In this document: positions 1 through 64,000 of the stretch, piece by piece | Layout of the letters: each line of letters begins with the position of its first letter | Numbering within the stretch: the first letter of the stretch is position 1 | From: a phage | Assembly (NCBI GenBank): GCA_009015555.1 | Contig: GCA_009015555.1_3613.1 | Length of the DNA stretch: 64,000 nucleotides | Reading direction: 5' to 3' (one strand) | The notes under the pieces: model-generated | The model's database searches: none | What the model saw: the letters and a program-made list of their open reading frames with translations, nothing else | What the model was told of the DNA's origin: nothing | Made by a program: the position numbers and the translations under genes

Positions 1-888
1 TTACGGACGCCGCCCTGAGAGGTCCACCCAAGAGACTCTTGGTACATGCGGACAATCGGCACGGTGCCTGCGTGTTTAACCTCACCACCACGAATGGCAG
101 AATCCTGACCACGAATCATGCCGAAGTTCAGGCCGATCCCGGCTCGTTGAGCCGCATATTTACCCTGCGCCGTGTTGGCGTTAAAGATCTGGTCGATATT
201 ATCACCAGACTCAATCAGTACGCAAGAGCTAAACTGACGGGTCGGGGTACGAACACCCGCCATGATCGGGGTCGGTAAAGACACCTTCATCAGCGATACG
301 TTCTCGTACAGGTCAACAATACGTTCCAGACGGGTCTTTTTGTCTTCCTGTGACAACAGGCCCATTGCAATCAGCATCAGCGCCATCTGAGGGGATTCAT
401 AAATCTCCCCGGTGACGCGGTGCTTGACCAGGTACTTGTCTTCGTACTGACGCATTGCTGCGTAAGTGTAATCGAAGTCGCGGTCGTGAACGATCTTGTC
501 ATTCAGGAAAGCAATCTCATCACGGGTGTAATCGTCCAGCAGGTGGCGGTCGTACTTGCCGTTGCCCACGTTCAGATAAATCTGATGGAACAGATCGAAC
601 GGCTGGAAATCACCATATGCCTCTTTGCGGATCTTGAACAGCAGCAGTCGTGCAGCAGCGTACTGGTAATCCGGATTCTGAACACTAATCAGGTCGGATG
701 CCGCCTTAATCAGGGTTTCGTGGATGGCCTTTGTTGTTACTCCATCGAACATTTGAATCTGGGCTTTCATAAGGATCTCTGATGCACACACATCGAGACC
801 TTCACATGCCCACTCTACCACACGGTTAGCCTTCTCGGCATCGAACTTCTCTGTCGCGCCGGAATTTTTTACAACATTAATGCTGGTC
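1..888 (-). CDS. nrdA: Ribonucleotide reductase class Ia large subunit NrdA, N-terminal ~295 aa; gene runs off the window start
   Basis: Minus-strand translation LTSINVVKNSGATEKFDAEKANRVVEW...VSLPTPIMAGVRTPTRQFSSCVLIE... is collinear with E. coli NrdA N-terminus/ATP-cone from memory; TTG start at 886-888 preceded by AAGGAG; absent from ORF track because truncated. Confidence 0.88.
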
Positions 889-908
889 AAGCGGATCTCC
901 TTATTGAA

Positions 909-1139
909 TTACTTAGCTTCAGGCTTTTTGACTTCGTACTGCTCAACATCTTCCTCGGAAGCCGCACCGAGGCGGATTGTTTTACCGGAGTACGGGTCGT
1001 GGTACGTATCGTCGTAACCCATCGACTCATCACACAGGTCGTTGAACTGCAACCAGCCAATGTACTCGGCTTTGCTTTGGAAGCCACGTTTGAACCACTT
1101 AGTCTGCTCGTCCGGAACAGCATTGTTTTTCTTTGCCAT
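909..1139 (-). CDS. hypothetical protein (76 aa)
   Basis: ORF directly upstream of nrdA on same strand; no recognisable motif. Confidence 0.4.
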   Translation of the reverse strand: MAKKNNAVPDEQTKWFKRGFQSKAEYIGWLQFNDLCDESMGYDDTYHDPYSGKTIRLGAASEEDVEQYEVKKPEAK

Positions 1140-1141
1140 GA

Positions 1142-1636
1142 TTACGCTCCTTTCACCAGGTTGAAGATATCATCCATGTCGTCGAACTCTGGCAGGTCCA
1201 TGACAACAACGTCGCTACGATCCTCGCGTTTGGTGTACTTGCGGGTGTTGACCTTTTCCACAGATGGGATGTCGAACGCCAGGGAGTTCACCAGTGCAGC
1301 ACCCACGGCGCTGTTTACATCGAGGACATCTACTTTATCATAAATCCCCACGAACGGGAAGTCACGTTCATCACGCAGACGACCTGAGAAAATGGTTGTC
1401 GTGCGGAACATGTAAGGCTTATCAGCACATCGGACATTTACGCCGTCCATGCGGTCAATCTTGCATGGGACGTACAGACCAGTCTCTTCATTCAGGACAG
1501 AGACCTCAAATCCGATCAGGTGCAACACTTGGCGAAGAGTTTCCTTTTTCTTCATGTCCTTTCCAAGAAACTTTGCACACTCGACAATGAAATCCAGAGT
1601 CACAGAGCCATATTTAATATTTTTACCGAAAGCCAT
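1142..1636 (-). CDS. hypothetical protein (~165 aa; start 1636 or 1657)
   Basis: Non-overlapping ORF in gene-dense minus-strand block; no motif recognised. Confidence 0.45.
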   Translation of the reverse strand: MAFGKNIKYGSVTLDFIVECAKFLGKDMKKKETLRQVLHLIGFEVSVLNEETGLYVPCKIDRMDGVNVRCADKPYMFRTTTIFSGRLRDERDFPFVGIYDKVDVLDVNSAVGAALVNSLAFDIPSVEKVNTRKYTKREDRSDVVVMDLPEFDDMDDIFNLVKGA

Positions 1637-1717
1637 TCTACATCTCCTCGTACACAAATTCCGGGGCCAATGCCCCGGTCATAACAGAATAGGGTAAGGT
1701 TACTTCTTTGTCAAACT

Positions 1718-2764
1718 TTATTTAGCAAAATTGCTCAGGTTGTACCCACCAACTGCAACATGGCCCGGGATTAGCTGGCGATGCTGGATAAATCCCTTGA
1801 AATTGCCCGACCAGAAGTTTCCTTCGCGATCGACGTGCGTGATCCCTTTCTCCCAAGAGGATGGGCACCATGCCGCATTCAGCAACTGGCTCTCTGGGTA
1901 CTCACAATCATCAACCGTCTCTTCAATTTCACGACCCTGGTGTTCGAATGGAGAGGCATGTACCTTCTTCCCGGCAACCAGACGGGTGTAGATGTCCAGA
2001 GCCTTGTCCTTGGTGCTGTCCAGACGGCGATAGCTCACCTGACCACAACAAGAGGCAGAGATGCGGAGCGCCTCTTCTTCTGTCAGCATTACCGGGCGGT
2101 CATTTTCATCCAGAACGCAATAGCCTTCGAAGATGTGTGCGTCACCCTCCGGCCCGAAACCGTACACGTGGTCAACATACGGGGTGTGCCATACGCCCGC
2201 CGGGAGCCACTCCGGCTCGGAGTTATCCATCGCCTCCTTCATGAGGTTAGCCAGAACCTCGATCGTTGGGTCTGCATCAGCATCGACACGAAGCCACAGG
2301 AAGTTTTCCATTTCCGTTGTGGTCATGACCGTCTTCATCATCTGGAACGGTTCGATCAGACGGTTAGCGATCTGCTTGTGGAATTTGGCCTCTTCAAAAG
2401 CCAGTGCCACTTCGCAGGCGCGATCAGCCGCCTCGGCCCATGCGTCGCGCCCAGTCATTCCCTGCTCGTACTGCGGCAGGTAAACCAACGCATCATGCTC
2501 AACACCCTTGTCCTGCATACCCGGCTGGTTGGAGCCGAAGCGGACTGGCATTGCCATGTTTTCACGAATCAGCTTCACCATCGTCTTGATCGGTACAGCG
2601 CGAGATGACATCGCGTTACGGCTGAACAGTCGGTGAGTCATGAACTCACTGTGGATGATGCGAGGGTAAGTCAATTCAAAAGTCGTGATACGACCACTGC
2701 GCTGCCCCACAGAATCGGCGATGATCTGAACTTCGATATTGCCACGACTAAATACCTGACCCAT
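1718..2764 (-). CDS. thyX: Flavin-dependent thymidylate synthase ThyX
   Basis: ThyX signature RHR-x7-S present as FMTHRLFSRNAMSSRA; AAGGAG RBS before ATG at 2764. Confidence 0.85.
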   Translation of the reverse strand: MGQVFSRGNIEVQIIADSVGQRSGRITTFELTYPRIIHSEFMTHRLFSRNAMSSRAVPIKTMVKLIRENMAMPVRFGSNQPGMQDKGVEHDALVYLPQYEQGMTGRDAWAEAADRACEVALAFEEAKFHKQIANRLIEPFQMMKTVMTTTEMENFLWLRVDADADPTIEVLANLMKEAMDNSEPEWLPAGVWHTPYVDHVYGFGPEGDAHIFEGYCVLDENDRPVMLTEEEALRISASCCGQVSYRRLDSTKDKALDIYTRLVAGKKVHASPFEHQGREIEETVDDCEYPESQLLNAAWCPSSWEKGITHVDREGNFWSGNFKGFIQHRQLIPGHVAVGGYNLSNFAK

Positions 2765-2778
2765 AAAATCTCCTTTTA

Positions 2779-2982
2779 TTACTTCAACTTACGAATTTTG
2801 TAAGGAACAACAACATCATGCCTGACGGCAAGATACAAGTCAAGCATCTCCTTGCACATATCCTGCGTCACCCTGAAAGAAGTGAGCAGGTCTCCCTGCT
2901 CCGTTCTTACCTCAATATGCTCCCCGTATCGGACAACATATCGACCTTTTCCGCAACGCATTACAGGTTTTCCAGCAACCAA
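2779..2982 (-). CDS. hypothetical protein (67 aa)
   Basis: Small ORF between thyX and nucleotidase gene. Confidence 0.3.
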   Translation of the reverse strand: MVAGKPVMRCGKGRYVVRYGEHIEVRTEQGDLLTSFRVTQDMCKEMLDLYLAVRHDVVVPYKIRKLK

Positions 2983-3572
2983 TCAGCGATTTCTTTCCAG
3001 TCCGCTGAAGTTAAGTCGTAATTGATGCGTGGCTCAACATCCTGACTGAAAGGCGTGTCGAACTTGATCTTAATCACGTCGTCCGGGAATTGATTCAGGA
3101 ACTGGTTCCGATCGTCAATGATTACCCCTCCAGCGACGCCCGCTTTAACCTTTGTGGCATAAAAACCGCTGCCGTCTGTCCCGTTGTCGAGATCAAGGAA
3201 CGGACAATGACGCTTCAGGAATCGTACCTTGCTGCTGAAGTGCCCCTTCTTGCAGTAAGATACGAAACGAATCGGGTGCCCGGCCTCGTGCAAACGACGA
3301 ATTGCATCCACTGCCCCGGCAATCGGCGTCATCTTGTCGTACAGATGAGGATCTTCCCAAAACTCATACGGCTCAATCGCCTCTTTGCAACGAGTCGGGA
3401 AGTATTTGGAGAGGTTGTAATTGAACAACCCCTTTTCCTCATAATCCTTGTCCATCAAATCAACGTCCGCAGGGATTTGATAGACACTTTCCATCCAGTA
3501 AAGCCAAGGCCACCCTGAATCAACGAACGTCAGATCTACATCTACCAGGATCGGGGTCTTAGTGAATGACAT
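2961..3572 (-). CDS. HAD-family 5'(3')-deoxyribonucleotidase-like protein
   Basis: N-terminal VDVDLTF (DxDxT HAD motif I) when started at MSFTKTPILVDVDL; AAGGGAG RBS before ATG at 3572. Confidence 0.65.
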   Translation of the reverse strand: MSFTKTPILVDVDLTFVDSGWPWLYWMESVYQIPADVDLMDKDYEEKGLFNYNLSKYFPTRCKEAIEPYEFWEDPHLYDKMTPIAGAVDAIRRLHEAGHPIRFVSYCKKGHFSSKVRFLKRHCPFLDLDNGTDGSGFYATKVKAGVAGGVIIDDRNQFLNQFPDDVIKIKFDTPFSQDVEPRINYDLTSADWKEIADWLLENL

Positions 3573-4218
3573 ACAGGTCGCTCCCTTTACAGTCTTGCAC
3601 AAAATCACAAATCTTACGGACCGTGCCGTTCAGATCGCCTTCTTCGTTCAGGATGTCAGTTTCATACATCCGAAGATGTTCAGGAAACTCTTTCGCATAG
3701 ATATATCGGCGAGAATCCCCATCGAAATTGTACTCCGTGCCATCTTTTTTCAGACGGTGGATTCGGACAAGGAAATAGTTGTCCGGGCCAACCACATTCA
3801 CAACCGGGATCGACTCCTCTAAGAAGCCCCCGTCGCTGACCACAACTACCAGTTGCACGTCTGCCGGGGTTTCATCCTTCAGCTTTTGCAACTTGGCGGC
3901 AAATGCCTTACCAAACACATCATTCCCAAATGTGGGCTTCATGATGTTCTCGGAGCAGTGGATCATCCAGTCACGAGGGCTGACGTTTACGCCGTTGATC
4001 TGGAGATACGGGCACGGCTTCTCTTTGTACTCACGCTCATACAGAGCGAACCACAGCTTACGGCTCAGGCCGGATGCCCGGATAGCGATATCGAACAGAA
4101 GTTCCTTGAACTCCATGTGGACGACTTCAAACCCCGGGGTGTTGATATAGCTGTGGAGACCTTCGCACAGTGCATCTTTTCCCGCGCCCGCCGGGGCATT
4201 CAAATTAATCAGAATCAT
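3559..4218 (-). CDS. Deoxynucleoside monophosphate kinase (P-loop)
   Basis: MILINLNAPAGAGKD Walker A at N-terminus; start overlaps upstream stop as TAATG (translational coupling). Confidence 0.72.
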   Translation of the reverse strand: MILINLNAPAGAGKDALCEGLHSYINTPGFEVVHMEFKELLFDIAIRASGLSRKLWFALYEREYKEKPCPYLQINGVNVSPRDWMIHCSENIMKPTFGNDVFGKAFAAKLQKLKDETPADVQLVVVVSDGGFLEESIPVVNVVGPDNYFLVRIHRLKKDGTEYNFDGDSRRYIYAKEFPEHLRMYETDILNEEGDLNGTVRKICDFVQDCKGSDLYVIH

Positions 4219-4529
4219 TAGTGCTCCCACTCCTCTCTGTACCATTTTGGCATAGGTGCCAAATAACCATTCACACGCTCAAGTTCGTTAAGGATCTTCT
4301 CTGCCGAACTTAATTTTGTAAAGCGGCGGAGGGTCTTCCACCCCTTGTAATGAACCGGGAGTTCAAAACACTCATAAGAGCCTTCGCAATACCTGAACTC
4401 TTGAACCCGATACTTAAAGAAATAAGCTCTCGGGTCGTACTGGATTCGATATTTGAACTGATCGCCATTATCCCGATGCGCCTGCTTTTTGTCAAGGGCC
4501 TTTTTCATTTCTTGGGAGATGAACATCAT
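4218..4529 (-). CDS. hypothetical protein (103 aa)
   Basis: ORF with coupled stop/start to downstream kinase gene. Confidence 0.5.
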   Translation of the reverse strand: MMFISQEMKKALDKKQAHRDNGDQFKYRIQYDPRAYFFKYRVQEFRYCEGSYECFELPVHYKGWKTLRRFTKLSSAEKILNELERVNGYLAPMPKWYREEWEH

Positions 4530-4546
4530 TATCCTCCTGTTTCAAA

Positions 4547-4572
4547 AAGAAAAACCGCCCCGAAGGGCGGCT
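4547..4572 (-). terminator. Rho-independent terminator hairpin (CCGCCC-TTCG-GGGCGG family) with T-run on minus strand
   Basis: Minus-strand reading ccaagccgcccttcggggcggtttttcttttt directly after stop of 4577..5659 gene. Confidence 0.6.
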
Positions 4573-4576
4573 TGGG

Positions 4577-5659
4577 TTACAGAATGTTCGCCAGCGTTTT
4601 CTTCATCGCTGCCTTCTCACGAACGTTCTGGCGGTCACGGGCACAAGACCCGCATTCCTGACAACGGTACACCTTAAATTTGGACAGGAAGGTGTGGGCA
4701 GATTTGCCTTTTTCTTCCACCAAGTCGTCGGAACCGCAGCGTACACATCGCATCACAGACTGATCCGGGTGGAACAGGGCAATGTTAGGGTGCTTACGCA
4801 TAAACGGACGAACGGTCAGGTACAGTTCTTCCAATGTCGGGATATCCCCGATGTTGTACTCTTCCATTTCGTCGAATGCCGTAGGATCACCTTCCACACA
4901 GCGACGCCACAGACCGAATCCTTCGTGAGACAACTTACGGCTGTCCAGTTCGAAGTAGTTACACGCCGCTTCCAGTGCATTGGAAGGCAGAGAGAACGAC
5001 TCCTTCAGTGCCGCCAGTGTGTCGATCGTGATATATGGGCTTGGCGGTTGCATACCGTAATATGCGAAACGCTGGTTGGCCCAACCACGGTCGAAACGGG
5101 CGTTGTGTGCAATGAAGATATCACACTCGTCAAGGACTTGCCAGAGATCCTGAATCAGTTTTTTATCCGACTGATGATCCCGTTTGAACTCTTCCGGGTA
5201 GTCGGTCAGTTTACGACTGAAGATGGACGGGTTGTGCAGCCACTTCCCGGCGAACGTCAGCATGTACGGCTCTTGAATAACCTGCTTCGGCGCGATGAAT
5301 TGCTTGAAGCGACCAAACGAATAGGCGATGCTCGGAGAGGTCTCGACATCACCAAGGAACACTTTGGCACCCGGGTTATTTTCCTTCACCTTTTCGATGA
5401 AGGTTTTCTGGATCTCTGCCAGCGTTTTACCACCATTGACTTCCTGCTGCATAAAATCAGCGTACTCATCTGGTGTTGGGATACTGTCAATCAATTGTTG
5501 GACAGTTTCCAGATTACGTGCTTCCAGTTCACGCTTCAGCATGTTGCGTACAGTTGACTCTTGAGATTCCTTGCCCAGTTGACGGGCTACCTCGCGCTGG
5601 GACAACCCACCCTTCATCAGAGCCATAACCTGTTCAACAGTAAAAGTCACATTAGCCAA
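4577..5659 (-). CDS. DEDDy-type 3'-5' exonuclease with N-terminal HTH-like region and C-terminal Cys4 ribbon
   Basis: Exo I DVET, Exo II HNARFD, Exo III YNIGD motifs in order; C-terminal CVRCG...CQECG. Confidence 0.68.
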   Translation of the reverse strand: MANVTFTVEQVMALMKGGLSQREVARQLGKESQESTVRNMLKRELEARNLETVQQLIDSIPTPDEYADFMQQEVNGGKTLAEIQKTFIEKVKENNPGAKVFLGDVETSPSIAYSFGRFKQFIAPKQVIQEPYMLTFAGKWLHNPSIFSRKLTDYPEEFKRDHQSDKKLIQDLWQVLDECDIFIAHNARFDRGWANQRFAYYGMQPPSPYITIDTLAALKESFSLPSNALEAACNYFELDSRKLSHEGFGLWRRCVEGDPTAFDEMEEYNIGDIPTLEELYLTVRPFMRKHPNIALFHPDQSVMRCVRCGSDDLVEEKGKSAHTFLSKFKVYRCQECGSCARDRQNVREKAAMKKTLANIL

Positions 5660-5673
5660 AATTAATCTCCCGA

Positions 5674-5937
5674 TTACTTACAAAATTCGATAATGTCTAC
5701 CACGGCGAAGTCACGAACATCGTCTTTATCGACATCGTGCGCCTTGATGAACCACTGAGCGCCTTTATGGTACTCACTTTCCCCGTACCAGAACATTGGG
5801 GCACCCTTGATGGTTCGATAACCGCATTCACCTCTCCAGTTACGGTAGAAGAACCGAATGTTCGGGGCATCCAACCCCGCATACAGACTTCGATCGATCT
5901 TACTCATAAAGATAGTCTTCCTCCAATTTCCGGACAA
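5674..5937 (-). CDS. hypothetical protein (87 aa)
   Basis: ORF only. Confidence 0.4.
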   Translation of the reverse strand: MSGNWRKTIFMSKIDRSLYAGLDAPNIRFFYRNWRGECGYRTIKGAPMFWYGESEYHKGAQWFIKAHDVDKDDVRDFAVVDIIEFCK

Positions 5938-6469
5938 ACTCAGTGACGTAGATGGTGATCATCACGCCCTTGTCCAGGTTCTCGTCAATAACGATACCGA
6001 AGTTCAGGTAGGCGTTACGGGCGATAGTTTCCTTTGTCCACCTCTTGAGTGACTTCTTCAAGTCGGCGACAATCTCTCCGTGGAACTTATGGTGGAGATA
6101 GTCCCTTTCAAGATAGTCTGCCAGTCTACGCAGAGTTTCACTCATTGTCAACCCTGTTTTCCCTTCCATGTGCTTAGACCACAACTTCTGGACTCCGCCC
6201 TCGAAAAGATTAAGAGTTGACCCGATGACCCCACGGCATTTTCCGTCGTAATGGTCATGGTCCAAACATGGGTCCGCCATCGGCTCCCGCAGGATAGCAC
6301 AAAGACCACCCTGCTCCAAAAGGAGTTGATCCCGGTAGGCCGCAATACTCTTCGACCCAGAGACCCACTTATCCTTGCTCAAAGGTACACGAATCGGCGT
6401 TGTAGCCTTCACTTTAGCAGTGAAGCTGGGCTTCCTCGATCGCCTTCTTCTCCCTGTCCGTATTGCCAC
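5900..6469 (-). CDS. Recombination endonuclease VII-like (HNH-type) protein; start uncertain
   Basis: CAIL...DHDH...CRGV...N motif arrangement resembles T4 endonuclease VII zinc/catalytic core from memory. Confidence 0.62.
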   Translation of the reverse strand: MAIRTGRRRRSRKPSFTAKVKATTPIRVPLSKDKWVSGSKSIAAYRDQLLLEQGGLCAILREPMADPCLDHDHYDGKCRGVIGSTLNLFEGGVQKLWSKHMEGKTGLTMSETLRRLADYLERDYLHHKFHGEIVADLKKSLKRWTKETIARNAYLNFGIVIDENLDKGVMITIYVTEFVRKLEEDYLYE

Positions 6470-7058
6470 TAATACCCTCCATCGTCAGAGCGAAAAGGAA
6501 CTCCTCCCGGGTCGGGTTTTTGAAGTCCTCAAAATATCCCAGCATGGTCCGGCGGAACAGCGTAACAGGAAAGTCAAACTTATCCGACAGTGATCCGACA
6601 TTTGTACCGACGCCTGTACTGGTCAGGGCAATATCTGAACCCAGCCCGTTCCTGATCCTCTCATCGTTTTGCGTTAAGAGGAACATAGCCATGCCCGGTA
6701 TGTAATCTGATCTTTTGCAACGAGACATCACCTCTGCCAAGTTTTCAGGATACTCCATCCTCTCAAACCCCCGCCCGGTGACGAGGACCTCATCATAGAT
6801 GAGGCCCCTTGTCTTCTCTGCCCAAGACCATTGATTAGTGCAGTAAAAGTTGATCAGGAAATCAACATTCAGCACCTTGTCACGAACAATGATCTCGTCG
6901 AAGTGTTTCCTGTCTACAGACTCGTATGTTTTATCGCGGGAAAGAGTCCCCTGCAAAGAAAACCTCCAGTCCTGCTTATCACTCCGGTCGTAACACAGGA
7001 TAATCTTACGTGTTGCGTTCTTTAAGATTGAATCCCAGTCTTTCTCCGTTTCTCTCAA
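6414..7058 (-). CDS. hypothetical protein (214 aa)
   Basis: Long ORF in operon context; no motif recognised. Confidence 0.45.
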   Translation of the reverse strand: MRETEKDWDSILKNATRKIILCYDRSDKQDWRFSLQGTLSRDKTYESVDRKHFDEIIVRDKVLNVDFLINFYCTNQWSWAEKTRGLIYDEVLVTGRGFERMEYPENLAEVMSRCKRSDYIPGMAMFLLTQNDERIRNGLGSDIALTSTGVGTNVGSLSDKFDFPVTLFRRTMLGYFEDFKNPTREEFLFALTMEGISGNTDREKKAIEEAQLHC

Positions 7059-7635
7059 GGAAACACCCTCCGATCAGGATGGCGTCGGCGAGGTCGGTAG
7101 CCCCGCCATTCTTTCCAGACTTATTATAGCCCTTCAGGAATCCCGGATGCAGGATCTCGCAAACACGCATCATTTCGTTTTTGCCCATCTTCACCTTGAC
7201 CATCTTCGTCCCGGCATCGTTCATGGTTTCCTGTTCTTCACCCGGTAACCACTTACGTGCCCAAGACTTAACCGATGTCGGCGCGATGACGTGAATTTGG
7301 TCCATAGTATACCCGTCACGAAGAAGAGTCAACTGGATGCTGTAAAATAATCCAGCCAGGTCCCTTGTGGCATCGCCAACCGACCCCAGGCTCAACGATT
7401 CAAGCACGATGTGATCCACATCGAACGAATCACACACCCCGGCAATCTGCCCGGTGATGTAGGCAATCTGTTCAGCAGTGTGCTCGAAGTACATGCACCA
7501 ACCTTTGGAGTCCTTGGCCTTCTTCTCTGACCCCGTGGTGTGGAGTACCTCCTTAAAGATCGGAATCCCGTCTTCCAACACCACATAGGCACATGAAGAC
7601 AAACTTTGGTCAATCGTCAATAAGCGCATCTTCAT
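7006..7635 (-). CDS. RuvC-like Holliday junction resolvase
   Basis: N-terminal MRLLTIDQSLSS...YVVLEDG and C-terminal DLADAILIG resemble RuvC catalytic Asp motifs. Confidence 0.58.
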   Translation of the reverse strand: MKMRLLTIDQSLSSCAYVVLEDGIPIFKEVLHTTGSEKKAKDSKGWCMYFEHTAEQIAYITGQIAGVCDSFDVDHIVLESLSLGSVGDATRDLAGLFYSIQLTLLRDGYTMDQIHVIAPTSVKSWARKWLPGEEQETMNDAGTKMVKVKMGKNEMMRVCEILHPGFLKGYNKSGKNGGATDLADAILIGGCFLERNGERLGFNLKERNT

Positions 7636-7945
7636 CCTTAGCAATAAAATGGTACTCGTTCATCAAAAACACATAGTTCTTGATGACCTTTTGAACTTCG
7701 TCGTACACCGTGAACATGGCGTACTTGTCCCCCGGGTAAGGAACACCCACCGGGTATACTTCGCACAGACTACGCACCCGTGGGTCGTACCACTGGATTC
7801 GCCAAGGTTCTTCCAGCATGGTCCACGGCTCCTCGATGAGATAGAAGGTCTTTGAAGCCCCGGGCACGAATGCCGCCCGGAGTTCATCTGCCTTAATCAT
7901 CTCCTCGACGCGAACATCCAAACCGCCAGCGTCGTTTTGACTCAT
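7610..7945 (-). CDS. hypothetical protein (111 aa)
   Basis: ORF only. Confidence 0.45.
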   Translation of the reverse strand: MSQNDAGGLDVRVEEMIKADELRAAFVPGASKTFYLIEEPWTMLEEPWRIQWYDPRVRSLCEVYPVGVPYPGDKYAMFTVYDEVQKVIKNYVFLMNEYHFIAKDEDALIDD

Positions 7946-9057
7946 TACACAACCCCCACTTTACGAAGAACATGTCCCAGAGTGGTCTTATCATCCGGGG
8001 TGCGCTTCATGTACACCGCTTGGAAGATAACAGAGGCCCACTGCCCGGCGCTGAACTTGCGATCCACGCCCATGTGATCAGTGAATGCCACCCCGTCAGG
8101 GAACCACTCCTTGTACTGATTTACGATCGCTTCCCACATGGCCTTCTCATCCTGACACGGAGAGATGACTTGGAAGGCAGAGGTCTCGCCAAACTTGATC
8201 TTGTCGAAGTTTTGGTATGGCTTCACGTTATCCGATTGATCACCGAACAACATTTGGTAACCAAAGAACTTCTGGCCCCAGCCTTTTACCTTACCCTTCT
8301 CCATCCAGATCTCCCCCATCGACTCATCAATAAGCCACGGGAGCGGATGCTTCCAGTCGCGCTCTGTTGAGTCACGCATGGTATTGAAGATAAGGCCAGG
8401 GCACTGGACTTGATCTTTGTCGAATGATGCCACGATATAGTTGAACTTGCCAGTCTTTTTGTAATGCAACCAGCCCTCATACTGTTTCATGGTCAGATAA
8501 TCATCCGCCTCGATCCCGTCAATCACGATCGCGCCGTATTTCCGTTGAACATATTCACGGGTATCCGACAGCAACAACGGGCGAACAGTGTCCTCACGGT
8601 TGCCTTTGTAGATTTCCGGCGTCGGCAGCGCCAACCGGAAGTTTCCGGTCCCACCCAAGACACCGAGTCCATTTGTCGTACCCATGTGTTCAAGGATCGC
8701 GTTGATCTTAATCTTCAGCAAGTGCAGGCAGTTTTCCACAGGTTCAGGGTACTGCTTGTCCGTAATTGTGAAATCATCACGGGTCCAAGGAGTAAACTCC
8801 CGGCCCGCTGCCGCCATCTTCGCCTCCATGTTGGTGTTCTGGTCCTTCAGCCACCCGCCGACTACTGTTTTCTGTCGGCCCCAAAACTCCGTCTTGTTCT
8901 TGAACTCCATCTGACGACCGGATTTGTTGTGGGTTGCGATAATGGTACGCTTTTCCGCGCCCGCCGCCGCAACATAACACGTCTGATCCAAATCAAGAAC
9001 AATAGTAACATCATCCGTAACGATATCCTTCAGGTTTTCTACAACGGGATAACCCAT
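7945..9057 (-). CDS. Flap endonuclease / 5'-3' exonuclease (RNase H-like, FEN family)
   Basis: GIEADDYL, FDKDQVQCPG and MLFGDQSDN motifs typical of phage 5'-3' exonucleases. Confidence 0.72.
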   Translation of the reverse strand: MGYPVVENLKDIVTDDVTIVLDLDQTCYVAAAGAEKRTIIATHNKSGRQMEFKNKTEFWGRQKTVVGGWLKDQNTNMEAKMAAAGREFTPWTRDDFTITDKQYPEPVENCLHLLKIKINAILEHMGTTNGLGVLGGTGNFRLALPTPEIYKGNREDTVRPLLLSDTREYVQRKYGAIVIDGIEADDYLTMKQYEGWLHYKKTGKFNYIVASFDKDQVQCPGLIFNTMRDSTERDWKHPLPWLIDESMGEIWMEKGKVKGWGQKFFGYQMLFGDQSDNVKPYQNFDKIKFGETSAFQVISPCQDEKAMWEAIVNQYKEWFPDGVAFTDHMGVDRKFSAGQWASVIFQAVYMKRTPDDKTTLGHVLRKVGVV

Positions 9058-9069
9058 TACTCACTCCTC

Positions 9070-9576
9070 TTAAAACGCATCACCAAAGTCCTCTTCTTCC
9101 TTGACGGGGCGCTTGAACTTAAAGTCCGGCCCCATGTACTCACTCAGGTAGTCGATATTAAGCGACCACTCCTGCTGGCTGCGCTGCCGCCATGTGGCAA
9201 ACTCACTTTTCAGATAAGCAATGGCCTGATCACGAGTGATCCCATTAACCTTCATGAATTGCTTGATCGCCCTTTCGAGTTTCCCGTTCTTCTCGGCGAG
9301 GCCCGGATGGTGGAACTCATGGCACGGCGGACACAGGCTCATGAGGCCGACCAGTTTAACCTCTCCATTTTCGAATGTCCAGCTTTCATGACACTCAACC
9401 GGATGTTTTCTTCCGTTTCCACCCTGCCCACCACAGATCTGGCAGGTGTAGTTGTGCTCGGCATAGCACTTCCGGCGCACCTTATCCCACCCGGTCTGGG
9501 TGAGGTAAGAACGGAGGTTGTTGTCCCACGCCGTTTGTGGGATCAGGCAGATTTTATGCTTAATCTTTGAAGTCAT
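9070..9576 (-). CDS. Cys/His-rich putative zinc-binding protein
   Basis: CQICGG...HPVECHE...CPPCHEFHH cluster; start taken at MTSKIKHK. Confidence 0.42.
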   Translation of the reverse strand: MTSKIKHKICLIPQTAWDNNLRSYLTQTGWDKVRRKCYAEHNYTCQICGGQGGNGRKHPVECHESWTFENGEVKLVGLMSLCPPCHEFHHPGLAEKNGKLERAIKQFMKVNGITRDQAIAYLKSEFATWRQRSQQEWSLNIDYLSEYMGPDFKFKRPVKEEEDFGDAF

Positions 9577-10111
9577 TACGCACCCTCTCATACCCGCCGC
9601 AGCGGTCAATCAGGGCGTCCGTCGCCCGGTCCCACGCCTTGCCCAAGAGGTTCATCCCCAACCAGTTGGCCTCGTCGTCAATCATCGGGTGGTCTTGGCT
9701 CAGGCCGACACCCCAGATACGATCCCGGTCAGAAGCCTCAACAAAACTCCGGCCCGCAAGTCGGTGCTGGATCGCCTCGCAGCGGAGGCCGAGGTCAAAC
9801 ACCAGACGGCAGTAACAGACATTCTCGACGATCTGCTCTCGGGACTTCTCCCACAGTTCGTTGTTGAACCCCTTTACCTTACGACCAAGCATCTTGGCTT
9901 CCTGCGGGTGGAATACCTCTGTGATCTGCCGGGCGATATTGTGATCGGCAAACAGCATGGCCTTTTCGTACATCATCATGTGCTCCCCGGTGTAGAACTT
10001 AACACCTTCCTGCTCATGTCGCGGCAGAGCGAAAGCCCTGTCGTTTCGGTAATGATTACTGAACATGTCCTTCCACGAATAGAAGAACACGTGCTTGTCG
10101 GTCACCCTCAT
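9560..10111 (-). CDS. NADAR (YbiA-like, DUF1768) domain protein
   Basis: GEHMMMYEKAMLF...IWGVGL pattern characteristic of NADAR/YbiA family from memory. Confidence 0.65.
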   Translation of the reverse strand: MRVTDKHVFFYSWKDMFSNHYRNDRAFALPRHEQEGVKFYTGEHMMMYEKAMLFADHNIARQITEVFHPQEAKMLGRKVKGFNNELWEKSREQIVENVCYCRLVFDLGLRCEAIQHRLAGRSFVEASDRDRIWGVGLSQDHPMIDDEANWLGMNLLGKAWDRATDALIDRCGGYERVRNDFKD

Positions 10112-10320
10112 ACGCAGAACTCCCCTGCCAGTCGGTTGTACTTTTCCCGGAAGAACTCAAGGCGGACCTCCAGGTCGTCGATATGGTCCGCAGCCTGAAT
10201 CATCTGGTCATACGGATCTCCGTCGCAGTTCTCCTGACTCGCAAGGTCCCGCAGGACCGTCTGAATCGGGAACATGCCGTTTTTAATTGGATGGATCACT
10301 TTCATCGGCGGCTTCCCCAC
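10108..10320 (-). CDS. hypothetical protein (70 aa)
   Basis: ORF, tandem with neighbours. Confidence 0.4.
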   Translation of the reverse strand: MGKPPMKVIHPIKNGMFPIQTVLRDLASQENCDGDPYDQMIQAADHIDDLEVRLEFFREKYNRLAGEFCV

Positions 10321-10517
10321 TCGGTGGAGATCAGGAAGGCCATAGCCACGGCAAATACCAACTCAACCATCAATGTGACATTGATCACTGTCTCCAGTTC
10401 ACGACCGTAAATACCGTTCAGGTTGAAAGTCGTTAACCCCACAATCGCCGGGGTGGCGAAAAGGATCAGTACGCCGATAACAACATAGCCGATCAAGAAT
10501 TTAACCAAACTGTTCAT
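10302..10517 (-). CDS. small membrane protein
   Basis: Hydrophobic stretch LIGYVVIGVLILFATPAIVGL; start trimmed to MNSLVKF to remove overlap. Confidence 0.4.
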   Translation of the reverse strand: MNSLVKFLIGYVVIGVLILFATPAIVGLTTFNLNGIYGRELETVINVTLMVELVFAVAMAFLISTEWGSRR

Positions 10518-10852
10518 AGTCCATCTCCAAAAATCAGGGACGCCGGGCAACTGATCCGGCAGTCTTTTGCTAACGGGAAGTCCTGCAACCACTGCGCCAG
10601 TAGGATGCTCGAACTGTTTTTGTAATCACCGGAGTTGATGTGGATGTATCCGATCTCCCAAGGGAACAGAGGGCTGTTCACGATGTGAGTCTCCACAATG
10701 TCCGTCAACTGACCATAAGTGATCAAGTTCTCTGCCTTCGATGGCAGGTACAAGCCGAAGCGAAGACCCGCCGGGCCAGTCGGTTCCATCTTACGGAACC
10801 CTACCGCCTTGGACATGTCTACCGCAAACACCTCAATAGTTACAGTTTCCAT
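10514..10852 (-). CDS. hypothetical protein (112 aa)
   Basis: ORF only. Confidence 0.45.
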   Translation of the reverse strand: METVTIEVFAVDMSKAVGFRKMEPTGPAGLRFGLYLPSKAENLITYGQLTDIVETHIVNSPLFPWEIGYIHINSGDYKNSSSILLAQWLQDFPLAKDCRISCPASLIFGDGL

Positions 10853-11229
10853 CAGTAAAGATCCTCGCTAAACAGTGTATCGTATGGCGCACCTTTTTTA
10901 CGCACCGTGTTGATCTGTCCTGCGTGAGTGGCAATGACCAGGGCATCTTGTCGGTTGTGATACTCTCCCCATTGGTCGATAAAACCCTGCTCTTCACCCG
11001 CTACAAAACGAGTAGAAATTTTATCTTCCAAGAGGTCAAGAACCTCAGCCATATCTTTGGAATAGTGACGAGACCCCGGAACTACCACAAAACCACCAGT
11101 CTTCAGTTCGAAGCGGTTGGCGGCACAAACAATCCGTCGCTGCAATTTGCGACCGTCCCACCAGTCGGCGATCTTATAACAAATTTCCGGGAGACCTTCT
11201 TTTACGGTATCTTCCATCAGTTCCTCCAA
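10852..11229 (-). CDS. hypothetical protein (125 aa)
   Basis: ORF only. Confidence 0.45.
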   Translation of the reverse strand: MEELMEDTVKEGLPEICYKIADWWDGRKLQRRIVCAANRFELKTGGFVVVPGSRHYSKDMAEVLDLLEDKISTRFVAGEEQGFIDQWGEYHNRQDALVIATHAGQINTVRKKGAPYDTLFSEDLY

Positions 11230-11429
11230 TATACGTTTTTGTCTTTTTTAATCATGCGGCTTACCTCTTTTGCCGACAAACGGTCATAACTTGCTCCGTT
11301 TTCCCGGTATGCGCCGCATGGGACCCATTCAGGGATAGAAAAGCTATAGTGCTGGTAGAAGATAGTACCTTTGGCAATTTCAATCTCCAGCCAAGGGAGA
11401 TGAACCTCGCGGATTTTGAAATATGTCAT
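11217..11429 (-). CDS. hypothetical protein (70 aa)
   Basis: ORF only. Confidence 0.38.
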   Translation of the reverse strand: MTYFKIREVHLPWLEIEIAKGTIFYQHYSFSIPEWVPCGAYRENGASYDRLSAKEVSRMIKKDKNVYWRN

Positions 11430-11599
11430 TGTCTGTTCACCAGGCTCGTCAGGATCGCAGAACCGATATATTCCAGCACATCATTGGTCGTGCTCATCTC
11501 CGGCAGTTTGATTGCCTTGCTTTCTTTATCTATTCCTGCCTGAACAGAGGGGTTTTTGAGAAGGGCCGCGATCTGCTCTTTGTTGAACTTTACTAACAT
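11426..11599 (-). CDS. hypothetical protein (~57 aa)
   Basis: ORF, start trimmed to MLVKFNKEQ. Confidence 0.33.
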   Translation of the reverse strand: MLVKFNKEQIAALLKNPSVQAGIDKESKAIKLPEMSTTNDVLEYIGSAILTSLVNRQ

Positions 11600-11609
11600 G
11601 ATGGTCTCC

Positions 11610-11819
11610 TTAGTGCTTAACGTATTTTGAAGGGCAAGAACCGCCACCTTCGTGAGTTATCGCCACGGTGGTGCGCCCGTTGCTATAAATGCACACCTTG
11701 TCACTACCGTCGGTGTAGTAATCCTCCAGGTCCAGCGTTTGAGCCGCATGTGCCGCAGAGAAATTTAACACACCTGTAATCAAAACTCCCAGCATAAACC
11801 CTAAGAATACTTCTTTCAT
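11610..11819 (-). CDS. small protein with signal-peptide-like N-terminus
   Basis: MKEVFLGFMLGVLITGVLNFSAAHA hydrophobic leader. Confidence 0.4.
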   Translation of the reverse strand: MKEVFLGFMLGVLITGVLNFSAAHAAQTLDLEDYYTDGSDKVCIYSNGRTTVAITHEGGGSCPSKYVKH

Positions 11820-12022
11820 TTCGTCACCCCTTTTGCGATATTTTCGATTCGTTGGCGAAGGATCTCTTCGCCCGGTATTGGCCCGGCCTTAATAAATTCA
11901 CGGGCCTCTGGAAATTCAGTCTCCGGAAGTGCATTCAGGATCTGTTTCAGAAAACACAAAGCCTGCATACGGTGCCCATCGAACTGAAGCGCAAGGTCTC
12001 GCCATTTCATTTCTGTACTCAC
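11816..12022 (-). CDS. hypothetical protein (68 aa)
   Basis: ORF only. Confidence 0.4.
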   Translation of the reverse strand: MSTEMKWRDLALQFDGHRMQALCFLKQILNALPETEFPEAREFIKAGPIPGEEILRQRIENIAKGVTK

Positions 12023-12522
12023 TTTGCCCCCATCGCTTTCGATATGTCGTCCAAATACTGAGTCTGTGTCTTGTCATCGTCCGGCAGGCGGAGGATGTCG
12101 GCACCCCAGCGGTTGGCGTTCATCATGATGTGCAGCGGACCGCGCCGCCATTCGCCGTACCATGCACTAAGTTTGTCGTGCTCTTTGTGCATACTGTCCA
12201 ACTGGTCAATAAGATAATACGCATGATTCAGGAACTTTGCAACCAATTTCACAATATTTTCGTACTTCGGTGGAAACGGGTTGTACTCGAACATCTTATC
12301 CAGAATAACCATCTCGCGGACCATCTCACGAACGGTGCCGATCGGGTTGGCTACCGGGGCGTTCTCCCAGTTGAAGCGGTAAAGAGACTCACAGATTTCC
12401 TTGCAGCGCTTCTCCTTCTTCTCTTGGCTCTTTGGAGCTTGGAAGAAGATCTCTGCTGGAGGGTAGATGGATACGTTGTTGATCCACTTTTCAATGAAGG
12501 CCAGGTTGATACTGTTGCTCAT
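12019..12522 (-). CDS. hypothetical protein (167 aa)
   Basis: ORF only. Confidence 0.5.
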   Translation of the reverse strand: MSNSINLAFIEKWINNVSIYPPAEIFFQAPKSQEKKEKRCKEICESLYRFNWENAPVANPIGTVREMVREMVILDKMFEYNPFPPKYENIVKLVAKFLNHAYYLIDQLDSMHKEHDKLSAWYGEWRRGPLHIMMNANRWGADILRLPDDDKTQTQYLDDISKAMGAK

Positions 12523-12593
12523 GATATTTCCTCTTTCGTTGTTTGATGGGAGTAGTATACAGGAGGGGAGGCAGGAGTCAAGAGGCAGATAAA

Positions 12594-12620
12594 GAAAAAC
12601 CGCCCCGAAGGGCGGTTCTT
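12594..12620 (-). terminator. Rho-independent terminator (hairpin CCGCCCCGAAGGGCGG plus T-run)
   Basis: Hairpin immediately after stop of 12621..12902 gene; same hairpin family as at 4547 and 22007. Confidence 0.55.
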
Positions 12621-12902
12621 TTAGTATTGATCTTCAGCGTAGCGGCGCTGATTTTCTGTGTTATCCACGTCCTTTAGCGTAAAGTTGTACTGCTCGCTAC
12701 GGACTGGGGCCGGGCGCGGTGTCGGGTCCAGATGGGCCAGCTTGACACCCGGCGGAATTTCATTGATGGTGAACGTGGTGTTGACCAGTTGTCCAGCCAG
12801 TTCATCCATACGCATGGAAACGAAGGCGGCTACGGAACGACCTTCACGGTCAGCCAGGAAACGCAGTTTTTCGAAGGTTGCATCGTTGAAGTTAATGTTC
12901 AT
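12621..12902 (-). CDS. hypothetical protein (93 aa)
   Basis: ORF only. Confidence 0.45.
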   Translation of the reverse strand: MNINFNDATFEKLRFLADREGRSVAAFVSMRMDELAGQLVNTTFTINEIPPGVKLAHLDPTPRPAPVRSEQYNFTLKDVDNTENQRRYAEDQY

Positions 12903-12974
12903 ATTGTAAATCTCCTTTCTGAATTATGTTTGGGTTAACCGCCCCCGTAGGGGCGGGGTACTGCACAGCGGGTA

Positions 12975-13292
12975 TTACTCGCCGTCTTCTTCAGAAGCGC
13001 GGCCCATCAGGATGTCCAGTTCGTTAAGCTGCTCAATCTGGCCTTCCAGCGCCGCACGTTTCTTCTCAGCGGCGTCCTGCTTGTCGTACTCGCCGTTGAT
13101 CAGGGTTCGCAGGAATTTCGGATCGATGTTCAGATCTTCTTTGGTGATCGCCAGGATGCTTTTCAGGTCTTCTGCGGCGTCCTTCTGCTTACGAATCGCA
13201 TCAACACCTTCCTGAACGATATTTGCAAGGCGCTTACGTACAGCCGGGTCAGAAGGCAGGGTGTTCAGCAGTTCAACTTTTACTTTAGCCAT
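12975..13292 (-). CDS. hypothetical coiled-coil protein (105 aa)
   Basis: Charged, heptad-like sequence. Confidence 0.45.
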   Translation of the reverse strand: MAKVKVELLNTLPSDPAVRKRLANIVQEGVDAIRKQKDAAEDLKSILAITKEDLNIDPKFLRTLINGEYDKQDAAEKKRAALEGQIEQLNELDILMGRASEEDGE

Positions 13293-13542
13293 TTGTGTTA
13301 CTCCTCTTCAGTGAATGTGTGAGCATTATGCTCGTTTTAACTCAGTGTGTCAACAACTTTTTGAAACTATCGGACGAACATTCGACCTTGTTCAAAATAT
13401 CCATTCTTAATGCCCCGAGGGGCAGAAAGAGACTGTACCGCAGTAGCACCACAATTGCAAGTGGCAGTTTTGCGGTCTGCAATCTTTCGATTCTTGTCAA
13501 ATACTGCCCCGCACCCGGGGCATTTGTAAGAATACGTCGGCA

Positions 13543-13905
13543 TTACTTGTCTGTCTCCAGGATCTTACGCTCAGTAGCCAGATCACGGTTCTCCGCCAGG
13601 TCGTTTTCGAACTTACTCGGGTAACGAGCCTTCAGCTTGCGAATCACACGGTCCTGCTCTGCATCGAAGTCGGTGTTCAGTGCATCCATCGCCAGTGCCA
13701 GATACCACAGCAGGTCACCCATTTCCTCTTTCAGGTTGGTGGTGTCCAGAGGCTTGCCGTAGAACAGGGACTTCTTCAGGGCATCCTGGAACTCTGCCGC
13801 CTCGGTCACCAGACCCATTGAAGCGTGAATCAGGCGCGGGCCAACCGCGTCCAGATAAAAGTTGTGGGACTCGGTACGGATAGCATCTTTAATAAACTGC
13901 GACAT
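13543..13905 (-). CDS. MazG-like nucleotide pyrophosphohydrolase
   Basis: EMGDLLWYLALAMDAL motif typical of MazG/all-alpha NTP-PPase family; start taken at MSQFIKD. Confidence 0.6.
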   Translation of the reverse strand: MSQFIKDAIRTESHNFYLDAVGPRLIHASMGLVTEAAEFQDALKKSLFYGKPLDTTNLKEEMGDLLWYLALAMDALNTDFDAEQDRVIRKLKARYPSKFENDLAENRDLATERKILETDK

Positions 13906-13959
13906 CAACTTCTCCTTTTCTGTTTCAGTGGGGCCATTATACATGACCCCGTTACACTG

Positions 13960-14400
13960 TCAACGACTTTTGTAAATCTTTTCTGCTTCTTCCCGGCGAC
14001 GTTCGTCACGGGCCTTCCTTTCGATGGCACACGCTTCCCGGTAGGCTTTCCGCCGGGCACCGCAGATACCTTCGACCAGACGCAGAACGCGATCCTGCTC
14101 CCAACGGTTCATCCAGTCGAGATCCCCGGAGACAACAGGGGAGCCGTGGAAGTTGTCACGGTAAAGGTACGTCTTCACCTTCCGTTCGTGGTCGAGGATC
14201 ACATAGTCCACAAAGTGGCTACAGCGGTCTCGGTCCGCTTGCGATGGGTTGTCGTACACTTCCAGCTTTTTGGCAGCGATCAATTCGAGAATCCGATTGA
14301 CCGGGGGCCGGGTCATGCGCCTTGGTGTCACGTACTTATCCCATGCCCATACGAGGACCAGAAGAATAAACAAACTTGTGCAGACCCAGAATCCCGTCAT
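13960..14400 (-). CDS. membrane-anchored hypothetical protein
   Basis: N-terminal TM helix WVCTSLFILLVLVWAW. Confidence 0.45.
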   Translation of the reverse strand: MTGFWVCTSLFILLVLVWAWDKYVTPRRMTRPPVNRILELIAAKKLEVYDNPSQADRDRCSHFVDYVILDHERKVKTYLYRDNFHGSPVVSGDLDWMNRWEQDRVLRLVEGICGARRKAYREACAIERKARDERRREEAEKIYKSR

Positions 14401-15764
14401 TCCAGATCCTCCGCAATAGCCCGCAGCAGATCCAGCAGGGAGTCAGATGCCTCGATCACCTCTTCCAGGCTGTTAGCCTTGGTCTTGTCCATACGGATCT
14501 CGACGAACTTGTAGTTCAGACGAGGCAGGAACAGAGACTGAAGCTCTTTGGTTTCCGACTTCGTGATGTCGTTGGCCTTGATCGTGATGATCTGCCCGAT
14601 GAAGAAGTCCGCTGGCTTCTTACGAAGCGCGTCCGTCAAGCCGGAGCCGACGCCAACTTCCAGCAAGCCGTCACGAGTACGACAGATCAGTGCGCCGACG
14701 AGACTAGGATCTTTCTTGTGCGGCGTTGTAGCCACGACTTCCAGATCAACATCGAACTCGTTCTTCAACTTGACGCCTTTCTTCGTCTTGTTGTCGCCCC
14801 ACGGCATCTTCGCCTCTTTGAGGACGGTGCCCTCTTTCTTCTGGAGGCGCATTTCGATGAAGTGGTCGATCGCTTCCTTCAGGCTGTTGATCTTACGGCC
14901 CGTAACCATACGGAAGTTGTAACGGCGATCGACTTCCTGCACCAGCAGATCCGCCTCGATACGACGATCAGCGTAGTCGGTCTTCGACTTACGTGCGATG
15001 TACTCTTCCATCGTCACGATGTCCCAGATCACCAGGCGCACCAGATCACGATCGATGTCTGCCGGGTCTTGGTTCAGGTAGCCGTTGCCCTCAGCACGTT
15101 CCATCACACCATGCAGGCCATCATCGTCGATAACCAGACCTTCGCCATGTGCCACAAAGGCCCCACGGTTTTCTGCCGCCTGCATCAGGCGCTGCTCGAT
15201 CTCTTCCGGAGCACGGAAGTTCAGTTCCTTCCCGGAGCGGGAGCGGTAGATCACCTGCTCAGGCCACACCATGATGTCCGCATACAGGCCATCCATTTTC
15301 TCGTCGGAGAAAGCGCCCTTGTAGTTGAACTTACGCAGCAGATCCTCTTTGAACAGGGTGTAGCTCTGGTACGGAGGCTCCGTGATCAGGTCTTTCCACA
15401 CCTTATTGGTCAGAGTGGTCTGGATGCCGCACTCCAGATCTCGGTTGATGATCTTCAGAAGTGTGCCCGGCTCCTCGCAGGTCTGTACCAGTTGAGTCAT
15501 GTACGACTTCGCATCATCACCCGTGTAAACTCGCCCTGCGATGTTCTTCACCAACAGATCCACGCTTTCAGACAGCGGGGTAAGACCAGTCGTGAAGAAT
15601 GGAACCCGCAGTCCTCGGACGAAAAAGTTCAGTTCTTTGGAATATGCAACAGCGAAGGCTTGTTTCAGGCCATCGTTATCGGCATTCGCCCGCAGGATCG
15701 CTTCCTTCTCCTTGAGGGATCGGGTTGCAGACAACTCTGCGAGAATACTCGTTACGTTTGACAT
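14397..15764 (-). CDS. ATP-dependent DNA ligase-like nucleotidyltransferase
   Basis: KMDG (KxDG motif I) about 157 aa from N-terminus, similar spacing to T4 DNA ligase from memory; RNA ligase not excluded. Confidence 0.55.
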   Translation of the reverse strand: MSNVTSILAELSATRSLKEKEAILRANADNDGLKQAFAVAYSKELNFFVRGLRVPFFTTGLTPLSESVDLLVKNIAGRVYTGDDAKSYMTQLVQTCEEPGTLLKIINRDLECGIQTTLTNKVWKDLITEPPYQSYTLFKEDLLRKFNYKGAFSDEKMDGLYADIMVWPEQVIYRSRSGKELNFRAPEEIEQRLMQAAENRGAFVAHGEGLVIDDDGLHGVMERAEGNGYLNQDPADIDRDLVRLVIWDIVTMEEYIARKSKTDYADRRIEADLLVQEVDRRYNFRMVTGRKINSLKEAIDHFIEMRLQKKEGTVLKEAKMPWGDNKTKKGVKLKNEFDVDLEVVATTPHKKDPSLVGALICRTRDGLLEVGVGSGLTDALRKKPADFFIGQIITIKANDITKSETKELQSLFLPRLNYKFVEIRMDKTKANSLEEVIEASDSLLDLLRAIAEDLE

Positions 15765-15850
15765 TTGGTCTCCTCATTAACGCCACAATTGTAAGCCCGG
15801 CGAGCATTGCCCCACCGAGAATTAAGAATACCGCAAGAAATCGGATCGCG

Positions 15851-16237
15851 TCAAGCATTATCTGGTGACCAGAGTAACACTGATTCCTCGATCTCAAAAT
15901 CGTAGTCGTCCACATGACCAGACTCCCGGTCGATATGAGTGTGATAACTGCACGTCCAGCGATAAACACCAGGGTCCATGTCATCTACGTCCGGCGGCAG
16001 GCCAAGATACTCCGCCTCCGGGCCGTTGTCCATGATACCGGGATGCAGGTTTGGTGGGTCCAGCACGGTAACCCTTCCAGCATAATCCACCGCCACGATC
16101 CACACACTCCCGTGCGGGGAGTCATATTCCGGCTCTTCGTCAACCATGATCAGCATATCCTCGGTCTCCTCTACTGGAGGATTAAGGCACTTATCGATCC
16201 CGGCGTCAAGCCACTTTTCAGATAAACTCTTACCCAC
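15851..16237 (-). CDS. hypothetical protein (128 aa)
   Basis: ORF only. Confidence 0.45.
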   Translation of the reverse strand: MGKSLSEKWLDAGIDKCLNPPVEETEDMLIMVDEEPEYDSPHGSVWIVAVDYAGRVTVLDPPNLHPGIMDNGPEAEYLGLPPDVDDMDPGVYRWTCSYHTHIDRESGHVDDYDFEIEESVLLWSPDNA

Positions 16238-16496
16238 GAACCCACCCCTTCGATTTCATATACGCCTCCGCAGAGGGCCAGTTATTATCGACAACAGCCT
16301 TTAACCAATCATGGTCGAGTCCGTCATGTACATGCTCCGAGTACAGGTCGTCAATGGTCTCCAAGTGATCCTCTTGACCTTGGTCAACGAGATAATCACG
16401 GAGCGCCGTCACCCGGCGACCCAGCTTGCACGATTCGCAATCACACATCAACTTCCTCCACGACGCAAAGTCTTTGAGCGAGAACCCAAGTTCCAC
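16230..16496 (-). CDS. hypothetical protein (88 aa)
   Basis: ORF only. Confidence 0.45.
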   Translation of the reverse strand: MELGFSLKDFASWRKLMCDCESCKLGRRVTALRDYLVDQGQEDHLETIDDLYSEHVHDGLDHDWLKAVVDNNWPSAEAYMKSKGWVRG

Positions 16497-16782
16497 CTTG
16501 TGACTCTGGTCTCTGGAATGTTCTGATCCCCTGAACCCTCACCTTGAACCACTTCCGAGTTTCCCCAGACTTCAGGTCGGTTTTCAGATGTGGGGCAACA
16601 GGTGCCAGTGTACAGTGCCAGCCGGGCCGCAGGGCGAATCCCTTTGTCGGGTGGGACTCTGCCTCCATCCACTGCCCAGGCACCACTACGAGCTTCCTGT
16701 TGATAAACAGAGGCCCTATCGTACCATCTTTCCGCACACGGAACAACTTGTATGCGGTTATTTCAAGACATATATCAGCCAT
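16441..16782 (-). CDS. hypothetical protein (~113 aa)
   Basis: ORF, start trimmed to MADICLEIT. Confidence 0.4.
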   Translation of the reverse strand: MADICLEITAYKLFRVRKDGTIGPLFINRKLVVVPGQWMEAESHPTKGFALRPGWHCTLAPVAPHLKTDLKSGETRKWFKVRVQGIRTFQRPESQGGTWVLAQRLCVVEEVDV

Positions 16783-17077
16783 CAATATGCTCCAGAACCA
16801 GAAGGTGTTTGCACCGCTTGTTGTTTGCCCAGACCAGAAGGGCCATGTCCATCCATGCAACCTGATCCGGGTCTCCGGCCACGGTTAAGTGCATGTTGTC
16901 ACAGTTCTGCCTTACTTTCGTCACAGTGAAGTCAATATTGGCCCGGTTCATCCGTTCCTCAAGATACTCCAACTGGTCGTTCAGATCAATACTCCATTTG
17001 TAAAATCGCGGTTTTTCTTGTGCCCGGTAGATCTCTTCCATTCGATCAACCACACCCTCCGCAAAGCTCAGTGTCAT
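16775..17077 (-). CDS. hypothetical protein (~100 aa)
   Basis: ORF, start trimmed to MTLSFAEGV. Confidence 0.4.
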   Translation of the reverse strand: MTLSFAEGVVDRMEEIYRAQEKPRFYKWSIDLNDQLEYLEERMNRANIDFTVTKVRQNCDNMHLTVAGDPDQVAWMDMALLVWANNKRCKHLLVLEHIDG

Positions 17078-17292
17078 CCTACCCCCTTCATTCCCGCCCG
17101 GCACTCCGGGCAATACCAAACCCCGAGACCGGGGCATTCAGGATCTTCCACGTAATTATCAGGCTTATTCGATACAGTCACTGATTGACCGATCACCGCA
17201 CCCGGTATTTTGTAGAAACAGATATGCGGCCCAACACCATAGTGAGGGTATGAACCGTCTGCACAGTTACCACACATCGCGTTTCTTCCCAC
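17074..17292 (-). CDS. Cys-rich small protein
   Basis: CGNC...CPGLGVWYCPEC. Confidence 0.4.
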   Translation of the reverse strand: MGRNAMCGNCADGSYPHYGVGPHICFYKIPGAVIGQSVTVSNKPDNYVEDPECPGLGVWYCPECRAGMKGVG

Positions 17293-17494
17293 GAGGGTGC
17301 AGATCCATATCCACAGCCAAGAACGGATTCTTACGCGCCCAGCGCTCTTCTTTAGTCTCCAGCCCGTAGTTAAGATAGGACAACAACCAACGACCCAGCA
17401 CTATCGCCAACACAATGATTACGGCAAACACAACCAGATCCAATTCGCGTTGATTAAGACCGAAAGCCACAATATCATTCACACACTGTTTCAT
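17267..17494 (-). CDS. small membrane protein
   Basis: Hydrophobic segment LVVFAVIIVLAIVLGRWLL. Confidence 0.4.
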   Translation of the reverse strand: MKQCVNDIVAFGLNQRELDLVVFAVIIVLAIVLGRWLLSYLNYGLETKEERWARKNPFLAVDMDLHPRGKKRDVW

Positions 17495-17775
17495 CAGATC
17501 ATCTCCATCGTAATCAGTACATTGTCGAGGTCATCAGCGTTAAGCTGGAGTTCAGGCTTCATACTATCTTCCACACGGTGATAAATCAACCCCTTTTCCA
17601 CATATTTGATCATCACCTCGTAATATTTCCCCAACAGGGTGTCCCATCCACACTCGTAAACAGACACCATACAGACTTTCAGGCCAGCTTTTGCTGAGTG
17701 CCATGCCTCACGCACAGCTTCCAGATGGGCTAATTCCAGTTCATCAATTTTATTACGCTGCTTATTACTTAACAT
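17494..17775 (-). CDS. hypothetical protein (93 aa); first gene of leftward block
   Basis: ORF abutting AT-rich control region. Confidence 0.45.
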   Translation of the reverse strand: MLSNKQRNKIDELELAHLEAVREAWHSAKAGLKVCMVSVYECGWDTLLGKYYEVMIKYVEKGLIYHRVEDSMKPELQLNADDLDNVLITMEMI

Positions 17776-18139
17776 TCTATAACCCTCATACGGTTGTCTC
17801 GTTTCAATGTGTGCATTCTATGATCCAATGATCCTCTTGTCAATACTTTAAATTTTAAATTTTTCATGTAAGATCTATATAAAGATCCTAAAGATCAATA
17901 GGAATCTTCTATTGTTTTCTTGTTTTTAATAATTATTATGAATGTATATGAATAATAATTATAAGATCAATAATTTATGAGTGGAACGAATAAATTATAA
18001 GATTAATAAAACCGTAGCCCGGAGGGCGAGCGTAGCGAGGTTTATAGATTCTATTATTACTTCGTGTGCCTTTCAGGGCTACATGGTTGACAACCGATTT
18101 GATTAATGAAACACTGGGTAGGGTTTCAAAGGAGGGTAT
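17776..18139. promoter_or_regulatory. AT-rich divergent intergenic control region with clustered GATC and AAGATC(A/C) direct repeats; candidate promoter hub / replication origin
   Basis: Long A/T tracts, about six GATC sites within ~130 bp, repeated AAGATC motifs, ttgaca-like -35 near 18090; genes diverge on both sides. Confidence 0.5.
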
Positions 18140-18508
18140 GTGAAGGATTTTGTTGTTCCAGAGGGTTCTTTTGTAAGCCTCCCTACTAAGTGGGGCTTCG
18201 ACTTGCCTGCTGAAGACCTGAAGCGGATGTTCTTGTTACATTTCCGATTCAAGTATTTTGCAGAGCAAGCGTTTCAGAGTGGTGAAGACGTTAGGCGTTG
18301 TTACTATGAGTCACAGGAGACCATGTGTCGCCTGTTTGGTATGTCTGAAGCATCAAGGACGAAGGTTGGAAAGTTTCTCAAGCGAATGGAGGCATCGGGC
18401 CACATTTCCATCATACGTGAGAAAGTAATGCTGTACGGTTCAATGAAGCCACGGCACTACATTGTGGTCAATGACCCTGTGCTATTGGAAAGGTATGGTC
18501 TTTCTTAG
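18140..18508 (+). CDS. hypothetical protein, possible winged-helix DNA-binding (GTG start)
   Basis: GGAGGG RBS then GTG; first rightward gene. Confidence 0.45.
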   Translation: MKDFVVPEGSFVSLPTKWGFDLPAEDLKRMFLLHFRFKYFAEQAFQSGEDVRRCYYESQETMCRLFGMSEASRTKVGKFLKRMEASGHISIIREKVMLYGSMKPRHYIVVNDPVLLERYGLS

Positions 18509-18550
18509 ACTATCTGACTGAATCTTGATAAAATGGGGGCGGAGGAACTC

Positions 18551-19201
18551 ATGAACGAAATGCTTATGCTTGGGCAGGCCAAAGCTAAAGCTGGCCTGGA
18601 TATTGATTTTGAAGACGCCGAGATTGGCAGCACCACGATTGTGGACAAGAACGGACATCCTTTCACACTCGTTGGTACTATCGCGACTGGTGGTGGGGTA
18701 GTCGAAGACCCCGAGGTAGGGAAGTGCTTCTACTTCCCCGGTACGGGATACTTCGAAACCCCTATGGTAAAGGACCTTCAACTCGCTGGAGTACCTGTCA
18801 TGATCGAGGCGGTATTTAAGTGGGACGGTGCCGCAGGAGGGTCTATCTGGGAGACTGGGAACTACCCCAGTGGACGACCACCAACACCCGGCATTTGCCT
18901 TAGTGTTGGTCAATACCCTGCTACGTACATCCAGTATTTCATGATGTATACCAACGGGTCTTGGGGCCGTGGCCTACCTCCAGCTACAACCTTCACCGGG
19001 GAATGGGAGACTGTAACCTTCCAACGGTCAAATGATGGAACGGGACCAATGGTTGTTTATCGCGACGGTGCCGAGTTCTCCAGGGTTGCCTTGGGTCCAA
19101 GCCCGATCGGTAATGGAAGCAAGCTGTCGGTTGGCGGGTCGTACACATACGGTGCCTATTGGAAGGGACGCCTGAAAAGTCTTAAAATTACACCACTCTA
19201 A
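18551..19201 (+). CDS. hypothetical protein with possible concanavalin/LamG-like fold
   Basis: GGAGGA RBS before ATG at 18551; C-terminal WKGRLKSLKI reminiscent of LamG domain ends; tentative. Confidence 0.45.
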   Translation: MNEMLMLGQAKAKAGLDIDFEDAEIGSTTIVDKNGHPFTLVGTIATGGGVVEDPEVGKCFYFPGTGYFETPMVKDLQLAGVPVMIEAVFKWDGAAGGSIWETGNYPSGRPPTPGICLSVGQYPATYIQYFMMYTNGSWGRGLPPATTFTGEWETVTFQRSNDGTGPMVVYRDGAEFSRVALGPSPIGNGSKLSVGGSYTYGAYWKGRLKSLKITPL

Positions 19202-19203
19202 CA

Positions 19204-19234
19204 AAAGGCCCTTGACGGGGCCTTTTTCTTTTTG
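19204..19234 (+). terminator. Rho-independent terminator
   Basis: aggcccttgacggggcct hairpin followed by ttttctttttg. Confidence 0.55.
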
Positions 19235-19269
19235 TAAGATCGCTTTACTTTAACTGAGAGGAGAGAGAT

Positions 19270-20160
19270 ATGATTCGTGCATATTTAGGCGGAAGTCAGT
19301 TGGACATCGAGTTCAGCACATTTGCCGGGGGCGAGAGAAACGTCCTCATCAAGGGTTTCCAATGGCCCAGTCCGTTCAATGCGGATCTGAAAGAGAAGAT
19401 GCCAGAAGGTAAAGACCTTGTTGTCTACGCCCATGTTGACAGTTCAGATGCCATCATGGACCTGCTGCTGTTTACCGACGCATTCAACCGCATGGGTCGA
19501 GGCACAGGCAACCAGGTGAAGAAGGTCTGTTATGTGCCATACATCCCGTATGCCCGTCAAGACCGAGTGATGGTTCCTGGAGAACCGCTGTCGTCGGCAG
19601 TGTTTGGAACACTTATCAACCTGTGTGGATTTGACCGTATCATTGTTGATGACCCGCACTCAGATGTGTCTCCGTCACACATCAAGAACGTTGCCATTTT
19701 CGAACAATATGAACTGGCCTTGGATATTCTTGGCCCGGGCTTCTTCGACGATGCCGTTATCGTAGCTCCGGACGCCGGGGCAATCAAGAAGGTCACGAAG
19801 TTGGCTCAGAAGGTCAACCACCGTGAAATCGGGGTTGGGACCAAGCATCGTGACCTTATGACCAATAACATCACTGACACGACTTATGCCGGGCCGGATG
19901 TTAATGGTAAGCGTGTCATCATGGTTGATGACATTTGCGACGGAGGTCGTACATTTATCGAGCTTGGTAAGGTTCTCCGTGCCAATGGTGCGAAAGAGGT
20001 TGTTCTGTACACCACGCACGGGATTTATTCCTACGGCGCGGATGTGTTTAAGGACGTTATTGATGAGGTTTACTCCGCCTATCCGTGGATGAAGAACCTG
20101 GAAGGCCGAAACGAAAATAATATTTTCAAATCTGTTGACAAGATGGTTGAGTTCAAGTAA
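19270..20160 (+). CDS. PRPP synthetase (Prs)-family phosphoribosyl-pyrophosphokinase; candidate ADP-ribose pyrophosphate synthetase (Adps) of a NARP1-type pathway
   Basis: Type I PRTase/Prs motif VIMVDDICDGGRTF and Prs-like N-terminal half (PYARQDR); strong RBS GAGGAGAGAGAT-ATG. Confidence 0.75.
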   Translation: MIRAYLGGSQLDIEFSTFAGGERNVLIKGFQWPSPFNADLKEKMPEGKDLVVYAHVDSSDAIMDLLLFTDAFNRMGRGTGNQVKKVCYVPYIPYARQDRVMVPGEPLSSAVFGTLINLCGFDRIIVDDPHSDVSPSHIKNVAIFEQYELALDILGPGFFDDAVIVAPDAGAIKKVTKLAQKVNHREIGVGTKHRDLMTNNITDTTYAGPDVNGKRVIMVDDICDGGRTFIELGKVLRANGAKEVVLYTTHGIYSYGADVFKDVIDEVYSAYPWMKNLEGRNENNIFKSVDKMVEFK

Positions 20161-20211
20161 TATTCACAACGTTCCGGGGCACATTGCCCCAATTTAACTG
20201 AGGAGATTTAT

Positions 20212-22002
20212 ATGTTACATAACGACCTGCCTATCCTGTTTGCTGACTGGTACAAACCGAGCCATATTTCCATGTACAGCAAACAGTCTGAGATCGTACA
20301 AGACAACATGACCCCACGCTCAAGCAAACACTTTCAGCACTTTTCTGACAGTGACCAGCGCGTCATGTCTGCTGGCCTGCAAGGCTTTATTAAGTGGTTC
20401 CTGATTGAACACTTCAACCGTGAGTTCTTCGGTCGTCCGAAGGAAGAAGTTATCGGGGAGTTCAAAGAGATCTGTGACCTGGCGATCGGCCCAGACATGG
20501 TTGAAACGTGGGGCTTCGAAAAGCTGCATGACCTGGGCTATCTGCCTGTTGAAATCCGCGCCCTGCCGGAAGGTACTCTTTCTCCGGTACAAGTGCCTCT
20601 GTTCACAATTCAGAACACGCACCCGGACTTCTACTGGCTTCCTAACTACCTGGAGTCAGTGATCTCCTCTGAAAACTGGAAAACCGTAACTACGGCAACC
20701 ATTTTCTGGCAGTATCGTAAGCTGGCTGAACTGTGGGCGCAGAAAACCTGCGACAACAACCTGCACGTCCCGTTCCAGATTCATTGCTTCGCTTATCGCG
20801 GCCAGGCTGGCACTCACGATGCGGCCCAGTCTGAACTGGGACAACTGATGAACTCTCAGGGCACCGACACCATCCCGGCGATCCTGTATGCAAACCGTTA
20901 TTACGGTATGAAAGGCAAGTTCGTATCCGGCTCCATCCCGGCATCCGAGCACAGCGTTGCAACAACGAACATCGGGTTCATCATCGGACGCCTCCGTTCT
21001 GAGCATCCGGAAATGTCGCTGGATGACCTGCGTTTCCACGCAGAAGTCGAGTTCCTGCGCCGATACATCACTGAAATCTTCCCGAAAGGTTTCGTGTCTT
21101 ATGTCGGCGACAGTTATGACTGGTTCCGCCTGATCACTCAGGGTGTTCGTATCCTGAAAGACGAAATCATGGCCCGTGATGGTCGTGTGGTATTCCGCCC
21201 GGATTCCGGCGTACCGGAAGACATCATCTGCGGCACACTGGACTGGCGTAAGATTGAAGACCTCGACACGGCAGGTACTCTGGAACGCGCTGCCAATTGG
21301 GCACTGGAAAGTGCCGAAGATGAAGTTCGTGAGAACACCCCGCACGGTGAATGCGGTGATGAATCCGTTGAACGTTACTTCCTGTTCGATGGCGATCTGT
21401 ACCTGATGAAGGGTGAGATTGACTGGAACCGTCACGACAAAACGTATTACTACATCGACGGTCGCCGTGTTCTGTCTTACGAAAAGGCAGAACTCACTGA
21501 TGAGCAGAAAGGTTCTGTTGAACTGCTGTACGATGTGTTCGGTGGCGACCTGAACTCCAAAGGCTATCGTACTCTGGACACCCACGTCGGCCTGATTTAC
21601 GGTGACTCCATCACCGTTGCTCGCGCCAAAGAGATCTTCGAGCGCCTGGAAGCAAAAGGCTTTGCATCGAACAACGTTGTGTTCGGTGTCGGTTCCTTCA
21701 CCACCCAGTTCAACACTCGTGATTCTCTGGGTCAGGCAGTCAAGGCGACAGGCGCGGTTATTGACGGTCAGCAGATCATGGTCGTCAAAGAGCCTAAGAC
21801 CGACCTCGGCAAGAAGTCTGCTCAGGGCTTCCTGAAGGTTGTTCGTGGTGAAGACGGTGAACTGAAGCTGGTTGATAACCTCCAACTGGAGCAAGTCAAC
21901 GATACCGACAATGAACTGCGTGTGGTTTTCCGTGACGGCGTTCTGCTGGTTGACGAAACGCTGACTGAAATCCGTGAGCGTGTCACAGCAAACCTGAAAT
22001 AA
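20212..22002 (+). CDS. Nicotinamide phosphoribosyltransferase (NAMPT/NadV) family protein; candidate nicotinamide ADPR transferase (Namat)
   Basis: 596-aa NAMPT-family translation immediately downstream of the Prs-like gene; RBS GAGGAG; no NMN adenylyltransferase seen in window. Confidence 0.8.
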   Translation: MLHNDLPILFADWYKPSHISMYSKQSEIVQDNMTPRSSKHFQHFSDSDQRVMSAGLQGFIKWFLIEHFNREFFGRPKEEVIGEFKEICDLAIGPDMVETWGFEKLHDLGYLPVEIRALPEGTLSPVQVPLFTIQNTHPDFYWLPNYLESVISSENWKTVTTATIFWQYRKLAELWAQKTCDNNLHVPFQIHCFAYRGQAGTHDAAQSELGQLMNSQGTDTIPAILYANRYYGMKGKFVSGSIPASEHSVATTNIGFIIGRLRSEHPEMSLDDLRFHAEVEFLRRYITEIFPKGFVSYVGDSYDWFRLITQGVRILKDEIMARDGRVVFRPDSGVPEDIICGTLDWRKIEDLDTAGTLERAANWALESAEDEVRENTPHGECGDESVERYFLFDGDLYLMKGEIDWNRHDKTYYYIDGRRVLSYEKAELTDEQKGSVELLYDVFGGDLNSKGYRTLDTHVGLIYGDSITVARAKEIFERLEAKGFASNNVVFGVGSFTTQFNTRDSLGQAVKATGAVIDGQQIMVVKEPKTDLGKKSAQGFLKVVRGEDGELKLVDNLQLEQVNDTDNELRVVFRDGVLLVDETLTEIRERVTANLK

Positions 22003-22006
22003 TTTC

Positions 22007-22029
22007 AGCCGCCCTTCGGGGCGGTTTTT
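22007..22029 (+). terminator. Rho-independent terminator
   Basis: agccgcccttcggggcggttttt immediately after NAMPT-like stop. Confidence 0.7.
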
Positions 22030-22047
22030 AACTATCCGGAGGATGAA

Positions 22048-22206
22048 ATGAAACTGAATGAATCTCAGTATCTGGCGGCAAGAAAGGCGTTTGTGGAAAA
22101 TTCCGTATTCGATAATATCCGTATGTGGGTGGAAGATGGGCAAATGTCAGAGGATGAGCTTCGGGTGTTGATTGGAGAGATCTTCGCTCCCGTGGAGGTA
22201 GAATGA
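22048..22206 (+). CDS. small hypothetical protein (52 aa)
   Basis: ATG with GGAGGATGAA RBS; not in ORF track (<60 aa). Confidence 0.3.
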   Translation: MKLNESQYLAARKAFVENSVFDNIRMWVEDGQMSEDELRVLIGEIFAPVEVE

Positions 22207-22394
22207 GAAACCCAGTTGCACGAAACGACTTTAACCGGGCAGCAACGCACCCAGATCGCTCTAAGCGGCCTCAAAAGACTGTAGACGAGGGTTTGCTCGA
22301 CTACTTTGCAGAAAACGCTGAGAACGTCGCATACAGCGAATATGAACGTGCCTCTACAAACGCTCCGGGCGCTCCCCTTCCACCCGGGCGTTGA
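22203..22394 (+). CDS. hypothetical protein (63 aa)
   Basis: ORF with ATGA overlap to upstream small ORF. Confidence 0.3.
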   Translation: MRNPVARNDFNRAATHPDRSKRPQKTVDEGLLDYFAENAENVAYSEYERASTNAPGAPLPPGR

Positions 22395-22453
22395 CTATCA
22401 TTAAGTCCTCCAGTAAAATGACCATATCACTTGATTAACTTACTGTTGGACTT

Positions 22454-22705
22454 ATGAATCCCTATAAACTCACTCTCAGCTTTATCACCCCTGATTACAC
22501 TTCTGAAGAACATTGTGAGCATTACCCTACCCTTCAAGACGCTCTCGATGACGCCGACGATTTAGCTTTCAGTACCGTCGGATTCCCTCTTGAGGATTGG
22601 CAAAGTGTTGACTTTGGTGAAGGTAATTACTTATACTCGTTTTACCCGAACGAGGTTGATAAAACCTCTCGCTATAAACTGGCAATCCTGAAGGAGGAAG
22701 TTTGA
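22454..22705 (+). CDS. small highly acidic protein (83 aa)
   Basis: Asp/Glu-rich composition (e.g. DALDDADDLAF, EDWQSVDFGEG). Confidence 0.45.
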   Translation: MNPYKLTLSFITPDYTSEEHCEHYPTLQDALDDADDLAFSTVGFPLEDWQSVDFGEGNYLYSFYPNEVDKTSRYKLAILKEEV

Positions 22706-22938
22706 GAAAGTTCCATTACTTAGTCACCATCGACCTGGATGATGACCACCTTGAGCAGATGGTTAAGGACCAGCCTGACCTTATCGACTGCGAGACGTTC
22801 GAAGGAGTAGCCCCGGAAAACTTCGTAAGTGTTTTCGCAGAGAAGATGACCGAAGGTATTGACGAGGCTTTACAAGAAGGTCTCGGTGACGCTGGCAACA
22901 GCAAAGTTAAAACTATTTTCGCAGGAGAATGCAAATGA
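22702..22938 (+). CDS. small highly acidic protein (78 aa)
   Basis: Asp/Glu-rich (TIDLDDDHLEQMVKDQPDLIDCETFEG); ATGA-coupled to upstream acidic ORF. Confidence 0.45.
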   Translation: MRKFHYLVTIDLDDDHLEQMVKDQPDLIDCETFEGVAPENFVSVFAEKMTEGIDEALQEGLGDAGNSKVKTIFAGECK

Positions 22939-23161
22939 ACAGCACCGAATTAGTGATCGGCTACGGAGAAGGCATTCGTAGCGAAGAGGACTGGGGAGTT
23001 TTCGATGAGCGCCCGGACCTTTAATCACCTGCCGGGGGCGGATGACCCCCGGAACCACGAATATAAGGGATACATCTGCCTTTGTTTTGTGTGCGGAAAC
23101 AAATATCTTGGTCCAAAACGCTCGGTTATGTGCAATCTTTGTGCAAACGGTAAAAAGCCTG

Positions 23162-23190
23162 TTGACAAAGAGTAGAGCTACAGGTAATCT
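23162..23190 (+). promoter_or_regulatory. Candidate sigma70-type promoter upstream of tRNA array
   Basis: TTGACA at 23162-23167, 17-nt spacer, TAATCT at 23185-23190. Confidence 0.4.
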
Positions 23191-23477
23191 GAATATGTCC
23201 CGAACGAGATGACAATCAAGTAGGTGGATGGATAAGTCAACCCGGTCTGTTAAACGACCAAAGTGCCATTGCGGTTCGGGTTGAGTTCAGCCGGATAAAC
23301 AGCGGCTCCATCGACGGCCTCTGGAATAGCGACGGTTGCTTCAGGTCTCACGACCACCCGTTACGTGAAACACGCTTTTGCTGGACGAGAAGGGGAAGTC
23401 AACCCCACGGGCATACGTCCTCTGCCCATTTCTCCCTCCCCCGGAGCGTAACAACTACCGGACTTGCTGGGAGACTT

Positions 23478-23553
23478 GCTGGATTAGCTCAGTAGGTAGA
23501 GCGCCTCACTTGTAATGAGGATGTCGCGGGTTCGATTCCTGCATCCAGCACCA
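23478..23553 (+). tRNA. tRNA-Thr (anticodon TGT)
   Basis: Cloverleaf read by eye: acceptor gctggat/atccagc, anticodon loop cttgtaa, T-loop ttcgatt, CCA encoded. Confidence 0.8.
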
Positions 23554-23559
23554 GATCAT

Positions 23560-23636
23560 GCAACGTTGCCGGAGTCTGGTAACGGCTCTCGCTGCAAACG
23601 AGATGAGCACTGGTTCGAATCCAGTACGTTGCTCCA
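23560..23636 (+). tRNA. tRNA-Cys (anticodon GCA)
   Basis: Acceptor gcaacgt/acgttgc, anticodon stem tctcg/cgaga, loop ctgcaaa, T-loop ttcgaat, CCA. Confidence 0.75.
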
Positions 23637-23637
23637 A

Positions 23638-23714
23638 GCGCCTTTGGTCCAATTGGTAGAGGCACTACATTCAAAATGTAGGGGTTCCCAGTTCGAATCT
23701 GGGAAGGCGCACCA
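23638..23714 (+). tRNA. tRNA with CAA anticodon (Leu by anticodon) but short variable arm
   Basis: Acceptor gcgcctt/aaggcgc, anticodon stem ctaca/tgtag, loop ttcaaaa, T-arm cccag-ttcgaat-ctggg, CCA; only 5-nt variable region. Confidence 0.6.
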
Positions 23715-23730
23715 AAATTTATGTAACCTA

Positions 23731-23759
23731 TTGACATAGTGTAATTATACTGCTAATAT
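23731..23759 (+). promoter_or_regulatory. Sigma70-type promoter for the small gene embedded in the tRNA array
   Basis: TTGACA 23731-23736, 17-nt spacer, TAATAT 23754-23759, then RBS and ATG at 23786. Confidence 0.6.
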
Positions 23760-23785
23760 GGATACACTAATTCAATGGGGGCATT

Positions 23786-24160
23786 ATGAGCAAGGCTGCG
23801 ATTGTAACTCGTAAGCGTGGTCGCCCAAGCAAAGAAGAGAGCACAGCAATCGCCCTTGAAAAGGCAATGCTTGATCTCCGAGGCGAATTGGCCCGTCTGA
23901 CGCCGAAGGCCATTCATACTCTCGAAAACCTGCTCACAACAGGCACAGAGAAAGTGAAGGAAACCACGGCGAAGTATATCCTTGAGCAGGCGAAAGAGGT
24001 TAACAACCTCTATACTGAAGAGGATAACGAAGACGACGCAGCAGGCGGCACAACATCTGCCTCTTCTGAAACTCACGCTGGTTCTTCTGACGAGATGAAA
24101 AATGCCATCCCGTTGACAACCCAGATTCGTGAGTATAAAGCAGTAGGCGAAGATGATTAA
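23786..24160 (+). CDS. small protein with AT-hook-like RKRGRPSK motif (124 aa)
   Basis: Own promoter, RBS and downstream hairpin; basic N-terminus, acidic Ser/Thr-rich C-terminus. Confidence 0.5.
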   Translation: MSKAAIVTRKRGRPSKEESTAIALEKAMLDLRGELARLTPKAIHTLENLLTTGTEKVKETTAKYILEQAKEVNNLYTEEDNEDDAAGGTTSASSETHAGSSDEMKNAIPLTTQIREYKAVGEDD

Positions 24161-24162
24161 CT

Positions 24163-24190
24163 GGAAGGCTCCCGAAGGAGCCTTTATTAG
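24163..24190 (+). terminator. Terminator-like hairpin
   Basis: aaggctcccgaaggagcctt hairpin followed by tattag (weak T tract). Confidence 0.4.
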
Positions 24191-24325
24191 AAGTTCTCTT
24201 TTGACGGGCACTTGTTAACGACCCGCAGAATGACGACGGTGTACAACGGCGTTTGATGGCGAGGAAGGTCTATAGGGATCAGCGCAGATCCTTGGATGTC
24301 AGGTGAGCCGTACAAAAGAGAATTT

Positions 24326-24413
24326 GGGGAGTTATTTCCGTAGAGGTAGCGGTGCAGACTGTAAATCTGTTGTCATTGCGACTCGGGTGGTTCGACTCCA
24401 TCACTCCCCACCA
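24326..24413 (+). tRNA. tRNA-Tyr (anticodon GTA), long variable arm
   Basis: Acceptor ggggagt/actcccc, anticodon loop ctgtaaa, T-loop ttcgact, CCA. Confidence 0.75.
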
Positions 24414-24419
24414 AATTAT

Positions 24420-24514
24420 AGTAGGATGGCTGAGTGGCTTAAAGCAGCATCTTGGAAAGGTGTCGGATCAGGTAACCCCTGGTCCCGGGAGTTCAAATCT
24501 CCCTCCTACTGCCA
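24420..24514 (+). tRNA. tRNA-Ser (anticodon GGA), long variable arm
   Basis: Acceptor agtagga/tcctact, anticodon loop cttggaa, T-loop ttcaaat, CCA. Confidence 0.7.
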
Positions 24515-24518
24515 GACC

Positions 24519-24595
24519 GGATCGTTAGCTCAATTGGTTAGAGCAAGGGACTTTTAATCCCGAGGTTCGGGGTTCGAGTCCCTGACGGTCCACCA
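24519..24595 (+). tRNA. tRNA-Lys (anticodon TTT)
   Basis: Acceptor ggatcgt/acggtcc, anticodon loop cttttaa, T-loop ttcgagt, CCA. Confidence 0.75.
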
Positions 24596-24760
24596 GAAAG
24601 GAAGAGGGTCCAAGCTGGTAATGCGAGAGGCGAGTCCTCAGACCAAAGCCCAGATGGAGGCCACCCTAAAGTCGTCCAACCGAAGGTCCCTGATTGAGTA
24701 ATACTTCCCCGCTTGTCGGGTACAGTTCTCAGTCACACCGGAAGGGGCGCACCCTATAAT

Positions 24761-24836
24761 TGACGGTGAGCATATAAGGACATGCGGGGGCCTGTTAAGT
24801 CCAGGATAGCTGGTTCGAATCCAGTACCGTCAGCCA
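24761..24836 (+). tRNA. tRNA-Asn (anticodon GTT)
   Basis: Acceptor tgacggt/accgtca, D-stem gcat/atgc, anticodon loop ctgttaa, T-loop ttcgaat, CCA. Confidence 0.7.
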
Positions 24837-24945
24837 ATTTGGTTCCGACAAGGTGACGGCGCACCCCGGAGCGACGCTGAAAGATGCAGGCCGACGAACA
24901 CATACGTGTACTTAATCAATAGTCATTGCGATGGCTATTCGTTAA

Positions 24946-25023
24946 GTCCTGGTAGACAAACTGGATAAAGTCACCACCCTTTCAAGGTGGGGTTTGAGGG
25001 TTCGATCCCCTCTCAGGACGCCA
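24946..25023 (+). tRNA. tRNA-Glu (anticodon TTC)
   Basis: Acceptor gtcctgg/tcaggac, anticodon stem ccacc/ggtgg, loop ctttcaa, T-loop ttcgatc, CCA. Confidence 0.75.
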
Positions 25024-25117
25024 ATCTTTTAGGTCGGTAGATTAATGAGCAAAGGCCGCTCGCTGGATTCCAACCCCAGTTCAAGGCGTTCGATTCGTCA
25101 CCTTCCTGCCAAATTCA

Positions 25118-25193
25118 GGTCCTATGGTATTAGCGGTAAACATACTCGCCTGTCACGCGAGAGTCACGGGTTCGAATCCCGTTAGGACCGCCA
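25118..25193 (+). tRNA. tRNA-Asp (anticodon GTC)
   Basis: Acceptor ggtccta/taggacc, anticodon stem ctcgc/gcgag, loop ctgtcac, T-loop ttcgaat, CCA. Confidence 0.75.
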
Positions 25194-25200
25194 CTTCAAA

Positions 25201-25275
25201 TGGGGATTAGCTCAGGGGTAGAGCGCACAACTGATAATTGTGAGGTCGGTGGTTCGAAACCACCATCCCCAACCA
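25201..25275 (+). tRNA. tRNA-Ile (anticodon GAT)
   Basis: Acceptor tggggat/atcccca, D-arm gctc-aggggta-gagc, anticodon loop ctgataa, T-loop ttcgaaa, CCA. Confidence 0.75.
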
Positions 25276-25345
25276 AACAGCCCCTCCCGGGATTGGACCG
25301 GGTTAACGGCAATCGCACACTGAGGCGTCTTCCGGGGGAACAATA

Positions 25346-25422
<77 letters not shown>

Positions 25423-25428
25423 AATTAT

Positions 25429-25503
25429 TGCGAGGTAGTTCAGCGGTAGAACAGGGGTTTCATACGCCTCATGTCGGCAGTTCGATTCTGCCCTTCGCAA
25501 CCA
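25429..25503 (+). tRNA. tRNA-Met (anticodon CAT; initiator, elongator or Ile-lysidine type not distinguished)
   Basis: Acceptor tgcgagg/cttcgca, anticodon loop ttcatac, T-loop ttcgatt, CCA. Confidence 0.7.
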
Positions 25504-25509
25504 AATCAT

Positions 25510-25587
25510 GCTCCAGTAGCCCAATTGGTAGAGGCACTTGATTTAGGATCATGTCAGCGATGAGTTCGAATCTCTCCTGGAGTACCA
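25510..25587 (+). tRNA. tRNA with TAG anticodon (Leu by anticodon), short variable arm, weak T-stem
   Basis: Acceptor gctccag/ctggagt, anticodon stem cttga/tcatg, loop tttagga, T-loop ttcgaat with only ~3 bp T-stem, CCA. Confidence 0.5.
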
Positions 25588-25593
25588 CATAAA

Positions 25594-25667
25594 GCGGGCA
25601 TGGTATAGTGGTTGTGCCTTAGCCTTCCAAGCTAATGAGTCCGGTTCGATCCCGGATGTCCGCTCCA
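25594..25667 (+). tRNA. tRNA-Gly (anticodon TCC)
   Basis: Acceptor gcgggca/tgtccgc, anticodon stem ttagc/gctaa, loop cttccaa, T-loop ttcgatc, CCA. Confidence 0.75.
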
Positions 25668-25740
25668 ATTCACGGTGAGTCACTGCCGTTAAGTGTGAAG
25701 TTAAAAATGCCCGTGGTGATCGGGTTATCTCACCCAGTGT

Positions 25741-25816
25741 AGGGGATTAGTTTAATTGGTAAAACATCGGGTTTTGATCCCGACATCGCGAGGTTCGAAT
25801 CCTCCATCCCCCGCCA
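25741..25816 (+). tRNA. tRNA-Gln (anticodon TTG)
   Basis: Acceptor aggggat/atccccc (A1-C72 mismatch), anticodon stem tcggg/cccga, loop ttttgat, T-loop ttcgaat, CCA. Confidence 0.7.
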
Positions 25817-25898
25817 CATTAATGCTCATTAGCTCTTGTCAGTGGAACTCGAACCCTTAGAGCAGGCGACACAGACGTGTGTTTTAGTGAGCATCAAT

Positions 25899-25974
25899 GT
25901 GGCCTTAATTCAGCAGGTAGAATCCCCGGTTGTGAACCGGGCAGTCGTGGGTTCAAGTCCCACAGGTCACCCCA
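25899..25974 (+). tRNA. tRNA-His (anticodon GTG)
   Basis: Acceptor gtggcct/aggtcac, anticodon stem cccgg/ccggg, loop ttgtgaa, T-loop ttcaagt, CCA. Confidence 0.75.
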
Positions 25975-25978
25975 ATCT

Positions 25979-26071
25979 GGAAGATAGGGCGTAGTGGTAC
26001 GCACCCGGATTTGAACCCCGGCCCGCTGTGGCGACCCCACGGTGATAGTTCGACTCTATTATCTTCCGCCA
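25979..26071 (+). tRNA. tRNA-Ser (anticodon TGA), long variable arm
   Basis: Acceptor ggaagat/atcttcc, anticodon loop tttgaac, long variable arm, T-loop ttcgact, CCA. Confidence 0.65.
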
Positions 26072-26092
26072 CCCCTGATCATAAGGCAAACT

Positions 26093-26785
26093 ATGTTAGA
26101 AATGTTAACAGTGGGTAAATACACCCCTAGTCCTATAATTTCTAGCCCTATGGATGCTTATTTTGAGGGCGAGAGGAATAATAAATACGGCACTGTTGAG
26201 TGGGTTGTTCCTCAAGGCGTCACCTCAATCTGCTGTGTAGTGATAGGCGCAGGATCTTCTGGCAGAAGCGGCGGTCTTTCTTGGAGAAACAACATTCCAG
26301 TTACACCTGGTGAAAAACTTAAAATGCAGGTTAACTCCACAGCCAGCGCCCTCTTGAGAGAGACAACTATCCTTTGTGCTGCCCAGTGTGGCGGCAACGG
26401 AGGAAAAACATATAACTCTGTGAACGACGGTGGAGGCAATGCTGGACAATCACCACATGGTAGAGGTGGTGCTGGCGGCTACACCGGGAATGGTGGTGAT
26501 GGGCATACGTTCACAGGTGGTCCAGGACCAGGGTCCCCAGGTTCAGGTGGCGGCGGCGGCGGAGGCGCAGTTGTGTATCTGAACGGATCATTGACACCAA
26601 CTGTCTGCGGCGGAGTCGGCATGTATGGACAGGGGTCGAATGGTGGCGCTGATAACAGCGCCGGATATCCAGGCTCCGGCGGTTCTGGAACAAGATACGG
26701 AAGAGCAGTCGATGGTTATGGTGTTGTCAGGGTTGTGTGGGGAAATTATTCATTCCCAACAAATGCCCCGAGACCGAAATCCTGA
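26093..26785 (+). CDS. glycine-rich hypothetical protein (~230 aa) embedded in tRNA array
   Basis: Start taken at MLEMLTVGKY (track ORF start at 26042 lies inside tRNA-Ser); Gly-rich GGxGG runs and C-terminal GYGVVRVVWG. Confidence 0.5.
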   Translation: MLEMLTVGKYTPSPIISSPMDAYFEGERNNKYGTVEWVVPQGVTSICCVVIGAGSSGRSGGLSWRNNIPVTPGEKLKMQVNSTASALLRETTILCAAQCGGNGGKTYNSVNDGGGNAGQSPHGRGGAGGYTGNGGDGHTFTGGPGPGSPGSGGGGGGGAVVYLNGSLTPTVCGGVGMYGQGSNGGADNSAGYPGSGGSGTRYGRAVDGYGVVRVVWGNYSFPTNAPRPKS

Positions 26786-26856
26786 TAGGGATGGTCCCTA
26801 CGAGGATCGTCTTTTGCTCAGTGGTACTCAGCATTTACTTAGTATTCAAACAATAT

Positions 26857-26943
26857 AGAAGAGTGGCGAAATAGGTAGCCGCACCGGACTGCTAATCCGG
26901 GGTCCTTCGGGGCCTGAGAGTTCAAGTCTCTCCTCTTCTGCCA
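26857..26943 (+). tRNA. tRNA-Ser (anticodon GCT), long variable arm
   Basis: Acceptor agaagag/ctcttct, anticodon stem ccgga/tccgg, loop ctgctaa, T-loop ttcaagt, CCA. Confidence 0.75.
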
Positions 26944-26948
26944 AGCAT

Positions 26949-27024
26949 GGAACTGTAGCTCAGTTGGTAGAGCGGTTGCCTGAAGAGCAGCGCGTCAGCG
27001 GTTCAAATCCGTTCAGTTCCACCA
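26949..27024 (+). tRNA. tRNA-Phe (anticodon GAA)
   Basis: Acceptor ggaactg/cagttcc, D-arm gctc-agttggtaga-gagc, anticodon loop ctgaaga, T-loop ttcaaat, CCA. Confidence 0.8.
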
Positions 27025-27066
27025 CATTCTAACAAGAATAAAATATCTCCTCTCCTTCGCCTCAGT

Positions 27067-27091
27067 GCCCTCCTTCGTGGAGGGCTTTTTT
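27067..27091 (+). terminator. Rho-independent terminator closing the tRNA array
   Basis: gccctcc-ttcgt-ggagggc hairpin followed by tttttt. Confidence 0.65.
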
Positions 27092-27130
27092 ATTTCTGGT
27101 TTCGGTGATAAAATACCCAAAGGAGGTATT

Positions 27131-27502
27131 ATGACAACTTTCATATTGAAGTACAAGAAGTACCTGATCGGCATCGGGGTCGCGGCCCTTCTGCTGTTCT
27201 CCTTTAATTGGTATGTCGGCACCAAGGAGGATGCGGCTTATGACCGTGGCTTTCAGTATGCAAACACCCAGTGGGAGAAAAAGGGAAAAGAGTACGTTGA
27301 TCTTATCGACAAAGGTAAGGCTGACAACACGGCTCTTAATGAAGAACTGGCTCGGGTATCTGAGGAAAAGCGTAAGCTGGAAGAAGCCCGCCGTCATAAT
27401 GTAAACGACAAACAGGTCGAATACAACAAAACTGAAGCCGCCCGGAAGAAAGGGTTGGACGATGACTTTGTGGATCTGTACAACGAATCCTTGGGGGACT
27501 GA
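27131..27502 (+). CDS. i-spanin-like (Rz-like) inner-membrane lysis protein
   Basis: AAAGGAGG RBS; N-terminal TM helix LIGIGVAALLLFSF then charged coiled-coil region. Confidence 0.58.
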   Translation: MTTFILKYKKYLIGIGVAALLLFSFNWYVGTKEDAAYDRGFQYANTQWEKKGKEYVDLIDKGKADNTALNEELARVSEEKRKLEEARRHNVNDKQVEYNKTEAARKKGLDDDFVDLYNESLGD

Positions 27503-27816
27503 TGAGAAAATTTATTCTCGGAATGTTCATGGTTCTGGCACTGTCAGCGTGCAGCAACAAAGACAGAATCCCAGAGGTTGCCTTCAAGGGCACCACGGTA
27601 GAAGACCTTGTAGATAAGCCGGACCGAGAGCTAATGCGTAAGGCTCCACCAAAGCAGTACCTCAAGAAAGGTACAGACAACGGTGAAGGCGCGGTTGTTA
27701 TAAGTAACAACAACTTGCGGGCAGCGACAGTCGAGCGCAGGCTCGAAGACCTCCAGCAATACGTCTGCAACCTCTTCCAAGACCCAGTTGGGGAAGTCTG
27801 CGTAAAGGGTAAGTGA
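27502..27816 (+). CDS. o-spanin-like (Rz1-like) outer-membrane lipoprotein
   Basis: Lipobox LALSAC after signal peptide; ATGA overlap with upstream i-spanin-like gene. Confidence 0.62.
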   Translation: MRKFILGMFMVLALSACSNKDRIPEVAFKGTTVEDLVDKPDRELMRKAPPKQYLKKGTDNGEGAVVISNNNLRAATVERRLEDLQQYVCNLFQDPVGEVCVKGK

Positions 27817-27824
27817 TTGTGCCA

Positions 27825-27858
27825 AAAGGCTCTCCATACGTGGAGGGCCTTTTCTTTT
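27825..27858 (+). terminator. Terminator-like hairpin with T-run
   Basis: ggctctcca-tacg-tggagggcc followed by ttttctttt; lies inside the TTG-initiated track ORF, supporting the later terminase start. Confidence 0.5.
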
Positions 27859-27921
27859 AGGTCACTTTGTGATAATATACCTACTATCGAAGCATGTCAA
27901 TTTATTTATTCAGGAGAGTTA

Positions 27922-29409
27922 ATGTCCGCTACATTCGCACCCGCGAGTCGTAAGCAACAGATGGTTCTCGAATCTAAAGCACAGATCCTCATCATGGGTG
28001 GCGCAGCAGGCTCCGGCAAATCTTACCTGCTCCAGTTGATGCCCCTGTTGATCATTGATGATCCTCGTACAGCTTGCATCATGTTCCGCCGTACAGTGCC
28101 TCAGATTCGTGGTCAGGGCGGTCTGTTCGACAAAGCGAAAGATATTTACAACCAGCTTCCTCCGGTCGTCAAGCCTAAGTTCAAAGAGAACGAGATGATT
28201 GCGACCTTCCCGAACGGGGCGACGGTGAAGTGGCAGTCCATGCAGCACATCAACGATAAGTATAACATCCAGGGTCTGGAATTTACTTTCATTGGTGTGG
28301 ATGAAGGGACCCAGTTTGACTGGGAACAGCTTGAGTACATGATGTCGCGTTTGCGTTCAAACTCAAAGTACCCTTCCCGTATGGTCGTATCTTGTAACCC
28401 CGACCCGGATCATAAGCTCCGGGAAATGATTGACTGGTATCTGGATGAGAATGGTCTGCCGATCCCTGAACGTGACGGAGTTATCCGTTGGTTTGTTCGT
28501 GTGGATGACAACTACATCTGGGGTTCCACCAAGGAAGAACTGAAGCAACGCTTCGGTAAGAAATGTAAGCCTGTTTCATTCAGCTTCATCTCTTCCACCA
28601 TTTACGACAACCCTCCGATGCTGATCAACAACCCGGAGTACCTTGCCCAGTTGGAAGGTCTGAACGATGTTGACCGCGCCCGCCTGCTTCACGGCAACTG
28701 GGACGCTCGCCCGGAAGGTGCAAACTATTTCAAACGTGAGTTCCTGAAAGAGGTGGATTGCCTCCCGATGAACGTCACGAAAGTCCGTGCTTACGATAAG
28801 GCAGGTACGGAGCGATCCACAGCAAACAAAACCCCTGACTTTACGGCGGGGATTGGTGTGGCCCGCGATGACGACGGATTTTATTACCTGTATGGAAACT
28901 ACCATGACGATTTCATCGACAATGGTGAGTGGTCCACTGGCACCGCCGGGCGCTTCTGTAAGAAAGCTGGCGAACGTGACGTGATTATCACGAAGCAGGC
29001 AATGCTGGACGGTGACGACACAATCGTCATTTTCTCCGTTGACCCCGGTCAGGCAGGTATCTCCGAGTTCACCACGTCATCCCGTGATCTTATCTCGAAA
29101 GGGTATATGGTAGAGAAAGACCCGACACCCGGTAACAAATCGAAGCTAACCCGCTTCTCCCCGTTTGCCCAGTTGGCACAGAACGGATTTGTCCGGATCG
29201 TTAAGAAGTCATTCCCTCTGGACACGTACAACGCATTGATGAAAGAACTTGAGTCTTTCAACGGTGAACGTTCTACCGGGTCCCGTAAGGATGACTGGGC
29301 GGATGCCGTGGCATCAGGAATTAACTTCCTGGAGAAGACCGAGGTCGTCCGCGCCGTCGCTATTCCTCGACCAAATGCCCCTACTCTGTACGCCTCACGT
29401 CGTTATTAA
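27922..29409 (+). CDS. Terminase large subunit
   Basis: Walker A GGAAGSGKS, Walker B-like FIGVDEG, nuclease-domain SCNPDPDH; RBS AGGAGA before ATG at 27922. Confidence 0.85.
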   Translation: MSATFAPASRKQQMVLESKAQILIMGGAAGSGKSYLLQLMPLLIIDDPRTACIMFRRTVPQIRGQGGLFDKAKDIYNQLPPVVKPKFKENEMIATFPNGATVKWQSMQHINDKYNIQGLEFTFIGVDEGTQFDWEQLEYMMSRLRSNSKYPSRMVVSCNPDPDHKLREMIDWYLDENGLPIPERDGVIRWFVRVDDNYIWGSTKEELKQRFGKKCKPVSFSFISSTIYDNPPMLINNPEYLAQLEGLNDVDRARLLHGNWDARPEGANYFKREFLKEVDCLPMNVTKVRAYDKAGTERSTANKTPDFTAGIGVARDDDGFYYLYGNYHDDFIDNGEWSTGTAGRFCKKAGERDVIITKQAMLDGDDTIVIFSVDPGQAGISEFTTSSRDLISKGYMVEKDPTPGNKSKLTRFSPFAQLAQNGFVRIVKKSFPLDTYNALMKELESFNGERSTGSRKDDWADAVASGINFLEKTEVVRAVAIPRPNAPTLYASRRY

Positions 29410-29427
29410 TATCACAGGGGATATGCC

Positions 29428-30951
29428 GTGTCAAGAAAACGTAATCGTAACCGCTCCGTTAAAGTGGCTAAGGCCACCAGCGAGCAACTTAACGTATCCC
29501 GTATGCGTATGAGTGAGCAAGGGACCTTTGCTCTGGCTAAGGTTCAGGTTGACTCCGAACGTATGAAGGCCGAAGAGATTCGCTGGCCCAACCTGATTGG
29601 TACAGTCGAGTCAATGAAGCAGGACGCCACCGTTGCGACGGGCCTTGACATGCTGTACACTTTCGTGGAGAAGGCGTTCAAGGATTTCAAGGTAATCCCT
29701 GGCGAATCTGAGGAGTCCAAAAAGGCTGCTAAGTTTGTTGAGTATTGCCTGAAGAACATGGAAGGTCAAACCCTTCGTCAGTTCGCCCGTGACGCCGCAA
29801 CATTCAACGAGTATGGCCTGTCAGTTGTGGAGAAAGTCTACACTCAGGTTACTGTTGGGGAATACATCGGCAAGTACAAGGTAAAGAACCTTGCTTTCCG
29901 ACCGCAGGCGTCCTTGAGCCGGACAAACCCGATTGTTTACAATGAGGACGGCTCTGCCATCATCGGTATTAAACAATCCCTATCTGCGTTCCAGAACTAC
30001 ACAGCCAGTGAGATTGGTGTTGGTGGCGTATCCACCCGCATGAGTGATGTCATTATCCCAATCAATCGTGTCATGCTGATGAACACGGGAGGCTCTTCAT
30101 CTCAGGCTCTCGGTGTCTCTCCTCTGGTAGGGTGCTACCGAGCGTGGCGTGAAAAGATTCTGATTGAGAACCTTGAGGTTGTTGGCGCAACCAAGGACAT
30201 GGGTGGTGTGATCGAATTGAAGATCCCTTCCCAGATCCTGAACAAAGCTGCAATGGACCAGTCTTCTCCTGAAGCAGAAATGGTCCGTGGCCTGATGTCT
30301 GACGCTGCAAATGCCCACTCCGGTGAGCAGTCATTCTTCATGCTGCCATCTGATACAAAGGATAACGCCCCTCAGTATTCAATGACCCTCAAGGGCATCG
30401 ACGGGATGGGTAAGCAGTACAGCACCGCACAGTTGATCAGTGACCGTAAGAAGTCAATCCTTGATCGTCTGGGCGCTGGCTTCATCAACGTGGGTAACGA
30501 CAAAGGCGGTTCTTACAACCTGTCTGAGTCCAAGCAGACTATCCACACCCAGTTTGTTCAACGTGTAAACGAGATCATTCTGGAAGCTCTGAACGAAAAC
30601 CTGCTGCCACAATTGCTGGCTCTGAACGATATGCGCCTCCCGGAGACGGAGATGCCATACGTCAAGGCTGGGGAAATCGTGGACGTGGACATGGAAGGTT
30701 TCTCCAAGGCGATTCAGCGTATTGGTGCCGTTGGATACCTGCCGAAAACTCCGAAGGTTATCAACCGTGTACTGGAAGTTCTGGGCATTGATGAGAAGAT
30801 TGAGGAAGACATTTCTCAGGAAGAACTCATGAAGCTGTTGGGTGAAGATACGAGCCGCGCCGGAGACGGCATGACGAAAGGATCTTCTGGTAACGGTACT
30901 GGCAAAATCTCTTCCACAAGAGATAATTCAGCGGCTAATTTGGATAATTAA
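29428..30951 (+). CDS. Portal protein (putative; GTG start)
   Basis: ~500-aa ORF immediately after large terminase, size and position typical of portal. Confidence 0.65.
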   Translation: MSRKRNRNRSVKVAKATSEQLNVSRMRMSEQGTFALAKVQVDSERMKAEEIRWPNLIGTVESMKQDATVATGLDMLYTFVEKAFKDFKVIPGESEESKKAAKFVEYCLKNMEGQTLRQFARDAATFNEYGLSVVEKVYTQVTVGEYIGKYKVKNLAFRPQASLSRTNPIVYNEDGSAIIGIKQSLSAFQNYTASEIGVGGVSTRMSDVIIPINRVMLMNTGGSSSQALGVSPLVGCYRAWREKILIENLEVVGATKDMGGVIELKIPSQILNKAAMDQSSPEAEMVRGLMSDAANAHSGEQSFFMLPSDTKDNAPQYSMTLKGIDGMGKQYSTAQLISDRKKSILDRLGAGFINVGNDKGGSYNLSESKQTIHTQFVQRVNEIILEALNENLLPQLLALNDMRLPETEMPYVKAGEIVDVDMEGFSKAIQRIGAVGYLPKTPKVINRVLEVLGIDEKIEEDISQEELMKLLGEDTSRAGDGMTKGSSGNGTGKISSTRDNSAANLDN

Positions 30952-31020
30952 TCCGGTCGTGAAAACAACCTGTTGCAAAACAGTCAGTTCAGTGCTAAAA
31001 TAATTATCACGGGAGCAATG

Positions 31021-31596
31021 ATGGAAAACATTACCCTTTCCGACCTTCCTTCACAAACTAATCTGACTCGAATCCAAAAGAGTCGGTTTGTGAAAAAGGC
31101 CAACGACCTGTTGAAGCAGGGCTTTAATAAAGCTGCTGCCGTTAACGGGGCCGTTGGCTCCGTCCTCGTCCAGAAAGCCGCTGGTGAAGAAGAGATGATT
31201 TCTTATGAGATCATCTACGAACCTGACACCCCGGACCTTCACGGACAGTGGATGTCGAAAGAGACCTTGGTAAAGGCTCAACAGGATTTCAAAAAGGCTC
31301 AGGAACTCGGTGCTGTCACGGAGAACCTGTATCACCTTTTCGACACCGACTCTTGGAAAATCGTTGACCACTGGATTCAACCAGAGTTCGACGTTAATGT
31401 AGCGCAAACTGGCGAAGTAATCAAGGCCGGATCTTGGGTTGCAAAAGTTCAGTACACCCCTGAGACATGGGAGTTGAAGAAGGCCGGACTTATCGGTGGC
31501 CTGTCACTTCAGTGCGGCGGAATGCTGAACGAAGAGACGAATGAACTTTCCGAACTGGACTTCAGTATTTCACTCGAAGAAGAGGAAGCCAAATGA
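31021..31596 (+). CDS. head morphogenesis protein (possible prohead protease or scaffold-associated)
   Basis: Position between portal and scaffold-like gene; no catalytic motif confirmed. Confidence 0.35.
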   Translation: MENITLSDLPSQTNLTRIQKSRFVKKANDLLKQGFNKAAAVNGAVGSVLVQKAAGEEEMISYEIIYEPDTPDLHGQWMSKETLVKAQQDFKKAQELGAVTENLYHLFDTDSWKIVDHWIQPEFDVNVAQTGEVIKAGSWVAKVQYTPETWELKKAGLIGGLSLQCGGMLNEETNELSELDFSISLEEEEAK

Positions 31597-32702
31597 TCAA
31601 GACGTGGATCGAGAAAGGTCGCCAGATTAAATCTCGCGGCATTGCTCTCACTCACCGAGATCAGGGCTACAGCGCGAATAACCGCCACGTCAGCCTCCTG
31701 ACCAAATCCGAAGTTGACCCTGAGAAACTCACGGTTGACATCATCAAATCTCTCGAACAGGTCCAACTCACCATTTCTATGGAAGAGTACCTGCGCCGCT
31801 TCTTCCACCTGTGGAGTGGAGATGCAGAGTTGCTCACCAAAGTGCTGGGCATGAAGACCGAGTTCGAACAGTCCATCGAAGACAACCCGCCGGATGATGA
31901 TTCCTGGGAAGCAGAATGGAATGAGCGCCACCAAGAATACTTGGAACAGAAGCTCTCCTCTGTCACCCTTATCAAGAAAGCGAAGGCTGGCGATGAACTG
32001 TCACTGCTTGAACAGTTTGAACTTATCAAGGCCCGTAAGGACTTCGAAGAAGGTTGCCGTGACCTCGGCATCGACTTCGGTGATGATTCAACTGTAGTCA
32101 AACCCGCCACTGAAGTCAAGCCTGTTGTGGAAACGCAAAAGTCTGTGACTCCTGTAGCGCCAACTGAAAGCTCCGCTGGAGCGACTATCAAACCCGACGA
32201 GGAGATTCCCGTGGAGAAAGAAGTTGATGTAACCAAATCCCAGCAGTTCATTGACCTGATGAAGGCCAACGAAGCTCTGGTGGCGCAGATGAAATCTATG
32301 GAAGGCACTCTTACCGCTGCCCAAGAGATCGTCAAGTCCCAAGCTGCTGCTAAACGTGCAATCGCCGTTGAGAAAGCCGCTGGCTTTAGCTTCGTAGCTG
32401 CTGACCAGCGCGATGTTGTTGCTGACGTTATCGAAAACCCGGCGCAGGCTGTTCTGGTGGCTGTACTGGAAAAAGCTGCTGCTGATCTGAAAGCGAAAGA
32501 CGAAGCTCTGGCTGCTAAAGATCTGGAGATCGAAGAAGTTAAAAAATCCTTCGCAAATGGCAAAGAAGTCGGTGCTGATGGCACTCTGACTGAAGTAGCC
32601 AAAGGTTCCGAAGATGCACAGGCCCGCCTGGACCGTGTGATCAAAGAACGCGCTGCGGAACTGGCGAAAGCCGCTAAATCCGCTGAATTTATTAACGCCT
32701 AA
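31593..32702 (+). CDS. scaffolding-like protein (Ala/Glu/Lys-rich, coiled-coil)
   Basis: Low-complexity acidic coiled-coil sequence upstream of capsid gene. Confidence 0.5.
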   Translation: MIKTWIEKGRQIKSRGIALTHRDQGYSANNRHVSLLTKSEVDPEKLTVDIIKSLEQVQLTISMEEYLRRFFHLWSGDAELLTKVLGMKTEFEQSIEDNPPDDDSWEAEWNERHQEYLEQKLSSVTLIKKAKAGDELSLLEQFELIKARKDFEEGCRDLGIDFGDDSTVVKPATEVKPVVETQKSVTPVAPTESSAGATIKPDEEIPVEKEVDVTKSQQFIDLMKANEALVAQMKSMEGTLTAAQEIVKSQAAAKRAIAVEKAAGFSFVAADQRDVVADVIENPAQAVLVAVLEKAAADLKAKDEALAAKDLEIEEVKKSFANGKEVGADGTLTEVAKGSEDAQARLDRVIKERAAELAKAAKSAEFINA

Positions 32703-32719
32703 TCTGGAGAACCTGACAA

Positions 32720-33169
32720 ATGGCTAAAGCACACGTTGCTACTCTCGAAGGTAACTACTCTGACATCGTTCTGGGCCGTGTTGTCGCTTTCGGCGATACT
32801 GGTTGGAACTTCAAAGAAGTGGACATGACCTTCATCGCATCTGATGCGGATGCAGATTCCAAAACTGCTCTGTTCGCTGGTATGCTGGTTGGCGAAGATG
32901 GAACCCCTGCTACTGCGGCTGATGGCGTCTTCGGCGTTCTGGTTGACCGTAAGGTTCTGCCGGGCGTTGACCACTACATCGGCGTTTTCGAACCGGGCGA
33001 AAAAGTCCCTATGGTTCTCGCTGTTCGCGGCCTGACCCTGAACCAGTTGAAACTGAAGTATGCTGACGGCTCTGACATTGATGCTGCTGGCATTAAAGCT
33101 CTGGAAGCCCAAGGTAACCAGGTAACTGATAAGATTGTCGGCACCCAGTTCATCGGTTCCGTACTGTAA
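32720..33169 (+). CDS. head decoration-like / hypothetical protein (149 aa)
   Basis: Small gene immediately upstream of putative major capsid gene. Confidence 0.35.
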   Translation: MAKAHVATLEGNYSDIVLGRVVAFGDTGWNFKEVDMTFIASDADADSKTALFAGMLVGEDGTPATAADGVFGVLVDRKVLPGVDHYIGVFEPGEKVPMVLAVRGLTLNQLKLKYADGSDIDAAGIKALEAQGNQVTDKIVGTQFIGSVL

Positions 33170-33188
33170 TTTAACAGGAGATATTTAA

Positions 33189-34187
33189 ATGCAAAACGGC
33201 GATTTCCAGATTCTCGACTACACTGGCCTGATCTCTACCATGCCACGTGTGGACACTCTGCTTCAGAGCATGAACCTGTTCACCGAACATTTCGGTCGTA
33301 CCACTGTTGCCCGTATCGAACGTCTGGATGACGGCGCTGGTGACATCAAGGCTGTTCAGCGTGGCGGTGTGCGTCAGCACCTGGCTAACGATCGTAAAAA
33401 GATCGTCAACCTGAACATCCCGTTCTTCCCTCTGGACCGTTCCATCGACCGTGCAGACATTCAGAACTTCCGTGAGTTCGGAACTGAGAATGCCCCTGCA
33501 ACTGTTGATGCGGAAGTTCAGCGTCACATGGCACGTATTCGTCGTAGCCACGCGATCCTGAAGTCCAAGGCCATGTATGCTGCCCTGAAGGGCACCTCTT
33601 GGTCTCCGGATGACCCGGTTTCTGACTACAACTACTACGAAGTTTGGGGCGCAACTCAGCAGACTGCTGACGTTGACTTCACCAAGCTGGGCGTAGACCC
33701 GATTGAAGTCCTGGAAGCTGAAGCACGTGCTCACATCATCGACTGGGCTGGCGACAACGGTGACAACTACGAGATCGTCGTTCTGGCGTCCCGTCAGTGG
33801 TTCTCCGCGCTGATCGCTCACCCGCAGGTGACTGGTGCGTACTCTCAGTACCCGTCAACTCAGGAAATGCTGCGTCGTCGTCTGGGCGGTAACGCTAACA
33901 ACCGTATCTTCGAGCACAAGAACATCCTGTTCATCGAAGACATTTCCGGGAACATCCCGGCGGGTGAAGCGTACATCTTCCCACGTGGTATCTCTCGTAT
34001 GTTCGAGATCTACTACGCGCCGAGCGACACCCTGCGTGACGCTAACCAGGTGGCTCAAGAACTGTACGTGTTCTTCAAAGAGTCCAACTACCTGCGTGAA
34101 GCGAAGATCGAGTCTGAGACTTCCTTCCTGACTGTGAACAACCGTCCTGAACTGGTTGTTAAGTCCACAGGTAAGTTCACTGCATAA
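33189..34187 (+). CDS. Major capsid protein (putative)
   Basis: 332-aa ORF with strong RBS, followed by strong terminator; position after scaffold/decoration genes. Confidence 0.6.
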   Translation: MQNGDFQILDYTGLISTMPRVDTLLQSMNLFTEHFGRTTVARIERLDDGAGDIKAVQRGGVRQHLANDRKKIVNLNIPFFPLDRSIDRADIQNFREFGTENAPATVDAEVQRHMARIRRSHAILKSKAMYAALKGTSWSPDDPVSDYNYYEVWGATQQTADVDFTKLGVDPIEVLEAEARAHIIDWAGDNGDNYEIVVLASRQWFSALIAHPQVTGAYSQYPSTQEMLRRRLGGNANNRIFEHKNILFIEDISGNIPAGEAYIFPRGISRMFEIYYAPSDTLRDANQVAQELYVFFKESNYLREAKIESETSFLTVNNRPELVVKSTGKFTA

Positions 34188-34189
34188 TT

Positions 34190-34222
34190 GGAAAAGGTCA
34201 CCCTCGGGTGGCCTTTTTTATT
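34190..34222 (+). terminator. Rho-independent terminator after capsid gene
   Basis: aaggtcaccctcgggtggcctt hairpin followed by ttttatt. Confidence 0.65.
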
Positions 34223-34307
34223 GACTGCGGTATAACTGTACATTTTAAGCAAAATAGTGTACCATTGTAAGATAGGCTTTTGATTATCAACGAAGGAGTA
34301 TCCTATA

Positions 34308-34922
34308 ATGGCACAACCTCATCTGGAAGTGTTCCAGAGCGAATACCACATGCTCAAGTTCTTCGGTCAATACCTGCCGAAACTGGACGTTGACGCATCT
34401 GCCCGCCTGGCACCGTTCCTGTATTCCTATGACAACGAACTGGTGATGGGCCGAAACCTTTATGAGTTCCTGAACCAGATTGAAGCGATGACCGCACTGG
34501 GCATCAATACGATCGCATCTGTTCAGAAAGGTGCTGCATTCCTCGTCTTCTTCGACGAGACCCCTAAGTCTCCAGAGAAGTTCTTGGCTAACATCGGTGA
34601 GATCAAGGCGGCTCGCGCCAACGTGATCCCAGAAGATGTTGAGACCGAGGTGGAATCACCACTGTCCTCTCTGGTACAAACAACTGTAATTGATCCTACG
34701 CCGGAAGTCAAGGAAGAAGTGAAGGAAGAAGAAAAATCTGCTTCTGCCCGCACTGACGAACAAAAGGCAGAGATCCTCGCTCATGCAGAAACCCTGCGTG
34801 ACGACACCAAAAAAGCGGCTGCTAAGGCTGCGCTGGAATCCTACGCTTTGACTATGGAGATCTCTCTGAGCAAGGCTAAGACTTTTGACGCAATGTTGGA
34901 AGACCTGAAAGCTGCACTGTAA
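34308..34922 (+). CDS. hypothetical protein (204 aa)
   Basis: ORF with RBS; acidic C-terminal half. Confidence 0.45.
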   Translation: MAQPHLEVFQSEYHMLKFFGQYLPKLDVDASARLAPFLYSYDNELVMGRNLYEFLNQIEAMTALGINTIASVQKGAAFLVFFDETPKSPEKFLANIGEIKAARANVIPEDVETEVESPLSSLVQTTVIDPTPEVKEEVKEEEKSASARTDEQKAEILAHAETLRDDTKKAAAKAALESYALTMEISLSKAKTFDAMLEDLKAAL

Positions 34923-34982
34923 TTCCCTCCGGCCCCCGTGCGGGGCCATCCTCCTCCAATCCCGCCTCCGGAGAAGCAAGTA

Positions 34983-45872: not shown

Positions 45873-48317
45873 ATGGCAAGTGGAAACGTGATTGTCACCA
45901 AAACAGTCAACCGTACAACGTTTGAGGTGGACAAATCCTCGTATGCCCGGGCGGTCAAACAGATCCGTCAAGTTGGCAAAGAGTGGGAGAAGGCATCTGA
46001 TGCAATCTCTAAACCAAAGAAAGACCCGGCTAAAGCCTACGACAAATCAGCCCAGCAGATGCGCCTGGTGAATAAGCGCTTGGCAGAAACCCGCGCCCGT
46101 GAAGAGAAACGCGCCTCTGAACGCAGCATCGCGCTGGCCCGTCGAGAGGCGAAGGCCAAAGAAGCGATCGCCAAGGTATCCGCTGCTCGTATTAAGCAGC
46201 AGGTACAGCAGATGACCGCCCCTCGTGCCGGAATGAGCGAGATGAAGAAGTTCTACCAGCAGCAAGAGCGTGAGGCCAAGAAGGCTAACCGTAAAGCTAC
46301 GACTGGTATGAATGCAGCATCCCGTCCGATGAACGTTACCCGAATCAACTCTCTCCAACTGCCCCCTCGTGGTGGTCAGGGGACCGGAATGGTGGGTGAT
46401 CCGAATAAAGTTTACAACCCGGAATTGATCGCTGCCCAGAACCGTGCAATGGCAGGTCGAATCCGCAGTCAGTCTCAGGCCCAGGACCGCAGAACCAAGG
46501 CAGAGACACGCCGCAAGGCGGCTGAAGCGGCTCGTGCAGCCCGCATCGAAGATGTTATGGCACAACAGCGTATTCGTTTGTCATCCAAGTATGGCCGCAA
46601 CTATGCGGGCCGTCTTGGTGGAAATGCCGCTGGTCAAGGTATCCAAGATCTGAACCGTCAGTTCCGTACCGGGGCGCTGTCCGCCGGACAGTATCGCCAG
46701 AGTATTCAAGCACTGGAACGCCAGTTCCGTTCGGCACAGGCAAGTGCAGGCGGGTTTGGGGCCGTCATTGGAGACATCCGCTCCCAACTGTTGGGCGCAG
46801 GTGCAGCATACGGTGTATTTGCCGCAGGCGCAAGTGTTCTTCAACAAGGCCAGTTCTTCCAGGGTATGGATGCAACGATGACGATGGTTTCTGATTCATC
46901 CGAAGAAGCTGCAAAAAGAATCCAGTTCTTGAAGGATCAGGCTTATCGACTCGGATTGGATCTTAAAATCGCTTCTCAGGGCTACGTGCAGATGTCCGTC
47001 AACTCCGACGGTATCCTGAATAAGGCTCAGAACGATGAATTGTTCAAAGGCTTCTCTGAGTACGCAACGGCCCTTCAGGTTGACCCGGTTAAGTTCCAGC
47101 GTGGTATCACCGCGATCGGGCAGATGATGGGTAAAGGCCAGATCATGGCTGAAGAATTGAAAGGCCAGTTGGCTGAAGGTATCCCGGGTTCATTGCAGGT
47201 ATTCGTGAAGGCGTCTCAGGAAGCGTTCAACGACACCACCATCGACGTTGAAAAACTCATGGATATGATGCAGAAGGGTGAACTGAAAGCTGCCAAAGTT
47301 CTGCCATTCGTAGCCAAATACTTCGCCGAAGCTGCCCGTAACGGCGGCGCGTTGGATAAGGCATTGCAGAGCAACCGTGTGGCGATGCAACAGATGCAGC
47401 AGACGTGGGTTAACTTCCAGAACGCCATCTTCCAGGGTGGTTTCGGCGAGCAAATGACCCGTGTGTTCCGTGATCTCGCAACAATCCTTGATAGTAACGG
47501 TGAACTGGCAACCAACCTCGGGGCCTTCTTCGGCAATGTGATCGAGGGGTTCTGGGACATGGTTACAGAGATCCACGATGACTTCGTTCTGTTGGACCGT
47601 ATCGTCAGCTACTATGCTGAGAAACTCGGTTACCAAGGTGAACTCCTCAAGGATGTTTTCAACTGGGCAGGGTATGCAGTCGGCATGGCGATCTTCGTCG
47701 GCAGTCTCTACAAAATCTTCGGTATCCTTAGCAAAATCGCTGGACTGCGTGGTGCTCTTAAAGAGATCCGTGGTACAATGGGTGGCGATATGGGCGGAGG
47801 CCGTGGAGGAAGAGGTGGTAGAGGCGGACGTGGGGGCGGAGGCCGTGGAAATGGTTGGGGTGCTCCTCGCGGGGGTGGTGGATTCAAGCTGCCTGTTGTT
47901 CCTGGGCCGTGGCCTATGGTGGCAGGTATCCTTGGATGGAACTGGCTGAACGATGAGGAAGTTAACGCCAAAGCTCAGGCTGTAAATGAGTTCATGGCAC
48001 CTGCCCGTGCAACCCAGTCCCCTATCGAGCAAGCACTCACGGGGGACATGGGTCTCTTCATGAAGACAGCGTTCTACTCTTTGTTTGGTTCCAAGAAGGA
48101 AGCTCCAAGCACAACCATCGATCCTGAACGTTTGGTTACCGCTGGCGCTTCTGGGCCATATCCGGGGCCGTTCCCAATCAATCAGCCTCCTCAAAAGGTT
48201 GAGGGCAACGTGACCATCGAGATCAAGGCTGGCGAATTGAAGAACATGATTCGTGCCGTTGTTGATGAGAACAACCAGTTCAACTTCAACATGCTCATCC
48301 AGGGTGGGCCTAACTAA
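45873..48317 (+). CDS. Tail tape measure protein
   Basis: 814-aa largely alpha-helical/Ala-Gln-Arg-rich protein following chaperone pair; RBS GGAGGAGG; contains Gly-Arg-rich RGG segment. Confidence 0.72.
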   Translation: MASGNVIVTKTVNRTTFEVDKSSYARAVKQIRQVGKEWEKASDAISKPKKDPAKAYDKSAQQMRLVNKRLAETRAREEKRASERSIALARREAKAKEAIAKVSAARIKQQVQQMTAPRAGMSEMKKFYQQQEREAKKANRKATTGMNAASRPMNVTRINSLQLPPRGGQGTGMVGDPNKVYNPELIAAQNRAMAGRIRSQSQAQDRRTKAETRRKAAEAARAARIEDVMAQQRIRLSSKYGRNYAGRLGGNAAGQGIQDLNRQFRTGALSAGQYRQSIQALERQFRSAQASAGGFGAVIGDIRSQLLGAGAAYGVFAAGASVLQQGQFFQGMDATMTMVSDSSEEAAKRIQFLKDQAYRLGLDLKIASQGYVQMSVNSDGILNKAQNDELFKGFSEYATALQVDPVKFQRGITAIGQMMGKGQIMAEELKGQLAEGIPGSLQVFVKASQEAFNDTTIDVEKLMDMMQKGELKAAKVLPFVAKYFAEAARNGGALDKALQSNRVAMQQMQQTWVNFQNAIFQGGFGEQMTRVFRDLATILDSNGELATNLGAFFGNVIEGFWDMVTEIHDDFVLLDRIVSYYAEKLGYQGELLKDVFNWAGYAVGMAIFVGSLYKIFGILSKIAGLRGALKEIRGTMGGDMGGGRGGRGGRGGRGGGGRGNGWGAPRGGGGFKLPVVPGPWPMVAGILGWNWLNDEEVNAKAQAVNEFMAPARATQSPIEQALTGDMGLFMKTAFYSLFGSKKEAPSTTIDPERLVTAGASGPYPGPFPINQPPQKVEGNVTIEIKAGELKNMIRAVVDENNQFNFNMLIQGGPN

Positions 48318-48318
48318 T

Positions 48319-48346
48319 CAAGGGGGCTTCGGCCCCCTTTTTTATT
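48319..48346 (+). terminator. Rho-independent terminator
   Basis: aagggggcttcggccccctt followed by ttttatt. Confidence 0.65.
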
Positions 48347-48386
48347 GCCTGCATTCATGCTAAAATACTAGCACAGGAGGACTTTT

Positions 48387-49250
48387 ATGGCAAGTTACGA
48401 AAACGGTGTTTACGTTCCGTCAACGGAACAAGAGAAGAAAATGAAGGAGGCCGTTGACGACTGGCGGGCTGGAGTCGATCGGAAGGAAAAGGCGGTTTCT
48501 AACGCCAAGGCACGTGAAGACATTCAGTACACCATGTTCGTTTCCGGACTGCGCCGTGGACGGTTGAACGAGTTCGAGAGCAAAAACCAGACAGATGACC
48601 TGGCAATCCTCTTCGACTCAGTTACCAACCATAGTTACACAAAGGACTACAACAAGTCAAGCTATGCGGTGGAGTCAAAGGCAAAAGCCTCTGACCACGT
48701 AACAACGCAGGATGGCAAGTTTACGTTCTCTGGCACAGTTACCGACTCCCCTTACTTGATTGACCCTCGGAACATGATTGATCGGGACACAGATAAGGAA
48801 AACCCGATGCTTGCCCGCCGCCCGGCGAAGGCCATCGAGATTCTCGAACTGATTGCCGACTCACACCAGCTTGTAACTCTCGTCACCGAGGACAATATCC
48901 TCAGTAATTATGTTATCACCAACTTCCAAGTGGATCGTAGTTCAGAGACAGGATCTTCAATCAACGTGCAGGTTACGTTGGAAGAGTTCCGCTTCAAGAT
49001 GGTTAACAAGACCGTAATGGCTCGTACTTCTGACCCCAAGAAGGCTAAAAACGCCAACACCGGGACGAAGCAAACGGCTGAAGGTGGCGCGGTGGATGAC
49101 AGTGCGAAGCAGAAGCGTCAAACACCGTATATCGGGAAGAATGCTGAAACAAAAGAGCGCTGGGAAAACGCAGCTATCGGTACTACTGATTTCGGCGGGA
49201 AGCCGGGGGCGAAGCTACCGTTTGACCCATCTGACCTGATGAGGAAGTAA
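48387..49250 (+). CDS. tail/baseplate protein (putative, 287 aa)
   Basis: First gene after tape measure. Confidence 0.4.
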   Translation: MASYENGVYVPSTEQEKKMKEAVDDWRAGVDRKEKAVSNAKAREDIQYTMFVSGLRRGRLNEFESKNQTDDLAILFDSVTNHSYTKDYNKSSYAVESKAKASDHVTTQDGKFTFSGTVTDSPYLIDPRNMIDRDTDKENPMLARRPAKAIEILELIADSHQLVTLVTEDNILSNYVITNFQVDRSSETGSSINVQVTLEEFRFKMVNKTVMARTSDPKKAKNANTGTKQTAEGGAVDDSAKQKRQTPYIGKNAETKERWENAAIGTTDFGGKPGAKLPFDPSDLMRK

Positions 49251-49252
49251 TT

Positions 49253-49627
49253 TTGGCTAACACTACAGAACGTACTGTGGTTCGGACCTTTGACTTTGAG
49301 TTGAGTGGCTATCCGGACGAAACATTCCGTGTGGTATTGGACTCCGTGACTTACGAACTCCGATTCATGTGGAATGAACGAGATGACTCATGGTTCATGT
49401 CTTTGGGGGATGTCGGTGCCCAGCGCCCAACCATTACCTCTAAACTGACCTGCTACTCTGACATCTTGGCCCCTTACCGCTATCTTGACAACGTACCTAA
49501 TGGCAACCTTTACCTCTGGCCCCTTGGGGACATCAGAACCCGGGCTGGACGTTTTAACATCGGCCCCCTTAAAGGTATCCAGATGACCTATTCGTCCCTT
49601 ATTGAGGACGTGGAGGATATTGAATAA
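49253..49627 (+). CDS. baseplate-region hypothetical protein (124 aa)
   Basis: Alternative (TTG) start per ORF track; position. Confidence 0.35.
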   Translation: MANTTERTVVRTFDFELSGYPDETFRVVLDSVTYELRFMWNERDDSWFMSLGDVGAQRPTITSKLTCYSDILAPYRYLDNVPNGNLYLWPLGDIRTRAGRFNIGPLKGIQMTYSSLIEDVEDIE

Positions 49628-50619
49628 TGCGAGCTATGGAGAGGACTTATACCCTGGTGATTGGTCGTCCGGTGGTTATCGGCGAGAAGCCCGTTAACAT
49701 CGAGAAGTTTGCCAACACCAGTAAAGGTGATGCCTACGAGATCAAAGACCTCCACATTGAATTTAATGTGAAGAAGGATAACTCGAAGGAACCCAACAAA
49801 GGATACGTCACAGTTTACAACTTGTCAGATGAGGTTGTCAACTATCTCTCTGTAAACCAGCGTGAATCTCTTGCGGTTATGCTTCATGCGGGTTACAACG
49901 GTGACGAAAAGCTGATCTTCTCAGGGACAGTGGAGTATGTAGAGGACGACTTCCCAGAAGAAACGCGAACAACAAAGTTCATTCTCGGCGACGGTACATT
50001 GAACCTGACAACTGCGACCACAGCGCGGTCTTACCGCAAAGGGACTCCTATCAACAGCGTACTCAATGACCTGATTGCTGATTTGAAACTGCCAAAGGGT
50101 CGTGTGATTGACTTTGGTAATCAGACTCTGCAAACCTCTATGGCCTTTACAGGTAACGCTTCCCAGAACCTTGCCAATTTGGCGAAGAATACAGGATCTA
50201 CGTTCTCTGTGCAAGACGGCGCGGTGTATTGGACGAAAGAAGGTTCTCGTTTCAACAACGTGATGTTTGAGATTTCCGAAGAGGGCGGGATGGTTGGCAC
50301 ACCGACACCGAAACAACCATCATCCTCTAAAAAGCTGATTAAGGCTAAAGCTAAGGCCAAGGCGGACGCGGCGGAGGGTAAAAAACCCAAAGCTCCGTCG
50401 AAGAAGAAGAAAGAGCACGACATCAAGGAAGATGTGGGGATGACAGTCTCAACCCTCCTGAATGGTGCGATCCTACCTGAATCGACGGTCTATCTCAACA
50501 CTCGCTACCACAAAGGCTTCTACAAAGTTGCCGAGTTGACGCACAGAGGTGGCTACGAAACCGGGGATTGGATTACCGAACTTGGCCTGGTGGAAACACG
50601 TGGCGAATTGATCAAATAA
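49627..50619 (+). CDS. baseplate hub-like protein (putative)
   Basis: Position upstream of spike-like gene; Lys-rich linker. Confidence 0.4.
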   Translation: MRAMERTYTLVIGRPVVIGEKPVNIEKFANTSKGDAYEIKDLHIEFNVKKDNSKEPNKGYVTVYNLSDEVVNYLSVNQRESLAVMLHAGYNGDEKLIFSGTVEYVEDDFPEETRTTKFILGDGTLNLTTATTARSYRKGTPINSVLNDLIADLKLPKGRVIDFGNQTLQTSMAFTGNASQNLANLAKNTGSTFSVQDGAVYWTKEGSRFNNVMFEISEEGGMVGTPTPKQPSSSKKLIKAKAKAKADAAEGKKPKAPSKKKKEHDIKEDVGMTVSTLLNGAILPESTVYLNTRYHKGFYKVAELTHRGGYETGDWITELGLVETRGELIK

Positions 50620-50628
50620 GGAGTTGAC

Positions 50629-51372
50629 GTGGCATACGCTGACCGCTATGATGCAGCATTTGGAATTTACATTTCCCGATTCCTGCGTAATAACGTCCAC
50701 ACGAACATTCGTGGGAAGGTGGTTGGGGTGAACTACAGTGGGCCGTCTGTTGATGTTCAACCGATGGCCTACACAGAGTTCCCTTCTGGAACCACAGACC
50801 GATACCCGGTTATTTATGATGTCCCTGTCCTGTTGCCGTCAGGCGCAGGGGGTAAGGCCCGCCTGACCATGCCGATTAAGCCCGGCGACGTGGTAGGTCT
50901 CTCCTTCTCTGAGCGGAACGAGGGGGACAATAACGATCAGAACACTCACCAACTGTTTGCCGGGTGGGCCGTCACCCAGATCTTCACCGATGGCAACTCA
51001 AAGGCGATTCATCCAGACAACGTTGTCTTGGAGAACGATAAAGCCATTATCACCCTGAAGCCTAACGGGGACACTTCCCTTCAGAACCCCAAGGTTACTG
51101 TGGAAGCCCTTGCGGACGGCAACGTCAAGATCAGTAATGGCACCGGGGAGTTCACCATGAGTCCTTCCGGGGAGATCAAGGGCGGAAACAAAGGAGGGTC
51201 ATTCACCCTTCAGTCCTCTGGGCAGTTGATGTGTAACGGAGCACGGATCACCACCTCTGGAAGAATCATTACTGCCAATGGTGTTGACATGGACGACTTC
51301 TATCAGAAGTATATGTCCCACACCCACGGCGGCGTAGAGCGCGGCGGTGATAACACCAATCCGCCGAACTAA
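50629..51372 (+). CDS. Baseplate central spike-like protein (gpV/gp5-like) with C-terminal HxH motif
   Basis: Gly-rich beta-rich sequence ending ...YMSHTHGGVERGG, resembling apex metal-binding HxH of spike proteins. Confidence 0.45.
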   Translation: MAYADRYDAAFGIYISRFLRNNVHTNIRGKVVGVNYSGPSVDVQPMAYTEFPSGTTDRYPVIYDVPVLLPSGAGGKARLTMPIKPGDVVGLSFSERNEGDNNDQNTHQLFAGWAVTQIFTDGNSKAIHPDNVVLENDKAIITLKPNGDTSLQNPKVTVEALADGNVKISNGTGEFTMSPSGEIKGGNKGGSFTLQSSGQLMCNGARITTSGRIITANGVDMDDFYQKYMSHTHGGVERGGDNTNPPN

Positions 51373-51380
51373 GGAGAATC

Positions 51381-51914
51381 ATGGCTACTCAGTTTAAAGA
51401 CCTGCTCCTCGATCCCTTGACCGGGGATCTGGACTTCGGAACCCCGGGAGACCGGGGCATGAGACTGGCTCTTACGAACCAACTGTCCCTGCGCCAGCGC
51501 CTGTATTTGCGTTTCGCAATTTGGGCAGGGGATTGGTACTTTGACGAAACATTCGGATTCCCTTACCGGACCTTCATTGGCAAGAAAACGGTAAAGGCAG
51601 TCCTCGACGGAAGGATCAAGTCGGAGGTTCGGCAAGAGCCGGATGTTCTTCAAATCACCGACTTCCAGTCAACGATGGATGTGGTTGGTCGTTCGTATAA
51701 GTGCTTCTTCACCGTGGTGACTGCCGAAGGTGAAGAGATCAACTTGGCGTTCGTTGGTGAGGACCAGTACCAATATCCTACACCACCGGAGAGCAACGTG
51801 CAACTTTGCGGTGACGAAGGCGTCATCATCAATTTCAAAAACAAACTGTACTACCTTATTAACTTCCAACTGCCGAAATACGGTGACAGTACGTGGGTTA
51901 ATACTTGGAAATGA
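51381..51914 (+). CDS. baseplate protein (putative, 177 aa)
   Basis: Position. Confidence 0.35.
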   Translation: MATQFKDLLLDPLTGDLDFGTPGDRGMRLALTNQLSLRQRLYLRFAIWAGDWYFDETFGFPYRTFIGKKTVKAVLDGRIKSEVRQEPDVLQITDFQSTMDVVGRSYKCFFTVVTAEGEEINLAFVGEDQYQYPTPPESNVQLCGDEGVIINFKNKLYYLINFQLPKYGDSTWVNTWK

Positions 51915-51915
51915 C

Positions 51916-51944
51916 AAAGGGAGCCTCTGGCTCCCTTTTCTTTT
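51916..51944 (+). terminator. Rho-independent terminator
   Basis: gggagcctctggctccc followed by ttttctttt. Confidence 0.6.
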
Positions 51945-51952
51945 AATTCTCA

Positions 51953-53488
51953 GTGGAATATGATAAAATACGCTTATCGCCTAATTTAAGCGCAGGAGGA
52001 GTAATGGCGGAGAATTACGGTTTGACAGGCAGCGGATTTAACCTCCCGCCGATGGACGACCTTGTTCAGGAAACGAAGAAGACTTTCAAGTCCGCCTTTG
52101 GTGAAGATTTCAACACCGAGAGCAACTCCGTTGCCGACAAGCTGATTCAGATTTTTAACGAGCGAGAGTATCAACTCTGGCTCCTGATGGGTTCTGTTTA
52201 CTACGCCCAGACCATGCAGGGTGCCGAAGGCATTTACCTGGATGACCTCTTGGGCAAGCGCGGTATCTACCGCCTCGGCAAGACCCGCAGTACCGGGACA
52301 GTCGTGATGACGATCGACTCCTCAGTCCCGTATAACATGATTTATTCCGCCGCTACTTATACAATCGACACCGATTATGAACTGTCTTCTGACGTTCAGG
52401 TAGCAGGTAATATTGTGGCCCAGCTTATTAAGGGTACTGATTTGTCAGTCGGAACTTACCGCCTGCAAATTCAGAACACAACCGACCAGTCTGTAAAAAC
52501 CCTCTCCCTGAATTTGACCGCGACCTCTGGTCAGCCCTTGATGACATTCTTCGGGCAGATCAAGGACTTTATCGTGAACAACACGATCCTGTCCAACCAA
52601 GATCGTATCTGGATCGATTCCACAGAGGGTGCGCTGTACATCGGTTATGATACTAACAAGAACATGATCGGCTTGTCAAGTCGCGTGGACTTCCGTACTA
52701 ACCCGATGGCTGGCACTCGCAGCATCTCTATGGATGTTCGCTCAATTGAACCGGGCTACATTTCCCGTGATGTCCATTCTGTCCGTAGCATCAACCCGAC
52801 CCCGGGTGGATTTGTTGATATTGATAACCTGTCTGCGTTTATCGACGGCTCTGATGTTGAGTCAGATAACGAATACCGCATCCGTGCAGCGACCTCCATC
52901 AACGAGGGCAAAGCAACCCGCCCGGCGATCCTTGCAGCGTTGCTGAACAAGGTGGAAGGTATCGAGAAGGTTCGTATCTTTAACAACAACACGGACAAGA
53001 CAAACAGTCTTGGAATCCCGCCCTATCGTTTCATGACTGTGTGTTATGGTGGCGGTACTGCTGAGATCAGTCAGGTTCTTTACGACACGATTGCAGCCTC
53101 TAACAACACGTATGGAGACACCTTCTACGATATCACCACAGAAGATGACCAAGTGGAACGTATTTGGCACACCAAGGCCACTGCCCGGCAGTTGGCTATT
53201 CGTGTTCGGTATCGAGGACGACCACTCTCCGTGACAGAGGAAACAACGATTGCCAATGGTTTGGCGACGGCTGTTAATGGAACGATGATTGCGGGCACCC
53301 TGTACAACGTTCGCTTGGTGGGCACTGTGATGAGTTCTACCTCTCCGGACCGTTTCACACAGGTCTATGTGGACATCAAAAACAAGGGCGAGCCGGATTC
53401 AGCATACGTTAACACTGACGTTACCGCAGGGACTACGCAGGTATTCTCCTTGGAGCCGGAAGACGTAATTTTCAGCCAGATTGTGTAA
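51953..53488 (+). CDS. baseplate wedge protein (J-like, putative, 511 aa)
   Basis: Size and position in baseplate cluster. Confidence 0.45.
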   Translation: MEYDKIRLSPNLSAGGVMAENYGLTGSGFNLPPMDDLVQETKKTFKSAFGEDFNTESNSVADKLIQIFNEREYQLWLLMGSVYYAQTMQGAEGIYLDDLLGKRGIYRLGKTRSTGTVVMTIDSSVPYNMIYSAATYTIDTDYELSSDVQVAGNIVAQLIKGTDLSVGTYRLQIQNTTDQSVKTLSLNLTATSGQPLMTFFGQIKDFIVNNTILSNQDRIWIDSTEGALYIGYDTNKNMIGLSSRVDFRTNPMAGTRSISMDVRSIEPGYISRDVHSVRSINPTPGGFVDIDNLSAFIDGSDVESDNEYRIRAATSINEGKATRPAILAALLNKVEGIEKVRIFNNNTDKTNSLGIPPYRFMTVCYGGGTAEISQVLYDTIAASNNTYGDTFYDITTEDDQVERIWHTKATARQLAIRVRYRGRPLSVTEETTIANGLATAVNGTMIAGTLYNVRLVGTVMSSTSPDRFTQVYVDIKNKGEPDSAYVNTDVTAGTTQVFSLEPEDVIFSQIV

Positions 53489-53497
53489 GGAGCTAAG

Positions 53498-54142
53498 ATG
53501 GCAGAGGAAATTGTACTGAAGGATGTTAACCACATCCACCCTCTGCCGGATTTCGTGAAGGGAGGTTTTGATTACGTCCCTTCCGATATTTTCACAGGCA
53601 AAGAGAACTTCGAGAAGACCCTCCGGATCTTGTTGGAGCGCCTTGAGTATATCGACCAAAAGATGGTTGAACTTGCTGAACTGCGTACCACATTGAACGC
53701 AGAAGACGCCATCCTTGACGAAATCGGCAGACAGTTGGGCATTTACCGTAACGGCCTGAATGACCCCGAGTACCGTGCTGTTATTATGATCTTGACCGGG
53801 AACAACTCCAAGAGCGGGACCCGCGCCGATATCATTGCCACCCTGAAGCAACTCTTCGGGGAAGACGGAGTTACGACCTACAAGGGGCACAACTACCGTC
53901 TCGATATTAACATTTTCAATACCTGTATGGAAGTCACCGACATCCTGCCGGAGATCATCGACATGCTTCCCTTGGTCACTCACCTCCGTGTGGTTGAGAA
54001 CCAGGGTTACCCATTCGGTTTCAACGGTGACGCACAGGCATTTGGGTTCGCATCGGTTTATGACTCAGAGCGTACCGGGGCAGGTGGCATGTCCACCCTA
54101 ATTTATGTATCGGACGACGAGGAAGACTGGTCGTTCACGTGA
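53498..54142 (+). CDS. baseplate/tail protein (I-like, putative)
   Basis: Position following J-like gene. Confidence 0.4.
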   Translation: MAEEIVLKDVNHIHPLPDFVKGGFDYVPSDIFTGKENFEKTLRILLERLEYIDQKMVELAELRTTLNAEDAILDEIGRQLGIYRNGLNDPEYRAVIMILTGNNSKSGTRADIIATLKQLFGEDGVTTYKGHNYRLDINIFNTCMEVTDILPEIIDMLPLVTHLRVVENQGYPFGFNGDAQAFGFASVYDSERTGAGGMSTLIYVSDDEEDWSFT

Positions 54143-54152
54143 GGAGATTTTC

Positions 54153-55808
54153 ATGGCTAAACCAAAGGACCCTATTTACGTTTGGGCTGCTGCCGACGTA
54201 AACCTTCCAGGCACGGGTCGTCCTAACAAATCAAAACCTATTGACGACTTGCTCGCCAAGGGTTACGATAAAGGACAAAAGCCAGCAGCAGAAGAGTTCA
54301 ACTATATCCTGAATATGTCCTCTGCCTGGGTTAACTGGATCGTCAACGAGAAGTTTCCAGAGCTTGAGGCAGAAATCGCCCGGCTCTTGGCAGAACTTGA
54401 AAACCGCATCAACCAGCAGTTGGCTGTTATCCGTCAGGATATTGCCCAACTGAAGCAAGATGTCGCAGACCTTCGTCGGTATGTCGATCAGAAGGTTCAA
54501 GAACTGAAGCAAGAAATCCAAGGCGTCCGAAACGACCTGAACAAACTGCGTCAAGACTTTGATGCTGCGATTGCTCAAGTCAACGGACGAATTGATGACC
54601 TTGAGCCACGCCTTGTTCCAATCGGTGCCGTTATCCCTTGGCCTGGGGCTACAGTCCCTAACGGCTGGTTGGAGTGTAACGGCCAGGTGTTTAATACCGG
54701 GACAAACCCTAAGCTGTATGGAGTCTTGGGGCGTAACGTTGTTCCTGACTACCGTGGTCTCTTCCTGCGCGGCTGGGCACACGGCTCCGGTGCTAACGAT
54801 CCTGATGCTGGTCGTGCTCTCGGTTCTGTTCAGGGTGACGCCATCCGTAACATCACGGGTTACTTCCCTGCGGATATCGGTCAGTCAGGCTGGATCGGTC
54901 GTTACGTTGGTGGTGTGTTCCGGGACGATGGCGCACTGACCTCTGGTGACCAAGGATCTCGTAGTGGTGAAGTACGTAAGTATAGCCTCGATGCTTCCCG
55001 CCAGGTCCCAACGGCCCCGGAAAACCGTCCGAAGAACGTCGCGGTTATGTACATCATCAAGACTGACCAGGCACAATCCTCCGGAGGCAACTCACCAACG
55101 GCGATCGTCGTCTCTCCAGACACAATCACCAACCGTGTAGGATACACCGTCAAAGCGACTGCGAGTGTACTCCCTGCTTCCATCGCAGGTCAATACCCTG
55201 TAACATGGTCTACTCAAAATGCTGCGGTGGCAACGGTTGATGGTTCTGGCAACATCCGCCTTGTAGGGCCGGGTGAAACCAACATCATCGCTTCCATCTC
55301 TACCGGGATGAACGTAGCGATCCGTGTGACGAGCTATTCTGTTCTGACCAGCATCTCCATTGCTGATCCGGGCCAGATTCCGGTCACAGAATCGAAGATG
55401 CTGGTTGTTACCAAAAACCCGGGGAGCGCGAACGAACCTCTGCAATTCCTGTCAAATAACTCCGGTGTTGCGACTGTGAACGACGCAGGTTACGTAACTG
55501 GTGTTTCCCCGGGAAGTGCCACAATCACGGTTCGTGGTACTCTTTCCGGAGTGTCATCAACTCGTTCAGTGACTATTATCCCTGAGCAAGTGGAGGAGAG
55601 CGTACAGGACAACCGTCTCGGTGCGGTAGGATCTTACATCCCACCCGGCAACGAAATCAGTTGGACTTTCCAAGCCCCTCAAGGTTGTGCTCTGACAGGT
55701 ATCATCGTACAAGACGTCGGGTCCAACTCCGCCGACAACATCGGTGGTGTTTATTACAAACCGATCCAGAAGAAAGTTAACGGCGTCTGGGTCACGATCA
55801 CGGGGTAA
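54153..55808 (+). CDS. Tail fibre protein with coiled-coil, tail-collar-like and Ig-like regions
   Basis: RBS GAGGAG; heptad region LAELENRINQQLAVIRQDIAQLKQDVADLRR; IPWPGATVPNGWLECNGQ...PDYRGLFLRGW resembles phage tail-collar domain. Confidence 0.62.
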   Translation: MAKPKDPIYVWAAADVNLPGTGRPNKSKPIDDLLAKGYDKGQKPAAEEFNYILNMSSAWVNWIVNEKFPELEAEIARLLAELENRINQQLAVIRQDIAQLKQDVADLRRYVDQKVQELKQEIQGVRNDLNKLRQDFDAAIAQVNGRIDDLEPRLVPIGAVIPWPGATVPNGWLECNGQVFNTGTNPKLYGVLGRNVVPDYRGLFLRGWAHGSGANDPDAGRALGSVQGDAIRNITGYFPADIGQSGWIGRYVGGVFRDDGALTSGDQGSRSGEVRKYSLDASRQVPTAPENRPKNVAVMYIIKTDQAQSSGGNSPTAIVVSPDTITNRVGYTVKATASVLPASIAGQYPVTWSTQNAAVATVDGSGNIRLVGPGETNIIASISTGMNVAIRVTSYSVLTSISIADPGQIPVTESKMLVVTKNPGSANEPLQFLSNNSGVATVNDAGYVTGVSPGSATITVRGTLSGVSSTRSVTIIPEQVEESVQDNRLGAVGSYIPPGNEISWTFQAPQGCALTGIIVQDVGSNSADNIGGVYYKPIQKKVNGVWVTITG

Positions 55809-55813
55809 TTAAC

Positions 55814-56329
55814 ATGCGTATGAATAACTTCAAACACTACAACCCGAAGGCGAAAGCCTTCGGGGACGGTGTTCAATATTTTTCTGATGACAAGGGCCGT
55901 GATTTTTACGAGAGTCTCGGCCTGTTTACCAAGAAATATGCGGTCCTTTTCGATGAGTTCGGAATGGTCCGCTTCTTGGTCAAGTCTGTGGATATTTCTA
56001 TGACTTATCCATTGGGCCTGTCTATTTCTGACCTGAACAGCATCCCAAAGGACTTCGACATCATGAAGGGGCCTTGGATGTTCGATGGGAAGAAAATTAC
56101 CAAGGTGGACTTCGACTTGGCTATCGGAACTGCCAAGCGTAAGAAAGCCATCATGGGGTCTCTGTCCAGCCAGATCACACCATTGGCTGATGCAGTGGGA
56201 CTGGGTGAAGCAACAGAAGAGGAGATTGAGAAATATAATGCTCTTCTGAAACTTCGTGTTAAGCTAAATCGGATCTCTGATGACACTCCCGCGAGTGAAA
56301 TTGATTGGTCTGAGTTCACCGCTGCATAA
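55814..56329 (+). CDS. hypothetical protein, possible tail fibre assembly (171 aa)
   Basis: Position immediately after fibre gene. Confidence 0.38.
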   Translation: MRMNNFKHYNPKAKAFGDGVQYFSDDKGRDFYESLGLFTKKYAVLFDEFGMVRFLVKSVDISMTYPLGLSISDLNSIPKDFDIMKGPWMFDGKKITKVDFDLAIGTAKRKKAIMGSLSSQITPLADAVGLGEATEEEIEKYNALLKLRVKLNRISDDTPASEIDWSEFTAA

Positions 56330-56370
56330 CCTTTCAGGCCGGGTATTTGCCCGGCCCCAGGAGAACACAC

Positions 56371-56709
56371 ATGGCTCTTGATATTATGTTGATTCTGAAG
56401 TCTCTTTGGGGTTTGGTGACTTTCCTTCTGTTGGGGGTACTCAAAATCTTTTATTCCGACTTCAAGAAAATGCAGGAGAAGCAGGACGCTCTTGAAAAAG
56501 ATCTGATTCGGCTTCGTGGTGAGATGGTCAGCAAAGATAGTATTGATGACATCCTGGATCGTAAGATCAAGCATATCACCGACACTATTGGCGACATTCG
56601 TGCCGACATCACTGACATGCGGAAAGAGGCCAAAGAAGAGACTAACGCTCTTCAGAAGGACATCCGCTCCGTACTTAACGTCATGTTGGAGAGTCGTCGC
56701 AACAAATGA
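56371..56709 (+). CDS. small membrane protein with coiled-coil C-terminus
   Basis: RBS AGGAGA; N-terminal TM LILKSLWGLVTFLLLGVLKIF. Confidence 0.45.
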   Translation: MALDIMLILKSLWGLVTFLLLGVLKIFYSDFKKMQEKQDALEKDLIRLRGEMVSKDSIDDILDRKIKHITDTIGDIRADITDMRKEAKEETNALQKDIRSVLNVMLESRRNK

Positions 56710-57164
56710 TCACGTCCATTATTTTTGGACTCTGCTTCGTCATCCTGGCAACTCGCCCGGATGCCGGGGCCAAGATTATGGCGGGGCTTGGCCTCGCCTA
56801 TCTTGTTCTCGAAAACCTGATGTTTTGGTTTTTCAGCGGGGCCGAGTTCTTCGACATCACGCTGTACTTTACCACAGCTTGGGCATTGGATTCAATACTT
56901 TTATTTGCCGTGGCACTCTTTGTCCGAGGGTATCGTCAGGTCGCTGTTTTGGCGCTGGCCCTGCCTCTGATGCTGGTACAAGTATTCGCAATCCAATATC
57001 CAATCTTATTCCCCGATTGGGTTTATTCCTTCGCCGTACAGGATGCACACAGGTATTTCATCGAGGTGTTTATCTTCGTCTATTCCTGGAAGGACAATAC
57101 AGTCTCCGAGTGGCTCAGAACAGGAACCGTTCTGGCACTTGTTATTGTTGCCCATCTGGTGTGA
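56706..57164 (+). CDS. polytopic membrane protein (about 4 TM)
   Basis: Four hydrophobic segments; ATGA-coupled to upstream membrane protein. Confidence 0.5.
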   Translation: MITSIIFGLCFVILATRPDAGAKIMAGLGLAYLVLENLMFWFFSGAEFFDITLYFTTAWALDSILLFAVALFVRGYRQVAVLALALPLMLVQVFAIQYPILFPDWVYSFAVQDAHRYFIEVFIFVYSWKDNTVSEWLRTGTVLALVIVAHLV

Positions 57165-57187
57165 CGCATTGATAATGAAGGTGTTCT

Positions 57188-57451
57188 ATGCTAAAATTCT
57201 TCAAAGACCTCGTAACTTCCCCCATCGAACCTGACAAGGCTTCCCACACGAAGTTCTGGTCAAACGTGGGTATGGCGGCTATGACGGCAGTTTTCCTCTG
57301 GTACGGCTTCAACAACACCCTCCCGGAGTGGTATGTTTGGGTTTATGCACCCACAGTAGTAGCACCTCACCTTCTGAGTGACCTCATCAATCTTCGTTGG
57401 GGTATTGCCAAGAAAGAGTCGGAAGTTTCCAACAACGAAGAATCCAAATAA
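57188..57451 (+). CDS. small membrane protein (87 aa)
   Basis: Hydrophobic segment MAAMTAVFLWYGF, charged C-terminus. Confidence 0.42.
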   Translation: MLKFFKDLVTSPIEPDKASHTKFWSNVGMAAMTAVFLWYGFNNTLPEWYVWVYAPTVVAPHLLSDLINLRWGIAKKESEVSNNEESK

Positions 57452-57463
57452 GAGGAGATTCGC

Positions 57464-60400
57464 GTGTCATCCAATACTGATATCATTGCCCTGTTGAGCA
57501 GCGATGCTGACAAGGCAGTTGACCAGATCATCGAAGACTCCAAACGTCTTCACATCGTGGTCAACGGGACGGGCACCGAGCAGGCTGTTGCAGAGGATGG
57601 GAGCTTGCTCCCGTCTGTTCGCAAAGCGCTGATCGACAACCTGTATTTCAAAACCCCACCTCTTCCCTGGAGAAACGGTGGGTCTGTCAACGAGTTCAAC
57701 CAGCTTTACTCCTTCACCGACGTAAGCGGGAACACCACTTGGTGGTATGCGCCCGGAGCTACGGTATCAAACCCGGTTGTGATGCGTGACAGCCCGATCA
57801 ATGACGGCAAGTTCAAGGTTTTCTTGGACAAAACCAACATCGCCGATATCTATGCCCCTCTGAACTCTCCGAACTTCGTCGGTAACCCCCGTGTGCCTAC
57901 CCCGGCCCCTGGCGACAACAGCCAAACCGTCCCGACAACCGGGTGGGTTCAGTCAGAGATGCAGGACCTGGAAGACCAGATCATTGCCTCTATGAAGGGT
58001 GATTTCGAAAACATCACCGTCCGTAACGATGCCGTTCTCAAAGACACGTATATCAGCGGTGAGTTCATTGTCACCAGTGATAAGTTGTCCGCTGCCAGCG
58101 CCGAAGCAACCTTCCGTCGTATTCGTGTGGTCGGCACCGCAGACAATACTGAGATCGCTTTTGAGCAGAACACCGCACCTCCAGCGGGGGCGAGCACAAA
58201 GACTAACATCAAGCCGTACACGATGTCAACAGGCATCTTGACGATTGACCAGTTGAAAGGAAAATCTGCCCAGATTGGTGATGTTGCTGTTGCCACGGAC
58301 TCCCTGAATGTCGATGGGTACATGCGTGGGGATTACCTGCATCTGGAAGGTAACAACCGAAACAGCACAACCCGCCCTCAGTTGATCGTTGATGGTATTG
58401 CAGAGATCAATACGCTGCGGGTGACTGGAACCATCGAGGGTGTAAAAGCTGATGTTGATGGCTTGGATATTCATCCTCGTAGTGTTATCATCGACGAAGG
58501 TTTGACGGTTGGCAAAGATACCTCCCTGACAGGAAAGCTGACTGTCGGCGGTACAACCAAGGTGAATAACCTGGAGGTTACTGGAACCCTGTCTGGTGTT
58601 GCTATCAGTGTTGACGGTAAAGACATCAAGCCCCGCTCTGTTAACACCGGGAACTTGGTTGCTACTGGCAACGTGCAGATCAGTGGGACGACCACTGCAA
58701 CCGGGAAGATCACAACTCAAGATCTTGAAGTGCTTGGCACACTGACAGCTAACCTCGACCTGTCCGGGTCGGATCTGAGTGTTGATAATATCAACGTTGC
58801 AGAAACCGCGACAATAAAGGATTTGGTGGTTACCGGAAAAACAACCGGGGTCAAAGGTGACGTTGATGGAACCTTGATCAAGCCTTCTTCTGTTCAGGCA
58901 ACGGGCCTTGTGTCAGCAGGTTCATTGTCTACCAATGCAAATGCCTCTATCGGGGGTAACCTGACGGTGACTGGAGAGTTCCGTCCCGCCAGCATGGAAA
59001 CAGGTGCAGTTGAGGCAGATAGTCTGGTTGTTAATGGTAACATTTCCCAGACGACAGGAACAACCTCTGTAGTCAACCTGGTTGTCACAGGAACGACAAC
59101 TGGCGTAACAGCCGATGTCAATGGTGACGACATTTTGCCTCGCTCCGTGACTACTACTGCGGGGGTTAAAGTCGGAACCACCCTCGACGTAACTGGAAAG
59201 ACTACCCTCGGAGATGTTGATTTCACTGGGGTTGTTACCGGGCTTGAACTTGATCTTTCTCAAAAGAACGTGACAGTTAAGTCAATTGCTGCTGTAGATC
59301 CTTCTGCATTTGGGGATGTGACGACAGATAATCTGACCAACAGCGAGAAGATCATCACTCAAGACATCCAAGTTCTGGGTGATATTCTGGATGCTGCGGG
59401 GAATCCTGTCAACACCTTTGATGTTACAGGCAAAGATATTCTGCCAAACAGTGTTCAATCTGCGACGTTTATTCGCGGAAAAACTCTGGACATCAGTGAC
59501 GGTTCCACCCTCCGTGGCCCTGTCGAGTTCCGTAACGGGCTGACAGTAACTCTTGGAGACATCATGTCGCCCCAAGGGAAGGCAACGTTCAACGATGTAC
59601 AGGTCAATGGTGCATTGACGGACGCTAACGGCAACGTCATCGGCTCCGTTGAAAGCATCAAGGGCAAGGACATTGAACCACGCTCCGTTGTGGCTACCGT
59701 GTCTGTACAGGCCCCTCGTCTCCAATCAACTGGGGATATTTTGGGCCAGAGCGCGACAATCACCAATAACGTCTCTGCGGGGACCTTGGGTGTTTCCGGG
59801 TTGACAAACCTGGCAGAAACTCGTGTGAATGCGAAGCTAACAGGGCAATCCACAGAGTTCGAAACTCTGCTCCTGAAGCGCGTTGCTGGTCAAGATACAC
59901 CTCGCTTGGTTGTGCAGGGGGATTCAGATCTCCAGGGGGACCTGAACGTCTCGGGGACCATTACCGGGATTGTTGACCTGACGGCTCAAGATATCCGTAT
60001 GAACAGCCTTGTGCTCGCCGAGGATCTTTCTGCAAGGAATATTACAGGATCAGGCACGGTTCAGGGCGCTAATGGAATTTTCGGCCAGTCTTCCCAGCCC
60101 ACCACCCAGTACGGTTTGCAGTCTCTTTCCAGCGCTAAGGTAGATAAAAACCTCGATGTTGGAGGAAACTTGCGGGTAACTGGGGCCATTACCGGAAGTA
60201 TGGACTTCACAGGGAAGGATATTACCCCACGGAGTGTCGCGGCGTCAGCCGGAATCGGGGCCGTGGATATCACGGCATCCGGCACGACAACGACGAAGGA
60301 CCTTGTGGTCACCGGGACGACAAGTTTTGCGGGAGACAGCGTTTTCAATGCAGGCCAGGTTAAGTCCAAGTTGTTCACCGTTGACATTGGTACTGATATC

Positions 60401-60688
60401 ACTTCAGGATCGGGGTCTTGGATTCCAGACGGGCTTCAGTCCGTTTATAACGTGACGGTTACCGCCGATACCGTTATCGGTTCCATTGCTCAGTTGCCGG
60501 GCGCGGGGACTTACTTCTTCTATATCGAGCAGGATGCTGTTGGGGGCCACACTGTGACCTTTGACCCAGCTTACCTCAAGATTGGTGATGGAGAAGTGGC
60601 TACAGCGCCAAACGCAATCTCTCTGGTCCAAGTAATCTACCGTGGTAAAGGTTCAATCTTCGACTACGTGATTCTTAACCGAGGTTAA
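57464..60688 (+). CDS. Long tail fibre protein with internal repeated modules (GTG start)
   Basis: 1074-aa protein with repeated VTGT..GV..DVDG.DI.PRSV units; RBS GAGGAG before GTG. Confidence 0.62.
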   Translation: MSSNTDIIALLSSDADKAVDQIIEDSKRLHIVVNGTGTEQAVAEDGSLLPSVRKALIDNLYFKTPPLPWRNGGSVNEFNQLYSFTDVSGNTTWWYAPGATVSNPVVMRDSPINDGKFKVFLDKTNIADIYAPLNSPNFVGNPRVPTPAPGDNSQTVPTTGWVQSEMQDLEDQIIASMKGDFENITVRNDAVLKDTYISGEFIVTSDKLSAASAEATFRRIRVVGTADNTEIAFEQNTAPPAGASTKTNIKPYTMSTGILTIDQLKGKSAQIGDVAVATDSLNVDGYMRGDYLHLEGNNRNSTTRPQLIVDGIAEINTLRVTGTIEGVKADVDGLDIHPRSVIIDEGLTVGKDTSLTGKLTVGGTTKVNNLEVTGTLSGVAISVDGKDIKPRSVNTGNLVATGNVQISGTTTATGKITTQDLEVLGTLTANLDLSGSDLSVDNINVAETATIKDLVVTGKTTGVKGDVDGTLIKPSSVQATGLVSAGSLSTNANASIGGNLTVTGEFRPASMETGAVEADSLVVNGNISQTTGTTSVVNLVVTGTTTGVTADVNGDDILPRSVTTTAGVKVGTTLDVTGKTTLGDVDFTGVVTGLELDLSQKNVTVKSIAAVDPSAFGDVTTDNLTNSEKIITQDIQVLGDILDAAGNPVNTFDVTGKDILPNSVQSATFIRGKTLDISDGSTLRGPVEFRNGLTVTLGDIMSPQGKATFNDVQVNGALTDANGNVIGSVESIKGKDIEPRSVVATVSVQAPRLQSTGDILGQSATITNNVSAGTLGVSGLTNLAETRVNAKLTGQSTEFETLLLKRVAGQDTPRLVVQGDSDLQGDLNVSGTITGIVDLTAQDIRMNSLVLAEDLSARNITGSGTVQGANGIFGQSSQPTTQYGLQSLSSAKVDKNLDVGGNLRVTGAITGSMDFTGKDITPRSVAASAGIGAVDITASGTTTTKDLVVTGTTSFAGDSVFNAGQVKSKLFTVDIGTDITSGSGSWIPDGLQSVYNVTVTADTVIGSIAQLPGAGTYFFYIEQDAVGGHTVTFDPAYLKIGDGEVATAPNAISLVQVIYRGKGSIFDYVILNRG

Positions 60689-60690
60689 TA

Positions 60691-60716
60691 CAGCCGCCTT
60701 CGGGCGGCTTTTATTT
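60691..60716 (+). terminator. Rho-independent terminator
   Basis: agccgccttcgggcggct followed by tttatttt. Confidence 0.65.
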
Positions 60717-60726
60717 TGGAGGTATT

Positions 60727-61923
60727 ATGTTTCCTTTTGCTATTATTCCACCGTTTGTTCTTTCAGGCAAGGAAAAAATCAAGCAGTTTTCGGTTACGTC
60801 TTACGACAGTATGGTCCTGACTGATAAGGGGAACCTGTATGTTACAGGATTCAACCGGGTGGGTGAGCTTGGTGTTGGGGACACAACTAACCGAAATAAC
60901 CAATGGGTTTTGGTAATGCAGGACGTAAACTGGATTGCAAGCAACCGTGAGAAGCTGTGGGCAATTAAGAACGACGGTTCCATTTACACCCCGGATCTTC
61001 GGTCATCCAGTACAACTGCATATACTTGGCAAATCGACACGGTAGCACCTGGAAGTATTGGGGATTTGTCTGGGGATAATATCAAGGAGATTTACAGCGA
61101 CACAGAGAGCGTATATATCCTCAAAAAGGATGGTTCACTGTGGTATCTGGGAAATAACTCTAAAGGCCAAGCTGGAAACGGGGGAACTTCCTTAACCACA
61201 CGCTTTGTGAAGGTTTCAGATGGTGTGGTATCTTGGTCATCCAGTGGACCCACTGTTGTTTTCGTGAAAACAGACGGATACTTCTGGGGCTGCGGATCAA
61301 ATTCCCGAAATATCATTTCCTCTGCTGGCAGCAGTATCACAACCCCTACCCGGATGTTTAGCACCACCCACGCTGACGGAGGTGTTGTAACAGATTACAC
61401 GCTGGCCTCTGACCAAGCGTTTTTGATCAGATATAGTAATGGTAAATATCGTACCAAAGGTCTCAATATCGGACAACTTCCTTCAGGGGATGCAAGTCCA
61501 TACAATACCCTTACGGACGTTCCTGACGGATACACCCCCGGTGATGGAACGGAGCCTCTGGTAAGCAAAACAGGAGGGGTGTCGGCCTCTGGAACTTGGC
61601 CTAACTATAGTGGTCTTTTCTTCTACCATACGGGAGGGAAATTCATAGTCACTGGTCAAGCAAGCGGGAGAATTTCCGGGACCAGCCAAACCAGCGGTAC
61701 ACTCTCAAACTGGACCAATGTCGATGCGGCAAGTGACGAGATCCCATCTATCAAGGGAATGACCTTCGGACTGGGTTGGGTTGCTGCCTACAACGATACG
61801 CAGATTCTGTACTGGGGGTATACGGGAAACTCCTCTGCATATCCGGTTGTGGGATACCTAATGCCCGGACCTTCAAGGCTTGAATATGTGGCACGTTTTG
61901 CAACCCCGCCGATCGAGGCATAA
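60727..61923 (+). CDS. RCC1-like repeat (beta-propeller) protein
   Basis: Recurrent G.N..GQ.G.G / LG.G units (GFNRVGELGVGD, GNNSKGQAGNGG, GLNIGQLPSG). Confidence 0.5.
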   Translation: MFPFAIIPPFVLSGKEKIKQFSVTSYDSMVLTDKGNLYVTGFNRVGELGVGDTTNRNNQWVLVMQDVNWIASNREKLWAIKNDGSIYTPDLRSSSTTAYTWQIDTVAPGSIGDLSGDNIKEIYSDTESVYILKKDGSLWYLGNNSKGQAGNGGTSLTTRFVKVSDGVVSWSSSGPTVVFVKTDGYFWGCGSNSRNIISSAGSSITTPTRMFSTTHADGGVVTDYTLASDQAFLIRYSNGKYRTKGLNIGQLPSGDASPYNTLTDVPDGYTPGDGTEPLVSKTGGVSASGTWPNYSGLFFYHTGGKFIVTGQASGRISGTSQTSGTLSNWTNVDAASDEIPSIKGMTFGLGWVAAYNDTQILYWGYTGNSSAYPVVGYLMPGPSRLEYVARFATPPIEA

Positions 61924-61926
61924 TAA

Positions 61927-61955
61927 AAAGGCACCCTAACGGGTGCCTTTCTTTT
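61927..61955. terminator. Bidirectional terminator between convergent genes
   Basis: aaggcaccc-taac-gggtgcctt hairpin flanked by A-run upstream and T-run downstream. Confidence 0.6.
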
Positions 61956-61967
61956 TATCATGACAAC

Positions 61968-63200
61968 TTAGAAGGGGATGTCATCGTCGAAATCAACTTC
62001 CGGCGGAGTCATGTCGATATGACCGTTGCTGCTTGTCGCAGGAGTCGATTGTAGAGTCTCCGGTTTAGGGTCCACCTTAGGGTCAGGCTGGGACTGTGCA
62101 GTTTGTGCCACAGAGCCACCAGAACTTTGCTCACCCTTGACGTATGCAGATACGCCCGGGACAACCTCGCTCATGAGACCACGAGCATAAGCCAACAGCT
62201 TACCAGTGATCTCTTCTGGATTGTCGTTCTCACCAACCTGGATATCACGGGTGGCGTTCAGAACAGCATGGCCCACCATCGCACCCAGATCGTAATCAGA
62301 CATACCCTTGTTAGCCGGATCATTTGCAGCGTCCAGCTTCAGATGTTTGGTGACATCATGAACAACCTTGGCTACTTCCACCACCGGAGGGATAGTCAGA
62401 CCGCTACGACGCAGGTTCAGGGCACCGTTCAGTGCATGGCCCGTTTCCATACCGGAGTTGTCCTTCTTGAAACCACCTTTGGAACCGCCCGCACCTGCAC
62501 CAGCAGAACCTTTTGGACCGTAGGCTTTGAAACCTGACAATGTACCATCCTCAGCACGTTGCCCTGCCAGGCGACCACCCACCTGAACTTGGGCGATCTG
62601 CTCTTTGTTCAGAACCACAGAGACTTCATTACCGTTCTCATCCTTCACCACAGCGCCTGTATCGCTCAGGGAGAGGATTTCTCCGTAAACCTTAGTGGTT
62701 TTGCCACCTGGGGCGTTGGACGACGCAGAGGACGTCTGAGAGCCTCCTGCATTGCCTGCCGGGGCGGCATCACGGGCACCGGATTTGTCGGTAATAACGA
62801 TCTTGGATTTCTTACCCTCCGGGGCAGAGCGTTCGTTGCCGTCACTATCAGTCCACTTACGGATCTGGACAGGAACACGAATTGCCATACCCGGCTTCAG
62901 GTCAACCCATACTTCGCCTTCTTTTACCTGATACTGGCTTTCGTATTTCATGTTCTTCACTTCGTGAGTTCCGAAGCTGATCCACACCTGATCTTCACCG
63001 TTTTTAACCAGCAGAGATGCACGGTGAGTGGCAACGATAGTCTTACCCTTGTTCGGACCCTTGTTAATGGGGGTAATTTTCGGACTGCCGTCCTCGTTGA
63101 TGCGTTTAATGTTGATACGTTCGATAGTACCAACAGCCAGGCTTACCGTAGAGTTGTCGATCGGGTTAACTACTTCGGTAATTACTTTAACATCAGACAT
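61968..63200 (-). CDS. SSB-like protein with C-terminal DFDDDIPF tip motif (410 aa)
   Basis: C-terminus ...PPEVDFDDDIPF matches the acidic tip of bacterial SSB from memory; long Gly/Ala/Ser-rich linker; RBS AAGGAG. Confidence 0.5.
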   Translation of the reverse strand: MSDVKVITEVVNPIDNSTVSLAVGTIERINIKRINEDGSPKITPINKGPNKGKTIVATHRASLLVKNGEDQVWISFGTHEVKNMKYESQYQVKEGEVWVDLKPGMAIRVPVQIRKWTDSDGNERSAPEGKKSKIVITDKSGARDAAPAGNAGGSQTSSASSNAPGGKTTKVYGEILSLSDTGAVVKDENGNEVSVVLNKEQIAQVQVGGRLAGQRAEDGTLSGFKAYGPKGSAGAGAGGSKGGFKKDNSGMETGHALNGALNLRRSGLTIPPVVEVAKVVHDVTKHLKLDAANDPANKGMSDYDLGAMVGHAVLNATRDIQVGENDNPEEITGKLLAYARGLMSEVVPGVSAYVKGEQSSGGSVAQTAQSQPDPKVDPKPETLQSTPATSSNGHIDMTPPEVDFDDDIPF

Positions 63201-63285
63201 TCACTTCTCCTTCGAGGATAAACAAGGCCCCAGAATTGAGGCCAGGACAACAGGTTACCACATTTACTCAGAATTGCAAGGTGCC

Positions 63286-63471
63286 TTACCAGACACCGAA
63301 CCAAACGCCGACCCCGTGGATAACACCGACCGGGGCGAAGATAGCACCCGCAATCAGGAACAGCCACGACGCAGTTTTGATACACACCACAACGTGGGTG
63401 ATCCATGCGACGATGGATGCGATTACGATTGCCAGCCAACCCAGACCTAAACCTGCCAGTAACTTGTTCAT
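63286..63471 (-). CDS. small membrane protein (61 aa)
   Basis: Two hydrophobic segments. Confidence 0.4.
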   Translation of the reverse strand: MNKLLAGLGLGWLAIVIASIVAWITHVVVCIKTASWLFLIAGAIFAPVGVIHGVGVWFGVW

Positions 63472-63483
63472 TTCCTCTCCTTT

Positions 63484-63861
63484 TTACAAATAGACGCGCT
63501 GCACCTCTTTGTCTGCTTGATCAAACATCAAGTTTGCAGCATTAATGTCCTTAATCATCTCCTCCGTCATCTGATCCGGGCGCAATGCCCGCAGTGAACG
63601 TTTGAAGAGGACTTTCGGATCTTCAGTTACATCTCCCGACACATCGAACATCTTGATGATCATCTTCACCGGAACCTCACGAGAAATCTGTCCGCCGACG
63701 TTGATGGCGTATGTAGCCCCTACTTCAACTTGACGGTGGTCCAGTTCGTACATCAGATTCAGGTTAACGTATTTGTATTCGTCGCAGCGAGTAATGTTCT
63801 TCTGTGCCTGAACACAAACCCAGCCCGGCTCAACAAAAGTGTTATCGAAAATGCTCATCAT
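63484..63861 (-). CDS. hypothetical protein (125 aa)
   Basis: ORF only. Confidence 0.45.
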   Translation of the reverse strand: MMSIFDNTFVEPGWVCVQAQKNITRCDEYKYVNLNLMYELDHRQVEVGATYAINVGGQISREVPVKMIIKMFDVSGDVTEDPKVLFKRSLRALRPDQMTEEMIKDINAANLMFDQADKEVQRVYL

Positions 63862-64000
63862 GTCTTCCTCATCAGTTAATGTTGTGACCAGTATACCTAC
63901 ATTCCCGTAGAAGTCAACTTACTTTTGAAATTACCAGTTTTTGAACGTAGCCCTGCAACAGGGCGTAAGTTACACCACCCACATAACTACCGCCGACAGA

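Follow-up and report, generated by a model that had tools for sequence, protein, structure and literature searches.

What occupies the stretches between the tRNA genes of a phage tRNA array? The 64,000 nucleotides of DNA analysed here (the window) belong to a Certrevirus (CR3-like, Vequintavirinae), a myovirus whose array is interrupted by two open reading frames and, as had been noticed from the sequence, by six tRNA-sized spacers that could not be assigned to any gene (Table 1). These six gaps are real, as ARAGORN recovers 18 tRNAs and the remainder corresponds to exactly the same intervals; one more tRNA, a tRNA-Tyr(GTA) at about 24326-24413, is missed by the program. The array would be the expression platform of a set of cassettes, and our reading, to which we assign a probability of roughly 60%, is that the gaps hold discrete, independently mobile small RNAs, identified by sequence comparison, which would serve as anti-defence decoys.

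The original prediction was that the tRNAs are co-transcribed with RNAs from the gaps, either small non-tRNA RNAs or non-canonical tRNAs. Its general idea survives: in five of the gaps there are elements that have homologues elsewhere and show compensatory base changes, one of these elements being tRNA-like. The notion that the gaps are mainly ‘degenerate tRNAs’ does not survive. Nor do they form a single class joined by a recurring ggcgcacc motif (GGCGCACC). The motif does occur at 24746 and 24858, but the two spacer copies sit in unrelated RNAs; it is also found at 23706 as the 3' end of tRNA-Leu, appears nine times in the window on both strands together, and is not conserved in the S2 family, whose homologues show GGCAC, GGCCC or TGCCC. 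We regard its recurrence as coincidental.

Two of the checks suggested at the outset returned little. Covariance searches of the six gaps with Rfam 15 gave no family at E ≤ 10, a silence that says little because Rfam also misses the genuine ToxI repeats that served as a control. Structure prediction on single gap sequences performed no better than chance, with unremarkable folding energies (z = -0.2 to -2.1 against shuffles), and the case for structure comes from comparison between phages. The only open reading frames that overlap the gaps encode 32-49 amino acids on the minus strand, for which reason we rejected a coding potential, and several ‘hypothetical proteins’ annotated in such gaps in GenBank records are probably spurious. 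Cassettes are gained and lost between close relatives, and therefore none of them is essential.

Table 1 Features of the tRNA array, its leaders and its gaps, with positions in the window.
Feature	Position	Strand	Description
lead1	23163-23477	+	Leader before the first tRNA
tRNA array	23478-27024	+	18 ARAGORN tRNAs and the tRNA-Tyr that ARAGORN passes over
Two ORFs	23786-24160, 26042-26785		Interrupt the tRNA array
lead2	24190-24326	+	Element of 137 nt with a closing helix of 17 bp; tRNA-Tyr follows directly
S1	24596-24754	+	rnaD-like RNA, T4 species 2 family, by homology to T4 rnaD
S1 purine leader			GAAAGGAAG, 5' of the S1 helices
S1 P1	24604-24609 / 24663-24668		
S1 P2	24609-24618 / 24650-24658		
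S1 inner hairpin	24627-24639		
S1 invariant motif	24669-24676		AAGUCGUC
S1 P4	24671-24677 / 24745-24752		
S1 P5	24685-24687 / 24737-24739		
S1 UCCCUG	24687-24692		
S1 P3	24693-24733		Variable domain
S1 3' end	24746-24754		GGCGCACCC
S2a	24841-24902	+	Orphan pseudoknotted RNA; copy, by alignment, of the RNA 3' of MazF-fold (PemK-like) Enterobacterales genes
S2a stem			GUUCCG / CGGAGC
S2a pseudoknot			Loop ACGGC with downstream GCCGA
S2a invariant core	from 24873		GACGCUGAAAGAUGCAGGCCGACGAACA
S2b	24898-24938	+	Whole element
S2b small hairpin	24898-24909	+	ACAC/GUGU
S2b second hairpin	24919-24938	+	AUAGUCAU/AUGGCUAU
S3	25031-25111	+	Non-canonical RNA resembling tRNA-Trp(CCA)
S3 acceptor			AGGUCGG / CCUUCCU, two invariant mismatches
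S3 connector			9 nt
S3 D-like hairpin			Present
S3 anticodon arm	25063-25079		CCA at 25070-25072
S3 T-arm	25085-25099		
S3 3' end			GCCA
S4	25276-25345	+	Optional 70-nt cassette, stem-closed
S5a	25668-25708	+	One complete ToxI unit, predicted type III antitoxin mimic
S5b	25709-25740	+	Hairpin CCCG-uggugau-CGGG and UUAUCUCACCC
S6	25822-25894	+	Three-helix RNA
S6 closing stem	25822-25831 / 25885-25894		
S6 hairpin	25832-25836 / 25859-25863		Invariant 18-nt loop UCAGUGGAACUCGAACCC
S6 further hairpin	25869-25873 / 25878-25882		

Comparison with bacterial plasmids identifies S5a as a single complete ToxI unit of a ToxIN system that enterobacterial plasmids carry. It starts directly past the CCA of tRNA-Gly, runs in RNA phase from a 5' AUUC through to a 3' AAAAAU, and is identical at 32 of 33 positions to ToxI repeats of Pantoea and E. 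coli plasmids, with the copy in CR3 reaching 33/33. The matching plasmid arrays, of 5.8 and 2 copies, lie between a promoter and a gene that scores as ToxN (PF13958 at 3e-39 and 1e-40; PADLOC AbiQ at 2e-58). Both pseudoknot helices are kept in S5a (4/4 pairs for 1-4/13-16 and 3/3 for 8-10/24-26), with compensatory changes relative to the ToxI of P. atrosepticum. The phage unit stands singly between tRNA-Gly and tRNA-Gln, with no tandem array, no promoter or terminator of its own and no adjacent toxN, which makes it an orphan mimic of the pseudo-ToxI kind rather than a ToxIN locus. At this Gly-Gln site the relative DU_PP_I carries three true ToxI repeats, and phiTE has its pseudo-ToxI, for which an anti-ToxIN role was shown experimentally (PMC3475682), in the same locus, right behind its own rnaD-like RNA. 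A scan of genome contigs with a ToxI-type pattern found only Arsenophonus and Idiomarina loci. The pairing of ggtgag with ctcacc that had been proposed for this gap (the sites are at 25674-25679 / 25729-25734, 2 nt from where they had been placed) appears coincidental: ggtgag lies inside the ToxI unit, and comparison does not support the pairing because relatives without the unit keep ctcacc.

A second cassette leads to another toxin-like gene. S2a aligns as a copy of an RNA that, in bacteria, follows solitary MazF-fold genes at a distance of 30-45 nt and lies ahead of the terminator. It has the family core GACGCUGAAARAUGC..GC.GACGAACA, the covarying stem and the pseudoknot from the loop to the 3' side. 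The RNA follows the gene in 7/7 loci checked, at protein identities down to 41%. Its stem of 6-7 bp is present in all nine sequences with many compensatory changes, the pairs being counted by script in each sequence because the MAFFT alignment is out of register at the stem, and one compensatory change supports the pseudoknot helix. Foldseek places the gene product in the MazF fold (E = 1e-5, target TM 0.70), and no conserved antitoxin open reading frame was found upstream of these genes. The window holds no MazF-fold gene for S2a; phage copies are always orphan and always located between tRNAs in tRNA clusters, and one contig has a direct fusion of an S2-type RNA with a ToxI unit. We found no description of the pair of S2-type RNA and MazF-fold protein in Rfam, PADLOC, NCBIfam or a literature search. 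The RNA could also be a 3'-UTR element with another role.

There is a minor but appreciable chance that recombination with host plasmids left the ToxI unit and the S2-type RNA behind as passive footprints, raw material for later expansion rather than active single-copy antitoxins. Each is present as a single copy, the near-identity to plasmid repeats (32-33/33) suggests recent transfer, and the wild-type pseudo-ToxI of phiTE, with 1.5 DNA repeats, is not protective until it expands or recombines with a plasmid (PMC3475682). Against this, the ToxI unit is complete, in RNA phase and with both helices intact, and the two cassettes are found repeatedly, in several lineages of phages and each time within a tRNA cluster, in one case fused to each other.

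The largest gap element, S1, begins 1 nt past the CCA of tRNA-Lys. Its profile matches assign it to the family of T4 rnaD (species 2 RNA), and the P1 / P4-P5-P3 fold is conserved. It matches a profile built from T-even phages only at E = 4.5e-4 and one of nine Straboviridae at E = 2.6e-9 (nhmmer), is the sole match of these profiles in the 64-kb window, and has its core and 3' end in common with T4 rnaD. All true members of the family (24 loci, plus IMG/VR) lie within tRNA clusters. The covariation test used an alignment whose variable inserts had been removed manually and a structure derived from the same sequences; in it, 91% of cells are paired compared to 76% in shuffles (0/500), a proportion that falls to 27-50% when the partners are slid; ten pairs have changes on both sides. 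An alternative helix, CNG/CNG (P5', from single-sequence minimum free energy folds), was set aside in favour of P5, as it is 71% paired with its middle pair mostly broken. The copy in a T4-like phage of Kosakonia shares 88-89% identity over 84 nt with the Certrevirus copies, and P3 modules are shared across the family in a mosaic fashion.

No bacterial counterpart of rnaD was found by blastn in 72,556 plasmids and 5,426 E. coli genomes, nor among the metagenome matches listed, nearly all of which are chance hits in GC-rich coding DNA and one of which is a true member, from a T4-like phage. Because of this, the argument for a decoy role of rnaD is one of analogy with its neighbourhood. A convergent single-nucleotide change in rnaD was reported during adaptation of a T4-like phage to a semi-permissive host (PMC12685909). 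We also noted that AAGUCGUC paired to GGCG-C-AC resembles the strands of the 16S decoding site (1492-1498 / 1404-1409) cut by colicin E3-type RNases; as chance alone would yield a 7-mer match and the similarity goes no further, we retain this as a lead only.

The remaining gaps hold three further RNAs. S3 is a tRNA-Trp-like RNA, judged by its arms: the T-arm, the anticodon arm (loop UUCCAAC) and the D-like hairpin are present and covary, but the connector has 9 nt where a canonical cloverleaf has 2, and in place of a full 7-bp acceptor stem there are the two mismatches, invariant in 9/9 sequences. It is not called by ARAGORN and does not match Rfam RF00005 at E ≤ 10, and its DU_PP_I homologue reaches only 28.5 bits, against tRNA-Sec. 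The earlier statement that the gaps lack a canonical T-loop needs correcting for this one (25024-25117), which has GGCG-TTCGATT-CGTC. The alignment of S6 indicates a structured RNA that also occurs in an N4-like Salmonella phage; nine pairs are compensatory and none is broken. The stem that had been noticed here stands, although it was placed 1 nt off (its strands are 25822-25828 / 25888-25894) and it extends to 10 bp with the backing of covariation. Unpaired loops of S6 are conserved at 29/33 positions and stems at 22/40, and its site is hypervariable, with four unrelated cassettes there in relatives. The case for S4 as an optional cassette is weaker: it is present in 5 of the 13 arrays that have both flanking tRNAs, and its inner hairpin changes from CCCGG/CCGGG to CUCGG/CCGAG in POP15.

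Signs of structure extend to the leaders. The roughly 300-nt leader before the first tRNA, lead1, had been proposed to be free of open reading frames and possibly structured; it has none longer than 56 amino acids and is conserved, with modular indels and seven compensatory pairs. Lead2 is a seventh structured non-tRNA RNA; among the 13 alignable Certrevirus relatives it is conserved at 93-99% in 12 and at 78% in CR9. A ‘TTGACG’ at 24202 was rejected as a -35 promoter box because it lies inside the conserved helix of lead2, and a promoter scan stayed at background (5 found compared to 3.4 expected). The plasmids and E. coli genomes searched gave no match to rnaC, S3, S4, S6 or the leaders.

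We consider it unlikely that the elements are cis-acting processing or punctuation signals for the neighbouring tRNAs (RNase E, RNase P or 3'-exonuclease stops), without a role once released. Precursors of the T4 species 1 and 2 RNAs are classic RNase substrates, and two small hairpins are candidate processing elements of this kind, as the second hairpin of S2b stands before tRNA-Glu and S5b before tRNA-Gln in every related array. The larger cassettes, however, are optional, the flanking tRNAs persisting without them; S6, the S2-type RNA and ToxI are known outside tRNA contexts too; and T4 rnaC and rnaD accumulate as stable late RNAs in infection (PMC9697503).

A role as trans-acting, base-pairing small RNAs that control host or phage mRNAs, close to the ‘small regulatory RNA’ reading first proposed and not supported here, strikes us as quite improbable. 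The literature loosely terms T4 RNAC and RNAD regulatory RNAs, and the cassettes do offer invariant motifs that are candidates for single-stranded segments (AAGUCGUC and UCCCUG in S1, the 18-nt loop in S6), but we found no target complementarity and no match in E. coli genomes, sRNA-type terminators are absent, and the two cassettes with recognisable relatives are candidate protein-binding RNAs. There is slimmer chance still that the gaps are neutral debris, made of decayed tRNA genes and functionless homing-endonuclease recombination scars in a fast-changing array: such arrays are highly mosaic, HNH genes are inserted in the same gaps in relatives, S3 is derived from a tRNA, S4, S2a and S5a are patchy among relatives and folding z-scores are weak, yet the helices of S1, S2a, S3, S5a and S6 are kept by compensatory substitutions, the loops of S6 are more conserved than its stems, and both bacteria and unrelated phage families have homologues.

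If the gaps do hold mobile decoy cassettes, these would share the transcript of the tRNAs and be freed by the enzymes that trim the tRNAs on either side. The ToxI unit would bind and neutralise ToxN once host ToxI decays in infection, like the pseudo-ToxI of phiTE, and the S2 RNA would do likewise to the MazF-fold protein, provided that the S2-type RNA is its antitoxin. The rnaD-like RNA, S3 and S6 may be stable protein-binding decoys for host factors, and the small hairpins that immediately precede tRNA-Glu and tRNA-Gln would be processing elements, not cassettes. Several of the gap RNAs probably help the phage to disarm host suicide defences. That phage tRNA arrays are multiplexed launch pads for anti-defence RNA decoys, including a MazF-fold RNA-antitoxin system and an rnaD host-factor decoy, is a tentative extension that we hold to be somewhat doubtful.

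Were it true, S2a would expose an undescribed RNA-antitoxin system, in which a solitary MazF-fold toxin of about 330 amino acids is neutralised by one pseudoknot RNA from its own 3' region, a type III-like architecture with reversed order and without repeats. This pair of toxin-like gene and RNA is found in Enterobacterales, including Cronobacter, Enterobacter and Pectobacterium, and is absent from the resources searched. RNA antitoxin mimicry may also extend past phiTE, as ToxI-type or S2-type cassettes are present in tRNA clusters of other Certrevirus, Mydovirus-like, T5-like and jumbo phages. The rnaD family, including the T4 species 2 RNA that has gone unexplained for some 50 years, would then be a host-factor decoy. 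Its members in two unrelated myovirus groups, with signs of horizontal exchange, give an evolutionary and structural frame for T4 rnaD and adjoin RNAs with a likely counter-defence role, and with this the function of the T4 species 1 and 2 RNAs becomes testable.

Set beside T4 rnaD, S1 likewise stands directly behind a tRNA in a tRNA cluster and shares the purine leader, the P1 hairpin, the long-range helices P4 and P5, the invariant UAAGUCGUC and UCCCUG, and the 3' end GGCGCAC(C). It differs in length (159 nt compared to 119 nt in T4), in an extra branched domain within P1 (P2 and a hairpin), in another P3 module, in its incompletely encoded CCA (CCC) and in its occurrence in Vequintavirinae, where it is not annotated. 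S3 parallels T4 rnaC in the architecture of its tRNA-like 3' part, in which a T-arm adjoins an acceptor-like stem made up of 3 bp, two pyrimidine-pyrimidine mismatches and a further 2 bp. A full anticodon arm (CCA) and a D-like hairpin are retained in S3, at the place where rnaC carries a large insert. A profile of four T-even rnaC sequences found no match in the window at E ≤ 100, and for want of a sequence match we rejected S3 as an rnaC homologue.

With plasmid ToxI, S5a shares the sequence, both pseudoknot helices and the A-rich 3' cleavage motif; it lacks the tandem repeats, promoter, terminator and adjacent toxN, and its 5' end would come from 3' processing of tRNA-Gly, not from ToxN. 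Like the pseudo-ToxI of Pectobacterium phage phiTE (Blower et al. 2012, PMC3475682), it is a phage-borne type III antitoxin repeat without a toxin, in the same locus of the same virus genus and beside an rnaD-like RNA. In contrast to the 1.5 out-of-phase, diverged repeats of phiTE, which correspond to the 36-nt repeat of P. atrosepticum, it is one complete unit in RNA phase, nearly identical (32/33) to the 38-nt repeat of E. coli, Pantoea and Serratia plasmids, and flanked by tRNAs. Phage tRNAs themselves are known to act in counter-defence, a T5 tRNA against PARIS and tRNA-Tyr against Septu (PMC11464382, PMC13096335, PMC10264068). There, and on our reading here too, the tRNA array is an anti-defence locus remodelled by homing endonucleases; there the tRNAs replace cleaved host tRNAs, whereas here the candidate effectors are the non-tRNA RNAs between them.

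Window positions 23100-27100 are 97% identical to Cronobacter phage CR3; the remaining Certrevirus phages (Vequintavirinae), among them Pectobacterium phage phiTE, match as well. The original observation, that six tRNA-sized spacers interrupt the tRNA array here, is partly confirmed: exactly these six gaps are left between the ARAGORN tRNAs. We refer to their contents, in order, as S1-S6. The nineteenth tRNA gene, tRNA-Tyr(GTA), is recognized by Rfam only weakly and as tRNA-Sec (32.9 bits), and the six gaps have no Rfam match even at E ≤ 10. Rfam also misses the three genuine ToxI (type III RNA antitoxin) repeats in the relative DU_PP_I, so its silence carries little weight. No ORFs longer than 49 aa were found to overlap the gaps, and their single-sequence folding energies are no better than those of shuffled sequence (z −0.2 to −2.1). 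All evidence for the cassettes thus comes from comparison between genomes, in which their identities, + strand orientation, tight abutment to tRNA ends and orphan copies are directly visible.

Features in the tRNA region of the window and in compared loci.
Feature	Position	Strand	Remarks
tRNA array	23478-27024	+	18 tRNAs by ARAGORN
137-nt element	24190-24326		between terminator of ORF 23786-24160 and tRNA-Tyr
tRNA-Tyr(GTA), nineteenth gene	~24326-24413		missed by ARAGORN; annotated in CR3
S1	24596-24754	+	rnaD homologue
S2	24837-24945	+	carries copy of an RNA that accompanies a toxin-like gene
S3	25031-25111	+	predicted tRNA-like RNA
S4	25276-25345	+	candidate RNA
S5	25668-25740	+	carries one ToxI unit
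S6	25822-25894	+	predicted structured RNA
Solitary MazF-fold proteins, 320-344 aa	L031, L032, L033-L037		Enterobacterales plasmids and chromosomes; each followed by conserved pseudoknot RNA and terminator
37-nt hairpin cassette, Pro-Gly gap	PBES02 (L010) 2458-2494; POP15 (L011) 2364-2400; POP17 (L012) 2477-2513		absent from window
110-nt stem-closed element	L006 2240-2354; equivalents in KaOmega, POP17, ENT3		3′ of S3 homologue
Group I intron-like element with HNH ORF	phiTE (L001) 6174-7107		splits terminase large-subunit gene

By sequence comparison, we identify S1 as a homologue of rnaD, the species 2 stable RNA of phage T4. A distant BLAST search with S1 matched all Certrevirus phages and, unexpectedly, one T4-like Kosakonia phage, in which a tRNA directly precedes the match; the T4 tRNA region shares three blocks with S1 through rnaD (UAAGUCGUC, UCCCUG and a 3′ end CAC..GGCGCACC). 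S1 is the sole match of a T-even-only profile in the 64-kb window (E = 4.5 × 10−4), and a profile of nine T4-like phages matches it at E = 2.6 × 10−9. Across 24 copies, drawn from 15 Certrevirus and 10 T4-like phages, a purine leader precedes hairpin P1, whose pairing is kept despite sequence change (AGGG/CCCU, GCGG/CCGC, CCGG/CCGG, CCAUGA/UCAUGG); a branched insert can lie inside P1, as in the window copy. AAGUCGUC and UCCCUG are invariant, helix P4 joins CGUCS with SGGCG while its closing pair alternates between C-G and G-C, helix P5 varies (GGU/ACC, GUU/AGC, GUU/AAC, AGU/ACU, AAU/AUU), and the 3′ part comprises a variable hairpin domain, P3, and the 3′ end GGCGCA. In the alignment, whose variable inserts were trimmed by hand and whose sequences also yielded the structure tested, paired cells amount to 91%, compared to 76% after shuffling (0 of 500 shuffles as high) and 27-50% with partners slid. 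A rival helix from single-sequence folds was weaker in the alignment than the chosen fold.

The family bears signs of horizontal exchange, as the copies of KaOmega, ENT3 and F1M1E show 88-89% identity to that of the Kosakonia phage across 84 nt and P3 modules are common to E. coli T4-like phages and Certrevirus. In IMG/VR, all true members lie in the tRNA clusters of myoviruses of 140-177 kb, and no bacterial counterpart was found in 72,556 plasmids, 5,426 E. coli genomes or among the metagenome matches listed. The function of rnaC (T4 species 1) and rnaD is still given as unknown (PMC3014915, PMC9697503, PMC12685909), and a convergent rnaD SNP appeared during adaptation of a T4-like phage to a semi-permissive host (PMC12685909). 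Between tRNA-Glu and S3, CR3 has an extra tRNA-like gene (L002 ~2880-2965; ARAGORN Glu(CTC), oversized anticodon loop), whose D-arm region holds GCGGUAAGUCGUCC, a 12-nt match to the rnaD core. A promoter-like GTCACA-17-TATAAT at 24732-24760, from a scan that was overall at background level, overlaps the 3′ end of the rnaD-like RNA just upstream of tRNA-Asn. In GenBank OL744211, MT560059 and ON712643, short ‘hypothetical protein’ or endonuclease CDSs cover rnaD-like or other cassettes; at least the 30-41 aa CDSs in these records are probably spurious.

S5 carries a ToxI antitoxin unit. The Gly-Gln gap holds three perfect 36-nt ToxI repeats in DU_PP_I, one divergent unit each in the window, CR3 and PcCB7V, and only the 3′ 32-40 nt hairpin in the other phages compared. 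A plasmid BLAST search with the window unit gave 97% matches, several per record: a Pantoea agglomerans plasmid carries a 5.8-copy, 38-nt tandem array between promoter and gene, and an E. coli plasmid a two-copy array arranged in the same way. The adjoining genes are ToxN, the cognate toxin, by Pfam (3 × 10−39 and 1 × 10−40) and AbiQ by PADLOC (2 × 10−58). Over a 33-nt core, the window unit agrees with the plasmid repeats at 32/33 positions and the CR3 copy at 33/33. Both pseudoknot helices are intact in the window unit, with compensatory differences from Pectobacterium ToxI, and it runs from AUUC, directly after the tRNA-Gly CCA, to AAAAAU, which is the phase of processed ToxI RNA followed by the A-rich ToxN-type cleavage motif. 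Chromosomal loci of Arsenophonus, with a single copy each, and of Idiomarina abyssalis, with two copies at a distance of 76 nt, also match the ToxI-type pattern.

S2 carries a copy of an RNA that, in bacteria, accompanies a toxin-like gene. When the pooled cassettes were searched against plasmids by BLAST, the first 60 nt of S2 (5′ part) gave a match; in the two plasmids read, this match lies 45-60 nt 3′ of a 325-332 aa PemK/MazF-domain protein and upstream of a terminator. The protein family comprises 52 clusters, every one from Enterobacterales (Cronobacter, Enterobacter and Pectobacterium among them), and the same element of ~65 nt follows the stop codon at each of the seven loci read, where protein identity falls as low as 41%. 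A 6-7 bp stem forms in 9/9 sequences from unrelated strands (UACGGA/UCCGUA, UGGGGA/UCUCCA, UUCCGG/CCGGGG), and its loop CGGC pairs with a downstream GCCG, a pseudoknot supported by the compensatory CUGC/GCAG of Morganella. The predicted protein structure (pLDDT 84) has a central MazF fold (Foldseek E = 1 × 10−5, target TM 0.70) between a beta domain at the N-terminus and long C-terminal helices that have no PDB match. We found no conserved upstream antitoxin ORF at these loci, no match to the protein in PADLOC 2023 or NCBIfam, and no description of protein and RNA in one literature search; S2 points to an RNA-protein pair that the resources searched do not describe. The Pectobacterium aroidearum gene adjoins GmrSD and a DNA methylase.

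Phage copies never accompany the protein and always lie in tRNA clusters, including those of a T5-sized phage, Raoultella phage Ro1 and a 358-kb jumbo phage; this overall pattern suggests an antitoxin role for the bacterial RNA. In an IMG/VR contig of 146,850 bp (L067, ~6500-6700), an S2-type RNA is followed immediately, head to tail, by one ToxI unit, just upstream of tRNA-Asn. The GGCGCACC that had been noted as recurring in S1 and S2 lies in the S2 RNA loop and is not conserved among S2 homologues, so its likeness to the rnaD 3′ end is coincidental.

Nine aligned S3 homologues argue for a tRNA-like cloverleaf that the tRNA models of ARAGORN and Rfam do not recognize. The T-arm (GGCG-UUCGAUU-CGUC) covaries with GGGG/CCUC, the anticodon loop UUCCAAC presents CCA (Trp), and a D-like hairpin shows covariation at three pairs; two mismatches in the acceptor stem are invariant in 9/9 sequences, and the linker from this stem to the D-stem is 9 nt instead of the usual 2 nt. 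S6 is assigned as a structured RNA. Relatives have four unrelated sequences at its site, all with a closing stem of 6-10 bp, and an N4-like Salmonella phage carries a homologue of the window version. The two share 20 pairs in three helices (nine changed on both sides, none broken) and 29 of 33 unpaired positions, including an 18-nt loop; G-U pairs place S6 on the + strand. Support for S4, present in five arrays and missing from others, is weaker, with one compensatory hairpin change.

The 137-nt element is 93-99% conserved in 12 of 13 alignable Certrevirus relatives (78% in CR9) and folds into a 17-bp closing helix and two hairpins with six compensatory pairs; TTGACG was rejected as a promoter box because it falls inside that helix. 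Of the 37-nt Pro-Gly cassette, 32 nt recur at 100% identity on Serratia proteamaculans and Yersinia frederiksenii plasmids. The 110-nt element is common to Gamaleyavirus podophages and T4-like PG7 and S16, and shares 32 consecutive nt at 100% identity with Vi01-like Ackermannviridae. The phiTE intron-like element matches Rfam RF00028 below threshold (35 bits).

If the array is transcribed as precursors, RNase P and 3′ trimming of the flanking tRNAs would free the cassettes, with small hairpins before tRNA-Glu and tRNA-Gln as putative processing elements. The single ToxI unit of the window would sequester ToxN after decay of host ToxI, and the S2 RNA would act likewise on the MazF-fold protein; by analogy, the rnaD-like RNA, S3 and S6 may be stable decoys for host factors. 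Cassette shuffling is plausibly the work of homing endonucleases, which insert into the same gaps in related phages (compare PMC13096335).

The proposal that the spacers encode non-canonical tRNAs, processing signals or small RNAs is partly supported, in that they hold relatives of T4 stable RNAs and of pseudo-ToxI as well as the pointer to an RNA-protein pair. In its fold, T4 rnaC shares with S3 an acceptor of ‘3 bp, two U-U mismatches, 2 bp’ beside a T-arm; an rnaC profile has no match in the window, so this parallel is architectural only. The principle of pseudo-ToxI, a toxin-less phage mimic, was established experimentally in phiTE (PMC3475682), where it occupies the same locus as the window unit, directly 3′ of the phiTE rnaD-like RNA. 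We therefore regard the gap contents, as far as their sequences tell, as further members and variants of the known T4 stable RNA and pseudo-ToxI kinds.

Follow-up and report, generated by a model that had tools for sequence, protein, structure and literature searches.

A stretch of 78 nucleotides within a 64,000-nt segment of phage DNA (hereafter the window, i.e., the whole 64-kb stretch that was analysed) was described in a first-pass annotation as a short-armed tRNA with a leucine anticodon, weak in its T-stem and one nucleotide of register away from an ochre-reading anticodon. The question raised by this locus is whether it encodes a working leucine tRNA, a degenerate pseudo-tRNA or a specialised decoder of stop codons. 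Our analysis identifies 25510-25587 as a real tRNA-Leu(UAG) gene, an ordinary one that annotations of sister phages already include; it does not read stop codons, nor is it clearly dead. With a probability of roughly 0.7, it would be a functional phage-encoded elongator tRNA of a short-variable-loop (type I) leucine lineage, charged by the host's leucyl-tRNA synthetase (LeuRS) and decoding CUN codons. For the locus itself the result is mainly a clean-up: a normal, annotated tRNA-Leu with a conserved bulged T-stem and no suppressor.

Anatomy and fold of the gene

ARAGORN called a 78-nt tRNA-Leu with anticodon TAG at exactly this position on the plus strand. The covariance-model folding that had been proposed as a check gave an RF00005 match to 25510-25584 that scored 44.1 bits (E = 2.5e-7), above the gathering score of 29, the alignment spanning model positions 1-71 of 71, i.e., the full length of the model; this score is the second lowest among the 17 RF00005 matches in the cluster. 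Thus, the locus is indeed the second tRNA in the window with a leucine anticodon and a short variable region: the long arm typical of the class II shape is absent, being replaced by a 5-nt loop, and the anticodon TAG is found in the loop TTTAGGA, as had been claimed. The 7-bp acceptor stem, the 7-nt anticodon loop, U33, a purine at position 37, G18G19 and the T-loop UUCGAAU are all canonical, and C13·A22 and U28·U42 are the only non-canonical pairs flagged by the covariance model. The impression of unusually weak stems was therefore correct, and extends beyond the T-arm to these two positions. Coordinates of all elements are given in Table 1. A protein-coding reading of the locus was rejected, as the overlapping open reading frames (ORFs) are all too short (at most 44 aa).

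Table 1. The tRNA-Leu(UAG) gene, its parts and its surroundings (window coordinates).
Feature	Position	Strand	Basis
Co-directional tRNA cluster: 18 ARAGORN tRNAs and an extra tRNA-Tyr-like gene	23478-27024	+	ARAGORN, Rfam, comparison with CR3
Type I tRNA-Leu(CAA), perfect 5-bp T-stem, 5-nt variable loop	23638-23714	+	ARAGORN, Rfam (56.5 bits)
tRNA-Leu(UAG), 78 nt, type I (short variable loop), 3' CCA encoded	25510-25587	+	ARAGORN, RF00005, annotation in CR3, CR8, CR9, F1M1E and KaOmega
Acceptor stem GCUCCAG/CUGGAGU, 7 pairs, G1·U72 first	25510-25516/25577-25583	+	Sequence reading
D-arm GCCC-AAUUGGUAG-AGGC, 3-bp stem plus C13·A22	25519-25535	+	Alignment with E. coli leuW
Anticodon arm, stem CUUGA/UCAUG, loop UUUAGGA, U28·U42 mismatch (25538/25552)	25537-25553	+	Covariance-model alignment, register test
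Anticodon UAG, between U33 and G37	25544-25546	+	ARAGORN, register test
Variable loop UCAGC, 5 nt, C48 at 25558	25554-25558	+	Covariance model, comparison with relatives
T-arm GAUGAG/loop UUCGAAU/CUCUC, 5 pairs, one bulge (U25561 or A25560)	25559-25576	+	Covariance model
Discriminator A73	25584	+	Sequence reading
Encoded 3' end CCA	25585-25587	+	Sequence reading
Terminator-like hairpin with T-run, closing the cluster after tRNA-Phe	27067-27085	+	Consensus scan only

The minimum-free-energy (MFE) fold of the tRNA (-18.5 kcal/mol, z = 0.01 against shuffled sequences) is not a cloverleaf. Weak unmodified tRNAs frequently fail this kind of test, and for that reason the MFE result was discounted and comparative evidence used instead; the predicted cloverleaf is supported by comparison, not by thermodynamics.

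A short-arm leucine lineage

A BLAST search with the 88-nt region matched 214 phage records, 13 of them Certrevirus-like with 95-99% identity. The remaining records are 60-90% identical and are annotated as tRNA-Leu in phages of Felixounavirus and Mooglevirus, T5-like phages of Pectobacterium and Klebsiella, schizoT4 phages of Vibrio, Mycobacterium cluster C phages, and phages of Gordonia and Streptomyces. A pattern for the lineage was composed of the D-arm GCCCAAUUGGNAGAGGC and, 24-32 nt away, the T-loop GUUCGAAUC, which defines type I spacing and leaves the anticodon free. Scans with this pattern yielded at least 120 viral loci (115 distinct sequences) in IMG/VR and at least 120 bacterial loci in a set of one genome per bacterial species. 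The target carries both elements of the pattern, together with a leucine anticodon and A73.

Among the matches listed, leucine anticodons were found in 114 of the 115 distinct viral sequences, where all six of them occur (TAG 52, TAA 24, CAA 24, AAG 5, GAG 5, CAG 4), and in 119 of the 120 bacterial ones. The bacterial matches listed belong mostly to Actinomycetota (Nocardia, Corynebacterium, Actinomyces, Mycolicibacterium), Bacteroidota, Planctomycetota and Acidobacteriota; none of the matches listed comes from Enterobacteriaceae. Several further features are shared by the relatives among the matches listed: A73 is present in 113-114 of 115 viral relatives and in 100 of 103 bacterial ones, U48 in 104 of 105 viral relatives and 202 of 203 overall, G1·U72 in 69 of 115 viral relatives, and C13·A22 is fixed throughout the type I leucine lineage. 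The alanine signal G3·U70 is present in none of them. In the acceptor stem, 98% of pairs are canonical, with about five pair types at each position. Canonical pairs make up 96-98% of the stems of the viral lineage in the proper register, but 30-59% once the partner strand is slid and no more than 64% in 500 shuffles; the presence of about five pair types at each stem position in these viral matches indicates strong covariation, which extends to the bacterial loci listed. The variable loop has the form N-C-A-G-U (5 nt), from which the UCAGC of the target differs in the last base while retaining the length and the CAG core.

In the viral loci listed, the short form accounts for 192 of 230 leucine tRNAs, while the long arm is kept by 97 of 98 serine and 24 of 24 tyrosine tRNAs; as the loci were chosen for holding a short leucine tRNA, the leucine fraction is biased, but the contrast with serine and tyrosine is not. 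This is the pattern expected if only LeuRS tolerates arm loss. No type I tRNA-Leu was matched in 5,426 complete genomes of E. coli, prophages included. Origin of the target from a co-resident long-arm leucine tRNA was rejected: in about 2 Mb of retrieved loci, the type I D-stem sequence was never seen in a long-arm tRNA. On these comparisons, the short arm of the target is a trait of its lineage, and the lineage is apparently a selected one.

Two observations on the lineage are made in passing. First, type I leucine tRNAs with NAG anticodons among the viral matches listed have A37 in 34 cases and G37 in 31; the target has G37. Bacterial leucine tRNAs reading CUN codons normally have G37, methylated to m1G37. 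Second, 46 of the 120 bacterial loci listed hold at least five tRNAs within a few kilobases, and 59 hold only one or two. A literature search for phage type I tRNA-Leu found only a study of Streptomyces coelicolor (PMC6614811). Our scans show that short-arm leucine tRNAs are common in the tRNA clusters of phages from many host phyla and present on some bacterial chromosomes, and this wider pattern may be modestly useful for research on tRNA identity and phage tRNAs.

The other leucine tRNA of the window, with anticodon CAA, belongs to the same lineage. Within the 64-kb window there are exactly two copies of the 14-mer CCAATTGGTAGAGG (at 23649 and 25521, with 0.02 expected by chance), each inside a leucine tRNA, and on the strength of this common D-arm the two had been called likely paralogues. 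The D-arm is indeed common to both, and they are related members of one lineage. However, the two tRNAs are only 68% identical, and UAG tRNAs from unrelated phages match the UAG tRNA of the window with 81-84% identity. Their common D-arm is the signature of the whole lineage and therefore gives no evidence for recent duplication, and the origin of one gene as a recent copy of the other was rejected.

The T-stem can be interpreted by the same comparison. The first-pass annotation had seen a 6-nt variable region followed by only about 3 bp of T-stem, which is one of two possible readings. In the covariance-model alignment the variable loop has 5 nt and is followed by G49-C65, A50-U64, an inserted U (25561), G51-C63, A52-U62 and G53-C61, so that six nucleotides face five and the 5-bp stem is interrupted once. 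The pair 49:65 is canonical in all 104 standard-length relatives among the matches listed, which supports a G25559-C25576 pair. By nearest-neighbour energy, the bulged cloverleaf has a slight advantage over the 3-bp version (-13.4 versus -12.8 kcal/mol), although the values are close. The layout of the T-arm (GAU plus 3 nt opposite 3 nt plus UC) is invariant across six Certrevirus phages, and an unrelated viral contig, Streptomyces phage Dennebes and two genomes of Acidobacteriota all have the same GAU...UC arm; a bulged arm that is kept in sister phages and recurs elsewhere is a tolerated variant and does not disqualify the tRNA. In the Felixounavirus relatives, the T-stem is GUGAG/CUCUC with a U50·U64 mismatch, and the stem of the target looks like this one with an extra A able to pair with U64. 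Hence the apparent 3-bp stem is probably better read as a conserved 5-bp stem with one bulged base.

State of this allele and alternative readings

The window represents a Certrevirus phage about 98% identical to Cronobacter phage CR3 (98.4% in the tRNA region), in which the counterpart of the target is annotated as tRNA-Leu (CR3_gt013). Five sister phages, CR3, CR8 and CR9 of Cronobacter, vB_ExiM_F1M1E (F1M1E) of Enterobacter and KaOmega of Klebsiella, have a tRNA-Leu at the same place in a Pro-Met-Leu-Gly run. Their genes are 95-98% identical to the target and share with it the acceptor stem, the D-arm, the anticodon and the T-arm. Among the six phages, a small sample, 5 of 78 columns vary in the tRNA against 11 of 14 in the flanking spacer, and constraint on the tRNA has not been lost relative to the neighbouring non-coding DNA. 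With the T-arm invariant in all six, the earlier suggestion of a degenerate pseudo-tRNA is not supported; a partly impaired copy is possible, given that C48 is found in the window allele only.

Indeed, the variable loop is UCAGU in CR8, CR9, F1M1E and KaOmega and UCAAU (with A47) in CR3. The U28·U42 mismatch of the target is present in four of the other five Certrevirus phages, the exception being F1M1E, in which the anticodon stem is fully paired and the loop is the host-like UUUAGGU. Among the matches listed, one anticodon-stem mismatch occurs in 21% of relatives, and imperfect anticodon and T-stems occur together in about 4%, the target included. With U28·U42, the bulge and C48, the target is at the weak end of its lineage, and its combination of U28·U42 and C48 may lower its performance relative to the sister-phage copies.

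The best surviving alternative is that the gene is a true type I leucine member which is losing its function and contributes little to decoding. Several facts point in this direction: the U28·U42 mismatch, the bulged T-stem, C in place of the otherwise nearly universal U48, the low rank of the covariance score, the failure of the MFE fold to give a cloverleaf, and the distribution of the gene. The adjacent tRNA-Met and tRNA-Leu(UAG) genes (25429-25587) are present or missing together, and in the Certrevirus phages PBES02, POP15 and PcCB7V tRNA-Pro is directly followed by tRNA-Gly; the Met-Leu(UAG) unit is therefore dispensable and accessory. However, a decaying gene fits poorly with the invariant T-arm and with so few variable positions next to freely diverging spacers, the T-arm variant recurs in independent viral and bacterial lineages and is thus tolerated, and a single anticodon-stem mismatch is frequent among the relatives. 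Position 48 is C also in the type I tRNA-Leu(CAA) of S. coelicolor, which has the variable loop ACAGC, is leucylated experimentally, is unaffected by the C48A change and requires a loop length of 5 nt (PMC6614811). Altogether, we consider decay or poor function unlikely, and continue to prefer a functional tRNA-Leu.

A second alternative, even less probable, is that the RNA is tRNA-shaped but has a non-decoding role or one in counter-defence, perhaps as an armless leucine tRNA that escapes a host nuclease recognising class II features, or by acting as its decoy. Phage tRNAs are able to restore infection in the face of tRNA-cleaving defences (PMC10264068, PMC11555353, PMC13056530), and one toxin, VapC52, cuts a tRNA-Ser within its long variable arm (PMC13273310). 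Moreover, enterobacterial hosts have long-arm leucine tRNAs only, so that the phage form is structurally distinct from every tRNA-Leu of the host. On the other hand, our literature search found no enterobacterial defence system directed against tRNA-Leu or its long arm, and phage T5 manages with a long-arm tRNA-Leu(UAG). The armless lineage is common to enterobacterial phages, phages of other phyla, and the chromosomes of many Actinomycetota and Bacteroidota, and the shape consequently needs no counter-defence explanation. Bacterial Schlafen nucleases were considered as class II-specific tRNases and rejected, as their reported cleavage is in the anticodon arm of type I tRNAs, with no preference for leucine or class II tRNAs. 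Conceivably, the armless shape may have some part in counter-defence. In a broader and distinctly doubtful version, enterobacterial phages would deliberately carry the armless leucine lineage so that leucine decoding survives an activity recognising class II features, whether of the host or induced by the phage, and enterobacterial LeuRS would charge the type I tRNA despite its reported inability to charge the one from Streptomyces.

Finally, the anticodon register leaves little room for stop-codon reading. Of five candidate 7-nt loops compared in the anticodon arm, only UUUAGGA is closed by a pair (A31-U39) and has both U33 and a purine at position 37 (G37), and its stem comprises three contiguous pairs even with the mismatch counted; the UUA register has a G·A closure and no contiguous stacked pairs. 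In F1M1E, CUUGA/UCAAG forms a perfect 5-bp anticodon stem (with U28-A42), which fixes the 7-nt loop for UAG. Anticodons TTA, CTA and TCA are absent from about 218 viral and bacterial relatives among the matches listed. An ochre suppressor or recoding tRNA, produced by a one-nucleotide register shift to TTA or by charging with another synthetase, is suggested by the string UUA one base upstream of UAG, but this reading is effectively refuted by the comparison, as no stop-complementary anticodon lies in a closed 7-nt loop of the target and synthetases other than LeuRS are unlikely to act on it: those that read the anticodon would refuse UAG, and the alanine (G3·U70) and serine (long-arm) signals are absent.

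Cluster context, leucine charging and known systems

The target is placed in its Pro-Met-Leu-Gly run with 6-nt spacers. Upstream of the corresponding tRNA region, the genome of CR3 has annotated genes for ribose-phosphate pyrophosphokinase, nicotinamide phosphoribosyltransferase and DNA methylase, and downstream of it, for Rz-like spanins. Neither of the two ORFs lying within the cluster matched a Pfam family.

Several elements of the cluster deserve separate mention. First, a gene resembling tRNA-Tyr(GUA), in which the variable arm is long and the CCA is encoded (24327-24411, plus strand), is annotated as tRNA-Tyr in CR3, CR8 and CR9, and was missed by ARAGORN both in the window and in CR3; only the Rfam tRNA-Sec model matches it, with 32.9 bits, which is below the threshold of 47. 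Its D-stem of 3 bp is apparently separated from the acceptor stem by 5 nt rather than 2. Second, the spacer between tRNA-Glu and tRNA-Asp (25031-25112, plus strand) is 100% identical to that of CR3, and its end resembles a T-arm followed by GCCA (AGGCGTTCGATTCGTCACCTTCCTGCCA); it has no ARAGORN or Rfam call and a fold z-score of -1.66, and may be a tRNA relic. Just upstream, CR3 has an extra 80-nt element (positions 2606-2685 of CR3 locus L001), called tRNA-Glu(ctc) by ARAGORN, that is absent from the window. Third, a glycine-rich ORF of 230 aa without a Pfam match (26093-26785, plus strand) lies between tRNA-Ser(UGA) and tRNA-Ser(GCU), and in CR3 an unrelated ORF of 221 aa lies one slot earlier, between the His and Ser(UGA) tRNAs (L001, 3651-4316); it seems that the tRNA cluster contains variable ORF cassettes. 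Fourth, CR3 has an HNH endonuclease gene between tRNA-Asn and tRNA-Glu (L001, 2142-2498), where the window has only a 110-nt gap (24837-24945), so that endonuclease content differs between close relatives. Finally, a 'pseudo-ToxI' is annotated in the homologous tRNA region of Pectobacterium phage phiTE of the same genus; Tandem Repeats Finder detected no ToxI-like repeats at 22000-28000 of the window.

The preferred reading, a functional tRNA-Leu(UAG), implies the following sequence of events. The gene would be transcribed together with its neighbours in the co-directional cluster, and the tRNA would be excised by RNase P of the host and by 3' processing, with its CCA already encoded. The predicted fold, supported by comparison, is a cloverleaf with a one-base bulge in the T-stem. 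After charging with leucine by the host LeuRS, the tRNA would decode CUA and CUG, and possibly CUU if its U34 is modified as in E. coli. The E. coli tRNA-Leu(UAG) carries a modified U34, which makes reading of CUU possible. Together with the CAA tRNA, it would give the phage a supply of its own for two thirds or more of leucine codons. In 52 long ORFs of the window, leucine is encoded by CUG (48.5%), UUG (16.8%), CUU (16.0%), CUC (15.1%), CUA (2.1%) and UUA (1.5%). As CUA is rare in the phage, simple compensation for a rare codon does not explain the UAG tRNA and was rejected; the codon usage fits general self-supply better. Such a supply would matter when infection depletes host tRNAs or exposes them to attack.

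The E. coli LeuRS ignores both the anticodon and the long arm, armless variants of tRNA-Leu remain active, and the leucine identity set consists of A73, U8:A14, A15:U48, G18G19, A20a, U54:A58 and contacts of the D-loop with the T-loop (PMC9976931). In the target, A73, U8:A14, G18G19, A20a, U54:A58, U55 and C56 are all present, and the D-loop is identical in alignment to that of E. coli leuW (A14, A15, G18, G19, A20a). The A15:U48 trans-Levitt pair is not formed, position 48 being C (25558). The homologous Leu_TAG tRNA of phage Sf14 scores best as leucine with the isotype models of tRNAscan (PMC12482277). However, in vitro the E. coli LeuRS was unable to leucylate S. coelicolor type I tRNA-Leu(CAA) (Fan et al., 2019; PMC6614811), and charging of the target by an enterobacterial enzyme is therefore an inference. 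In view of this failure on a bacterial type I tRNA-Leu, the phage tRNAs raise a simple question, namely, whether enterobacterial LeuRS charges them.

The tRNA locus has parallels at several levels. The clusters of phages T4 and T5 are likewise compact arrays of many tRNAs broken by small ORFs and homing endonucleases, and are thought to sustain late translation or to evade tRNA-targeting defences; the tRNA-Leu(UAG) of T5, however, has 85 nt and a long arm, unlike the short-arm target. The human mitochondrial tRNA-Leu(UUR) resembles the target in being type I, in having A14 and A73 as identity elements and in being functional despite mismatched, floppy stems (PMC9976931), but it is organellar, is charged by a mitochondrial LeuRS dedicated to this task and is unrelated in sequence to the target. 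The type I tRNA-Leu(CAA) of S. coelicolor shares with the target a leucine anticodon, the short frame and a 5-nt loop (ACAGC versus UCAGC). It differs in being chromosomal and essential, in being charged by its own LeuRS with an adapted leucine-specific domain and in not using A73 (PMC6614811), whereas the viral target has to use enterobacterial LeuRS. The closest host counterpart is the class II leuW of E. coli, which has the same anticodon, A73 and D-loop AAUUGGUAGA and a similar anticodon loop (UUUAGGU versus UUUAGGA in the target). It differs in its length of 85 nt, 13-nt variable arm, G1-C72 pair and perfect T-stem, and the target aligns to it as though 8 nt of the arm were absent.

Follow-up and report, generated by a model that had tools for sequence, protein, structure and literature searches.

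It has been reported that bacterial glutamine identity resides in G73, U1-A72, G2-C71, G3-C70, G10 and U34-U38 of tRNA-Gln (PMC9976931, Table 1). Glutaminyl-tRNA synthetase (GlnRS) disrupts the U1-A72 pair upon binding, with Leu136 stacking between A72 and G2 and stabilising the open state, and the discriminating alternative at the first pair is G1-C72 (PMC1635274, PMC1865053). Among bacterial tRNAs, the classic case of an unpaired 1:72 that is functional is E. coli initiator tRNA-fMet (C1xA72, where x marks a mismatch), an amber-suppressor derivative of which is charged by GlnRS and shows good glutamine acceptance (PMC9976931, section 17). E. coli C carries U1-A72 together with G73 in all four of its tRNA-Gln genes. 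Among laboratory mutants of the su+3 tRNA-Tyr suppressor, classical genetics reportedly yielded a G1-to-A change that made exactly an A1xC72 end and gave glutamine acceptance, which would be a direct precedent for GlnRS liking such an end.

Phages T4 and T5 both encode a tRNA-Gln(UUG) with G73. The T4 tRNA has the canonical U1-A72 and lacks an encoded CCA, whereas the first pair of the T5 tRNA is unpaired, as U1xU72 (L097) rather than the A1xC72 described below. The literature that we searched, with older subscription papers on T5 and T4 tRNAs left uncovered, contained no description of natural 1:72 mismatches in phage tRNA-Gln; on 1:72 and acceptor-stem variants it yielded studies of AtaT and of CdiA-CT variants, and an identity review.

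A phage tRNA-Gln gene with A1 opposite C72

The window analysed here, a 64,000-nt stretch of phage DNA, carries a tRNA-Gln(UUG) gene on its (+) strand at 25741-25816 (AGGGGAUUAGUUUAAUUGGUAAAACAUCGGGUUUUGAUCCCGACAUCGCGAGGUUCGAAUCCUCCAUCCCCCGCCA), 76 nt long including the encoded G73 and CCA and supported by ARAGORN, Rfam and the minimum free energy (MFE) fold. The ARAGORN call had the same coordinates as an earlier, sequence-only reading of this DNA, and Rfam RF00005 scored it at 54.1 bits, above the gathering score of 29 (span 25741-25813). Arm by arm, the tRNA reads AGGGGAU UA GUUU AAUUGGUA AAAC A UCGGG UUUUGAU CCCGA CAUCG C GAGG UUCGAAU CCUC C AUCCCCC G CCA. Position 1 is an A (25741) that both ARAGORN and RNAfold left open opposite C72; C72 and the discriminator G73 were read directly from the sequence at 25812-25813 and are followed by the 3' CCA (25814-25816), which is genome-encoded in 18 of the 18 ARAGORN-called tRNAs of the cluster. 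The remaining acceptor pairs, 2:71 to 7:66, are G-C, G-C, G-C, G-C, A-U and U-A. The sequence-only reading was therefore right to place A opposite C72 in an aggggat / atccccc stem. Its description of the rest of the cloverleaf as near-perfect holds for the most part, except that C49 (25789) faces C65 (25805) in the T-stem and makes a second unpaired stem position. The MFE fold was a cloverleaf with positions 1 and 72 open and the centroid fold agreed, which ruled out a register shift or an alternative fold that would pair the acceptor end. A sequencing error was likewise ruled out as the source of A1xC72, since the two bases recur in several phage families, in genomes that were sequenced independently of one another. 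No open reading frame of at least 60 codons overlapped the gene on either strand, and the share of CAA among Gln codons in 42 long open reading frames of the window was unremarkable (37.5%).

Apart from the literal U1-A72, which is absent, the glutamine identity nucleotides and the conserved tertiary nucleotides are intact. The anticodon UUG (positions 34-36, 25774-25776) lies in the loop UUUUGAU (25772-25778) and supplies U34, U35 and G36 along with A37 and U38; G73, G2-C71, G3-C70 and G10 (in the pair G10-C25) are also present. Compared with E. coli tRNA-Gln (glnU/glnV), the phage tRNA shares G73, G2-C71, G3-C70, G4-C69, G5-C68, G10 and the encoded CCA, and its anticodon loop is that of the E. 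coli UUG isoacceptor. It differs in having A1xC72 in place of the Watson-Crick pair of the four E. coli genes and in its 49:65 mismatch. Pairs 6:67 and 7:66, which are U-A and A-U in E. coli, are swapped to A-U and U-A.

The window belongs to a Certrevirus (Vequintavirinae) phage near Cronobacter phage CR3. The stretch holding tRNA-Gly, tRNA-Gln and tRNA-His was 99.5% identical to CR3, and the wider 12 kb is a mosaic, with PBES 02 nearest at 93.6%. An annotated tRNA-Gln of CR3 is 98.7% identical to the window gene, with one substitution at position 49 (C in the window, U in CR3), and homologous genes (93-99% identity) occupy the matching place in the cluster of CR3, CR9, POP15, F1M1E and KaOmega, all with the identical acceptor end, AGGGGAU/AUCCCCC-G-CCA, A1xC72 included. 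The window gene is an ordinary phage tRNA-Gln whose homologue is already annotated in close relatives. In a sample made up of the window and seven relatives, A1xC72 was found in six of eight tRNA-Gln genes (the window and these five phages). The remaining two had A1xG72 (DU_PP_I) and U1.G72 (PBES02), so that none of the eight had a Watson-Crick 1:72. A1 was invariant across seven aligned Certrevirus sequences, 49:65 was unpaired in every copy, and 27:43 had gone from U-A to G-C by a double change. In Pectobacterium phage DU_PP_I (L005 696-771), positions 8-65 were 100% identical to those of CR3, and the 3' strand of the acceptor stem, GCCCCCG, was of the PBES02 type and gave A1xG72, A6xC67 and U7.G66; judged from these sequences, the DU_PP_I gene looks like a recombinant and is possibly impaired.

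The gene lies within a phage tRNA cluster at 23478-27024 (+), which comprises the 18 ARAGORN calls and, at 24326-24410, a sequence annotated as tRNA-Tyr in CR3. Among the 18 ARAGORN-called tRNAs, tRNA-Gln alone had a mismatch in the acceptor stem. The tRNA-Tyr sequence is 100% identical to its CR3 counterpart, with the anticodon GUA and a long variable arm, and was called neither by ARAGORN nor by Rfam at the gathering threshold; the cluster probably totals 19 tRNAs, of which one has an atypical D arm. Two ARAGORN calls, tRNA-Asn(GUU) at 24761-24836 and tRNA-Ser(UGA) at 25979-26071, fell below the Rfam tRNA gathering score, and the latter occupies the place of the CR3 coding sequence CR3_263, which is absent from the window. 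An HNH endonuclease gene that lies between tRNA-Asn and tRNA-Glu in CR3 (L001 1880-2236) is missing at window positions 24836-24946; its presence in CR3 and absence here fit a mobile, homing-type insertion, as with segB among the tRNA genes of T4. In the window's cluster, tRNA-Leu(UAG) at 25510-25587 scored lowest in Rfam (44.1 bits); it has a G1.U72 wobble and six stem positions left unpaired by ARAGORN. In tRNA-His(GUG) at 25898-25974, G-1, normally needed by bacterial HisRS, is not genome-encoded: a T at 25898 precedes G1-C72, C73 and CCA. The same was seen in CR3, CR9, POP15, F1M1E and KaOmega, and about one third of the distinct tRNA-His in the IMG/VR loci described below had T or A at -1.

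Both spacers flanking tRNA-Gln are of tRNA size (25668-25740, 73 nt; 25817-25898, 82 nt), and in each a terminal stem closes a multi-branch fold (z = -0.95 and -2.05, respectively). The upstream spacer contains a T-arm-like hairpin, CCCGU GGUGAUC GGG, and the 10 nt directly 5' of the tRNA (CACCCAGTGT) are conserved across Certrevirus; the spacers may represent tRNAs that have decayed, or structures that serve in processing. At 27067-27095 (+), about 40 nt past the last tRNA, a consensus scan alone picked out a GC hairpin followed by a T-run that resembles a terminator; the tRNA transcription unit probably ends there. According to the annotations of matching PBES 02 and phiTE regions, the cluster is bordered by NAD-salvage genes (nicotinamide phosphoribosyltransferase and ribose-phosphate pyrophosphokinase, 20000-23400) on one side and by the terminase/portal module (27800-32000) on the other.

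The first pair of tRNA-Gln in phages and cells

A1xC72 is also found outside Certrevirus, in phages unrelated to that genus. The tRNA-Gln of Erwinia phage KEY (T5-like), of the Vibrio Demerecviridae VPG01, Ceto and VspSw_1, of Aeromonas phage AsFcp_4 (T4-like) and of Felix O1-like phages such as Escherichia phage HY02 all carry A1xC72, G73 and an encoded CCA, as in the window. For HY02, a 1-kb stretch around the gene matched 255 phage records, mostly Felix O1-like; another carrier, L131, had no relative in the phage collection. The AGGGGAU/AUCCCCC stem was identical to that of the window in most of these tRNAs, whereas the D, anticodon and T arms differed (73-84% identity over positions 8-65) and 49:65 was, unlike in the window, fully paired in most. 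Over positions 8-65, AxC tRNAs of different families were closest to tRNA-Gln with other 1:72 states, which argues that AxC has arisen or been exchanged several times; on this sequence comparison such repeated origin or exchange is probable.

We considered whether the two unpaired stem positions, 1:72 and 49:65, mark a tRNA drifting towards a pseudogene. The fold energy of the window tRNA was no better than that of shuffled sequences (z = -0.65), and the DU_PP_I relative, whose acceptor 3' strand no longer fits its 5' strand (A1xG72, A6xC67), would be in keeping with such decay. In 13 distinct AxC tRNA-Gln, which come from five or more groups of phages, however, every stem pair other than 1:72 and 49:65 was paired in 13 of 13 (49:65 in seven), with compensatory changes at 3:70, 6:67, 11:24, 12:23, 13:22, 27:43, 28:42, 31:39, 50:64 and 51:63. 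Furthermore, AxC persists in most of the sampled Certrevirus sequences and in hundreds of Felix O1-like genomes, the conserved tertiary and identity nucleotides of the window tRNA are in place, and its Rfam score is 54 bits. The pattern of substitution is that of a real tRNA under purifying selection, and on this covariation we rejected the pseudogene reading, to which we give hardly any credence.

For a survey of IMG/VR, the search pattern covered just the 3' half of the tRNA (GGTTCRANTCCNNNATCCCCNGCCA), leaving position 72 free and setting no constraint on the 5' strand. The survey so seeded returned 120 loci with 1433 tRNAs, among them 99 distinct tRNA-Gln. At 1:72 these had U-A in 40, A-U in 20, UxU in 25, AxC in 5, CxU in 3, a wobble in 5 and G-C in 1, and the first pair was therefore unpaired in 33 of 99. 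In the same loci, 1:72 mismatches were present in only 7 of 929 distinct tRNAs other than tRNA-Gln and tRNA-Met (Fisher p = 1e-29), and in 19 of 75 tRNA-Met, initiators included. The tRNA-Gln mismatches were confined largely to the first pair (33 at pair 1, 0-3 at each of pairs 2-7). In these loci tRNA-Asn and tRNA-Trp have weak first pairs too, and these are paired. "By-catch" tRNA-Gln lying outside the search pattern were mismatched at 1:72 in 3 of 29 cases. These results demonstrate that, among phage elongator tRNAs, 1:72 mismatches are concentrated specifically in tRNA-Gln. All of the tRNA-Gln mismatches in this survey contain a pyrimidine and, within the xGGGGAU family, C72 occurred only with A1 and A72 only with U1, a restriction that may partly reflect shared ancestry. 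We did not find this class-level pattern in the literature searched, although it follows naturally from known GlnRS biology.

GTDB representative genomes were scanned with the pattern GGGGATT...ATCCCCYGCCA, which gave at least 120 stretches. The tRNAs called among the matches listed were 80 tRNA-Trp and 20 tRNA-Gln, the latter with A1-U72 in 19 and G.U in 1, and no tRNA among the GTDB matches listed had a 1:72 mismatch. For the GGGGAU/AUCCCCY-G73 acceptor, 30 of 40 distinct viral tRNA-Gln were mismatched compared to none of the 20 cellular tRNA-Gln among the matches listed (p = 2e-5), which came from other phyla, mostly as Firmicutes and Betaproteobacteria metagenome-assembled genomes. The contrast between phage and cell is thus suggestive, an indication and not a census.

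First-pair energetics, probable charging and the mature 5' end

The nearest-neighbour energy of closing 1:72 in this stem was about -0.9 kcal/mol for U-A, -1.3 kcal/mol for A-U and -4.0 kcal/mol for G-C; the "closed" energies that ViennaRNA assigns to the non-canonical AxC, UxU and CxU were disregarded as not meaningful. On these values a mismatch lies about 1 kcal/mol from the host state and the excluded G-C lies 3-4 kcal/mol away, steps that match the observed spectrum from weak pairs to mismatches and almost never G-C. The functional need would then be for an easily opened first pair that is not G-C, and A1xC72 may be such a pair, judging from the energetics and by analogy with the tRNA-fMet derivative that accepts glutamine. 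The sequence-only reading had remarked that an unpaired 1:72 is an identity feature in some tRNAs and could affect charging. For this tRNA we infer that the identity role stands: the mismatch sits in a glutamine identity element, the other elements are present, and such mismatches are concentrated in phage tRNA-Gln.

We consider it likely that the gene encodes a functional phage elongator tRNA-Gln(UUG), in which A1xC72 is one of the natural forms that the weak-first-pair identity element can take. Its transcript would be made together with the rest of the (+)-strand cluster; host RNase P would generate the 5' end at A1, and host GlnRS would charge the tRNA. Because the enzyme must in any case break 1:72 and fold G73-CCA back into its active site, an already open first pair would cost nothing extra in charging. 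A strong G1-C72 would be selected against, while phage tRNA-Gln genes would drift at 1:72 among U-A, UxU, A-U, AxC, CxU and wobble. The phage would thereby supply Gln-tRNA(UUG) during infection, as other phage tRNAs do.

This account takes A1 as the mature 5' end; the alternative is that the mature end differs, either by RNase P cutting between A1 and G2 or by repair or editing of 1/72, for example 5' editing templated on C72. The sequence-only reading had itself raised, against its own claim, a 5' end one nucleotide downstream that would leave the stem fully paired. RNase P prefers G at +1, and U-1 could wobble with G73 in most copies. On the other side, position -1 varies (12 U, 3 A) and the rest of the leader is unrelated from one phage family to the next, but A1 never changes. 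Other phage tRNA-Gln with the same acceptor stem pair A1 to U72, which makes A1 homologous to the true position 1. A start at G2 would, in addition, leave a 6-bp acceptor stem with a 5-nt 3' overhang. In E. coli, C1xA72 does not prevent correct processing of the initiator tRNA and, to our knowledge, no 5'-editing enzyme is to be expected in these hosts. We therefore hold a different mature end to be very unlikely.

An open 1:72 also invites comparison with initiator tRNAs. Unpaired 1:72 is the major determinant for Met-tRNA formyltransferase, G2-C71 and G4-C69 are minor ones, and formylation is independent of the amino acid (PMC9976931). The window tRNA has A1xC72 and three consecutive G-C pairs at 29-31:39-41 (G29-C41, G30-C40 and G31-C39), features that might allow formylation, resistance to peptidyl-tRNA hydrolase or a role in the P site. 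However, the determinants of initiator formylation include A73, C3-G70 and purine11:pyrimidine24 (PMC9976931), whereas the window tRNA has G73, G3-C70 and an elongator-type U11-A24, and its anticodon is UUG, not CAU. Compared with E. coli tRNA-fMet, it departs at the discriminator, at pairs 3:70 and 11:24 and in the anticodon, and its mismatch is oriented differently. The GGG/CCC run is, moreover, not conserved among the 13 AxC tRNA-Gln, with 31:39 being A-U or U-A in 6 and 30:40 being G.U in 4. Since three of the five initiator features checked fail, an initiator-like or formylatable tRNA was rejected; we regard it as scarcely credible.

Returning to the reading as an elongator tRNA-Gln with a weak first pair, A1xC72 would be tolerated in tRNA-Gln specifically and may be mildly favoured there; neutral tolerance and positive advantage are not separated by these data. 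C72 replaces the purine that is stacked by Leu136 of GlnRS, so charging might be worse rather than better. The unpaired 1:72 of initiator tRNA makes it a weaker ligand of EF-Tu and a poorer substrate of peptidyl-tRNA hydrolase, and by analogy the open end could carry costs for tRNA-Gln.

Acceptor-end nucleases and the meaning of an open end

The sequence-only reading had also suggested that the mismatch could affect resistance to nucleases that target the acceptor stem. Among characterised tRNases, the one known to cut within the acceptor stem of tRNA-Gln, between 71 and 72, is CdiA-CT EC869; it depends on G73 and acts best where the first pair is weak or mismatched (PMC9071432). The window tRNA-Gln has both G73 and a mismatched 1:72, which argues for sensitivity to this enzyme and not for resistance, so that the suggestion is unsupported, though not refuted. 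Six mismatches (A-A, G-A, U-U, U-G, U-C and C-A) are cleaved by CdiA-CT EC869 as well as wild type, and A1xC72 is not among them; the enzyme also favours substrates with a pyrimidine at position 1 opposite a purine at 72, and A1-U72 and G1-U72 are poorly cleaved (PMC9071432). With A1 and C72, the window tRNA runs against this latter preference.

These data bear on a further possibility, that A1xC72 has been selected as a poor substrate of an enzyme attacking the acceptor end of host tRNA-Gln, a CdiA-CT EC869-like tRNase or another toxin modifying that end, with the phage tRNA replacing the cleaved one. There is precedent for phage tRNAs whose altered sequences let them evade defences directed at tRNA (PMC10264068; PMC11464382; bioRxiv 10.64898/2026.07.10.737580), A1/C72 inverts the pyrimidine-1/purine-72 preference, and the mismatches occur in phage tRNA-Gln and in none of the sampled cellular tRNA-Gln among the matches listed. 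Nevertheless, weakness or mismatch of the top pair counts in favour of cleavage by CdiA-CT EC869, UxU, the commonest phage mismatch, has been directly shown to be sensitive (PMC9071432), and the strong determinant G73 is kept in the window tRNA. Our literature searches, furthermore, gave no defence system that hits the tRNA-Gln acceptor stem during phage infection, and the papers found on Schlafen, OLD and anticodon-loop escape held nothing on tRNA-Gln acceptor ends. Counter-defence of this kind therefore appears improbable.

It is also unlikely that phages, going beyond mere tolerance, have positively selected the unpaired 1:72 as an adaptation specific to their own tRNA-Gln. If so, one possible benefit would be faster charging by host GlnRS in the short time of infection; another would be a tRNA-Gln invisible to some host factor, so far uncharacterised, by which the U1-A72/G73 end of host tRNA-Gln is read. 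Phages would in that case have converged on several solutions, A1xC72 among them.

For this window, the meaning of the mismatch is small. The open end does raise a question of cost: it may matter for EF-Tu, peptidyl-tRNA hydrolase, formyltransferase and acceptor-end toxins, and phages have it where the cellular tRNA-Gln sampled do not. Taken more widely, the pattern amounts to a natural experiment, modest but clean, on an identity rule of the textbooks: phage tRNA-Gln freely swaps U1-A72 for mismatches and almost never for G-C, while the other elongator tRNAs in the same genomes stay paired. This speaks for a GlnRS whose requirement is that the first pair can be opened, and not that it be U-A.

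Follow-up and report, generated by a model that had tools for sequence, protein, structure and literature searches.

What a glycine-rich protein of 230 amino acids is doing in the middle of a phage tRNA array is the question raised by an open reading frame (ORF) at positions 26093..26785 (+) of the 64,000-nucleotide stretch of DNA analysed here (the window); the ORF opens with an ATG at 26093 and its stop codon ends at 26785. An earlier note had placed it between tRNA-Ser(tga) and tRNA-Ser(gct), a position borne out exactly by the ORF coordinates and by ARAGORN, which locates the tRNA-Ser(tga) on the left border at 25979..26071 (+; Rfam gives only a sub-threshold match to its tRNA-Sec model) and the tRNA-Ser(gct) on the right border at 26857..26943 (+; also detected by Rfam). 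The glycine-rich tracts and the C-terminal GYGVVRVVWG described in that note are all found in the translation, the tracts being GGNGGK, DGGGNAG, GRGGAGGYTGNGGDG, GSGGGGGGGA and PGSGGSG. Glycine accounts for 56 of the 230 residues (24%), the highest fraction among the window ORFs of at least 150 aa (n = 50), and for 39% of residues 96-205. The protein is identical to the NCBI entry "hypothetical protein F9047_10900 [Escherichia coli]", encoded on a 149,946-bp contig.

A low-complexity frame in the spacer DNA between two tRNA genes could be a spurious or decaying ORF. Such a reading would account for the biased composition, for the absence of any Pfam match to the query, even at E ≤ 1, and for the un- or mis-annotation of the gene in several phage records. 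Comparison with an 82%-identical homologue (P0002) gave a pN of 0.126 and a pS of 0.80: synonymous sites are saturated, yet only 12.6% of non-synonymous sites differ, and a 67%-identical homologue (P0003) showed the same pN/pS pattern. A profile search of 1.84 billion representatives returned 5,959 matches, 1,749 of them at E ≤ 1e-30, with motifs kept across thousands of homologues, and an AlphaFold2 model built on the family alignment is confident (pLDDT 92.6, pTM 0.90). The substitution pattern, conserved motifs, profile matches and model together refute a chance or low-complexity artefact, which is hardly credible; the glycine-rich ORF is a real gene under purifying selection. Its G+C content (0.52) agrees with that of the window (0.513). 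An in-frame GTG upstream, at 26042, overlaps the tRNA, and we set the start at 26093 because of the conserved N-terminus of the family, MLE(L/M)L.

The tRNA and lysis genes of the window are 97-99% identical to those of Cronobacter phages CR3 and CR8 (Vequintavirinae, Certrevirus), and on sequence identity the window is a CR3-like genome (Certrevirus). Its array, at 23478-27024, holds 18 tRNA genes according to ARAGORN and was confirmed by Rfam. A tRNA-Tyr(gta) at about 24326-24410 (+), identical to the annotated tRNA-Tyr of CR3, was missed by ARAGORN and gives only a weak tRNA-Sec-model match in Rfam, which brings the array to 19 tRNA genes rather than 18. When aligned, CR3 and the window are identical through tRNA-His and then again from tRNA-Ser(gct) on. 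The spacing of the two tRNA-Ser genes is 4 nt in CR3 and 785 bp in the window, and the 785-bp segment that CR3 lacks (26072..26856, +; delimited by the alignment with CR3 and by the related contig L004) consists of a 21-nt leader containing AAGG, the coding sequence and a 71-nt trailer. In CR3, tRNA-His and tRNA-Ser(tga), which are adjacent in the window, are separated by gp263, an unrelated gene encoding 221 aa. This alignment indicates that a small gene has been inserted in both phages, in different inter-tRNA spacers.

Other relatives are arranged in yet other ways. CR3 and CR8 are without the glycine-rich gene and carry, in a neighbouring spacer, a LamG-type gene with the N-terminal tag discussed below; in CR8 the spacer from tRNA-Asp to tRNA-Ile is occupied by yet another gene. 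In KaOmega a glycine-rich homologue follows tRNA-Phe, in contig L004 a LamG-type gene lies directly 3′ of the 82%-identical homologue, and in a Plesiomonas-associated phage contig two tagged glycine-rich genes stand in tandem (L007:3176-4000 and 4001-4744) directly before the spanins. These comparisons mark the tRNA array as a place where small genes are readily gained and lost, and in the literature searched we found no account of inter-tRNA spacers repeatedly taking up such genes. The correct location between tRNA genes reported by the earlier note does not extend to the family: none of six family loci examined outside this group of phages has a tRNA gene within 3-4 kb, which rules out tRNA adjacency as a family trait; the position reflects insertion into a plastic Certrevirus region rather than the function of the protein.

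Several further observations concern the same region. An HNH endonuclease gene lies between tRNA-Asn and tRNA-Glu in CR3 (L001:981-1337) and is absent from the window (24836-24946). The public records of CR3 (L001, about 3160-3250) and CR8 (L002) leave a tRNA-Ser(tga) unannotated, directly after gp263 and gp267, respectively, and 4 nt before tRNA-Ser(gct); nor is any tRNA-Glu annotated in CR8. A tandem of tagged glycine-rich genes occurs on a 266-kb contig as well (L023:2855-3574 and 3588-4319).

The array is followed by the genes of a spanin pair (27065-27502 and 27502-27816) and of the large terminase. No sigma-70-like promoter site was found between 24760 and the glycine-rich ORF, and a strong terminator-like GC-rich hairpin followed by a T-run (27067..27085, +), which probably marks the end of the tRNA/ORF transcription unit, appears only after tRNA-Phe. 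Given the lack of a promoter-like site of its own and the position of this terminator, the ORF would be transcribed inside the tRNA precursor, and its mRNA would be freed by tRNA processing.

The family to which the protein belongs was delimited by profile comparison. PHROG 4474 (function unassigned) matches the query at E 9e-35, and a word-index database search retrieved 113 homologues, mostly of 230-280 aa and from phage-sized contigs, that have in common the motifs VPxGVTS, GGGLSWRNNIPVTPGE, INDGGGNGG, GGGAGGYTGNGG, GGGGGGG and GAVRIIWGxxRxFP. Pfam PF21722 (Gly_rich_2) is matched directly by 9 of the 79 aligned members (best E 5.1e-11), and hhalign of the family profile against 7 PF21722-positive segments, which were picked from proteins that the family profile itself had found, gave a probability of 99.9% and an E of 2.8e-36 over 210 aligned columns, from VPxGVTS to VRIIW. 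By these comparisons the 230-aa protein is a member of the Gly_rich_2 (PF21722) superfamily, even though it goes undetected by the Pfam model. Gly_rich_2, known from phages, bacteria and giant viruses, has VPxGVTS, GGGxGG, GGAGGYxGxGG and GAVRIIW in common with the query, which falls below the Pfam model. It is a Pfam family without assigned function, and a literature search on PF21722 found nothing. The earlier note had set homology to a well-characterised family as grounds for refutation; what was found is membership of Gly_rich_2, which is not functionally characterised. Many of the profile matches are C-terminal or tandem domains in proteins of 500-5,000 aa, and longer family members pair the domain with He_PIG Ig-like or F5/8-C lectin domains.

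We also considered whether the remaining glycine-rich ORFs in the window might be paralogues, and ruled this out. They encode collagen-like tail-fibre proteins (34938-38264 and 39313-40683, both +; 17.7% and 21% Gly; PHROG 3904 and 5073). Collagen-like fibres are marked by long runs of G-X-Y triplets; the 230-aa protein has GGxGG/GxGG motifs and no G-X-Y periodicity. One tagged glycine-rich homologue, P0037 (MFELLSS...), is encoded on a Salmonella Newport contig (L021:4001-4828) in a chromosomal island next to mutS that also contains cdtA/cdtB/cdtC-like toxin genes and a phage integrase gene.

In the predicted structure we recognise a TNF/jelly-roll-type beta-sandwich with emerging glycine-rich segments, an arrangement known as the TG fold. 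Residues 1-14 (MLEMLTVGKYTPSP; 26093..26134, +) constitute the N-terminal tag, modelled at a pLDDT of 61 and with no predicted secondary structure. The main part of the TNF-like sandwich is formed by residues 15-115 (26135..26437, +), which include VPQGVTS and GGLSWRNNIPVTPGE. The glycine-rich region that follows (residues 116-210, about 39% Gly; 26438..26722, +) is predicted with high confidence and is mostly devoid of helix or strand in the model, with a short beta-hairpin at 160-169; we infer that it may form a polyglycine-II "brush". Residues 211-217 (VVRVVWG, family consensus VRIIWG; 26723..26743, +) are modelled as the closing strand, and the sandwich as a whole comprises residues 15-115, 160-169 and 211-216. 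The product is thus predicted to be a stand-alone "TG"/"brush" domain protein, in which a TNF-like beta-sandwich with extending glycine-rich segments follows a flexible tag of about 12 residues. Direct reading of the 230-aa sequence revealed neither a signal peptide nor a transmembrane segment. The C-terminal GYGVVRVVWG, singled out earlier as hydrophobic, is present but is not a membrane anchor: it corresponds to the conserved last strand of the sandwich (211-216), found family-wide as GAVRIIWG.

Structure matches to this model (scores in brackets) were cyanophage Pam3 tail fibre gp24 (9.1), the glycine-rich domains of invertebrate ALK (8.3) and human ALK (7.6), the "tail wing brush" protein gp33 of phage Bxb1, 230 aa in length (7.4), and the Bxb1 tail spike gp29 (6.3); among viral predicted structures, the matches are to minor tail proteins, baseplate proteins and proteins named "glycine-rich domain-containing". 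Sequence searches of the PDB, whether run with the protein or with the profile, yielded only spurious linker or tag matches, and no sequence match to Pam3 gp24 was detectable. Pam3 gp24 (PDB 7YPX) joins a docking element to a TNF-like domain and to a glycine-rich domain whose variable distal tips are proposed to bind the receptor; it docks via a long trimeric bundle of alpha-helices and depends on the chaperone gp25 (PMC9608196). In contrast, the N-terminal tag of the 230-aa protein measures about 12 residues and contains no predicted helix, the sandwich starts at residue 15, and no chaperone gene adjoins, the neighbours being tRNA genes and the spanin pair. Moreover, gp24 is the sole fibre of its phage, whereas the glycine-rich gene is optional here.

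Bxb1 gp33, also of 230 aa, belongs to a non-essential accessory tail structure (PMC12646305, PMC13243795). Both gp33 and the tail spike gp29 (PDB 9D93) bear polyglycine "brush" domains on the tail tip; in mycobacteriophages, tail-tip domains of this kind are believed to make contact with the cell envelope, and Bxb1 can do without its wing (PMC12646305, PMC13243795). The TG/glycine-rich (GRD) domain of ALK and LTK (PDB 7LIR, 7LRZ, 7NX3) belongs to an animal receptor tyrosine kinase ectodomain that binds the cytokines ALKAL1 and ALKAL2; its identity to the 230-aa protein is only 15-19% and its biological context is unrelated. In the adhesin gp38 of Salmonella phage S16 (PDB 6F45), glycine-rich motifs adopt polyglycine-II at the receptor-binding tip (PMC9608196), but the gp38-type layout, a polyglycine-II sandwich after a beta-helix and an N-terminal gp37-attachment domain, is not that of the 230-aa protein. 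Among these comparisons, what is already known is the domain itself (Gly_rich_2; TG/"brush" fold), with Pam3 gp24 and Bxb1 gp33 anticipating its small tethered architecture.

The other half of the protein's architecture, its N-terminus, recurs well beyond this gene. The protein starts with MLEMLTVG, and a tag of the form M-[LIF]-E-x-[LMI] is found in 34 of 79 family members, Glu3 being its sole conserved acidic residue. In the form M-x-E-[LMI]-[LM] it also opens proteins from this group of phages whose C-terminal domains are unrelated, and an MxE tag is likewise present on the glycine-rich homologues of KaOmega, EspYZU08 and PVP-SE1. Among window ORFs of at least 120 aa, starts of the form M-x-E-[LMIV]-[LMIV] are confined to the glycine-rich gene and to a second gene at 18551..19201 (+), which encodes a 216-aa protein beginning with MNEMLMLG, ending in a LamG/concanavalin-like domain and matching PHROG 6011 "virion structural protein". 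Other tagged proteins are CR3 gp263 (MNEMMIVS; a weak, sub-threshold LamG-like match), CR8 gp268 (MLEIMTAA; PHROG 6011), the product of the second gene of contig L004 (about 1023-1727; MLELLSIP; LamG_3), CB7_251 (MNELLLIG from an upstream ATG; likely LamG-type) and CB7_55 (MQEMMIVTS), whose C-terminal domain differs by eye from those of the other tagged proteins. Different lineages have different tags: M-x-E-[LM]-[LM] is that of Vequintavirinae, in Rak2-like jumbo phages MLPFxR..YGN opens glycine-rich, kelch and LamG proteins alike (CBB_548-554, CBB_144, 121Q gp243), and in a third lineage MF(S/I)xMRxAMF is common to a glycine-rich protein and the product of a neighbouring gene.

We propose, from this distribution, that the tag may be a docking peptide. 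A broader version of this proposal, that lineage-specific "address tags" dock interchangeable small heads (polyglycine brush, LamG, kelch and others) on one common virion site, is conceivable but falls somewhat short of probable. In the literature searched we found no description of a lineage-specific N-terminal tag on heads of different folds.

Some annotations of tagged genes and homologues need revision. The annotation of CB7_251 (L014:4748-5392) is probably 30 codons too short, that of KaOmega gp315 (L013:2414-3295) is too long, and the start of the L004 LamG gene, which begins at MLELLSIP, is mis-annotated. The EspYZU08 homologue (L003:3001-3738) is unannotated and that of phAPEC6 (L010:3001-3735) is annotated in part only; the latter could for this reason not have been found in the phAPEC6 proteome. 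The second tagged gene of the window, whose product is 99% identical to a CR3 protein, is distant from the structural module and lies a short way upstream of the genes for PRPP synthetase and nicotinamide phosphoribosyltransferase.

Evidence that such proteins can be part of the phage particle comes from relatives. CBB_144 belongs to the same subfamily as the 230-aa protein, as does 121Q gp243 (P0025), according to the shared GGGLSYRNNIPV, INDGGGNGG and GGAGGYSGSGG; it has the same stand-alone size and is likewise inserted among non-structural genes, but it differs in having the jumbo-phage tag MLPFxxL(I/V)xYGN rather than MxE[LM][LM] and in its diverged C-terminal strand. ESI-MS/MS of purified CBB virions found CBB_144 (5 peptides, 34% coverage) along with 5 of the 7 tagged array proteins (PMC5259590). 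In the virion of the Certrevirus CB7, mass spectrometry (MS) detected CB7_55 (4 peptides) and CB7_251 (1 peptide), virion proteins that are encoded outside the structural module (PMC7344957). Cryo-EM of the Certrevirus phiTE left pTE203 as the most abundant virion protein unplaced in the map (PMC11972413); the CB7 record gives phiTE_203 as the phiTE counterpart of CB7_251, and we take pTE203 of the phiTE paper to be phiTE_203. Tagged proteins that are detected by MS or left unplaced would fit a small head on a flexible tether.

These data bear on our protein indirectly and in two separate parts: the MS-confirmed tagged Certrevirus proteins have C-terminal domains other than the glycine-rich one, and CBB_144, the glycine-rich member confirmed by MS, bears another tag (MLPF...YGN). 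The tagged glycine-rich homologue of PVP-SE1, gp018, is listed simply as hypothetical, although the virion of that phage was analysed by MS. Taken together with the predicted fold shared with Pam3 gp24 and Bxb1 gp33, the presence of CBB_144 in virions indicates that the suggestion made in the earlier note, of a structural fibre-like or envelope-targeting factor, went in the right direction. As to genomic setting, PVP-SE1 gp018 (L012:2998-3840) adjoins a DNA polymerase gene that a LAGLIDADG endonuclease interrupts, and CBB_144 (L011:3001-3765) lies between nrdD and the gene of its activase. The window also encodes an RCC1-repeat beta-propeller protein of 398 aa (60727-61923, +), after a 1074-aa tail-fibre gene; in phAPEC6, RCC1-repeat proteins, several of which are MS-detected virion proteins, flank the glycine-rich homologue.

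The predicted fold and the analogy with these phages make it modestly probable that the 230-aa protein is an optional, tag-anchored component of the virion that touches the host surface and affects adsorption or host range. The protein would be built into the virion, where the M-x-E-[LM]-[LM] tag would dock it on a site of the particle shared with other tagged proteins, and the glycine-rich tip would contact the cell surface of the host. Its role would be that of an optional adhesin modulating adsorption or host range, not that of an essential fibre. The opposite view, in which it would be a minimal trimeric primary receptor-binding fibre docked directly on the baseplate in the manner of Pam3 gp24, is very improbable: CR3 and CR8, the closest phages, are without the gene, several large tail-fibre proteins are encoded in the window, with fibre genes at 34938-38264, 39313-40683, 54105-55808 and 57464-60688, and the protein has no long N-terminal helical domain.

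Two further explanations would keep the protein away from the surface of the particle. It might act in the infected cell or its envelope as a non-virion accessory factor, for instance in superinfection exclusion or anti-defence, which would suit a gene outside the structural module, in a tRNA array probably transcribed before the late genes, with homologues among replication and nucleotide-metabolism genes and one next to cdt-like toxin genes on a chromosomal island of Salmonella; nor is PVP-SE1 gp018 annotated as structural. We consider this unlikely, as the sequence contains neither signal peptide nor transmembrane segment, and as CBB_144, encoded between nucleotide-metabolism genes, is nevertheless a virion protein, like CB7_55 and CB7_251, which are also encoded outside the structural module. 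The internal proteins of phage T4 provide a different precedent for a short tag common to unrelated small proteins encoded at variable places in the genome. If the tag were likewise a capsid-targeting sequence, the protein would be packaged in the head and ejected with the DNA, and the resemblance of the shared-tag pattern, as well as the detection by MS of tagged proteins that are not located in cryo-EM maps, speaks in favour of this possibility. It is nonetheless distinctly unlikely, since every known structure with this fold is either a tail component on the outside of the particle or a receptor domain on the outside of a cell, and since binding domains of LamG, kelch or lectin-like type are found on the other tagged proteins. 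The one conserved Glu of the tag, moreover, stands at position 3, which would hardly suit a targeting peptide of some 10 residues with a prohead-protease site at its end; the protease of this phage is of the S78 type.

As one more uncharacterised member of a large glycine-rich phage family, the gene is of modest direct importance. The wider context is more useful: both the identity and the location of the small tagged binding protein vary between closely related phages, and at least three such proteins are virion components. If the address tag holds true, these phages would possess a plug-in set of optional adhesins whose genes are inserted in plastic regions such as inter-tRNA spacers, which could explain MS-detected proteins left unplaced in cryo-EM maps, such as pTE203, and possibly the "hairs" of CBB and phAPEC6. 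If the tag is a docking signal, it would offer a handle for attaching new binding domains to the particles of Vequintavirinae and jumbo phages, and a testable account of host-range differences between near-identical therapeutic phages.

Follow-up and report, generated by a model that had tools for sequence, protein, structure and literature searches.

The segment between positions 27131 and 27816 of the window (the whole 64-kb stretch of phage DNA analysed here) carries two small open reading frames between a tRNA array and the genes for DNA packaging. It raises the question of whether these frames encode the two subunits of a spanin and, if so, whether a position with no adjacent holin or endolysin gene is out of the ordinary. 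As judged from its sequence, the segment very probably encodes the two-component spanin of a CR3-like Certrevirus (Vequintavirinae), and all of the sequence-level features that define a two-component spanin can be recognized in the predicted products. The pair itself and its terminase-side position, far from the endolysin, have already been annotated and published. The 18 tRNAs detected with ARAGORN lie between 23478 and 27024, the last one being a tRNA-Phe that ends at 27024; these tRNAs and the neighbouring genes are all located on the + strand. The features of the locus are compiled in Table 1.

Table 1. Positions of the predicted genes and of the putative expression signals at the spanin locus, in coordinates of the window.
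Feature	Position	Strand	Remarks
Intrinsic-terminator-like hairpin GCCCTCC-TTCGT-GGAGGGC with T-run	27067..27095	+	After tRNA-Phe, upstream of i-spanin gene; terminator scan
TGATAAAATA, extended -10-like candidate promoter of the spanin pair (putative)	27106..27115	+	Match to TGNTAAWATR
i-spanin gene, 123 aa	27131..27502	+	Start ATG 27131, stop TGA 27500-27502
o-spanin gene, 104-aa precursor	27502..27816	+	Start ATG 27502, stop TGA 27814-27816
Strong terminator-like hairpin, 13-bp stem with T-run	27824..27863	+	Directly after o-spanin stop; terminator scan
TGATAATATA, second copy of the promoter-like motif	27870..27879	+	Upstream of the ATG (27922) of the terminase large-subunit gene

The first gene of the pair is preceded by an AGGAGG Shine-Dalgarno sequence (27121-27126). 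Its product begins with MTTFILKYKKY, in which KYKKY precedes the hydrophobic segment (positive-inside). This transmembrane segment (LIGIGVAALLLFSFNWYVG, residues 12-30; Kyte-Doolittle 19-residue mean 1.79) is N-terminal, is the only one in the protein and is kept across the 21 homologues in the alignment. The predicted topology is that of the single-transmembrane, type II (N-in/C-out) subunit of two-component spanins. Charged residues account for 44% of the 91 positions that follow it (17 K+R, 23 D+E); no proline occurs beyond the transmembrane segment, and the protein is free of cysteine there and elsewhere. An AlphaFold2 model computed with the 21-sequence alignment as input consists of one unbroken helix from residue 9 to residue 99 (mean pLDDT 89.5), which points to the charged, mainly alpha-helical or coiled-coil periplasmic domain that is characteristic of i-spanins. 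The best-conserved part of the protein in the homologue alignment is the C-terminal motif LDDxFVDLYNxSLG. The product matches phrog_4297 (Rz-like spanin) over residues 1-123 with an E-value of 1.1e-45 and is 99.2% identical to CR3 gp264, which is of the same length. (The GTG at 27065, which would extend the protein to 145 aa, was discarded as an alternative start: this codon falls within the terminator hairpin, the ATG is the one that has a Shine-Dalgarno sequence ahead of it, and all aligned i-spanin homologues of the Certrevirus type start at the ATG or at most three residues from it.)

The product of the second gene begins with MRKFILGMFMVLALSAC, in which a positively charged n-region and a hydrophobic core are followed by the lipobox, MRKFILGMFMVLA-LSAC, with Cys17 and with Ser, not Asp, at +2. 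LSAC fits both the lipobox expression [LVI][ASTVI][GAS]C and a PROSITE PS51257-like rule, and Cys17 is retained by all 21 homologues of the alignment, which reaches down to 29% identity. The Pfam model LPAM_1 scored 15.2 bits on this protein, below its cut-off of 20. The protein is accordingly predicted to carry a signal for signal peptidase II that is devoid of the Lol-avoidance Asp at +2. The mature part comprises 88 residues, with a C-terminal helix (60-91) in the AlphaFold2 model and two cysteines, Cys89 and Cys100, within the last 16 residues, each of them present in at least 90% of the 21 homologues. The match to phrog_1267 (Rz-like spanin) covers residues 1-104 (E-value 5.2e-27), and the protein is 99.0% identical to CR3 gp265, again of the same length. 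In a Foldseek comparison of the model with BFVD, E-values below 1e-3 were obtained for family members and one annotated O-spanin (E-value 4.6e-4) only; the weaker O-spanin matches were non-significant, as is expected of a model that is mostly a single helix.

The genes are neighbours on one strand, with the i-spanin gene first, and their architecture is the separated one. At their junction (GAC TGA TGA) the stop codon of the i-spanin gene shares only its A with the ATG that opens the o-spanin gene (27502-27504). The original prediction had described the genes as coupled by ATGA; the overlap as such is real, but it is 1 nt long (TGATG) and not a 4-nt ATGA, the apparent ATGA being a product of the o-spanin ATG and a second in-frame TGA. 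For the Rz/Rz1 genes of Certrevirus, a stop codon overlapping the next start, as in T4, has been reported, and the spanin genes of CB7 show the same stop/start arrangement (Buttimer 2020, PMC7344957).

Homologues of the pair were found in more than 100 phage records. Scans of both proteins against Pfam and NCBIfam yielded no match above threshold; neither library models this spanin family. In RefSeq, CR3 gp264/gp265 and the corresponding genes of CR8, CR9, PBES 02 and phiTE are named 'Rz-like spanin'; these names and those of the PHROG lysis families rest on the same sequence features. In Proteus phage Mydo, which was annotated and deposited by Texas A&M (CPT), the homologues in the same position are named I-spanin and O-spanin. 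A survey of spanins groups CR3, CR9 and phiTE into one family each of separated i-spanins and separated o-spanins (Kongari 2018, PMC6139136). Similarity to the Certrevirus spanin families (phrog_4297, phrog_1267 and the CR3 proteins) extends over the full length of both products. The C-terminal motifs are the most conserved parts of both proteins, which fits the rule that spanin subunits bind to each other via their C-termini; this conservation reaches from Certrevirus to Seunavirus and Mydovirus. PHROG, RefSeq and the survey (PMC6139136) agree with the claim, first made from the letters of the DNA, of a separated i-spanin/o-spanin pair; its two components, an upstream transmembrane protein and a lipoprotein with a lipobox, are likewise recovered in the conserved segment 12-30 and in the LSAC motif with its invariant cysteine.

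The combination of no cysteine in the i-spanin and two in the o-spanin, as observed here, is the commonest one among spanin pairs and also that of T4, and 507 of 528 spanin pairs were recorded to have, in one subunit or the other, at least one periplasmic cysteine close to the site of C-terminal interaction (Kongari 2018, PMC6139136); in the present pair this feature is supplied by C89 and C100 of the o-spanin. Among known systems, the experimentally tested PseT.3/PseT.2 pair of T4 is similar in several respects. It is likewise separated and has a stop/start overlap (4-nt ATGA), its proteins measure 117 and 99 aa (123 and 104 aa here), the lipobox cysteine is Cys17 in both phages, the i-spanin is devoid of cysteine, the o-spanin has a C-terminal helix, and the o-spanin cysteines, C87/C98 in T4 and C89/C100 here, are ten residues apart. 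However, hhalign comparison of the o-spanin alignment with PseT.2 gave a probability of 33% over 20 columns, confined to the signal peptide, and that of the i-spanin alignment with PseT.3 a probability of 0.4%. Homology to the T4 pair was therefore dropped, the match being limited to the signal peptide, and T4 is regarded as the closest tested analogue and not as a relative. The shared cysteine placement is either a resemblance in design or the trace of a relationship too old to be detected. Lambda Rz/Rz1 and T7 gp18.5/gp18.7 share the general design of a type II helical i-spanin combined with an outer-membrane lipoprotein with the present pair, but differ in their embedded architecture, in which a second frame within the i-spanin gene encodes the o-spanin. 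The Rz1 protein of lambda is, moreover, short, proline-rich and non-helical (PMC6139136).

Within the Vequintavirinae, the Certrevirus pairs (CR3, CR8, CR9, PBES 02, phiTE and CB7, the latter with CB7_252/253) share the position between tRNA-Phe and the large terminase gene, the stop/start overlap and the cysteines with the pair in the window. The pairs rV5 gp068/gp067, PVP-SE1 gp077/gp076 and Mydo I-spanin/O-spanin are homologous at 24-43% identity and have the same order and position, and their i-spanins share the C-terminal motif DxxFVDxYNxSLG with the i-spanin studied here. The T4-like C-x10-C design of the o-spanin occurs in Certrevirus and in E. coli phage A5-4, whereas PVP-SE1 and Mydo have cysteine-free o-spanins that are shorter at the C-terminus, with no periplasmic cysteine in either subunit. 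In the latter two phages the i-spanin gene also overlaps an upstream ORF, whereas that of the window follows a terminator.

The two hairpins that flank the pair (Table 1) were assessed by RNA folding. The upstream one folds with -15.4 kcal/mol (z -2.7), and its stem shows compensatory changes relative to A5-4, with conserved flanks; between the two phages, the intergenic module ahead of the i-spanin gene has 85-89% identity, whereas the spanin proteins are only 36-43% identical. The downstream one folds with -21.9 kcal/mol (z -4.2), and 0 of 200 shuffles were as stable. Between the upstream hairpin and the Shine-Dalgarno sequence lies GTGATAAAATACC, and between the downstream hairpin and the terminase start lies GTGATAATATACC. 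The consensus TGNTAAWATR occurs nine times in the window (0.94 expected), exclusively on the + strand, and according to the mapped CR3 annotation all nine sites are intergenic and just upstream of + strand genes, most of them structural; since the motif was defined post hoc, starting from the two copies on either side of the spanin genes, it is to be taken as a lead and not as a result. The description of Certrevirus (PMC7344957) contains only an early sigma70-like promoter, and the candidate late motif is absent there. The motif resembles an extended -10 promoter that would serve the late, rightward block. (A sigma70 scan also proposed a promoter at 27105-27132, but its -10 element overlaps the start codon, and TGATAAAATA at 27106 was preferred.) Taken together, these signals suggest that the spanin pair appears to be a small transcription unit of its own, bracketed by terminators and headed by the motif that also precedes the terminase gene and other structural genes. 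Such a layout would be expected to result in late expression of the spanins, independently of the distant endolysin and holin genes.

The location of both genes away from the endolysin could also be read differently, the o-spanin candidate being a lipoprotein for superinfection exclusion or receptor masking (such as Llp of T5 or the Cor proteins) and the membrane protein an unrelated neighbour, adjacent merely by gene packing. Small phage lipoproteins with other roles exist, and the NCBIfam model EexN (entry-exclusion lipoprotein) did match, at 12.1 bits, which is far under its cut-off of 33. We consider this explanation improbable, because in every lineage examined (Certrevirus, A5-4, Mydo and PVP-SE1) the lipoprotein gene directly follows the membrane-protein gene and is translationally coupled to it, the C-termini are the best-conserved regions in both proteins, as expected of binding partners, and the upstream partner shows exactly the design of an i-spanin. 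The candidate promoter, finally, is the motif found before structural genes, unlike the expression expected of an exclusion gene.

The gene order is shared with related phages. The sequence tRNA array, i-spanin, o-spanin, large terminase and portal is found in PBES 02, CR3, Mydo (Mydovirus) and PVP-SE1 (Seunavirus), and in A5-4 a homologous pair is located at the end of the record, in the corresponding position. A spanin pair beside the large terminase gene and outside any lysis cassette has been described for Certrevirus (CB7), rV5 and PVP-SE1, with similar arrangements in VP4 and SP6 (Buttimer 2020, PMC7344957). In T7, genes 18.5/18.7 likewise occupy the place directly upstream of gene 19, which encodes the large terminase. 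T4 pseT.3/pseT.2 are remote from the holin gene t and the endolysin gene e (PMC6139136, Fig. 8 legend), although they are situated among genes of nucleotide metabolism and not by the terminase. The lambda spanin genes, in contrast, sit in a holin-endolysin-spanin cassette; no such cluster surrounds the present genes, whose neighbours are tRNA genes and the terminase gene. Membership in a lysis cassette is not a defining property of spanins, since T4 lacks it as well (PMC6139136). The placement had initially been called unusual, a view that does not hold: with the same position in Mydo, PVP-SE1 and A5-4, its publication for Certrevirus, rV5 and PVP-SE1 (PMC7344957) and the parallels in T4 and T7, the terminase-side position is an inherited trait of the subfamily and typical of the family of phages concerned.

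The conservation of this position just upstream of terminase and portal in four lineages, together with the occurrence of the same promoter-like motif ahead of the terminase gene, might in principle indicate a membrane-spanning complex with another late function, such as the anchoring of DNA packaging or assembly at the envelope. This possibility appears even more remote. The pair is parted from both of its neighbours by terminator hairpins, its products have every design feature of spanins, and no packaging system is known to use an outer-membrane lipoprotein. The tested spanin analogues of T7 are also encoded upstream of gene 19, so that the position is no argument against a role of the pair in lysis. 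That one or both frames are unexpressed and the true coding sequence is one of the - strand ORFs at 27062-27397 (111 aa) or 27336-27770 (144 aa) is hardly conceivable, as the + strand ORFs have Shine-Dalgarno sequences and PHROG matches, their products keep the start, the transmembrane segment, the lipobox and the C-termini in homologues as distant as 24-31% identity, and the surrounding genes and tRNAs are all on the + strand.

The original prediction that the other lysis genes are located elsewhere is correct; in CR3 they are dispersed. CR3 gp087 (60,753-61,286, - strand) combines a Sec-type signal peptide with a SleB-like Hydrolase_2 domain (Pfam E-value 1.1e-22) and belongs to phrog_938 (endolysin). 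It is overlapped by gp086, which encodes a 62-aa membrane protein (both genes at 60.6-61.3 kb); the counterpart of gp086 was proposed as a class II holin (Buttimer 2020, PMC7344957). A second endolysin candidate, gp210 (115,673-116,266, - strand), contains GH108 (muramidase) and PG_binding_3 domains. The CR3 spanin genes are located at 148.5-149.2 kb, about 61 kb from gp087 and about 32 kb from gp210, both of which are on the strand opposite to the spanins and outside the span covered by the window. In keeping with this, tblastn searches of the 64-kb window with CR3 gp085, gp086, gp087, gp088, gp210 and gp211 found no endolysin or holin homologue (best E-values 0.11-0.9, short fragments; 0.93 or worse for the endolysin and holin candidates of the lineage).

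A mechanism for the spanin pair can be proposed by analogy with the models for lambda Rz/Rz1 and T4 PseT.3/PseT.2; what is shown for the present proteins is their sequence design, their conservation and their family membership. The 123-aa product would be a type II inner-membrane protein whose periplasmic part forms one long charged helix. Signal peptidase II would cut the 104-aa product at Cys17; the protein would receive its lipid and would then be taken to the outer membrane by Lol, the latter because the residue at +2 is Ser and not Asp. Binding of the conserved C-termini of both proteins would then yield a complex that crosses the periplasm through the peptidoglycan mesh and is held in check as long as the peptidoglycan is intact. 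Degradation of this mesh by the endolysin would leave the complexes free to move, to collapse and to fuse the inner and outer membranes, which would constitute the last step of lysis. C89 and C100 of the o-spanin probably form homotypic disulfides that stabilise the complex, as C87/C98 do in T4 PseT.2. This disulfide step is not universal within the family, as the homologues from PVP-SE1 and Mydo are without periplasmic cysteine.

A more far-reaching reading has two parts, namely that the spanin pair of the Vequintavirinae is an autonomous late unit on a so far undescribed extended -10 promoter (TGnTAAAATA), and that the family has undergone a switch between cysteine-containing and cysteine-free o-spanins; we put it forward tentatively and consider it rather doubtful. 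If it were true, the supply of spanins would be set by the morphogenesis programme and not by the holin and endolysin genes, and the switch would be a natural test case for compensation in cysteine-less spanins. How such spanins compensate is a question left by an earlier survey (Kongari 2018, PMC6139136).

The significance of the locus is mainly one of annotation, since its products are the proteins predicted to carry out the last step of lysis in a well-sampled group of phages, which are under consideration as biocontrol agents against Cronobacter, Pectobacterium and E. coli. An annotator aware that the lysis genes are dispersed is less likely to label such phages 'spanin-less' or 'endolysin-less' after looking at one region. 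The candidate late-promoter motif and the contrast between cysteine-containing and cysteine-free spanins, which could be exploited experimentally, are modestly useful in addition.

The phage from which the window originates is closely related to Cronobacter phage CR3 (Certrevirus, Vequintavirinae) but is not CR3 itself; aligned blocks are 94-99.9% identical at the DNA level, with 98-99% identity at the spanin locus. Position 27922 of the window corresponds to nt 1 of CR3, the start of the terminase gene, and position 1 to approximately nt 120,185. Alignment to CR3 gp001 places the start of the terminase large subunit at ATG 27922, for which the TTG at 27817 in the list of ORFs was dropped. Within the tRNA array, CR3 and the window do not have the same ORF, and the spanins of the two differ by few substitutions.

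The upstream non-coding module of the i-spanin gene is much more conserved between Certrevirus and A5-4, a Vequintavirinae phage of E. coli, than the spanin proteins are, with 85-89% DNA identity against 36-43% for the proteins. Within the hairpin stem of the module, the differences between the window and A5-4 are compensatory changes. At the junction of the two spanin genes, the i-spanin frame is closed by a tandem stop, TGA-TGA (window 27500-27505), and the o-spanin ATG straddles both stops.

Coordinates of the features considered here.
Feature	Location	Strand	Remarks
Module upstream of i-spanin	window 27040-27130; L007 (Escherichia phage A5-4) 2550-2645		conserved left flank, hairpin, T-run, TTTCGGTGATAAAATA
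Homologous spanin pairs	L005 (Proteus phage Mydo, Mydovirus) 3600-4291; L006 (Salmonella phage PVP-SE1, Seunavirus) 3603-4291
gp087 and overlapping membrane protein	L003 (CR3 segment) 10568-11286 = CR3 60,568-61,286	-	outside window
Glycine-rich ORF	window 26042-26785, probable start ATG 26093	+	phrog_4474 (unknown function), E 5.8e-36
tRNA-Tyr(GTA)	window ~24326-24410	+	annotated in CR3 and PBES 02; aligned stretch identical to CR3
TGNTAAWATR sites	window 18526, 23751, 27106, 27870, 30993, 40774, 41374, 48358, 51961	+	motif count

The motif TGNTAAWATR, a pattern derived post hoc, occurs at nine sites in the window against 0.94 expected. All nine lie on the plus strand, are intergenic and stand shortly 5' of plus-strand genes, which code for the spanins, the terminase, neck and tail proteins, a virion protein and an XkdF-like product; at several sites a terminator hairpin precedes the motif by 15-25 nt. 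The motif is put forward as a candidate promoter of the extended -10 type for the late/structural block. In the Certrevirus paper, the one promoter described is early and sigma70-like (Buttimer et al. 2020, PMC7344957).

The homologous spanin pairs of Mydo and PVP-SE1 carry a periplasmic cysteine in neither subunit, and their o-spanin stops short of the C-x10-C region, whereas the Certrevirus o-spanin has C-x10-C. One homologous family therefore spans both cysteine-containing and 'cysteine-less' members, the latter being a class of approximately 4% that was left unexplained in the spanin survey (Kongari et al. 2018, PMC6139136).

Two CR3 genes are candidate endolysins of the lineage. The product of gp087 (SleB-like Hydrolase_2), which has a cleavable-looking Sec signal peptide (…SVPALA-KD) and whose gene overlaps that of a 62-aa membrane protein (phrog_10205) by 4 nt, is the likely endolysin; gp210 (GH108 and PG_binding_3), 55 kb from gp087, is a second muramidase candidate.

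Inside the tRNA array, the glycine-rich ORF sits between tRNA-Ser(tga) and tRNA-Ser(gct) and yielded no match in a Pfam search. CR3 carries the unrelated gp263 at this place (BLASTP E 0.33), and the PBES 02 annotation shows no CDS between the tRNA genes here; it looks like a variable cargo slot of the array. Elsewhere in the array, tRNA-Tyr(GTA) is present but was not called by ARAGORN in either the window or the CR3 sequence, and the array therefore comprises 19 tRNA genes, not 18 as listed.
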